Source: an uncultured Bacilli bacterium (lineage in GTDB: Bacteria > Bacillota_I > Bacilli_A > RF39 > UBA660). From it: a DNA stretch of 16,099 nucleotides. Below the pieces are notes generated by a model that was not told the origin of the DNA, did no database searches, and worked only from the letters and a program-made list of their open reading frames with translations. This document shows, piece after piece, positions 1 through 16,099 of the stretch. Made by a program: the position numbers and the translations under genes. The stretch spans positions 1 to 16,099 of the forward strand of contig CANQFE010000026.1 in NCBI GenBank assembly GCA_947598285.1. The letters run 5' to 3'. Within the stretch, counting starts at the first letter, position 1. Every line of letters starts with the position of its first letter.

Positions 1-1230
1 ATGAATGCTAGTTTTAAAAGTAAAGTAACAGTTATAGCAAGTTACTTAAAGAAAGAAGAAGTACCACCAGAAGTAGCTTTAAATTTGATCAATTGTGGAA
101 CAAGCATCACAGCCAATGTAGAAACAACGGGAAATAAGATAACAAGTTATGAGTATACCATCAATGATGAAAATCCACTTACAACAAATGAGAGCAGTCA
201 CACTTTTAATGGCTTAGAAAATAAAGAATACCATATCAAAGTAAAAGTAACAGATGAGTATCAAAATGTCACTGAACAAGAAAGTAGTATAACAATAGAA
301 AATGAAATGATAAATATATTAAATAAAGAGATCCCAGTTGTAAGTTGTGGGGATGGTTTATATAAAGTAGAACATGATGGAGTAAGTGGAACAATAAAAG
401 ATGATGGTTTTAATCAAACAGAGTACCGATTTGCTGGCTTAAATCCAGATAATTATATTAGCTTTAATGAAGAAGAATGGCGAATCATCGGTTTAGTAAA
501 TGTATTAATTCCACAAGTTGATGGAAGTGAAAAAGTAGAACAAAGAGTAAAAATCATAAGAAATGAAAATATTGGAAATTATGCTTGGGATGCAAAGTTT
601 CTTAATGACTGGACAAACTCGACATTAATGGAAATGCTAAATGGCATTTATTATAATAGTTCTTCTGGAGAATGTTATATGGGAAATAACAATGAAAATG
701 CTGCTATTAGTACTTGCAATTTTTCCAGTAATGGAATCAAGAATTCTTCTAAAAATCTGATTGAAGAAAATATGATTTGGAATATTGGTGTTGCTGAAGA
801 TAATCCAAATACTTTATCTTTTTATCAAAACGAAAGGGGAGTTATCACAGAAAATAGTAATCCTTATGAATGGAAAAAAGAATCGGAAACTTTTCAAAGT
901 ATTGGATTAATGTATTCCAGTGATATTGGTTATTCGGTGGGAGGAAATGAACGAGATAATTGTCTTTCTATAGAATATTTTCATGATAAAATAGGAAACA
1001 CTCAATTTACACCATGTCTTAAAAATAGTTGGTTAAGAAATAATAATATTAATGTAGAGTGGTTGCTTACACCTTATCAAACAAAATCAGCTATTTATAA
1101 GATATCATGGACACTTCATTATCGAAATACCAATGTTGCTTGTGAAGTACGACCTGCTCTTTATTTAAAATCAAATGTTACCATCCATGATGGAAATGGC
1201 AAAAAAGATTCTTCTTATACTATTTCATAA
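1..1230 (+). CDS. Surface/secreted-type protein, C-terminal part (ORF is open at the window edge and may extend upstream): Ig/FN3-like segment followed by a DUF6273-like domain
   Basis: The ORF runs from base 1 to TAA at 1228-1230. The N-terminal part (KITSYEYTINDENPLTTNESSHTFNGLENKEYHIKVKVTDEYQN) looks like a beta-sandwich repeat. The C-terminal part has the EEWRIIGL ... DWTNSTLMEMLNG ... EWLLTPYQ ... EVRPALYLK signature that I associate with the DUF6273 family (WWLRSP ... VRPAL). It is rich in Asn/Ser, typical of extracellular proteins in AT-rich Firmicutes. The domain assignment is from memory, not from a search. Confidence 0.55.
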   Translation: MNASFKSKVTVIASYLKKEEVPPEVALNLINCGTSITANVETTGNKITSYEYTINDENPLTTNESSHTFNGLENKEYHIKVKVTDEYQNVTEQESSITIENEMINILNKEIPVVSCGDGLYKVEHDGVSGTIKDDGFNQTEYRFAGLNPDNYISFNEEEWRIIGLVNVLIPQVDGSEKVEQRVKIIRNENIGNYAWDAKFLNDWTNSTLMEMLNGIYYNSSSGECYMGNNNENAAISTCNFSSNGIKNSSKNLIEENMIWNIGVAEDNPNTLSFYQNERGVITENSNPYEWKKESETFQSIGLMYSSDIGYSVGGNERDNCLSIEYFHDKIGNTQFTPCLKNSWLRNNNINVEWLLTPYQTKSAIYKISWTLHYRNTNVACEVRPALYLKSNVTIHDGNGKKDSSYTIS

Positions 1231-1256
1231 AAAAAAGAGTTTATTAATCCTCTTTT
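1231..1256. terminator. Possible weak bidirectional hairpin between convergent genes
   Basis: AAAAGAG (1233-1239), a 10-nt loop, then CTCTTTT (1250-1256), flanked by an A-run and T-rich sequence. It is only a 7-bp AU-rich stem and it overlaps the last codons of the minus-strand ORF. Confidence 0.25.
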
Positions 1257-1510
1257 GTGGTATTTTGCTGAAACATTTTTAAAAAATCATGAAATCCACC
1301 AGCACCCATCGTGGCTGAAAAACAGAGTACCAAGGCTTGCAAAAGATTGGGTTCTAAGTGAGTAAAAAAACAAATAAAAGCACTAATAAAAGCAATCAAA
1401 ACATTTTGAAGAGGAATGTATTTACGGGGAAGTGTTTGCCATTTTAGTTTCACAAAAGCACCTAATATATAGGTAACTATAGCTACAACTAGAACATAGG
1501 TAACTTGCAT
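1244..1510 (-). CDS. Small integral membrane protein, phage-holin-like
   Basis: 88 aa with hydrophobic segments VLVVAIVTYILGAFV, IPLQNVLIAFISAFICFF and LLQALVLCFSATMGAGGF, and a polar/charged tail (QQNTTKED). The KYIPL ... GAGGFHD pattern resembles Gram-positive phage holin families. Its ATG (1508-1510) directly abuts the stop (1511-1513) of the upstream gene. Confidence 0.5.
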   Translation of the reverse strand: MQVTYVLVVAIVTYILGAFVKLKWQTLPRKYIPLQNVLIAFISAFICFFTHLEPNLLQALVLCFSATMGAGGFHDFLKMFQQNTTKED

Positions 1511-1867
1511 TTAAATTTTTCCTTCTTTCTTTAATTTTTCCCATTCTTCATGGATATACGAATTTCCTTTTAAAGAAACATAACGATCATAAAGTTGACA
1601 AGCATTTTCTTTTTGAACTTGGTTTTTTTCAATTCCTTGCTCTAAATCATTTATAAAATTAGTTAAACTCATTTTTAAAAACTCCAATTCAATGCTATTT
1701 CGACTTTCTAAAGAGACTTGCTCTAGATGTTCTATTTTTTGATTTAAAGGAGTAAGTATTTTTTGAATCATTTTTTTTGAGAAAGTAATAAGACTAATAA
1801 TCGCTCCAATAAAAATACTACTAAAAGAAATAAAAGCTGCAATTTGACCTAAAGTAATATTTTCCAT
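1511..1867 (-). CDS. Membrane-anchored coiled-coil protein of unknown function (N-terminal TM helix)
   Basis: 118 aa. It has an N-terminal hydrophobic helix (IAAFISFSSIFIGAIISLITF) followed by a heptad-like charged region. A GAAGGAA RBS lies upstream on the minus strand. The gene abuts the holin-like gene as TAA-ATG. Confidence 0.55.
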   Translation of the reverse strand: MENITLGQIAAFISFSSIFIGAIISLITFSKKMIQKILTPLNQKIEHLEQVSLESRNSIELEFLKMSLTNFINDLEQGIEKNQVQKENACQLYDRYVSLKGNSYIHEEWEKLKKEGKI

Positions 1868-1974
1868 TTCATTCCTTCTTTCTCTTTAAGATATGCCAAT
1901 TAAAAAAAACAAATCATGATATTAATACTAGAAAAAAAGCAATTTTTATGTTTAAATGAAGAGGGTGAATCAAA

Positions 1975-2559
1975 ATGAAAAAGAAAGTATTATTATTAGA
2001 TGTCGATGAAGTCATATGTTTTTCTGGTTTTTTACCAGTAATTAATGAATTTTTACAAACAAATTATCAAATTGATGACTTTGAAGATTATTATTTAGAT
2101 AATGTTTTAATACCTTACGACCGAAAAGAAGAATTTTATCAATTTTTTAGAACCAAAAATATTTATCAAGAACCAGAGCTTTTACCTCATGCCATTGAAA
2201 CGGTAAAAAAATTATATCAAAAATATGATTTATATATTTTATCTGCTTGTATTAATATTGCCGATTATGATGGTTCAGGAAGAATTTTTACAGATAAATA
2301 TAATTTTTTACGAAAATACTTTCCTTTTATAGAACCAGAACGATTTATTTTTACAAGTTCAAAACAACTTTTAAAAGCGGATATTCAAATAGATGATTGC
2401 TTAGAAAATTTAAAAGAAGAAAGAGAACTAAAAATATTATTTCCTTCATATCATAATAAAAAAATAACTGAAGAAGAATTAAAAAAATATCATGTGATAA
2501 GAGCTGGATATGATTGGCGTGAAGGTTGGGATGAAGTTGCCAAAATTTTATTAAAGTGA
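1975..2559 (+). CDS. HAD-superfamily 5'(3')-deoxyribonucleotidase-like protein (NT5C / YorS-YqfW type)
   Basis: N-terminal DxDxV motif (LLLDVDEVI). Layout LPHAIETVKKL..YDLYILSA ... DKYNFLRKYFPFIEPERFIFTSSK...ADIQIDD ... YHN matches the NT5C family architecture as I recall it. AGAGGGTGA RBS precedes the ATG at 1975. Confidence 0.6.
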   Translation: MKKKVLLLDVDEVICFSGFLPVINEFLQTNYQIDDFEDYYLDNVLIPYDRKEEFYQFFRTKNIYQEPELLPHAIETVKKLYQKYDLYILSACINIADYDGSGRIFTDKYNFLRKYFPFIEPERFIFTSSKQLLKADIQIDDCLENLKEERELKILFPSYHNKKITEEELKKYHVIRAGYDWREGWDEVAKILLK

Positions 2560-2568
2560 GTTGAAAAA

Positions 2569-3447
2569 ATGGAAAATGGATTAAGTATACTAAAAGAAGA
2601 ATATGATGATAAAGATTTTCAAAAAATAAAAGAAGGTTATCGCGCTCAACGATATTCTACTTTTCGCATCAATACTTTAAAGACAACGAAAGAAAAAGTT
2701 TTAAAAGAATTACAATCGAAAGGTTTTGAATATGATACTGTTTCTTGGTATGAAAATGCTATTATTATAAAAAATAAAACCAAGCAAGATTTACAAGAAT
2801 TACCTATGTTTCAAAAAGGTGAAATTTATTTACAAAGCCTTTCTTCTATGATTCCACCGCTAGTTTTAAATCCTCAAAAAAACGAGGCAATATTAGATAT
2901 GACAGCCGCGCCTGGTTCAAAAACAACACAGATGGGAATAGATTCTAAAAATCAAATCATGATTACCGCTTGTGAAAAAAATTTGATTCGTTATGAAAGA
3001 CTCAAATACAATTTAAAACTGCAAAATGTGACTTGCTGTACCACTTTAAAAGAGGATGCAAATTCTTTAGATGATTGTTTTTCTTTTGATAAAATTTTAC
3101 TAGATGCCCCTTGTTCAGGAAGTGGAACAATAAGTTTTCTTCATCCAAAAGATTACTCCACAGAAGAAATTAAAAAATACTCTGAAAAACAACAAAAACT
3201 TTTTCGTAAAGCTCTTACTTTATTAAAGAAAGGTCATATCATGGTTTATTCTACTTGCTCTTTATTTCGAGAAGAAAATGAAAAAGTATTAGAACAAATG
3301 AGCAAAGAATTTTCTTTAGAAATTATCCCAATTAAAATAGATCAAGCTGATTTTCCTGTTTTAAAATCAACCATCCCCGGAACAATATTAATTTGTCCTA
3401 CAAATGAGTATGAAGGCTTTTTTGTGGCACTCATAAAAAAATTATAA
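2569..3447 (+). CDS. rRNA (cytosine-C5)-methyltransferase, NOL1/NOP2/Sun (RsmB/RsmF) family, short form without NusB-like N-domain
   Basis: SAM-binding motif DMTAAPGSKTTQM and both catalytic Cys motifs (LLDAPCSGSGT and MVYSTCSL). Length 292 aa. Confidence 0.85.
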   Translation: MENGLSILKEEYDDKDFQKIKEGYRAQRYSTFRINTLKTTKEKVLKELQSKGFEYDTVSWYENAIIIKNKTKQDLQELPMFQKGEIYLQSLSSMIPPLVLNPQKNEAILDMTAAPGSKTTQMGIDSKNQIMITACEKNLIRYERLKYNLKLQNVTCCTTLKEDANSLDDCFSFDKILLDAPCSGSGTISFLHPKDYSTEEIKKYSEKQQKLFRKALTLLKKGHIMVYSTCSLFREENEKVLEQMSKEFSLEIIPIKIDQADFPVLKSTIPGTILICPTNEYEGFFVALIKKL

Positions 3448-3476
3448 TATCTTTTTTGATTTACATTTCTTTTCAA

Positions 3477-3505
3477 GGCCGTTTGTAAGACGGTCGTTTC
3501 TTTGT
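3477..3505 (+). terminator. Possible rho-independent terminator after the methyltransferase gene
   Basis: GGCCGT (3477-3482), a 7-nt loop, ACGGTC (3490-3495) with one G-U pair, followed by the T-rich GTTTCTTTGTT. The stem is short. Confidence 0.35.
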
Positions 3506-3511
3506 TATAAT
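3483..3511 (+). promoter_or_regulatory. Sigma-A-type promoter for eno (extended -10)
   Basis: TTGTAA (3483-3488), 17-nt spacer, TGtTATAAT (TG at 3503-3504, TATAAT at 3506-3511). It sits ~23 nt upstream of the eno ATG, with AAAGAGGAAA as RBS. Confidence 0.5.
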
Positions 3512-3533
3512 AAAAATAGGAAAGAGGAAAAAT

Positions 3534-4820
3534 ATGTCAAAAATAAAAAATATATATGCAAGAGAAGTCTTAGATTCAAGAGGAAATCCAACCGTTGAAG
3601 TAGAAGTAACTACTGAAAGTGGAATAATTGCTCGGGCGATTGTTCCAAGCGGAGCTTCAACAGGTGAAAAAGAAGCCTTAGAACTTCGCGATAATGACCC
3701 CAAAAGATACTTAGGAAAAGGCGTTTTAAAAGCAGTATCTCATGTGAATCATGAAATCAAAAATGCCGTTCTTGGTTATGAAGTAACAAATCAAACTGAA
3801 ATTGATGAACGATTAATCTCTCTTGATCATACAGAATCTAAAACGAACTTAGGAGCTAATGCCATTTTAGGAGTCAGTTTAGCTGTTTCTCATGCTGCCG
3901 CCAAAGAAAATCATCTTCCTTATTACCAATATTTACAACCTCAAGATCATTATTTTTTACCAGTACCAATGATGAATGTTTTAAATGGTGGAAGTCATGC
4001 CGATAACTCGATTGATTTTCAAGAATATATGATTGTTCCAGTGGGTGCTCAAACATTCCGGGAAGCTGTTCGCATGGGAAGTGAAGTATTTCATCACTTA
4101 AAAAATATTTTAAAAGAACAAAATCAAGTCACTTCAGTAGGAGATGAAGGAGGATTTGCACCCAATCTAAAAGATAATGAAGAACCTCTAGATAATATTA
4201 TAAAAGCAATTCAAAGAGCAGGTTATGTTCCAGGAAAAGATATTTTTTTAGCTTTGGATGTCGCGGCAAGTGAATTTTATAACCCCGAAACCAAATGTTA
4301 TGAATTAAAGAAAAGTAATGGTGGAGTAAAAACTACAGAAGAAATGATTTCATGGTATGAAAAATTAATTTCTAAATATCCAATTTTTTCTATTGAAGAT
4401 GGATTAGGAGAAAATGATTGGGATGGATGGCAAGAACTAACCAAACGCCTTGGAAAAAAAATTCAATTAGTTGGCGATGATTTATTTGTAACGAATGCAT
4501 CTTTACTTCAAAAAGGAATTGAAAAGAATGTCGCGAATTCCATATTAATTAAAGCCAATCAAATTGGCTCATTAAGTGAAACTTTAAAGACTGTTTCACT
4601 AGCCAAAGAACATCATTATTCCTGTATTATTTCTCATCGAAGTGGCGAAACAGAAGACACCACTATTGCCCATCTAGCAGTAGCCTTAAATACGTTACAA
4701 ATTAAAACGGGTTCGATGTCAAGAACTGAAAGAATTTGCAAATATAATGAACTCATGCGAATTGAAGAATTATTAGGCGAAAAAGGAACGTATGCTGGTT
4801 CTAGTATCTTAAAAAATTAA
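3534..4820 (+). CDS. eno: Enolase (phosphopyruvate hydratase)
   Basis: 428 aa. Hallmark N-terminus [19 protein letters not shown], plus motifs SHRSGETED and [13 protein letters not shown]. Full-length architecture. Confidence 0.97.
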
Positions 4821-4833
4821 AAACTTTTTCTTT

Positions 4834-4883
4834 AAAATTGACGAAATTTTAACATTTAAAACTTTACGTCAATTTTTTTTTTT
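4834..4883 (+). terminator. Rho-independent terminator downstream of eno
   Basis: A 10-bp stem, AAAATTGACG (4834-4843) pairing with CGTCAATTTT (4867-4876). The 23-nt loop can itself partly pair. The stem runs into an 11-T tract (4873-4883). Confidence 0.75.
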
Positions 4884-4891
4884 GTTATACT
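4863..4891 (+). promoter_or_regulatory. Candidate promoter for parE-parC (extended -10), partly embedded in the eno terminator
   Basis: TTTACG (4863-4868), 17-nt spacer, TGtTATACT (TG 4883-4884, TATACT 4886-4891). AAGGTGAGAG RBS precedes the ATG at 4908. The -35 is imperfect and the leader would be very short. Confidence 0.35.
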
Positions 4892-4907
4892 TTTATAAGG
4901 TGAGAGT

Positions 4908-6815
4908 ATGGCAAAAGAAAATACTTACGATGAACATTCAATTAAAATATTAGAAGGATTAGAAGCAGTAAGAAAACGTCCAGGAATGTATATTGGTTCT
5001 ACGGATAAAAGAGGCTTACATCATTTAGTTTGGGAGATTGTCGATAACTCAATTGATGAAATTATTAATGGCTATGGAAATTATATTAAAATTTTACTTC
5101 ATAAAGATGGTTCCATCACCATTGCTGATAATGGCCGTGGAGTTCCCATTGGCATGCATGAAAGTGGCAAAAGTACTCCGGAAGTCATTTATACAGTATT
5201 GCATGCTGGTGGAAAATTTGAAAATTCAGGGTATAAAGTATCTGGAGGTCTTCACGGGGTTGGTGGCTCTGTTGTTAACGCCTTATCCTCAAAAATGAGT
5301 GTAATGATTTATCGGGAAGGCAAAATTAGTGAGATTAAATTTCACGATGGCGGGAAAGTAGAAACTCCTTTAAAACAAATTGGCGAATCTAAAAAAACAG
5401 GAACCATTGTCACTTTTTTACCTGATAAAGAAATATTTAAAAATTGTAATTTTTCTTTTACAACAATCTGTGAAAGAATGCAAGAAAGTGCATTTTTACT
5501 TTCCAATGTTACCATTGAAGTCATTGATGAAGAAGATAACTTAAATGCCAAATATCATTATGAAAATGGAATTGTTTCATTTGTAGAATACATAAATGAA
5601 AACTTAAATGCTCTTCATAAACCGATTCATTTTCAAAATAAAAAGAATGAAATTGAAGTGGAAATTGCCATGCAATACACAGACTCTTATAATGAACAAA
5701 TTTTGTCTTTTGTAAACAATGTAAAAACAGGCGATGGTGGTTCTCATGAAGTAGGCTTTAAAACAGGGCTTACCAAAGCTTTTAATGATTATGCCAGAGG
5801 AAATAATATATTAAAAGGCAAAGAAGGCTTAGATGGTGGCGATGTAAGAGAAGGATTATCGGCGATTATCTCTGTCAAAATTCCGGAACACCTTCTTCAA
5901 TTTGAAGGCCAAACCAAAGGAAAATTAGGAACACCAGAAGCCCGTAATGCAGTGGAAAGTGTAACTTATGAAAATTTAAAATTCTTCTTAGAAGAAAATA
6001 AAGAAATTGCTTTAAATATTTTAGAAAAAGCGCAAAAAAGTAAACTAGCGAGAGAAGCAGCAAGAAAAGCAAGAGAACAAGTAAGAAAAGGAACTGGTAA
6101 AAATAATAAAGAAAAAATAGTTGGTGGAAAATTAGTGAAAGCAACCGGTAAAAACTACATACAAAATGAGCTTTTTTTAGTCGAAGGGGATAGTGCTGGA
6201 GGGTCTGCCAAAACATGTCGTAATCGCGAGACTCAAGCAATTTTACCTTTAAGAGGAAAAGTATTAAATTGTGAAAAAGCAAGTCAAAATGATATTGAAG
6301 CCAATCAAGAATTAAAACAAATTGAATATGCCATTGGAGCTGGATTAGGACCTAATTTTGACTATGAAGAAAGTAATTATGGCAAAGTAATCATTATGAC
6401 TGATGCCGATGTGGATGGCTCACACATTCAAATTCTTTTGATTACCTTCTTTTATCGTTTCATGCGCCCTTTAATTGAACATGGAATGCTTTATATCGCG
6501 ACACCACCTTTATATTCCATTGAAACAAGTAAAGGAAAAGAATATATCGCGACAGATGAAGAATTACAAGAAAAGAAAAAAGGCAAAAATAATTTAAAAG
6601 TGCAACGTTTTAAAGGTTTAGGCGAAATGGATGCAAGAGAGCTTTATGAAACCACGATGGATCCTAAAAATCGCCGTCTTTATCGGGTTAATTTAACAGA
6701 TGCCGCTTTAGCAGAAAAAAGAATTCATGTTTTAATGGGTGATGAAGTTGCCCCTCGAAAAGAATGGATCAATGAAAATGTTGATTTTACATTAGAAGAT
6801 GATTTTAGAATTTAG
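4908..6815 (+). CDS. parE: DNA topoisomerase IV subunit B
   Basis: 635 aa type IIA topoisomerase B subunit. GHKL ATPase N-terminus (ILEGLEAVRKRPGMYIGS, HHLVWEIVDNSIDE). Toprim motifs LVEGDSAGGSAK, PLRGKVLN and MTDADVDGSHI. Called ParE rather than GyrB because the adjacent A subunit has ParC signatures. Confidence 0.85.
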   Translation: MAKENTYDEHSIKILEGLEAVRKRPGMYIGSTDKRGLHHLVWEIVDNSIDEIINGYGNYIKILLHKDGSITIADNGRGVPIGMHESGKSTPEVIYTVLHAGGKFENSGYKVSGGLHGVGGSVVNALSSKMSVMIYREGKISEIKFHDGGKVETPLKQIGESKKTGTIVTFLPDKEIFKNCNFSFTTICERMQESAFLLSNVTIEVIDEEDNLNAKYHYENGIVSFVEYINENLNALHKPIHFQNKKNEIEVEIAMQYTDSYNEQILSFVNNVKTGDGGSHEVGFKTGLTKAFNDYARGNNILKGKEGLDGGDVREGLSAIISVKIPEHLLQFEGQTKGKLGTPEARNAVESVTYENLKFFLEENKEIALNILEKAQKSKLAREAARKAREQVRKGTGKNNKEKIVGGKLVKATGKNYIQNELFLVEGDSAGGSAKTCRNRETQAILPLRGKVLNCEKASQNDIEANQELKQIEYAIGAGLGPNFDYEESNYGKVIIMTDADVDGSHIQILLITFFYRFMRPLIEHGMLYIATPPLYSIETSKGKEYIATDEELQEKKKGKNNLKVQRFKGLGEMDARELYETTMDPKNRRLYRVNLTDAALAEKRIHVLMGDEVAPRKEWINENVDFTLEDDFRI

Positions 6816-6823
6816 GTGAATGT

Positions 6824-9301
6824 ATGGCAAAGAAAAAAGAAGAAAAGTCAATTGTGGAAAAAATAAGTGATTATAGTTTAGAAGAAATTATGGAAACAGG
6901 TTTTGCAAGATACTCCAAAGAAATTATTCAAGAAAGAGCTTTACCTGATGTAAGAGATGGTCTAAAACCAGTTCAACGTCGTATTTTATATGCAATGCAT
7001 TTGTTTCATTATACACATGATAAACCTCATCGAAAAAGTGCCAAAGCCGTGGGAGATATTATGGGTAATTTCCATCCTCATGGAGATTCTTCCATTTATG
7101 ATGCGATGATTCGAATGAGTCAAAAATGGAAAATGCGTGAAGTTTTTATTGATATTCATGGCAATAATGGCTCGATTGATGGCGATGGACCAGCCGCGAT
7201 GCGTTATACCGAAGCAAGACTTTCCAAAATAGCTGAAACAATGATGGATTCCATAAAAAAAGACACCGTCGAAATGGCTTATAATTTTGATGATACGGAA
7301 TTAGAGCCAACCGTTTTACCAGCTGGATTTCCTAATTTGCTAGTGAATGGTTCAACTGGTATTTCAGCAGGATATGCGACCAATATCCCAACTCATAATT
7401 TAAGTGAAGTGATTGACGCGACGATTAAAAGAATCGATTCACCTAACTGTAAATTAGAAACAATTATGGAAATTATGCCGGGACCAGATTTCCCAACGGG
7501 CGGTGTTGTGGAAGGAAAAGAAGGTCTTGTTGAAGCTTATACGACAGGAAAAGGAAAAGTGGTTGTGAAATCTCAAACCGAAATCGTAGATAGTGGCAGT
7601 AAAAAACAAATCATTGTTCATTCCATTCCTTACGAAGTCATCAAAGAACAACTGATGAAAAAGATTATTGAAATTAAAGTCGATAAAAAAATTGAGGGAA
7701 TTAGTGATGTCATTGATGAAAGTGATGCCGACCATATGGCGCGAATCATCATTGATTTAAAAAAAGATGCCAATCCCAATTTAATCCTTAGTTATTTACT
7801 AAAAAATACCGATTTACAAATCAATTATAACTTTAATATGGTCGCGATTGTAAATAGAAGACCAAAATTAGTTGGTGTTTTAGATATTTTAGATGCTTTT
7901 ATTACTCACCAAAGAGAAGTAATAAGAAGAAGAACTGAATTTGATTTAAATAAAGCTAAATTTGATTTTCATATTTTAGAAGGTTTGATGAAGGCCATTA
8001 GTATTTTAGATGAAGTAATCGCGACTATCCGGAAAAGTAAAAACAAAGCCGATTCCATTGACAATTTATGCAAAAATTTTGATTTTACTTATGACCAAAG
8101 TAAAGCCATTGTTGAATTACAACTTTATCGTTTAAGTAATACAGATATTGAAGAAATCAAAGAAAGAATGAAAGAACTAGAAAAAAATATGCATATTTGG
8201 ACCCAGATTTTAGAAAATGAAGAAGCCTTAAAACATGTCATGAAAACAGAATTAAGATTATTAAAGAAAGAATATGGAAATCCTCGCCGAACTGAAATCA
8301 AAGAAGAAGTAACTGAAATTAAAATTGACATGAAAAGTATGATTCCAAAAGAAAAAGTGGTTGTTTTAATTACCAAAGAAGGATATGTAAAAAGAGTAAG
8401 TAATAAATCCTTCATAGCTAATAATGAAGAACCAGCAATGAAACCAGGAGATTATATCACTGCTTTATTTGATGTAACGACCCAAGACCATCTGCTATTG
8501 TTTACTAATTTAGGAAATTATATTTTCTTACCAGTTCATAAAATTCCAGAAGCTAAATGGAAAGAAATCGGAAAACATATCAATAATATTGTCACGATGA
8601 CTCCAGAAGAAAAAATCGTCGCGTCCTTTATTTACCAAAAAGAAGAAAAAATTGTTAGTGTTACCAAAAATGGTATGATTAAAAAAACCAAAGCTAGTGA
8701 CTATGAAGTAAGTAGAACGAGCAAAGCCATGATTTCGATGAAACTAAAAGAACACGATGAAGTCGTAAAAGTTGTAAGTGCTAAGACGAATATCATGGTA
8801 GTTACCAAAAATGGCTATTATTGTAACTTTAATTCCATTGAAATTCCTTTGGTTGGTGTAAGAGGTTCTGGAGTAAAAGCCATATCCTTAAAAGAAGATG
8901 AAGTTGTATCTTTAATCACATGGCAAGAAGAAGAATATTTAACTATTTTTACGAATCAAAAAACTGCAAAAAGAATAAAACTAAGCGAAATGGATATAAC
9001 AGGACGAGCCAAAAGAGGAAGTACACTTCTAAAAAAAGTAAAAAGTGTTCCTTACTTCGTTTTAAGTGCATTTGTAAGTGATGCAAGAAGCCTTCTTACT
9101 GTTGTAGAAGAAGAAAATACAATAGAGTTGAAAAACAGTGAAATTCCAATTATGGATACTGCGAGCACAGGTTCTGTGATTACCAAAAAGAAAATGATAG
9201 ATGCTTTTTTAAAAGTAAATTTAGTAAGTAATCAAAAAGAAGAAAATGCTTCTATAGAAAAAGAAGTTCAACTCGATTTTAATATTGAAGATTTTAAATG
9301 A
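6824..9301 (+). CDS. parC: DNA topoisomerase IV subunit A
   Basis: 825 aa. FARYSKEIIQERALPDVRDGLKPVQRRILYAM is the Gram-positive ParC-type N-terminus (GyrA has SYLDYAMSVIV..RALPD and PVHRR). The QRDR is HPHGDSSIYDAMIRMSQ and the catalytic Tyr lies in AAMRYTEARL. I saw no GyrA-box (QRRGGKG) at the start of the C-terminal domain. AGGTGA RBS; 8-nt gap after parE. Confidence 0.88.
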   Translation: MAKKKEEKSIVEKISDYSLEEIMETGFARYSKEIIQERALPDVRDGLKPVQRRILYAMHLFHYTHDKPHRKSAKAVGDIMGNFHPHGDSSIYDAMIRMSQKWKMREVFIDIHGNNGSIDGDGPAAMRYTEARLSKIAETMMDSIKKDTVEMAYNFDDTELEPTVLPAGFPNLLVNGSTGISAGYATNIPTHNLSEVIDATIKRIDSPNCKLETIMEIMPGPDFPTGGVVEGKEGLVEAYTTGKGKVVVKSQTEIVDSGSKKQIIVHSIPYEVIKEQLMKKIIEIKVDKKIEGISDVIDESDADHMARIIIDLKKDANPNLILSYLLKNTDLQINYNFNMVAIVNRRPKLVGVLDILDAFITHQREVIRRRTEFDLNKAKFDFHILEGLMKAISILDEVIATIRKSKNKADSIDNLCKNFDFTYDQSKAIVELQLYRLSNTDIEEIKERMKELEKNMHIWTQILENEEALKHVMKTELRLLKKEYGNPRRTEIKEEVTEIKIDMKSMIPKEKVVVLITKEGYVKRVSNKSFIANNEEPAMKPGDYITALFDVTTQDHLLLFTNLGNYIFLPVHKIPEAKWKEIGKHINNIVTMTPEEKIVASFIYQKEEKIVSVTKNGMIKKTKASDYEVSRTSKAMISMKLKEHDEVVKVVSAKTNIMVVTKNGYYCNFNSIEIPLVGVRGSGVKAISLKEDEVVSLITWQEEEYLTIFTNQKTAKRIKLSEMDITGRAKRGSTLLKKVKSVPYFVLSAFVSDARSLLTVVEEENTIELKNSEIPIMDTASTGSVITKKKMIDAFLKVNLVSNQKEENASIEKEVQLDFNIEDFK

Positions 9302-9341
9302 TAAAAAATGATTTTCGACATAAAATATGGTAGGTGATTTT

Positions 9342-9704
9342 ATGAACGAGAAAAAAGAAGAATTTAAATCATTTGCCAAAATGCATCCTGAATTAATTAA
9401 TTATGTCAAAAATGGGGAAATGTCATGGCAAAAATTTTATGAAATTTATGATATTTATGGACCAAATGATTCTGCTTGGAACTCGTATTTTAAAACAACA
9501 GAAAATACGGTAAATAATGACGCAATGGGAGCAATCACCAATAAAATCCGTAATATCAATATGAATTCAATTCAAGAACACATTAAAACTGCTCAAAAAG
9601 CTTTAAATTTAGTCAGTGAACTAACAGGCAAAGCAGAGTCTTCGATTGGAAATGTCACACCACCAAAAGTTCCAAGACCAATTAATCAATTTTTCGAGGA
9701 TTAG
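9342..9704 (+). CDS. ylbD: YlbD-like small protein (YlbD_coat family)
   Basis: The EEFKSFAKMHPELINYVKNGEMSWQKFYEIYDIYGPNDSAWNSY pattern and the PRPINQFFED C-terminus match my recollection of B. subtilis YlbD. I prefer the ATG at 9342 (TAGGTGA RBS 5 nt upstream) to the track start at 9327. Confidence 0.55.
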   Translation: MNEKKEEFKSFAKMHPELINYVKNGEMSWQKFYEIYDIYGPNDSAWNSYFKTTENTVNNDAMGAITNKIRNINMNSIQEHIKTAQKALNLVSELTGKAESSIGNVTPPKVPRPINQFFED

Positions 9705-9705
9705 T

Positions 9706-9927
9706 ATGGAATTAGAATTACAAAAGAAAATGATTGATACTCCTAAAATGTATCAACACTTAAAAGAAAACTCTTATTGGATTAAATATTTAAATCGGGA
9801 TGCCAATTCTTATAAAGAATTTGTAGAACAAATGAAAGAATTATATCATGAAAGAACAACAGATAAAATTAGTGATGCCATTGATAACCTTGATTTAGTA
9901 AGCAATGTCTTAATGTCTTTGAAATAG
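9706..9927 (+). CDS. ylbE: YlbE-like small protein
   Basis: 73 aa. YQHLKENSYWIKYLNRDANSYKEFVEQMKELYHERTTDKI resembles the YlbE family (..REQPYWYR.L.R.P ... Y.KT). The ATG at 9706 has a GAGGA RBS (9696-9700) and follows the ylbD-like stop (9702-9704) by 1 nt. The track start at 9646 would overlap the previous gene by 59 nt. Confidence 0.55.
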   Translation: MELELQKKMIDTPKMYQHLKENSYWIKYLNRDANSYKEFVEQMKELYHERTTDKISDAIDNLDLVSNVLMSLK

Positions 9928-9932
9928 AAATG

Positions 9933-9960
9933 AAAAGCTTAAGTTTTGCTTTTTTCTTTT
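9933..9960 (+). terminator. Possible weak terminator after the ylbD/ylbE-like pair
   Basis: AAAAGC (9933-9938), a 9-nt loop, GCTTTT (9948-9953), running into TTTCTTTT. It is a short AU-rich stem. Confidence 0.3.
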
Positions 9961-9983
9961 GGAAAAAAAATAAGAGTCATAAA

Positions 9984-10012
9984 TTGACATTTCATAAAAA
10001 ATTGGGTAGAAT
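9984..10012 (+). promoter_or_regulatory. Near-consensus sigma-A-type promoter
   Basis: TTGACA (9984-9989), exactly 17-nt spacer, TAGAAT (10007-10012). It lies ~20 nt upstream of the AGGTGA RBS and ATG at 10032. Confidence 0.5.
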
Positions 10013-10031
10013 AAAACTCCAGGTGAAAGAA

Positions 10032-10460
10032 ATGAAAGAAATCAAAATGCAATACCGAATAGGCACACATTCTTATACCAAAGAAATTCCTTTTTTAAAT
10101 ATGAGTCTTTTAGAAAAACAATTTTCTCTTTCCATCCCTTTAATTACTGGAGCTACCTTAAGTTGGAAAATGAAAAAAAAATATGAAAATTATAATATTT
10201 ATGTAGGCAAAGAAATTTCTTTAAATCATATTGATGAAGAAAAATATAAATTAGAAAAATATCAAATTTCTTTAGAAGAATTAGCTGATTTAGCTGTAAA
10301 AGGTTATAAAAGAGCCTGTATTTTAAACTTTAAAAAATATGATCAAGTGATTGTTGGTGTGGAAGAAAATGCCTTAGTAGTTCCTGATTATTTTGCCTTA
10401 AAAAAAACCTTTTTTCAAATGAAACATATGATAGAAAGTATTTCAAAGGAAAGCTTATAA
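10032..10460 (+). CDS. Hypothetical protein (142 aa), no recognisable motifs
   Basis: I chose the ATG at 10032 (AGGTGAAAGAA-ATG) because the 5' extension to 9930 would run through the predicted terminator and promoter and encodes a basic, low-complexity peptide. Coding is inferred only from ORF length and the RBS. Confidence 0.5.
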   Translation: MKEIKMQYRIGTHSYTKEIPFLNMSLLEKQFSLSIPLITGATLSWKMKKKYENYNIYVGKEISLNHIDEEKYKLEKYQISLEELADLAVKGYKRACILNFKKYDQVIVGVEENALVVPDYFALKKTFFQMKHMIESISKESL

Positions 10461-10536
10461 ATTAAGCAATATAATAATTAATACTCTTTGGAGAGTGTGA
10501 AAAATTCTAAAAATAAATTTCAAATATAACATGATT

Positions 10537-12415
10537 GATAAAAAATATAAGGGAGGTTTGTATGAATTATAATGTCGATTTTGATATAGAATTAACTTTA
10601 CTTTCAGCAGAAGAAATTTTTGGGAAAAATAAATTAGATGTTCTAAGAAAATATGGAACTTCATCTGCAATTACTGATTTAGCTATTTTAACTGGGGGTG
10701 ATTGCTGTAATATGACTCTTGGTCCTAGTTTAAAAGACCGTACGGGACCGTATTATACAAAATCTCCTGGTATTAATGGAAAGGTACTGGGCATTTATGG
10801 AGATGGTGAAAGAGCTAGCTTTCATCCATGTATTCGCAGTATTGCTATTCGTCCCGTTATAAAAAACTCTACAATCTTTGATTCTCTCTATCCAAACAGA
10901 ATAAAGGATTATAATGGATGTGAAGTAGTGGAGTTCGGAGAGTATCCTCAATATACTCCAATCTTCGATGTACAAGAATTATTAGAAAAAGAATATCAAG
11001 TAATAGGTTTACGTAAAACAGGGAGAAAATATACTTTTGATTCTACAGCTTCTGATAATTATTCCCAATCTTTTCAACCTGTTACTTATAATGAATATGA
11101 ACATAAAGGGAAAAAATATATTAGAGTAGAAGCAAGATCCCGTTTTAGCTATTTTCAGTTATCAAATGAGCAAAAATATAAAAATGGAGATAATGTATGG
11201 GTAGAAGTCTCTCCAGTTGTATGGTTGATAGATGAGGAAACAAAAAGTTTGGTATGTAAAAGAGGAATTTTGTCTGGAATCCTATTTCATACAGGTTCTA
11301 AAAAATACAATGGTGATTTTAAAACAACAGAAATGAAAAAATATTTAGATAAACATATGTCAAAAGAATTATTTCAAAACATAACATTGGAAGAATATCA
11401 AAAACCAGAAGAACAAGAAATAAAAGCTAAAAAAAGAATAAACCCTTATGGATTAAAGTTTAACAATGTAAGTGAAGAAGATATAATAAAAGGATCGATT
11501 GAAAGTGGAGTTCCTGTATTTTTACATGGACCATCAAGTGAAGGAAAAAGTGCTAGAGTAAAACAAATTGATCCCGATTGTACAATTATTTATTTAAGAA
11601 ATGCAACACCTGATAGTTTGAATGGCAAAAGTGTTTATCATTCAGAAACAGGAGAAATGATAGATGTAAAACCAACATGGTTAAAAAAATTAGAAACGAA
11701 ATGTGAAAATGAACCAGAGAAATTACATATCGTATTCTTTGATGAACTTACAAATGCATTACCAAGTATCCAAGGAATTGCTTTTAATATAATATTAGAT
11801 AAAGAAGTGAATGGAATATGGAAGTTACCAGAGAATGCCAGAATCGTTGCAGCAGGAAATGAAATGAAAGATTCCTTATCAGCCAATCAACTATCTGAAC
11901 CATTATTTAATCGATTTGCCCATGTTTATATAAAAACAACTACAGAAAGTTGGTTACAATGGGCAAGTGAACATCATATTCATCCAGCAATTTATTCATA
12001 TATAGCATATAAAAAGGGAAAAACATTAAGAAGTAAATATGATGGCGAAAAACCAAATGCTGATCCAAGGAAATGGGAAATGGCCTCAAAGATGCTTTAT
12101 GCTACAGGAAAACCAGAGATGTTAAGAGCTTTAGTAGGAGAAGAAATTACGAAAGATTTTGTAGAGTTTTGTAAGCAAGAAGTAATCACATTAAAAGATG
12201 TGCTACAAGATAACTATAGCAAAGAAGATATTCAAAGACTCAATACAGCATCGAAATATGCAACAGCAGTAACATTATCTCAAGTAGATGAAGAGAATAT
12301 GGCAAAGGTAAGGCAATTCATTACAAATTTAGGAGCAGAATTTGTAGCAATATTTGATTCATTATGGAGTCAAGAAAATGAATCAAGATTAGAACAAGTT
12401 TTAGAACAAAGACTT
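10537..12415 (+). repeat. Direct duplication, copy A (RBS plus almost the whole ATPase gene); perfect core at 11422-12328
   Basis: Aligned by eye to 14160-16045 (offset 3623-3624 at the 5' end, 3630 after a 6-nt indel). Every 60-nt row from 11422 to 12328 is identical to 15052-15958. Confidence 0.95.
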
Positions 12416-12436
12416 GTATTAGGAGGTAAACGCTAA
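10562..12436 (+). CDS. AAA+ ATPase of the MoxR/AAA_5 type with a ~285-aa N-terminal extension (DUF6273-like modules); paralogue A
   Basis: ATG at 10562 with a GGGAGG RBS; the track start at 10535 is a TTG. Walker A is GPSSEGKS (11528-11551). Walker B is HIVFFDELTNA (D394 E395 at 11741-11746). There is a sensor-1-like ARIVAAGN and an Arg-finger-like EPLFNRFAHVYI, followed by a helical C-terminal region. The N-terminus carries AITDLAILTGG ... PYYTKSP ... IRPVIK and EFGEYPQ ... VVWLIDEE ... TTEMKKYLDKHMSKELF. Confidence 0.8.
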   Translation: MNYNVDFDIELTLLSAEEIFGKNKLDVLRKYGTSSAITDLAILTGGDCCNMTLGPSLKDRTGPYYTKSPGINGKVLGIYGDGERASFHPCIRSIAIRPVIKNSTIFDSLYPNRIKDYNGCEVVEFGEYPQYTPIFDVQELLEKEYQVIGLRKTGRKYTFDSTASDNYSQSFQPVTYNEYEHKGKKYIRVEARSRFSYFQLSNEQKYKNGDNVWVEVSPVVWLIDEETKSLVCKRGILSGILFHTGSKKYNGDFKTTEMKKYLDKHMSKELFQNITLEEYQKPEEQEIKAKKRINPYGLKFNNVSEEDIIKGSIESGVPVFLHGPSSEGKSARVKQIDPDCTIIYLRNATPDSLNGKSVYHSETGEMIDVKPTWLKKLETKCENEPEKLHIVFFDELTNALPSIQGIAFNIILDKEVNGIWKLPENARIVAAGNEMKDSLSANQLSEPLFNRFAHVYIKTTTESWLQWASEHHIHPAIYSYIAYKKGKTLRSKYDGEKPNADPRKWEMASKMLYATGKPEMLRALVGEEITKDFVEFCKQEVITLKDVLQDNYSKEDIQRLNTASKYATAVTLSQVDEENMAKVRQFITNLGAEFVAIFDSLWSQENESRLEQVLEQRLVLGGKR

Positions 12437-12831
12437 TGAATCAAGATAAAATAAACCTTTTAAAAAATTATATTTCGGCTAACGTTGCACCTATCCTAAT
12501 AGATTTTGTTTCTGATATTCATCTTTCAAATTCAATTTCGATACCAGCAAATTGTGATGAATCAGATTTTAATGGGCATTTTCTTGGAAAAGAGTTTTTA
12601 CCACCTAAATGGTATTATGAATTAATTCATAAAAAAGATACCAAAGTAATTGTTATTAATAATATTGATAGTATTTCAAAAGAAGAACAATTAAAATTTA
12701 AAGAGTTACTAAAGTATAAGCAAGTCGCAACATTTAAAATACCAGAAAAAACAAGAATTATTTTAACAGCTAAAAAGGTGAATAAAAATACCATCAATGA
12801 AGAAATATATTCTTTAGTCGCGCATATTTGA
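12436..12831 (+). CDS. Small protein (131 aa) resembling a degenerate AAA+ half-domain with no Walker A and Walker B DE replaced by NN
   Basis: TAATG overlap with the upstream stop (12434-12436 / 12436-12438), with AGGAGG at 12421-12426. The C-terminal 75 aa (PPKWYYELIHKKDTKVIVINNIDSISKEEQLKFKELLKYKQVATFKIPEKTRIILTAKK..INEEIYSLVAHI) align by eye with the upstream ATPase segment PTWLKKLE..KLHIVFFDELTNALPSIQGIAFNIILDKEVNGIWKLPENARIVAAGN..LSEPLFNRFAHVYI. Confidence 0.6.
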   Translation: MNQDKINLLKNYISANVAPILIDFVSDIHLSNSISIPANCDESDFNGHFLGKEFLPPKWYYELIHKKDTKVIVINNIDSISKEEQLKFKELLKYKQVATFKIPEKTRIILTAKKVNKNTINEEIYSLVAHI

Positions 12832-12841
12832 AGGTAAGATT

Positions 12842-14161
12842 ATGAATTGTGATGTAGAATTGATAAAAAGAAAAATGCTTGTAAAATATCCTTTTTTTGG
12901 TAGTGTTATAGCTAATGTTGATTATAAAGAAAATATGGAGATTGAAAGAGCATGTACGGATGGAATGACAATATATTTTAATCCAAATTCTTTAAAGCGA
13001 ATAAAAATGGAAGAACAAATTTTTATTTTTGCACATGAAGTGTGTCATATTGCTTTTGATCATATTAATAGAAGTGAAGGCAAAGATTTCAAAATATGGG
13101 ATATTGCCACGGATGGTGTTATAAACCAATTTTTAAAACGGGATGGTTTAAAAATTCCTAATGGTATGATAGATATACCCGAAGCAATCAATTATGATGC
13201 TGAAGAATTGTATGAAAAATTACTAAAAAAGAACCAACAAAACAAAGAACAAAATAGCCAAGGTGATTTGCAAAAACAACGAGACTCATCAGGGCAAAAA
13301 AATTCTTCAGATGAAGAAAACTCTTTTGAAAACCAAAATAATGATGTAAATCATGATACTCATAGTATGTGGAAAGATGCATTAAAAAGAAAAAAAGAAA
13401 ATGAAGAAATGAAAAAACAACAAGAAAATAAATTACAACAAGAAATCGATAAAATTAGTGACATGGGTGAAAAAGAAGCTTTTCATAAGAATTTAGAAGA
13501 AAAAAAACAGGAATTAGAAACATTAAAACAAGTTTTATCTAAAGAATTAATGAAAGCTGGAACATCTACGAATGAAGAGCAATTTACCATAGATGATATA
13601 GGAAAATCTAAACCGATGATAGATTGGAGATATGTTCTAAGAGAAGCGATTCAATATGATGTTGATTGGTCTTATAAAAATGCTTATATTGAGGATGGTG
13701 TAATAAGTGCAAATTTAGAAGAACAACCTTTGCCTGAAACAGAAATTTTATTAGATACTAGTGGTTCTATAGATGAATCTCTTCTTAAAAACTTTTTAAG
13801 AGAATGTAAAAATATTTTACAATATTCCAAAATAAAAGTTGGTTGTTTTGATGACAAATTTTATGGATTCCATGAAATTAGAAACGAAAAAGATATAGAA
13901 AATATGAAGTTTGAAGGTAAAGGAGGAACAGATTTTACTGTTGCGGTAAAAGCATTTACAAGAAGAGTAGAAAACAAAATCATTTTTACGGATGGATATG
14001 CAAGTATGCCAGATATTTCATTAAATGCTATTTGGATCGTTTTTGGAACAGAAGAAATTAAACCTAAAGGTGGAAAAGTAATTCAAATAAATGAAGAACA
14101 ATTAAATAGATTATATTCTCTTGAACAAGATATGTCTTATAAAAGAAAAAAAGAATTATGA
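12842..14161 (+). CDS. Putative metallopeptidase (HExxH) plus von Willebrand A-like protein, DUF2201_N/DUF2201 architecture
   Basis: N-terminus YPFFGSVIANV ... CTDGMTIYFNPN ... FIFAHEVCHIAFDH (HEVCH at 13034-13048) ... WDIATDGVINQFL ... DAEELYEKL. C-terminus has MIDAS-like LLDTSGSID (DTSGS at 13754-13768), GKGGTDFT and IIFTDGYASMP...AIWIVF. A ~120-aa Q/N/K/E-rich linker sits between them. GAAGGTAAG RBS; 10-nt gap after the upstream gene. Confidence 0.8.
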   Translation: MNCDVELIKRKMLVKYPFFGSVIANVDYKENMEIERACTDGMTIYFNPNSLKRIKMEEQIFIFAHEVCHIAFDHINRSEGKDFKIWDIATDGVINQFLKRDGLKIPNGMIDIPEAINYDAEELYEKLLKKNQQNKEQNSQGDLQKQRDSSGQKNSSDEENSFENQNNDVNHDTHSMWKDALKRKKENEEMKKQQENKLQQEIDKISDMGEKEAFHKNLEEKKQELETLKQVLSKELMKAGTSTNEEQFTIDDIGKSKPMIDWRYVLREAIQYDVDWSYKNAYIEDGVISANLEEQPLPETEILLDTSGSIDESLLKNFLRECKNILQYSKIKVGCFDDKFYGFHEIRNEKDIENMKFEGKGGTDFTVAVKAFTRRVENKIIFTDGYASMPDISLNAIWIVFGTEEIKPKGGKVIQINEEQLNRLYSLEQDMSYKRKKEL

Positions 14162-16045
14162 TAGAAAAATATAAGGGTGGTTTGTATGAATTTTAATATC
14201 GATTTTGATATAGAATTAACTTTACTTTCAGAAGAAGAAATTTTTGGGAAAAATCAATTAGATGTTCTAAGAAAATATGGAACTCAATCTGCGATCACTG
14301 ATTTAGCTATTTTGACAGGTGGGATTTGCAGCAAAAAGTGTTATGTTCCTGATGATACTAGTTTAAAAGGTCGTACAGTACCGTATTATACAAAATCTTC
14401 TTTTTATGAGAACGATCTATGTATAGATTTAGCTGGCAATATGATGTTTAGACATCGTTGTAGCCGATCTGAAGGCATTCGTCCCATTATAAAAAACTCT
14501 ACAATCTTTGATTCTCTCTATCCAAACAGAATAAAGGGTTATAATGGATGTGAAGTAGTGGAGTTCGGAGAATATCCTCAATATGCTCCAATTTCCGATG
14601 TACAAGAATTATTAGAAAAAAAATATCAAGTAATAGATTTACGTAAAACAGGGAAAAAATATACTTTTGATTCTACAGCTTACAGTAATTTTTCCCAATC
14701 TTTTCGACCTGTTACTTATGAGGAATATGAATATAATGAAAAAAAATATATTAGAGTAGAAGCAAGATCCTGTTGTCAAGATTTTCAGTTATCAAATTAT
14801 GAAGAATATAAAAATGGAGATAATGTATGGGTAGAAGTCTCTCCAGTTGTATGGTTGATAGATGAGGAAACAAAAAGTTTAGTATGTAAAAGAGGACTTT
14901 TGTCTGGAATAAGATTTCATACAGATTCTAAAAAATACAATGGTGATTTTAATACAACAGAACTGAAAGAATATTTAGATAAACATATGTCAAAAGAATT
15001 ATTTCAAAATATAACATTGGAAGAATATCAAAAACTGGAAGAACAAGAAAAAAAAGCTAAAAAAAGAATAAACCCTTATGGATTAAAGTTTAACAATGTA
15101 AGTGAAGAAGATATAATAAAAGGATCGATTGAAAGTGGAGTTCCTGTATTTTTACATGGACCATCAAGTGAAGGAAAAAGTGCTAGAGTAAAACAAATTG
15201 ATCCCGATTGTACAATTATTTATTTAAGAAATGCAACACCTGATAGTTTGAATGGCAAAAGTGTTTATCATTCAGAAACAGGAGAAATGATAGATGTAAA
15301 ACCAACATGGTTAAAAAAATTAGAAACGAAATGTGAAAATGAACCAGAGAAATTACATATCGTATTCTTTGATGAACTTACAAATGCATTACCAAGTATC
15401 CAAGGAATTGCTTTTAATATAATATTAGATAAAGAAGTGAATGGAATATGGAAGTTACCAGAGAATGCCAGAATCGTTGCAGCAGGAAATGAAATGAAAG
15501 ATTCCTTATCAGCCAATCAACTATCTGAACCATTATTTAATCGATTTGCCCATGTTTATATAAAAACAACTACAGAAAGTTGGTTACAATGGGCAAGTGA
15601 ACATCATATTCATCCAGCAATTTATTCATATATAGCATATAAAAAGGGAAAAACATTAAGAAGTAAATATGATGGCGAAAAACCAAATGCTGATCCAAGG
15701 AAATGGGAAATGGCCTCAAAGATGCTTTATGCTACAGGAAAACCAGAGATGTTAAGAGCTTTAGTAGGAGAAGAAATTACGAAAGATTTTGTAGAGTTTT
15801 GTAAGCAAGAAGTAATCACATTAAAAGATGTGCTACAAGATAACTATAGCAAAGAAGATATTCAAAGACTCAATACAGCATCGAAATATGCAACAGCAGT
15901 AACATTATCTCAAGTAGATGAAGAGAATATGGCAAAGGTAAGGCAATTCATTACAAATCTAGGAGCAGAATTTGTCGCAATATTTGATTCATTATGGAAT
16001 CAAGAAAATGAATCAAGGTTAGAACAAGTTTTAGAACAAAGACTT
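14160..16045 (+). repeat. Direct duplication, copy B; perfect core at 15052-15958
   Basis: See copy A. The duplication starts at the stop codon of the vWA gene and includes the RBS (AAGGGTGG versus AAGGGAGG). Confidence 0.95.
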
Positions 16046-16099
16046 ACAAATTCAGTAGAAAAAAGAATATTACAAAAAAACGTTGAATTAAAAATTTAA
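14186..16099 (+). CDS. AAA+ ATPase of the MoxR/AAA_5 type with a diverged N-terminal extension; paralogue B
   Basis: ATG at 14186 (the track start at 14177 is a GTG) with an AAGGGTGG RBS. The Walker A, Walker B and sensor motifs are the same as in paralogue A, within the identical tract. The N-terminus differs (GGICSKKCYVPDDTSLKGRTVPYYTKSSFYENDLCIDLAGNMMFRHRCSRSEGIRPIIK) and the C-terminal tail is distinct (TNSVEKRILQKNVELKI). The TAA stop is the last 3 bases of the window. Confidence 0.8.
   Translation: MNFNIDFDIELTLLSEEEIFGKNQLDVLRKYGTQSAITDLAILTGGICSKKCYVPDDTSLKGRTVPYYTKSSFYENDLCIDLAGNMMFRHRCSRSEGIRPIIKNSTIFDSLYPNRIKGYNGCEVVEFGEYPQYAPISDVQELLEKKYQVIDLRKTGKKYTFDSTAYSNFSQSFRPVTYEEYEYNEKKYIRVEARSCCQDFQLSNYEEYKNGDNVWVEVSPVVWLIDEETKSLVCKRGLLSGIRFHTDSKKYNGDFNTTELKEYLDKHMSKELFQNITLEEYQKLEEQEKKAKKRINPYGLKFNNVSEEDIIKGSIESGVPVFLHGPSSEGKSARVKQIDPDCTIIYLRNATPDSLNGKSVYHSETGEMIDVKPTWLKKLETKCENEPEKLHIVFFDELTNALPSIQGIAFNIILDKEVNGIWKLPENARIVAAGNEMKDSLSANQLSEPLFNRFAHVYIKTTTESWLQWASEHHIHPAIYSYIAYKKGKTLRSKYDGEKPNADPRKWEMASKMLYATGKPEMLRALVGEEITKDFVEFCKQEVITLKDVLQDNYSKEDIQRLNTASKYATAVTLSQVDEENMAKVRQFITNLGAEFVAIFDSLWNQENESRLEQVLEQRLTNSVEKRILQKNVELKI

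Follow-up and report, generated by a model that had tools for sequence, protein, structure and literature searches.

The four-gene cassette of an uncultured Bacilli bacterium described here probably belongs to a family of cytoplasmic systems that combine a variable-receptor ATPase with a protease and occur in gut Bacilli and some Clostridia; within this family it would be an RT-less member. The cassette lies in a 16,099-nt stretch of DNA, referred to as the window. In relatives, the head of the ATPase is subject to hypermutation by a diversity-generating retroelement (DGR), which points to a compact variable-receptor system that is probably invader-sensing.

Organisation of the cassette

Genes A, B, C, and D all lie on the plus strand, with a TAATG overlap between A and B and gaps of 10 nt between B and C and 24 nt between C and D. 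These coordinates confirm the co-directional, closely spaced arrangement described in the original prediction, which was made from the sequence alone. Gene A (10562..12436, 624 aa) encodes an N-terminal variable-head module and a MoxR-like AAA+ ATPase, as assigned from its ORF, motifs, hhalign, and a match to the phrog_1297 ATPase (2.5e-50). A ribosome-binding site (AGGGAGG, 10550..10556, plus strand) can be read from the sequence 5 nt before its ATG at 10562. Gene B (12436..12831, 131 aa) encodes a P-loop-less copy of the AAA+ α/β core. Gene C (12842..14161, 439 aa) encodes a DUF2201_N zincin (HEVCH, 65–69), a K/E/Q/N-rich linker, and a DUF2201 vWA domain (MIDAS DTSGS, 305–309), in that order and with no domain after the vWA. 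Gene D (14186..16099, 637 aa), recognised from its ORF, motifs, and blastn/MAFFT comparison, is a paralogue of A that keeps the motor but differs in head patch and C-terminal tail. No membrane segment or signal-like hydrophobic stretch was found by hydropathy in any of the four proteins (19-residue maximum ≤1.2).

The genes upstream of the cassette are housekeeping genes (rsmB-like, eno, parE, parC, ylbD, and ylbE), and the related loci L079 and L087 are likewise flanked by ordinary chromosomal genes. Phage genes are absent from the window and from L079, L084, and L087. As originally noted, there is no obvious client gene; none is conserved beside the cassette, the flanks of which vary among genomes. 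In the literature, no experimental work on any DUF2201/MoxR pair was found. A search of the four proteins against PADLOC-DB 2.0 returned no known defence system, with the best matches (E 0.014–0.76) being to unrelated candidate models. Given this result, and flanks that are housekeeping genes rather than defence islands here and at several related loci, the defence role first put forward is one that we can only infer. The cassette as a whole is probably a conflict system.

At the family level, the A-B-C unit is kept in ~60 loci and A-C in 17, and a headless core of ATPase (355 aa), B, and C also exists. Paralogue arrays are present in six RT-less loci versus one RT-bearing locus.

The head module and its variable region

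The head of A (residues 1–290; 10562..11431, plus strand) is an autonomous module of ~290 aa, which accounts for the N-terminal extension of ~285 aa originally noticed. AlphaFold2 models the head alone with confidence (pLDDT 94.9, pTM 0.92). Its family comprises 1557 representative clusters, many of ~300 aa, and the module is also found alone or in tandem within other proteins. After the VR-bearing domain, the head continues with a second β-rich lobe that leads into the ATPase.

In at least 13 related genomes, Avd, a template repeat (TR), and a reverse transcriptase (RT) are located directly upstream of the A homologue. Of the 62 related loci, 13 have a full RT that begins the run towards A at a distance of ~90 nt on its upstream side, and six retain RT pseudogene remnants. 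The RT of the relatives matches RVT_1 (8e-19) and phrog_1423 (2.8e-106), while Avd was identified in L079 (NF033474, 1.9e-5 over the whole profile) and L089 (phrog_3206, 5.5e-11). This DGR link in relatives, the main point of the present analysis, was not seen in the original reading.

Pairs of TR and variable region (VR) of 80–103 nt were found in L006-8, L012, L013, L030, L038, L045, L061, and L079-82, with the VR lying in the head at the equivalent of A residues ~68–101. TR/VR mismatches fall at template adenines in these loci (9–14 of 9–14), with the adenine pattern present in at least 12 loci. One identical TR is common to L006, L007, L008, and L079, and their VRs are different, departing from it at almost no positions other than TR adenines. 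The same adenine pattern against this common TR is seen in the VRs of L009 and L010, for which no TR of their own was found. The match between the TR and a head VR of 80–100 nt, with mismatches confined almost entirely to template adenines, marks the head of relatives as a DGR target and much strengthens the original idea of a sensor head.

The VR equivalent of A (residues 68–101; 10763..10864, plus strand), which ends in a conserved IRPVI, can be aligned with L079 positions 10215–10314, the DGR variable region of that locus. Family entropy peaks at the VR position, and the AlphaFold2 model of the A head has a β-hairpin at residues 75–87. The VR equivalent of D (residues 71–103; 14396..14494, plus strand) was placed by codon alignment with A, in which 35 positions are identical, 46 are different, and one codon is an indel.

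The head appears to be distantly related to DUF6273, a C-type-lectin-like (C-lec) DGR target domain that carries its VR at the C-terminus (PMC10743442, PMC11792537). Five of the 127 family members match DUF6273; P0250 and P0352 pass the Pfam cutoff, with a match that covers the VR end of the profile. The A and D heads have no Pfam DUF6273 match, and a Foldseek search with the A head model gave no significant match to a C-type lectin or other fold.

The ATPase motor, gene B, and gene C

Judged by their sequences, A and D are MoxR-like AAA+ ATPases. The ATPase part of A, with its helical C-terminal region (11432..12436, plus strand), contains Walker A (GPSSEGKS at 323, K329), Walker B (IVFFDE at 390, D394/E395), sensor 1 (RIVAAGN at 427, N433), and an arginine finger (NRF at 450, R451). 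The same motifs occur at 325, 392, 429, and 452 of D. All four are intact in both proteins, as originally stated, and are invariant in 38 homologues. The earlier description of A and D as MoxR/AAA_5-like probably holds in its MoxR part, as hhalign aligns the ATPase with E. coli RavA (probability 76%, E 2.3e-5, 182 columns, all four motifs in register) and with an N4-like phage protein annotated 'MoxR-like ATPase' (98%, E 3e-14). Its AAA_5 part is below threshold, with A and D scoring 17.3 and 17.0 bits against the Pfam AAA_5 (PF07728) gathering cutoff of 22 and covering only profile positions 66–139. AAA_5 is matched by 3 of the 127 family members, with E as low as 9.7e-6. PDB sequence searches with the ATPase gave no matches, and the AlphaFold2 model of the full-length ATPase is poor (pLDDT 46.6).

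Profile alignment shows that B derives from the ATPase, of which it retains an inactivated AAA core. The B family (A3) aligns with the A family (A2) by hhalign with a probability of 76% and E of 2.3e-5, pairing B residues 7–131 with A residues 307–455 and leaving the Walker A segment of A as a gap in B. The dead AAA fragment proposed originally is therefore borne out, as B aligns over its full length to the AAA core of A with the P-loop deleted. All B homologues (n = 276) are ~130 aa and have no Pfam match.

The motifs and profile matches of C mark it as a zincin-vWA protein in which HExxH and MIDAS are intact. Both predicted domains were recovered by Pfam, DUF2201_N with 7.4e-33 and 114.7 bits (cutoff 23.2) and DUF2201 with 1.6e-14 and 54.5 bits (cutoff 26.4), and C also matches phrog_1314 (7.1e-64). 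HEVCH begins at residue 65 (E66) and DTSGS at 305 (D305), where they had been predicted. Among homologues, DxSxS is found in 59 of 59 complete C sequences and HExxH in 61 of 69.

Duplication of the ATPase gene

Identity profiles from blastn and MAFFT delimit a duplicated plus-strand segment, with a first copy at 10536..12415 and a second at 14159..16045. The copies are 100% identical over ~850 nt (~11453–12300) and 92–95% identical over most of the head. Identity drops to ~43–55% in a single patch (10700–10864 in A, 14324–14494 in D), and divergence peaks at the VR position. The constant motor and diversified heads of the original prediction are thus confirmed.

No RT, TR, or Avd was detected in the window, even at E = 10, nor was a third copy of the VR patch, and orf176 upstream of A is not Avd-like. 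The VR differences between A and D are not adenine-specific, which together with the indel indicates that they are not the product of one TR. The A VR and the D VR are each unchanged across all assemblies seen, hence nothing shows ongoing diversification here.

Proposed mechanism

In the proposed mechanism, the head would provide a binding surface on which a variable ligand is captured in the cytoplasm; this ligand is most plausibly a phage protein or that of another invader. Ligand binding would change the state of the ATPase ring, in which B may serve as a non-hydrolysing subunit or cap. The ring could then act on the vWA domain of C, docked via the MIDAS site, to switch on the zinc peptidase, whose substrate would be a host target or the captured ligand itself. 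RT-bearing genomes would make their receptor repertoire by hypermutation. This genome, with no DGR on the contig, would keep two paralogues instead, most different at the VR position; A and D share their motor sequence, with a single B and a single C between them.

A wider reading is conceivable but more doubtful. Here, unicellular gut bacteria with small genomes would possess in this family a compact cytoplasmic immune system of receptor, motor, and protease that is programmable by DGR, with the repertoire held by hypermutation in RT-bearing genomes and by paralogue arrays in RT-less ones, the motors being kept identical by gene conversion. If true, the ATPase/zincin-vWA engine would also explain the role of the N4-type genes gp24 and gp25 (vWFA), which belong to the core genes of N4-like phages and have no known function (PMC4193335).

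Alternative explanations

The cassette may instead be of the chaperone type, in which a MoxR-vWA pair matures or assembles a fixed cellular client by metal insertion or complex assembly, as in RavA-ViaA, CbbQ-CbbO, and NorQ-NorD, and each of the two heads serves as adaptor for a client of its own. This is consistent with the motif-for-motif alignment to RavA, the MIDAS vWA domain of C, the location among housekeeping genes, and the VRs being static across assemblies. However, DGR hypermutation of the head, as seen in relatives, would be pointless if the client were fixed, there is no conserved client gene beside the cassette, the flanks of which differ between genomes, and the vWA protein bears a conserved zincin, leaving a chaperone unlikely. 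It is similarly unlikely that the cassette is a domesticated or mobile phage module of the N4 gp24/gp25 middle-gene type, serving prophage or mobile-element biology such as superinfection exclusion or particle assembly and not host immunity. A and C match phrog_1297 and phrog_1314, and this ATPase/DUF2201 pair lies side by side, adjoining replication genes, in Schitoviridae and is also adjacent in Vibrio virus SBP1. Moreover, Avd-RT-A-B-C was found on one IMG/VR contig, at a distance of ~3 kb from a prophage lysis module. Yet the phage homologues are only ~25–30% identical and lack both head and B, a scan of 2.9 million viral contigs confirmed one relative only and gave no match to the head family, and the window, L079, L084, and L087 are free of phage genes.

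A variable adhesin system at the surface or secreted, the commonest role of cellular DGR targets, is disfavoured and very improbable. Most cellular DGR targets are predicted membrane-anchored binders (PMC8144416) and DUF6273 domains occur in phage receptor-binding proteins (PMC10743442), but A–D lack the hydrophobic segments that export or anchoring would leave in hydropathy profiles, and a head fused to an ATP-dependent motor must be cytoplasmic. That the second ATPase gene is an assembly artefact, with strain variants collapsed into a false tandem, is hardly credible. Such an error would fit the perfect identity over ~850 nt, the 37 sites at which the window and L001 differ and change in concert in both copies, the chimeric A/D proteins of other assemblies, and the contigs that break at repeat edges. 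Against this, the A-B-C-D order recurs in independent assemblies from independent samples (L001, L002) and in the closest relatives (L004, L052, L085), which indicates that the duplication is not artefactual. In addition, D is set apart by a unique 3′ end and by an upstream junction, with C, that is its own. Sequences differ in the A-B-C-A′ of the closest relatives, and the family commonly shows paralogue arrays.

Comparison with known systems

The variable-receptor ATPase and protease system favoured here has partial counterparts in several known systems. The AAA+ motifs align with those of RavA in the chaperone-like RavA-ViaA pair of E. coli, in which a partner with a MIDAS vWA is likewise encoded downstream. 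However, RavA has no variable N-terminal head, ViaA has no zincin, and the pair has neither an inactivated AAA subunit nor a DGR link. N4-like phage gp24/gp25 (PMC4193335) also place a MoxR-like ATPase next to a DUF2201 'vWFA' protein (phrog_1297, phrog_1314), but the phage ATPases are ~350–380 aa without a variable head, identity is 24–30%, an HNH gene may intervene, and there is no B or DGR.

A variable domain and an AAA-type ATPase are joined in one polypeptide, as here, in DGR targets from 2017 work as summarised in PMC10907252 and in the 'Midasin' UVR4 targets (PMC5758913). The accounts drawn on here place these targets in a different RT clade and in different host phyla, and mention no DUF2201 partner. 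Tentaclins and other DUF6273 DGR targets of gut phages (PMC10743442, PMC11792537) share the association with DGRs of gut Firmicutes. Those are extracellular virion proteins in which Ig domains follow the variable domain, whereas here a distantly related domain is followed by a β-rich lobe and the ATPase.

VMAP ternary conflict systems (Kaur et al. 2020, PMC7159879; Dore et al. 2024, PMC10907252) likewise unite a MoxR-type ATPase, a vWA protein coupled with a peptidase, and a DGR-diversified ligand-binding domain. A cytoplasmic location is predicted for their proteins, and a role as invader sensor has been proposed for the variable domain (PMC7159879, PMC10907252). VMAP ternary systems are DGR-associated while the window itself is without a DGR, and they include a separate VMAP gene, which is not among the four cassette genes, where B is instead an extra P-loop-less AAA protein. 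VMAP ternary systems carry the variable FGS/C-lec domain as a C-terminal fusion on the vWA protein, and their peptidase is a trypsin or caspase on the separate VMAP protein; here the variable domain is N-terminal and fused to the ATPase, and the peptidase is a zincin fused to the vWA. The hosts also differ, being cyanobacteria, actinobacteria, and purple sulfur bacteria for VMAP ternary systems and small-genome unicellular gut Bacilli and Clostridia for the family described here.

Organisation of the cassette

The cassette consists of four co-directional genes, A, B, C and D, spanning 10562-16099 on the forward strand of a window with a low GC content of about 29%, which represents nearly the entire metagenomic contig ENA ERZ27060228 NODE_1304 (16,227 nt). 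Gene A (10562-12436, 624 aa) has a ribosome-binding site, AGGGAGG, at 10550-10556 ahead of its ATG, and its stop codon overlaps the start of gene B (12436-12831, 131 aa) in a TAATG. Gene C (12842-14161, 439 aa) follows after a 10-nt gap and gene D (14186-16099, 637 aa) after a 24-nt gap. The A protein contains GPSSEGKS (K329), IVFFDE at 390, RIVAAGN at 427 and NRF at 450, with the same set in D, while C contains HEVCH at 65 and DTSGS at 305. The anatomy, spacing, motifs and numbering described in the original prediction were all recovered. No signal-peptide-like or membrane-helix hydrophobic stretch was found in A, B, C or D in a hydropathy check, which points to a cytoplasmic location for all four proteins.

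Upstream of the cassette lie genes for an rsmB-like methyltransferase, enolase (eno), parE, parC, ylbD and ylbE. Among the flanks of related loci, an upstream gene in common was found only in L005 (eno) and L022 (parC), and scans for promoters, terminators and Rfam families gave no result above chance. A 176-aa ORF at 9930-10460, between ylbE and A, matches no family and has no counterpart in the other loci. It was considered as a relic of Avd, the accessory gene of diversity-generating retroelements (DGRs), and rejected (BLASTP E 0.028, no Pfam match; tblastn with Avd or reverse transcriptase (RT) empty).

Identity of the ATPases, B and C

C was confirmed as a DUF2201_N zincin and DUF2201 vWA protein, with Pfam matches of 7.4e-33 and 1.6e-14, both well over cutoffs. 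The two domains are separated by a K/E/Q/N-rich low-complexity linker (window 13215-13575, C residues ~125-245), and homologues are between 369 and 761 aa long. The MIDAS motif is kept in 59/59 complete homologues and HExxH in 61/69. The HExxH region also gave a weak match to the minimal zincin MJ1213, the only hit when A, its head, B and C were searched against PDB by sequence and by profile.

A and D are paralogues, each consisting of an N-terminal head and an ATPase motor. Both proteins match phrog_1297 'ATPase' at about 1e-50 and are sub-threshold for Pfam AAA_5 (17 bits vs a cutoff of 22). Profile alignment using hhalign paired 182 columns of A/D with E. coli RavA (probability 76%, E 2.3e-5), keeping all four motifs (Walker A, Walker B, sensor 1, Arg finger) in register; for a protein of an N4-like Vibrio phage annotated 'MoxR-like ATPase' the probability was 98%. 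On this basis A and D are called MoxR-like here; they fall short of the Pfam threshold for AAA_5 membership.

The 276 homologues of B are all about 130 aa long, and none has a Pfam family. In an hhalign comparison (probability 76%, E 2.3e-5) the B family profile aligns along its full length with A residues 307-455, the P-loop segment appearing as a gap in B. This alignment with the A core minus its P-loop supports B being an inactivated AAA paralogue, in agreement with its earlier description as a dead AAA fragment. PADLOC and NCBIfam profile searches of the cassette proteins returned no assignment. An AlphaFold2 model of full-length A, built with a shallow alignment, was unusable (pLDDT 46.6).

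DGRs in related loci

In the gene neighbourhood of a homologue with 66% identity (P0047), a 339-aa RVT_1 RT precedes the ATPase gene by ~90 nt. This locus, L079, also has a 193-aa gene, and the stretch separating it from the RT includes a 100-nt sequence (8581-8680) that recurs at 10215-10314 within the ATPase gene. As template repeat (TR) and variable region (VR), the copies differ by 12 mismatches, at 11 of which the upstream copy has an adenine. Scanning all fetched loci revealed this signature in L006-8, L012, L013, L030, L038, L045, L061 and L079-82, with 9-14 mismatches per pair, nearly all on template adenines. Four genomes (L006, L007, L008, L079) carry an identical template with different VRs that deviate almost solely at template adenines, which indicates that the DGR is active in this lineage.

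The 193-aa gene of L079 matches the DGR Avd model NF033474 over its whole length (1.9e-5; Pfam bAvd 0.01). Its equivalent in L089 matches phrog_3206 'Avd protein of DGR' at 5.5e-11, and the L089 RT matches phrog_1423 at 2.8e-106. Together with the TR these matches define the layout in relatives as Avd - TR - RT - A(VR) - B - C. The comparison of these loci shows that, in relatives of the window cassette, a DGR diversifies a surface stretch of the head.

Several other loci show partial or atypical arrangements. L009 and L010 have an intact RT, and their VRs mismatch the L079-type template at adenines in 9/9 and 11/15 cases, respectively; no template copy of their own was found in the available upstream sequence. 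In L024 (8539-17956), RT-A-B-C is followed by three further A copies at an exact 1967-nt spacing with all four VRs identical, and its TR/VR pair has 18 mismatches, only 11 of them on adenines. Recent tandem amplification and an artefact of assembly are the two explanations for this array. The 'TR/VR' pair of L048 is a spurious repeat produced by the low-complexity C linker and was discarded.

In the window no RT, TR or Avd was found even at relaxed thresholds. Similarly, no RT was found in its nearest relatives L004, L005, L037, L041, L049 and L051 where upstream sequence exists, which is not the case for L004. The proposal that the head acts as a sensor gains strong comparative support from the link to DGRs; the machinery itself is absent from the window locus.

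The head module and its variable region

Alignment with the VRs of relatives places the equivalent region at 10763-10864 (+) in A, residues 68-101, and at 14396-14494 (+) in D, residues 71-103. This position coincides with the greatest divergence between the A and D heads and with an entropy peak across 89 head sequences, and the VR ends in a near-invariant IRPVI/VRPAL motif. AlphaFold2 modelling of the head (aa 1-290) with a 127-sequence alignment gave a pLDDT of 94.9 and pTM of 0.92, and predicts a beta-hairpin at aa 75-87 within the VR. At the start of the window, ORF1 (1-1230, 409 aa), which has a weak PKD domain match, ends in NVACEVRPALYLK, which resembles the motif that closes the VR. 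ORF1 was rejected as a head relative, as hhalign gave a probability of 0.7% and only a 12-residue 'VRPAL' motif is in common.

A search of 1.84 billion representatives with the head module found 1557 clusters, many of them stand-alone proteins of ~300 aa, some two-copy and some fused to the ATPase, indicating that the head is an autonomous module. No member of the head family was found in viral contigs. Some members score above the Pfam DUF6273 cutoff, with the match covering the C-terminal end of the profile, where the VR sits; the window proteins A and D do not reach DUF6273. DUF6273 has been described in gut phages as a C-type-lectin-like domain targeted by DGRs, with a VR at its C-terminus that forms a hairpin (PMC10743442, PMC11792537). 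Foldseek searches of PDB and BFVD with the head model yielded no hit at E <= 0.001. A C-lec fold of the head is thus a putative assignment, a lead drawn from profile matches.

Duplication of the ATPase gene

The segment 10536-12415 is repeated at 14159-16045. The ATPase parts of A and D are 100% identical over about 850 nt and most of the head is 92-95% identical, with a patch of near-random identity at 10700-10864 in A vs 14324-14494 in D. In the 84-nt core of this patch 35 positions are identical and 46 differ, plus a one-codon indel. A test for adenine-specific differences between the A and D VRs was negative. The A-B-C-D order also occurs in an independent sample, L002, whose contig is broken exactly at the repeat edges, and the closest relatives, rabbit-gut 'Bacilli' MAGs L004, L052 and L085, have the arrangement A-B-C-A'. 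Both observations argue that the duplication is real.

The window and the ENA contig L001 differ at 37 sites, all in the duplicated part (window 11567-12110 and 14881-15740), of which 12 are the same change in both copies at the same 3630-nt offset. Chimeric A/D proteins occur in other assemblies (P0243, P0001, P0245). The concerted changes and chimeras are consistent with gene conversion between the copies or with assembler consensus effects. The variable patch of A is the same in every assembly compared, and so is that of D.

In different assemblies the contigs, 16151, 16201 and 16227 nt long, all break off within ~30-130 nt of the D stop codon (window 16099; L001 13258-13288). The L084 contig begins 104 nt ahead of A. 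Repeated sequence, possibly a further paralogue, probably lies just beyond the cassette.

Distribution of the family

Relatives of the cassette were found in at least 75 species-level genomes, mostly gut MAGs labelled Bacilli or Tenericutes (e.g. Coprobacillus sp. CAG:605, Candidatus Faecisoma). A second group comprises Clostridia (Zhenpiania, Lentihominibacter), where B is absent. Flanks vary among genomes and are mostly ordinary chromosomal genes. In one IMG/VR contig a DGR-bearing cassette lies ~3 kb from a prophage lysis module. In the closest relative, L084, genes for NlpC/P60, Peptidase_C39_2 and HipA_C (toxin kinase) proteins lie at 6640-9544, downstream of A-B-C-A'.

The RT is full-length in 13 of the 62 loci with enough upstream sequence, a frameshifted or truncated remnant in 6 and missing in 43. 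Short or frameshifted RT pseudogenes sit just upstream of the A homologue in L014, L026, L029, L032 and L035, showing that the cassette has lost its DGR repeatedly. Arrays of ATPase paralogues occur in 6 RT-less loci vs 1 RT-bearing locus. Paralogue motors are identical in the window, L042 and L063, and the heads there diverge most around the VR; the L004 heads are 90-95% identical around the VR with no dip. L087 (8937-11654) and L088 contain a head-less core of ATPase (355-367 aa), B (131 aa) and C (417 aa) among housekeeping genes, so the variable head is a later addition to a three-gene core.

Proposed mechanism

The head would bind a variable ligand inside the cytoplasm. This binding would then be relayed by the ATPase ring, in which B would be a non-hydrolysing subunit or a cap, to C through a vWA-MIDAS contact, by analogy with other MoxR-vWA pairs. 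The zincin of C would thereby be activated to cut the ligand or a host target. A hypermutated cytoplasmic receptor, as in the relatives, agrees with the 'antigen sensor' role put forward for MoxR-vWA systems coupled to DGRs (PMC7159879, PMC10907252). Alternatively, the head could serve a fixed cellular client, as the static copies in the window might suggest; such a receptor is hard to reconcile with that reading. Under the sensor reading, the repertoire of the window genome, of which only 16 kb is in view, appears to be two fixed paralogues and not a single hypermutating gene, and a DGR may be located elsewhere in that genome. The window locus is a static family member that lacks the DGR, and its role in defence is putative.

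Comparison with known systems

DGR-coupled MoxR-vWA systems are described as a hallmark of multicellular bacteria. The family extends such NTPase conflict systems past multicellular bacteria, as the same logic is now seen in a different, far smaller architecture in common unicellular gut commensals. It is compact, widespread in these commensals and experimentally approachable, the 5-gene unit (Avd, TR-RT, A, B, C) being small enough to clone and test. RT-bearing single-copy and RT-less multi-copy loci additionally offer a natural comparison of hypermutation vs gene arrays as sources of receptor repertoire.

The DGR-coupled MoxR-vWA 'VMAP ternary' systems follow the same logic with another architecture: their variable FGS domain sits at the C-terminus of the vWA protein, and a separate VMAP protein carries the peptidase (PMC7159879, PMC10907252). 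Fusions of C-lec and AAA domains have been reported among the DGR targets of CPR bacteria (cited in PMC10907252), and N-terminal VRs have been termed rare (PMC5758913, PMC10743442). The main text of a large DGR survey makes no mention of an ATPase, AAA, MoxR or vWA target (PMC8144416). In the literature searched, just three papers contain the term DUF2201, and by title and abstract none deals with this protein family. The uncharacterised gp24/gp25 core module of N4-type phages has the same ATPase and DUF2201 pair as the cassette (PMC4193335). The widespread DUF2201 zincin-vWA proteins and their ATPase partners, including these N4-like phage core genes, gain a testable role.

Follow-up and report, generated by a model that had tools for sequence, protein, structure and literature searches.

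A recombining tandem pair of MoxR-like ATPase genes whose perfect shared repeat is probably overstated by metagenome assembly

The 16,099-nucleotide stretch of DNA analysed here (the window), from an uncultured gut Bacilli bacterium, ends in an operon that carries two paralogous ATPase genes with nearly identical motor modules. We consider it probable that these genes form a real, recombining tandem pair, and that the perfection of the 907-bp repeat they share, together with its sharp edge in the linker preceding the motor, has been overstated by the assembler. The features on which the argument is built are as follows.

10562..12436, + strand: ATPase 1 gene, 624 aa (ORF list and gene call in a sibling contig)
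12436..12831, + strand: small gene encoding 131 aa, a conserved member of the operon (ORF list and relatives' loci)
12842..14161, + strand: gene for the DUF2201 protein, 439 aa (Pfam, phrog and motifs)
14186..16099, + strand: ATPase 2 gene, 637 aa, complete (ORF list and gene call in a sibling contig)
10536..12415, + strand: duplicated unit, copy 1 (BLASTN of a sibling contig and self-comparison)
14159..16045, + strand: duplicated unit, copy 2 (same sources)
11422..12328, + strand: 907-bp exact repeat, copy 1, residues 288-589 (offset comparison)
15052..15958, + strand: 907-bp exact repeat, copy 2 (offset comparison)
11175..11250, + strand: 76-bp stretch identical in both copies, also at 14805-14880 (mismatch lists)
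11567..12110, + strand, mirrored at +3630: twelve sites that vary between assemblies (allele table across assemblies)
10661..10852, + strand: hypervariable N-domain cassette, residues 34-97 of ATPase 1, at 14285-14482 in copy 2 (Nei-Gojobori)

The genes are ordered ATPase 1, small gene, DUF2201 gene, ATPase 2. The ATPase 1 stop and the start of the small gene overlap (TAATG), and the stop codon of ATPase 2 forms the last three bases of the window. The two copies of the duplicated unit are ~93% identical by BLASTN and self-comparison. Copy 1 extends from the ribosome-binding site, 26 nt 5′ of the ATG, to 21 nt short of the ATPase 1 stop, and both units share the upstream motif AAAAATATAAGGG(A/T)GGTTTGTATGAAT. 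The C-terminal tail of ATPase 2 (TNSVEKRILQKNVELKI) is unlike that of ATPase 1.

Self-comparison of the window at an offset of 3630 yields one exact run, of 907 bp, precisely where the initial annotation had placed it. The reported boundaries are likewise found: a 5′ mismatch at 11421 (codon 287, ATA Ile versus AAA Lys), exactly four mismatches on the 3′ side (12329, 12346, 12369 and 12388), and complete divergence past 12415/16045. As had also been claimed, the repeat coincides with the motor module of tandem paralogues, spanning the AAA+ core and the helical C-terminal part or lid of ATPase 1, and its 5′ edge lies within a predicted disordered linker (pLDDT <50, residues 275-300). When the 48 differences found in 1563 bp of ungapped alignment were permuted 20,000 times, the longest run never exceeded 381 bp, so the 907-bp tract is not due to chance. 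Identity beyond chance between diverged flanks is the pattern of a conversion tract.

The tract is not reproduced, however, across assemblies of the same strain. Sibling contigs from three low-coverage metaSPAdes assemblies (L001, L081, and L080 with L002) match the window outside the duplicated ATPase bodies save for 0-3 SNPs each over the 11-13 kb compared, and the two N-terminal sequences (N1 and N2) are concordant across all assemblies as far as 11250/14880. The k-mer coverage of the window and its siblings is nearly equal (4.3-4.6), and it is this near-equality alone that suggests a common DNA sample or library. Within the repeat, twelve sites spread over 544 bp (11567, 11603, 11605, 11645, 11683, 11696, 11698, 11905, 11971, 12046, 12061 and 12110), which lead to 5 amino-acid changes, vary from one assembly to another, while the two copies within any one assembly always agree. 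Both two-copy siblings (L001 and L081) carry the same allele in each copy at every one of these sites. The 5′ edge moves as well, from 11422 in the window to 11175 in L001 and L081, where identity reaches 1154 bp. The warning that such a repeat is prone to mis-assembly was thus apt, and the perfect identity and sharp linker edge depend on the assembly.

The details of the disagreement resemble those of a collapsed de Bruijn repeat, in which copies are alike within each assembly and assemblies are unlike each other. With the alleles written as X or Y for each k = 55 bubble, the pattern is XXXX in the window and L081, YYYY in L001 and YYXX in the single-copy contig L080, whose only switch falls in a 66-bp gap that is longer than k. 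The left end of the 1154-bp identity is exactly the left end of the 76-bp stretch, the sole anchor of 55 bp or more that the copies share on the left side of the repeat. The copy-2 branch of L002 dead-ends at 15047, 4 nt short of the last distinguishing site, which is the kind of dead end that tip-clipping back to the 76-bp anchor would need. Contigs also break at k or k-1 bases inside the repeat, as expected of a collapse: L002 and L078 begin at 12274, exactly 55 nt inside its 3′ end, and the Logan (k = 31) contig L079 begins at 12299, exactly 30 nt inside. Finally, L080 has the form N1-R-tail2 and is without the loop between the copies, which is left unthreaded as a separate 2774-bp contig (L002) from the same sample, with coverage of 4.64 against 4.56 for the main contig. 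The suggestion that the repeat is a substrate for deletion of the intervening genes is therefore matched only by an assembler path.

The likeliest reading of these sequence comparisons is that the perfect identity arose by bubble collapse of copies that are ~98.7% identical. Most likely, at least 12 sites distinguish the two motor copies (identity no higher than ~98.7%), and metaSPAdes, at k = 55 and ~4.6x coverage, would have merged the bubbles into one graph edge. A contig path that crosses such a merged edge twice would produce copies that are identical by construction. The case would still differ from a pure collapsed repeat in that the duplication itself appears real and the motor copies would remain at least ~98.7% identical. 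Counting the twelve X/Y sites as copy differences shortens the longest run to 218 bp (permutation P = 0.007). Depth over the repeat, when calculated from contig coverage, gave values within noise.

It is also possible, though on balance doubtful, that the identity of 907 to 1154 bp is real and reflects very recent, repeated gene conversion, in which case the differences between assemblies would be true differences between sub-strains that have X or Y fixed in both copies and that differ in their tract ends. Sub-strains of this kind, with very recent conversions, would look the same as a collapse. Three of the four assemblies carry coherent four-bubble haplotypes (XXXX, XXXX and YYYY), whereas under independent random bubble popping any one assembly would show a coherent haplotype with a chance of only about one in eight. 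Real identity is further favored by the signature of concerted evolution seen family-wide and by long exact tracts elsewhere in the same module, of 976 bp in L062 and of 1754-1842 bp in L023 and L066. But the exact tracts of other species all come from short-read assemblies as well, and in CP091726 (L038), the one complete-chromosome MAG, the longest exact run is only 113 bp and motor copies 1 and 2 share 89.8% identity. Real identity would also require at least two to three independent conversions in opposite directions among lineages that differ by 0-3 SNPs per 11-13 kb, and the mirrored alleles, the edges at k-length anchors and the breaks at k all arise from graph collapse without any biology.

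We consider it extremely unlikely that the pair is a chimera created in assembly, with one true ATPase gene and a second copy contributed by a co-occurring strain. The low coverage (~4.6x), the single-copy contig L080 in one assembly, and the ending of all contigs within 30 bp past ATPase 2 would be compatible with such an origin. Against it, N2 is joined to the upstream vWA gene, and tail 1 to the small gene, in five independent contigs (the window, L001, L081, L002 and L078/L079), the loop and main contigs are equally covered within one sample, and the same architecture recurs in the related loci L003 and L051, in a family where multi-copy arrays are common. Collapse of a real duplication, which we favor, has a practical consequence: the assembly graph can generate a long "perfect" repeat in a metagenome contig of low coverage, and conversion-tract edges, recency and deletion potential inferred from such contigs are unsafe. 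Comparison of sibling assemblies exposes the collapse without recourse to reads.

Beneath the assembly-dependent tract, the synonymous sites point to a real mosaic. Nei-Gojobori dS between ATPase 1 and ATPase 2 is 0 for residues 1-33, 0.71 for residues 34-97, 0.085 for residues 98-287, and 0 thereafter; dN in the cassette of residues 34-97, which is the least conserved stretch of a 40-sequence alignment, is 0.44. A 64-codon cassette with a dS of 0.71 between flanks of 0 to 0.09 requires recombination. On these sequence grounds, we conclude that the window pair has a recombinational history, with a cassette that may be very old or foreign and a remainder that would be young or homogenised, the motor most of all. 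The statement that the 5′ parts carry old synonymous divergence accordingly holds for residues 34-97 and fails for the rest of the 5′ part.

A simple, fairly recent tandem duplication without conversion, followed by relaxed or diversifying evolution of the N-domain and purifying selection on the motor, is quite unlikely. It could accommodate the dN/dS of ~1.5 in residues 98-205 and the pair in the closest species (L003), which is fairly uniformly similar at 94.5% identity. Moreover, if the X/Y sites are copy differences, synonymous changes number 7/181 in the motor against 9/110 in residues 98-287, which is not a significant difference (p = 0.18). Simple duplication fails for the cassette, however, because differences in non-synonymous rate cannot explain a dS of 0.71 between segments of 0 and 0.085, and the synonymous mosaic bears out the initial annotation's view that uniform duplication is inadequate. 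The order ATPase, small gene, vWA gene, ATPase is also present in L003 and L051, where paralogues are more alike within species than between species, and relatives show discordance at the level of domains; both observations run against simple duplication.

These relatives are numerous. Protein searches gave more than 2,500 scored homologues of the operon family, mostly from metagenome assemblies, and the operon is conserved in ~75 examined loci, for the most part in MAGs of gut-derived Bacilli and Clostridia. At least 13 related loci carry multi-copy ATPases in tandem; copy number reaches six, and N-domains diversify on motors that are alike within each genome. Motor identity within a genome is 91-100% at the amino-acid level, above every between-genome value (72-89%), while N-domain identity in L017, L041, L062 and L032 is no higher within a genome than between genomes. 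Switch points between N-domain and motor fall at residues 280-304 in L062, L038, L056 and L041. In L038, motor identity is 89.8% between copies 1 and 2 but at most 82% to any other species. The N-domains of these two copies cannot be aligned, and that of copy 2 is nearer to other species (82-83%) than it is to the N-domain of copy 3 (79.8%). The six copies in L017 are a mosaic of exact tracts, and the pairs of the window, L062 and L041 each begin with 100 nt that are 93-95% identical, after which identity falls sharply until the conserved motor is reached.

These sequence patterns suggest that, in relatives, the motor is homogenised within genomes and the N-domains date from the species splits or from before them. 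Phylogenetic discordance between converted and unconverted parts is seen in L038, L041, L017 and L062; for the window, the nearest species, at only 72% identity, is too distant for this comparison. Homogenisation of the motor, one of the two explanations offered in the initial annotation, thus finds support within the genomes of relatives; in the window itself, synonymous counts would not distinguish the motor from residues 98-287 if the X/Y sites are copy differences. As a whole, that interpretation is partly supported.

In each ATPase, as described for ATPase 1, an N-terminal domain of ~270 aa is connected through a disordered linker to a MoxR-like AAA+ module. The motor carries Walker A (GPSSEGKS, 323), Walker B (IVFFDE, 390), AAGN (430) and NRF (450), and the Walker A, Walker B, sensor-1 Asn and arginine finger motifs are invariant in 40 aligned homologues. 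Pfam AAA_5 scores 17.2 to 18.5 bits on the ATPases, under its gathering cut-off of 22. In a structure model whose motor part has pLDDT of 32-91 per 10-residue block, Foldseek matches the predicted motor to NorQ chains (E 2e-6 to 5e-5, probability 1.0), with a target-normalised TM-score of just 0.35-0.38, and MCM subunits score as well as NorQ. The N-domain model is confident (pLDDT 88.8, pTM 0.88), and a structure search of PDB and BFVD gave no match reaching E 0.001; the top five BFVD rows include two "DUF6273 domain-containing" phage proteins (E 0.04-0.075, TM-score at most 0.25). Pfam PF19789 (DUF6273) does not match either window N-domain even at E up to 10. Two homologues, P0218 (25.4 bits) and P0129 (27.3 bits), exceed its cut-off of 23.5 with matches that cover only profile positions ~77-169 of 172, and the homologue stretch equivalent to cassette residues 34-97 matches the C-terminal part of DUF6273. 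The N-domain is putatively a variable, ligand-binding-like domain of a cytoplasmic protein.

The DUF2201 protein combines a zincin-like metallopeptidase domain with a vWA-like domain. Both are detected above cut-off (PF13203, E 7e-33, 114.7 bits versus 23.2; PF09967, E 1.6e-14, 54.5 bits versus 26.4), and the protein carries HEVCH (HExxH) at residue 65 (nt 13034-13048) and the MIDAS motif DTSGS at residue 305 (nt 13754-13768), as expected of a DUF2201 metallopeptidase-vWA protein. The minigluzincin MJ1213 matches it weakly around HExxH. The 131-aa protein of the small gene lacks a Walker A motif and has no Pfam, PADLOC or NCBIfam match; its C-terminal part weakly resembles the ATPase sensor-1 region.

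As in NorQ-NorD, CbbQ-CbbO and RavA-ViaA, and as is typical of MoxR systems, an AAA+ gene adjoins a gene for a vWA (MIDAS) partner in one operon, and both proteins keep their defining motifs (Walker A, Walker B, sensor 1 and arginine motifs in the ATPase, DTSGS in the vWA protein). NorQ chains of NorQD complexes are also the best non-MCM structural matches of the predicted motor. The window differs from this type in its sub-cut-off AAA_5 score (17-18.5 bits against 22), in the ~270-aa variable N-domain that has no structural relative in the libraries searched, in the zincin-like domain (DUF2201_N) of the vWA protein, in the extra small gene, and in the lack of a target enzyme such as NOR or Rubisco near the operon.

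Another parallel may be offered by the vWA-MoxR "ternary" conflict systems, which include a third VMAP component and effector-associated domains (Kaur et al. 2020, PMC7159879), and by the DGR-diversified C-type-lectin sensors of such systems (bioRxiv 10.1101/2023.09.22.558884). The window shares with these systems and their sensors a MoxR ATPase, a vWA protein, a peptidase domain, a fast-diversifying, lectin-like candidate sensor domain and duplicated, modular N-terminal regions. In contrast, no VMAP component, effector-associated domain, DGR reverse transcriptase or template repeat is seen within the window, where the third gene is that of the 131-aa protein, and PADLOC and NCBIfam give no match to the operon. 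The candidate sensor is fused to the ATPase rather than to the vWA protein, the hosts are gut Bacilli with reduced genomes, the operon has housekeeping genes as neighbours in one relative, and diversity in the family comes from paralogue arrays, not hypermutation.

We infer that the N-domains may serve as alternative sensors, all coupled to a shared motor and a single vWA-peptidase partner, the effector; this would explain why motors are alike within a genome while N-domains diversify. The lack of PADLOC and NCBIfam matches and the housekeeping neighbours in one relative weigh against such a function. Diversifying N-domains on a genome-uniform motor, in up to six copies, are what is expected of a recognition module that serves a shared machine and, if confirmed, would offer a way to test what DUF2201-type systems sense. 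A bolder proposal, which we regard as unlikely, is that the arrays of full-length paralogues are a recombinational repertoire of lectin-like sensors served by a single motor and a single vWA-metallopeptidase effector. Homologous recombination would swap or homogenise the DUF6273-related sensor domains, which lie between the conserved 5′ leader and the conserved motor, and could couple one MoxR-like motor and its effector to several ligand specificities. If true, gut Bacilli with reduced genomes would have, in a system of the vWA-MoxR conflict type, a route to diversify sensors that needs no diversity-generating retroelement (DGR). Variable segments bracketed by conserved 5′ and 3′ sequence are also a feature of hsdS, pilE/pilS and vls cassettes, and the six-copy mosaic in L017 likewise fits concerted evolution of tandem paralogues. 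Unlike those cassette systems, however, the copies here are all full-length genes with their own ribosome-binding sites, and no silent cassettes, invertase, recombinase or sign of programmed switching are seen.

Related proteins are also encoded by phages. The profile phrog_1297 matches motor residues 304-605 (E 2.5e-50), and a distant motor homologue, only 24-32% identical, is encoded in 715 phage records; in the 15 of these 715 records that are listed, the match begins at query residue 218 or later and leaves the N-domain proper uncovered. The second profile, phrog_1314, matches the whole DUF2201 protein (E 7e-64).

Direct self-comparison of the window, whose G+C content is ~30%, yields one exact 907-bp run at offset 3630 (11422-12328 = 15052-15958), shared by two tandem ATPase paralogues. 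The principal features are the following:

1-1230: left-edge ORF
Upstream of ATPase 1: housekeeping genes for an RsmB/F-type methyltransferase, enolase, parE, parC, ylbD and ylbE
9327-9927: YlbD (coat) and YlbE homologues, sporulation-associated, directly 3' of parC
10562-12436: ATPase 1
12436-12831: small gene, 131 aa
12842-14161: DUF2201 gene, 439 aa
14186-16099: ATPase 2, complete
10536-12415 vs 14159-16045: duplicated unit, beginning 26 nt ahead of each ATG, at a ribosome-binding region common to both copies

The 907-bp run is flanked by mismatches at 11421 on its 5' side and at 12329, 12346, 12369 and 12388 on its 3' side, with divergence complete past 12415/16045. These are the same boundaries and mismatch positions reported in the initial annotation, which also placed the 5' edge (codon 287) within a linker, in agreement with the predicted disorder of residues 275-300. 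By chance, the longest identical run reaches at most 381 bp (20,000 permutations of 48 differences over an ungapped 1563 bp).

The perfect identity was evaluated using sibling contigs of the same strain, which are metaSPAdes-style assemblies with k-mer coverage of 4.3 to 4.6. These comprise L001 (16,227 bp), L081 (16,201 bp), the pair L080 (12,573 bp) and L002 (2,774 bp) from one sample, L078, and L079, a Logan contig (k = 31). Outside the duplicated ATPase bodies, each sibling shows 0 to 3 SNPs relative to the window (11-13 kb compared). The sole four differences there (3562, 3577, 10726 and 14437) may be low-coverage errors or within-sample polymorphism. A JGI metagenome scan with a 50-mer from the repeat gave no match.

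Twelve sites of the repeat, spanning 11567 to 12110, vary among assemblies, including 5 amino-acid changes, and at each site both copies carry the same allele (X or Y) in both two-copy assemblies. The four bubbles that these sites are expected to form at k = 55 read XXXX in the window and L081, YYYY in L001, and YYXX in L080, where the one switch falls in a 66-bp gap, longer than k. Furthermore, L001 and L081 carry copy-1 alleles in copy 2 over 14881-15051, which extends the identity to 1154 bp from 11175, the left end of the sole shared anchor of at least 55 bp. The copy-2 branch in L002 reaches a dead end at 15047, 4 nt short of the last distinguishing site, as tip-clipping back to the 11175 anchor would require. 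The start of both L002 and L078 lies exactly 55 nt within the repeat, as measured from its 3' end; for the k = 31 Logan contig, the distance is exactly 30 nt. One sample yields a single-ATPase contig (L080) that joins the ATPase 1 N-domain, the repeat and the ATPase 2 tail, with the intervening loop (L002) as a separate contig of equal coverage.

Overall, the behaviour of the repeat is that of a single collapsed graph edge, crossed twice by the contig path. On the simplest reading, both alleles would be found among the reads, and at least 12 sites would distinguish the true copies, whose identity would be at most ~98.7%. Alternatively, sub-strains may be present in the samples, recent conversion having fixed a single haplotype in the two copies of each, and the coherent XXXX and YYYY patterns lean toward this possibility. 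A 76-aa query across bubble A for same-strain Logan fragments recovered other species only. When contig coverages (4.62, 4.55, 4.56 and 4.64) were searched for doubled depth of the repeat, the expected effects of 5-14% lay within sampling noise. We favor the collapsed edge; the assembler probably produced both the perfect 907-bp tract and the edge at the linker. A single-copy chimera was rejected, as the junctions between the ATPase 2 N-domain and the vWA gene and between the ATPase 1 tail and the small gene recur in five contigs.

All three siblings recovered for this end of the window (L001, L080 and L081) end no more than 30 bp past the ATPase 2 stop, with the tail TTCTCGTAAGAAGAACAAATCGATAATAAG (L001 13259-13288). 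This points to another repeat, perhaps a third copy, or to a gap in coverage immediately beyond 16099.

The N-domain sequences are consistent among all assemblies up to 11250/14880. Divergence between the two ATPases is distributed as a mosaic.

Nei-Gojobori estimates for the ATPase pair
Residues 1-33: dS 0, dN 0.05
Residues 34-97: dS 0.71, dN 0.44
Residues 98-205: dS 0.07, dN 0.11
Residues 206-287: dS 0.105, dN 0.044
Residues 288-589 (repeat): dS 0, dN 0
Residues 590-618 (tail): dS 0.20, dN 0.014

Because the tenfold jump in dS is limited to a 64-codon cassette with near-identical flanks, recombination is required. Either conversion covered everything outside the cassette, or the cassette itself was exchanged. 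With the 12 X/Y sites counted as copy differences, the dS of the MoxR-like AAA+ motor rises to ~0.04, and its synonymous changes (7/181) are not significantly fewer than those in residues 98-287 (9/110; p = 0.18), which renders the linker edge meaningless. On that count, the robust boundaries in this genome are those at residues 33/34 and 97/98. The first 33 codons (10562-10660 vs 14186-14284) carry 4 non-synonymous and 0 synonymous changes, and dN/dS is ~1.5 for residues 98-205. These values hint, from small counts, at diversifying selection on the N-domain.

Most of the 75 related loci retained by a genome scan come from MAGs of Bacilli and Clostridia of gut origin. The core operon consists of the ATPase, small and DUF2201 genes, with the small gene missing in the Clostridia branch (L057-L077), and the gene order of the window is common to L003 and L051. 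Identity to the window is 27-59% for the N-domain, by far the more variable part, and 62-85% for the motor. In at least 13 loci, between two and six ATPase copies lie in tandem, in differing orders. Motor amino acid identity within a genome (91-100%) exceeds every between-genome value (72-89%), and in L017, L041, L062 and L032 the within-genome N-domain identity is equalled or exceeded by the best value between genomes. Fitting a single change point puts the switch at aa 280-304 in L062, L038, L056 and L041. The picture in the window is repeated in L062, where N-domains of 53-73% nucleotide identity are followed by 976 bp of exact identity. Over their first 100 nt, the paralogues within the window, within L062 and within L041 are 93-95% identical before a sharp drop, and thus the variable part is bracketed on both sides by conserved sequence.

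Because the other loci just named are all short-read assemblies, L038, a complete-chromosome MAG (CP091726), serves as the key control. Its copies 1 and 2 have motors that are 89.8% identical, vs at most 82% to any other species, and N-domains that are unalignable. The copy-2 N-domain is 82-83% identical to other species vs 79.8% to copy 3, itself the positional orthologue of the single-copy genes, with which it shares 90% and 95% identity. The modular discordance of L038 is real: homogenisation of the motor, or else exchange of the N-domain at the boundary between the domains, produced it. The interpretation in the initial annotation is partly supported: recombination and motor homogenisation are real at the family level, whereas the perfect 907-bp tract of the window and its edge at the linker are assembly-dependent.

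Two larger arrays were also observed. L017 (1-12946) has six ATPase copies, 90-94% identical with differing shared exact tracts of 130-367 bp, and two sets of small and DUF2201 genes. L023 (8539-17956) has four copies that are 99.5-100% identical, the last three spaced at a period of 1967 bp. As short-read MAG contigs, both are possibly mis-assembled.

Walker A, Walker B, sensor-1 and arginine motifs are all intact in the C-terminal half of the ATPase, which matches phage family phrog_1297 (E 2.5e-50) and, below the cut-off, Pfam AAA_5. In an AlphaFold model, this half resembles NorQ chains from NorQD complexes and MCM subunits (E ~2e-6). A sequence search of the PDB with the ATPase gave no match, and exact-protein look-ups returned no record for either window ATPase or protein P0006. 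The N-terminal 270 residues have a confident predicted fold (pLDDT 88.8, pTM 0.88), for which searches of PDB and BFVD gave no significant match. For some homologues, residues ~23-97 score above the cut-off against the C-terminal part of Pfam DUF6273, a domain that is C-type-lectin-like according to published structure modelling. Several homologues of 886-936 aa (P0008, P0129-P0133, P0201, P0208 and P0224) have an N-terminus ~260 aa longer and may carry two tandem N-domains; in P0129, DUF6273 matches residues 265-361. Neither a template/variable-type near-repeat nor a reverse transcriptase gene, as a DGR mechanism would entail, was found within the window.

The DUF2201 protein combines a zincin-like domain (PF13203, E 7e-33; HEVCH at residue 65) with a vWA-like domain (PF09967, E 1.6e-14; MIDAS DTSGS at residue 305). 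It matches phage family phrog_1314 over its full length (E 7e-64), and the label of that family, "HNH endonuclease", looks wrong for a protein with HExxH and vWA domains. Its middle (residues ~130-170) varies strongly in length among relatives, and the L003 version has 611 aa.

In the related NorQ-NorD, CbbQ-CbbO and RavA-ViaA, it is established that a MoxR hexamer engages its vWA partner and remodels a target. Here, the AAA+ motor, the vWA MIDAS motif and the HExxH motif are intact, the operon is conserved across many species, and variable N-domains sit on motors that are uniform within each genome. In the proposed mechanism, the N-domain would be a cytoplasmic ligand-binding module, as no signal peptide is apparent, and paralogues with different N-domains would share one vWA-peptidase partner, perhaps as mixed hexamers. 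Sharing this partner would select for compatibility, which together with gene conversion would keep the motors alike while the N-domains diversify. The phenomenon is of a known kind, and as a gene system this is a variant of MoxR-vWA pairs not previously described. Its output could be defence, as in vWA-MoxR conflict systems (PMC7159879), or protein maturation. The window operon has no PADLOC match, and neither PADLOC nor NCBIfam matched any gene tested. The operon lies among housekeeping genes in one relative and follows parC, ylbD and ylbE in the window.

The C-terminal tails were considered as proof of an ancestral duplication, and this was rejected. Copies adjoining the small gene have GG[KR][KR]-like tails in most species listed, and copies without it mostly have other, Lys-rich tails. 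Because the GG[KR][KR] tail encodes the Shine-Dalgarno sequence of the small gene, it is constrained by position rather than ancestry. In the window (12415-12440), the ATPase 1 tail LGGKR (TTAGGAGGTAAACGC) contains this GGAGG, and the ATPase 1 stop overlaps the small-gene start (TAATG). The ATPase 2 tails of the window and L003 are only loosely alike.

The 131-aa small protein itself lacks a Walker A motif. One pairwise comparison aligns its residues 100-131 (FKIPEKTRIILTAKK...) with the ATPase sensor-1 region (WKLPENARIVAAGN...), with an E of 0.003, and the protein may be a degenerate AAA+ fragment. At the opposite end of the window, the left-edge ORF encodes 409 aa from an ATG at position 1; it is called as 433 aa in a sibling contig, and its start therefore lies upstream of the window. 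With a weak PKD-domain match and a C-terminal part rich in Asn and Ser, its product is probably a surface protein.

Follow-up and report, generated by a model that had tools for sequence, protein, structure and literature searches.

The window, our term for the whole 16,099-nt stretch of DNA analyzed, encodes two paralogous proteins on the forward strand, A (624 aa; positions 10562..12436, an ATG ORF with a GGGAGG ribosome-binding site) and B (637 aa; 14186..16099, also an ATG ORF), both consisting of an N-terminal variable module of ~290 residues followed by a MoxR-like AAA+ ATPase. Two further ORFs lie between them on the same strand. The first (12436..12831), whose start overlaps the stop codon of A, encodes an operon-conserved 131-aa partner protein, and the second (12842..14161) encodes a 439-aa protein with a DUF2201_N putative metallopeptidase domain (Pfam E 7.4e-33), a DUF2201 VWA-like domain (E 1.6e-14), and an HExxH motif (HEVCH) at residue 65. 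The 131-aa protein is 43 to 68% identical across about 50 loci, yielded no family in Pfam, NCBIfam, or PHROG, and had insignificant matches in PADLOC, while the DUF2201 protein is the conserved downstream partner in related loci. Paralogue A carries a Walker A motif (GPSSEGKS) at residue 323 and a Walker B motif (IVFFDE) at residue 390, and matches the phrog_1297 ATPase at E 6e-51 (PHROG profiles); its AAA_5 match in Pfam is weak (E 0.005, 17.3 bits, below the 22-bit cut-off). Across loci, the ATPase domain is mostly 74 to 85% identical, lower in a smaller number of divergent loci, versus 37 to 60% for the N-domain. The hypervariable patch described below lies in the N-terminal module of this ATPase, whose gene forms a conserved operon together with those for the 131-aa and DUF2201 proteins.

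Three other possibilities concerning the locus were scrutinized and rejected. A 176-aa ORF upstream of A (9930..10460, forward strand) fills the position that the Avd gene, template repeat (TR), and reverse transcriptase (RT) gene of a diversity-generating retroelement (DGR) occupy in relatives. It was not found in related loci L001 to L076, matched itself alone in tblastn, gave no family match in Pfam, NCBIfam, PADLOC, or PHROG, and was discarded as a DGR remnant for having no similarity to RT, Avd, or the 162-aa neighbor protein. The ORF at 1 to 1230, a candidate third DUF6273-like module by its WLLTPYQTKS...VRPALYLKS motif, scored about 0 against the N-domain profile and matched only PKD, weakly, in Pfam. 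A phage origin of the locus was dismissed given a single relative in 2.9 million viral contigs. The family is chromosomal, with 364 matching stretches in genome contigs versus 1 in IMG/VR, and similarity to phage ATPases is confined to the ATPase half, at 24 to 32% identity.

The hypervariable patch of A comprises residues 47 to 95 (DCCNMTLGPSLKDRTGPYYTKSPGINGKVLGIYGDGERASFHPCIRSIA; 10700..10846, forward strand) and is 39% identical to its counterpart in B (residues 47 to 97; 14324..14476, forward strand), coordinates and sequences being exactly as given in the first-pass annotation. The duplicated DNA unit of B (14159 to 16045) aligned to positions 10536 to 12415 of A with 93.3% identity over 1892 nt (blastn). 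Protein identity between A and B was 0.89 over residues 1 to 46, 0.39 over 47 to 95, 0.89 over 96 to 160, 0.70 over 161 to 210, 0.90 over 211 to 290, and 1.00 over 300 to 610. The downstream segment, initially described as nearly identical, comes near to identity without reaching it throughout, and residues 161 to 210 form a second, weaker variable spot. Likewise, the two-codon indel first reported within the patch holds as a net figure but is composed of three additional codons in B within the G45-S56 loop and one codon missing from B in the S68-G82 interval.

The patch may be divided into three pieces, an indel-prone loop, a conserved strand (SLKxRT..YYTKS), and a hairpin plus loop. The first, at residues 46 to 55 of A (10697..10726, forward strand), varies in length and lies outside the DGR variable region (VR) of relatives; G45-S56 spacing ranged from 7 to 21 residues in 105 family members, with 10 in A and 13 in B. 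The second is the conserved island SLKDRTGPYYTKS (A residues 56 to 68; 10727..10765, forward strand), for which the family consensus is SLKGRTxWFWTRS. The third corresponds to the DGR variable region in relatives and spans residues 73 to 98 in A (10778..10855, forward strand), where a hairpin (75 to 87) and a loop end at IRP, and residues 75 to 100 in B (14408..14485, forward strand), where the preceding S-to-G spacer has one codon fewer than it does in 93 of 105 relatives.

Divergence between A and B, estimated as dS, dN, and omega by the Nei-Gojobori method, was strongly mosaic along the gene. Over the first 46 codons we reproduced the count of five amino-acid changes (codons 3, 5, 16, 24, and 34) and six synonymous changes (codons 36, 37, 43, 44, 45, and 46). 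Because the synonymous changes cluster at codons 36 to 46, beside the patch, the divergent DNA tract runs from about codon 34 to codon 99 (10661..10858, forward strand); divergence within residues 47 to 95 stands, but the tract is wider than those limits. This tract of old divergence takes in the conserved AITDLAILTGG, at which synonymous differences are saturated. In A versus B, dS was 0 in codons 1 to 33, 1.04 in codons 34 to 46 (omega 0.07), 0.68 in codons 47 to 95, and 0.08 in codons 96 to 290. Farther downstream, a run of 907 identical nucleotides in the ATPase core (A 11422..12328, forward strand; B 15052-15958) left both dS and dN at 0 over codons 291 to 589. Omega was 0.87 for the patch, whose synonymous sites are near saturation and hence offer no proof of positive selection, about 0.95 for residues 96 to 290, and about 2 for residues 161 to 210, while the conserved island had a dS of 0.26 and an omega of 0.26.

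These values bear on whether the loop residues were replaced in place, by point mutation and positive selection after a recent duplication and with no older ancestry or recombination, as the first-pass annotation had implied. Nearly identical flanks around a patch full of nonsynonymous changes fit such a history, as does the omega at residues 161 to 210. It is contradicted, however, by a dS of 0.7 to 1.0 in codons 34 to 95 versus 0 to 0.08 in the flanks and by the six synonymous changes within the eleven conserved residues of AITDLAILTGG; a tenfold rise of dS confined to a single short tract is beyond the reach of amino-acid selection, and we consider replacement in place very unlikely.

Degeneration of one paralogue under relaxed constraint could also make the patches differ, and several features lean that way: the one-codon deletion in B falls in the spacer that is constant in 93 of 105 relatives, both copies stray from the family consensus (PYYTKS vs. 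WFWTRS, IRP(V/I)I vs. VRPAL), and omega approaches 1 over residues 96 to 290. Nevertheless, each ORF is intact and has its own ribosome-binding site and Walker motifs, the ATPase half of B is identical to that of A over the 907-nt run, and the near-invariant T12, D39, G45, hairpin glycine, R92, and RP are kept in both. Together with the low omega in codons 34 to 46 and in the conserved island, this argues for two intact paralogues and makes decay, or the pseudogene status raised at the outset, highly improbable. The mosaic of dS and the 907-nt identical run point instead to gene conversion; the ATPase run itself would have been homogenized either by gene conversion or by a very recent duplication.

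Across 120 homologues no part of the domain varies more than the patch, in agreement with the hypervariability first proposed from two sequences. Entropy reached 3 to 3.9 bits at residues 79 to 81, 83, 85 to 88, 90, 91, and 93, peaks that are flanked by near-invariant G82, R92, and R97-P98, and the length of the G82-R97 core was constant in 105 of 105 family members examined. In most tandem paralogue pairs from other genomes, too, conservation was lowest in the patch. No close relatives were found in which strain-level variation of the patch could be followed, the best matches reaching 60% identity among genome contigs and 45% among JGI metagenomes. Rather than disordered, which would have spoken against a functional segment, the patch is well ordered in a confident predicted model of the N-domain (pLDDT 92.8), forming a beta-hairpin (75 to 78 and 84 to 87), with a strand predicted at 64 to 69. 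Variable residues carried on a conserved scaffold support the putative specificity determinant suggested earlier, of which the ligand and role are conjectural.

Residues 1 to about 115 of A (10562..10906, forward strand) appear to form a truncated DUF6273-like sub-domain, an assignment made through family member P0074 and a structural neighbor. Neither A nor B matched PF19789 with the Pfam HMM, even up to E 10, and Pfam, NCBIfam, PADLOC, and PHROG gave nothing for the N-domain of either copy. Six of 95 homologues did match PF19789 (best E 2.1e-6), one of them above the curated cut-off: P0074 scored 28.1 bits (cut-off 23.5), its residues 3 to 98 aligning to positions 83 to 168 of 172. For a model of the 119-aa sub-domain (pLDDT 84), the top PDB neighbor was 9qa6 (probability 0.99, TM 0.52, rmsd 2.9 Å over 100 columns, with a weak E of 0.15), the N-terminal domain of which is annotated DUF6273. 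The full 290-aa model had no significant Foldseek match in PDB or BFVD, neither model matched an Mtd, TvpA, or FGE-type lectin fold in Foldseek, and the N-domain profile found no match among PDB sequences. Hence, the DUF6273-like guess made from the sequence of A and B holds indirectly, by transitive homology. Published work characterizes the DUF6273 domains of phages as C-type-lectin-like, reports DUF6273 proteins as the targets of the DGR of phage nd12, and locates the VR at the C terminus of DUF6273, as a surface beta-hairpin.

Twelve related loci from gut Bacilli and Clostridia carry an 80 to 100-nt copy of the patch DNA (A residues ~73 to 98) upstream of the gene, between an Avd gene and an RT gene. 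In 13 TR/VR pairs from these loci, 138 of 148 mismatches fell at TR adenines, the signature of a DGR. DGR-bearing relatives include L004, L006, L007, L008, and L010, from MGBC mouse MAGs. The gene separating the TR from the target codes for a reverse transcriptase (RVT_1, E 5.8e-18) in which LGNQSSQ and YMDD motifs occur, and the gene preceding the TR hits phrog_3206, the DGR Avd family, at E 3.6e-12. Among the nearest phage RTs is that of phage nd12, which shares 42% identity with the RT encoded in relatives. The entropy maximum at residues 79 to 93 coincides with adenine-containing TR codons, and five near-identical strains had 22 variable columns in the VR (nt 241 to 300) versus 0 to 11 per 60 nt elsewhere. 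Residues 73 to 98 of A give an ungapped alignment with the VRs of L006, L007, L014, and L018. On these sequence comparisons, the corresponding stretch of the patch is the variable region of a DGR in relatives, and TR copying with errors at adenines is evident from the mismatch pattern. Among loci with at least 2.5 kb of upstream sequence, 11 had an intact cassette, 10 had RT remnants, and 36 had neither.

The window belongs with the last group. No template repeat was found by blastn within its 16 kb, the best candidates of an adenine-tolerant TR scan of the window had 14 to 18 non-adenine mismatches versus 2 in the L006 positive control, and tblastn with proteins of relatives such as L006 found no RT, Avd, or p162 gene within the window. 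The 3' end of the VR has a mean GC content of 67% in intact-RT loci (range 57 to 81%; typically GGCGCCGTCCGCCCA), compared with 52% in A (CGCAGTATTGCTATTCGTCCC) and 57% in B (CGATCTGAAGGCATTCGTCCC), which overlaps the lowest intact-RT value (0.57). Of the relatives that share this gene order, the closest, L001 and L002, have no RT in the available sequence and a VR end still richer in AT.

A DGR at another site in this genome might still act in trans and rewrite the patch of one or both paralogues, with the A/B difference reflecting ongoing hypermutation. The window spans only 16 kb, DGRs can serve several or remote targets, as illustrated by L075, where one TR corresponds to the VRs of a tandem pair of paralogues, and by a published remote second target in gut phages, and many loci without an RT in the fetched range retain a GC-rich GGTGCTGTTCGCCCA end. 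We nonetheless regard rewriting in trans as unlikely, given the lack of a TR in the window and the state of L001 and L002. Moreover, the two copies are of unequal length near the VR equivalent, so one TR cannot serve both, and their differences reach codons 34 to 72, beyond the VR of relatives, and include non-adenine synonymous changes.

We read the window patch as an old, frozen specificity cassette in two otherwise homogenized paralogues. The patch is probably the portion of a truncated DUF6273-type module that contacts the ligand, and the DGR-less window probably carries two fixed cassettes. In relatives, as their sequences show, the RT copies the template with errors at adenines and writes the copy into the gene, which would alter binding specificity. 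In the lineage of the window, the DGR is absent from the locus and its homing end would have degraded, diversity being held in two tandem paralogues with old, unlike cassettes (codons ~34 to 99) while gene conversion would keep the rest of the paralogues, chiefly the ATPase, identical. Each paralogue would then give one ATPase/peptidase machine its own target specificity, an arrangement reminiscent of the DGR-diversified lectin-fold sensors in MoxR-vWA conflict systems; by analogy with these, the module is possibly a sensor of invaders.

The module shares its family with the DUF6273 DGR targets of gut phages (the tentaclins and Mtd-like proteins of nd4 and nd12, and the targets of Faecalibacterium phages Lelie, Roos, and Pioen), as judged by the transitive HMM match and the structural neighbor, and in both the VR lies at the C-terminal end of the module, as a beta-hairpin. 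Unlike the phage targets, the window module corresponds to only the C-terminal half of the Pfam profile (positions 83 to 168 of 172), is fused to an AAA+ ATPase rather than to Ig-like or tail domains, and, showing no evident signal peptide, is presumably cytoplasmic; the window itself is DGR-less and the family chromosomal. Targets that outlive the loss of their DGR have been published for phage DUF6273 systems. Mtd of Bordetella phage BPP-1 and Treponema TvpA resemble the relatives in adenine-specific TR-to-VR mutagenesis, a fixed-length scaffold, and a conserved GC-rich end, but their VRs lie at the protein C terminus of surface or tail proteins, and their fold had no Foldseek match to A. 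RavA-ViaA type pairs also encode a MoxR/AAA_5 AAA+ ATPase beside a VWA partner, and are not known to have a hypervariable N-terminal module; the window differs in that the partner carries an HExxH peptidase domain and the AAA_5 match is weak. Literature searches for DUF2201, or for DGR together with AAA_5, returned nothing relevant.

MoxR-vWA ternary conflict systems have DGR-diversified C-type-lectin (FGS) sensors (Kaur et al. 2020, PMC7159879; Dore et al. 2024, PMC10907252). As in relatives of the window, an adjacent DGR diversifies the sensor, and duplicated loci hold different sensors. In contrast, their lectin domain occupies the C terminus, in most cases that of the vWA protein, whereas the window module is at the N terminus of the ATPase, whose partners are the DUF2201 and 131-aa proteins. 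VMAP defines those systems; none was found here with Pfam, NCBIfam, PADLOC, and PHROG, the third gene being the 131-aa protein without a family match. They occur mainly in multicellular cyanobacteria, actinobacteria, and gammaproteobacteria, unlike the low-GC gut Bacilli and Clostridia MAGs of this family.

Published examples of DGR-diversified cellular proteins are mostly surface adhesins or, in conflict systems of multicellular bacteria, sensors with a C-terminal lectin domain. What sets this family apart is a programmable module at the N terminus of a motor ATPase, in small-genome gut Firmicutes-type bacteria. More tentatively, the family may comprise N-terminal, DGR-programmable sensors on MoxR-like ATPases of unicellular gut Bacilli and Clostridia that drive a VWA-metallopeptidase, with hypermutation replaced in some lineages by frozen paralogue arrays that gene conversion keeps alike outside the cassettes, a form of cytoplasmic, antigen-receptor-like surveillance that we put forward as a speculative possibility. 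For the window, the patch is now a candidate specificity cassette with boundaries at codons ~34 to 99 and a core at 73 to 98, which sets the segment to swap between paralogues. The related loci form a natural series from intact DGR through RT remnants to no DGR, and some DGR-less loci, the window included, carry tandem arrays. This series makes it testable when hypermutation gives way to a fixed repertoire.

The tandem paralogues A (10562 to 12436, +, 624 aa) and B (14186 to 16099, +, 637 aa) were separated by ORFs of 131 aa (12436 to 12831, +) and 439 aa (12842 to 14161, +). Their C-terminal halves are AAA+ ATPases with Walker A (GPSSEGKS) and Walker B (IVFFDE) motifs, which matched phrog_1297 "ATPase" (E 6e-51) and, weakly and under the cut-off, AAA_5 (E 0.005). 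In the 439-aa protein, a DUF2201_N putative metallopeptidase domain (E 7.4e-33), which contains an HEVCH motif, precedes a DUF2201 VWA-like domain (E 1.6e-14); the protein also matched phrog_1314 (E 7e-64), whose PHROGs label, 'HNH endonuclease', looks wrong for this family. No family match was found for the 131-aa protein, and the N-terminal ~290 residues of A and B had no direct match among Pfam, NCBIfam, PADLOC, and PHROG models. The stop codon of A overlaps the start of the 131-aa ORF (12433 to 12436; both at 12436), 25 nt separate the DUF2201 stop from the start of B, and the 28 nt 5' of the A and B start codons differ by a single base, within the ribosome-binding site (GGGAGG versus GGGTGG).

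The first-pass annotation had described a hypervariable patch in the N-terminal domain, and its coordinates and sequences proved exact (A residues 47 to 95, nt 10700 to 10846; B residues 47 to 97, nt 14324 to 14476), as did its count of five replacement and six synonymous codon differences across the preceding 46 codons. Protein identity between A and B was 0.89 over residues 1 to 46, 0.39 over the patch (47 to 95), 0.89 over 96 to 160, 0.70 over 161 to 210, 0.90 over 211 to 290, and 1.00 over 300 to 610, including a 907-nt identical run (A 11422 to 12328; B 15052 to 15958). The patch is genuine, far beyond chance fluctuation. Relative to A, B has three extra codons in the loop; in the stretch immediately preceding the core it lacks one codon that A and most relatives have. 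A second, weaker variable region lay at residues 161 to 210 (A nt 11042 to 11191, and its equivalent in B), with Nd 19.7 versus Sd 2.3 and an omega of ~2, from small counts. In the paralogue pair of the related locus L001 this region was the most divergent part, the patch there being 91% identical, and secondary entropy peaks across the family fell at residues 194 to 199, 204 to 205, and 243 to 250. This region and the patch may contribute to one binding face.

Searching with the N-terminal domain returned 208 homologues, the best only 59% identical. Per-site entropy across 120 homologues peaked in the second half of the patch, as its proposed hypervariability predicted, reaching 3 to 3.9 bits at A residues 79 to 81, 83, 85 to 88, 90, 91, and 93, flanked and interspersed by near-invariant G82, R92, and R97-P98. 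The first half (47 to 55) is a length-variable loop, the spacing from G45 to S56 ranging from 7 to 21 residues, while the core from G82 to R97 was of constant length in 105 of 105 sequences. Tandem paralogue pairs of other genomes usually had the patch as their least conserved region, with the ATPase 0.91 to 1.00 identical.

A scan of one genome per species gave 364 matching stretches, from which 76 loci were kept, all from gut, faecal, or rumen metagenome-assembled or CAG genomes and labeled mostly Bacilli, Tenericutes, or Clostridia. The operon [N-domain-ATPase]-[131 aa]-[DUF2201] was present in most loci (tblastn map), and L001 and L002 have the window's layout, being the closest relatives that do. 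Identity to the window was mostly 74 to 85% for the ATPase domain, lower in a few divergent loci, and only 37 to 60% for the N-domain. Many loci encoded several tandem ATPase paralogues, with varying copy number; on one Hadza-gut MAG contig (L032/L051), two ATPase genes, one 131-aa gene, and one DUF2201 gene recurred at least two times in succession, the same ratio as in the window. Viral contigs yielded one match, the family being essentially absent there. Among other arrangements, L030, L035, and L043 encoded free-standing N-domain proteins of 364 aa in tandem triplets, unfused to an ATPase and with a different short C-terminal tail (...ESLNILGLG), whose copies differ mainly in the patch. 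In L017, a 913-aa ORF (357 to 3098) contains one N-domain followed by two ATPase segments, and may have arisen by fusion or by deletion between tandem paralogues.

Outside the N-domain genes, every locus was screened for additional copies of the DNA that encodes the patch. Twelve loci had an 80 to 100 nt copy, usually 1.4 to 1.6 kb upstream of the matching variable region and terminating at a conserved ...GTYCGCCCAG that codes for VRPA; 138 of 148 mismatches between copy and gene were at adenines of the copy. In L075, a single copy matched the patches of two tandem paralogues. The order in L006 was a 193-aa gene matching the DGR Avd family (phrog_3206, E 3.6e-12), the repeat (8581 to 8680), a 349-aa reverse transcriptase (RT; RVT_1 E 5.8e-18, with LGNQSSQ and YMDD motifs), and the target gene. 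Judged by sequence, this arrangement is a canonical diversity-generating retroelement (DGR), with the patch core (A residues ~73 to 98) as its variable region. In agreement with this assignment, variable columns among five nearly identical strains clustered in gene nt 241 to 300, and the nearest phage relatives of the RT include phage nd12 (42% identity), whose DGR has DUF6273 proteins as targets. Where 2.5 kb or more of upstream sequence was available, 11 loci had an intact cassette, 10 had RT fragments, and 36 had neither, hence DGR loss appears frequent in this family. Fragmented or frameshifted RT remains directly upstream of the target gene in L010, L011, L024, L033, L036, L037, L038, L053, L054, L072, and L074 are snapshots of DGR decay. 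Arrays of three to at least seven tandem N-domain-ATPase genes in L032/L051, L015, and L068/L069 had no RT in range, and their variable regions resemble adenine-mutated versions of a common template, a pattern that could reflect past activity or a DGR at a remote site.

No RT, RT remnant, or Avd was detectable in the window, nor was a template repeat, even in a scan ignoring mismatches at candidate adenines; the best candidates had 14 to 18 other mismatches versus 2 in the L006 control. GC content at the end of the variable region equivalent was 52 to 57%, versus a mean of 67% in loci with intact RT, and 33 to 38% in L001 and L002. Given the A/B length differences (-1 codon near the core, +3 in the loop), one template could not serve both genes. 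The position of Avd, template, and RT in relatives, directly upstream of A, is occupied by a 176-aa ORF (9930 to 10460, +) with no family match and no counterpart among the 76 loci (L001 to L076), which could be lineage-specific or spurious.

Nei-Gojobori estimates by region placed the A/B difference in a discrete tract. dS was 0 over codons 1 to 33, 1.04 over codons 34 to 46 (omega 0.07), 0.68 over codons 47 to 95 (dN 0.59), 0.08 over codons 96 to 290, 0 over codons 291 to 589, and 0.20 over codons 590 to 618. Since the tenfold jump in synonymous divergence reaches into the fully conserved motif AITDLAILTGG, selection on loop residues cannot explain the tract; nor can adenine mutagenesis, given that T/C and G/T differences are among the six synonymous changes. 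The pair is thus a mosaic of an old, diverged cassette (codons ~34 to 99) in a homogenised background, most strongly so in the ATPase. Gene conversion would have homogenised the tandem copies while selection kept the cassettes different; equally, a cassette could have been imported from another paralogue. In the window, the patch most likely represents a frozen cassette that the two paralogues retain.

The suggested kinship with DUF6273 gained indirect support, in that 6 of 95 family members matched PF19789, although A and B themselves had no direct Pfam match. One of these members, P0074, scored above the gathering threshold, its residues 3 to 98 aligning to profile positions 83 to 168 of 172; the module therefore corresponds to DUF6273's C-terminal half and stops at the RPA motif. 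In published studies of gut-phage DGRs, the variable region is located at the DUF6273 C-terminus, as a surface beta-hairpin of a C-type-lectin-like domain. The AlphaFold model of the A N-domain was confident (pLDDT 92.8, pTM 0.91) and the patch was ordered, comprising a strand (64 to 69), a hairpin (75 to 78/84 to 87), and then a loop. The whole model had no neighbor in PDB or BFVD, and no match to Mtd, TvpA, or FGE-type lectin folds was reproduced. A 119-residue subdomain had one notable, statistically weak neighbor, 9qa6 (prob 0.99, TM 0.52, E 0.15), a Thomasclavelia ramosa IgA peptidase whose N-terminal domain is annotated DUF6273. Elsewhere in the window, a 409-aa ORF (1 to 1230, +) with a weak PKD match has a C-terminal WLLTPYQTKS...VRPALYLKS resembling the DUF6273 signature; its candidacy as a DUF6273 relative was unsupported by Pfam and by the N-domain family profile.

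The closest described logic to this locus is that of the MoxR-vWA ternary conflict systems, with their DGR-diversified lectin-type sensor (Kaur et al. 2020, PMC7159879; Dore et al. 2024, PMC10907252). This locus departs from them in carrying the module at the N-terminus of the ATPase itself, in having DUF2201 as the partner where those systems have a VMAP/vWA pair, and in its low G+C gut bacterial hosts. Our literature search found no description of an N-terminal module on an AAA+ ATPase with a DUF2201 partner. The results support the proposed specificity determinant on a conserved scaffold and give it a mechanistic basis, the patch being a DGR variable region in relatives. Within a conserved operon the module is coupled to an AAA+ ATPase and to a VWA/metallopeptidase protein, and in relatives, as their sequences show, it undergoes targeted hypermutation. 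We infer that a variable ligand is bound by the module, which would determine the specificity of the machine, and that the paralogues would give alternative specificities.
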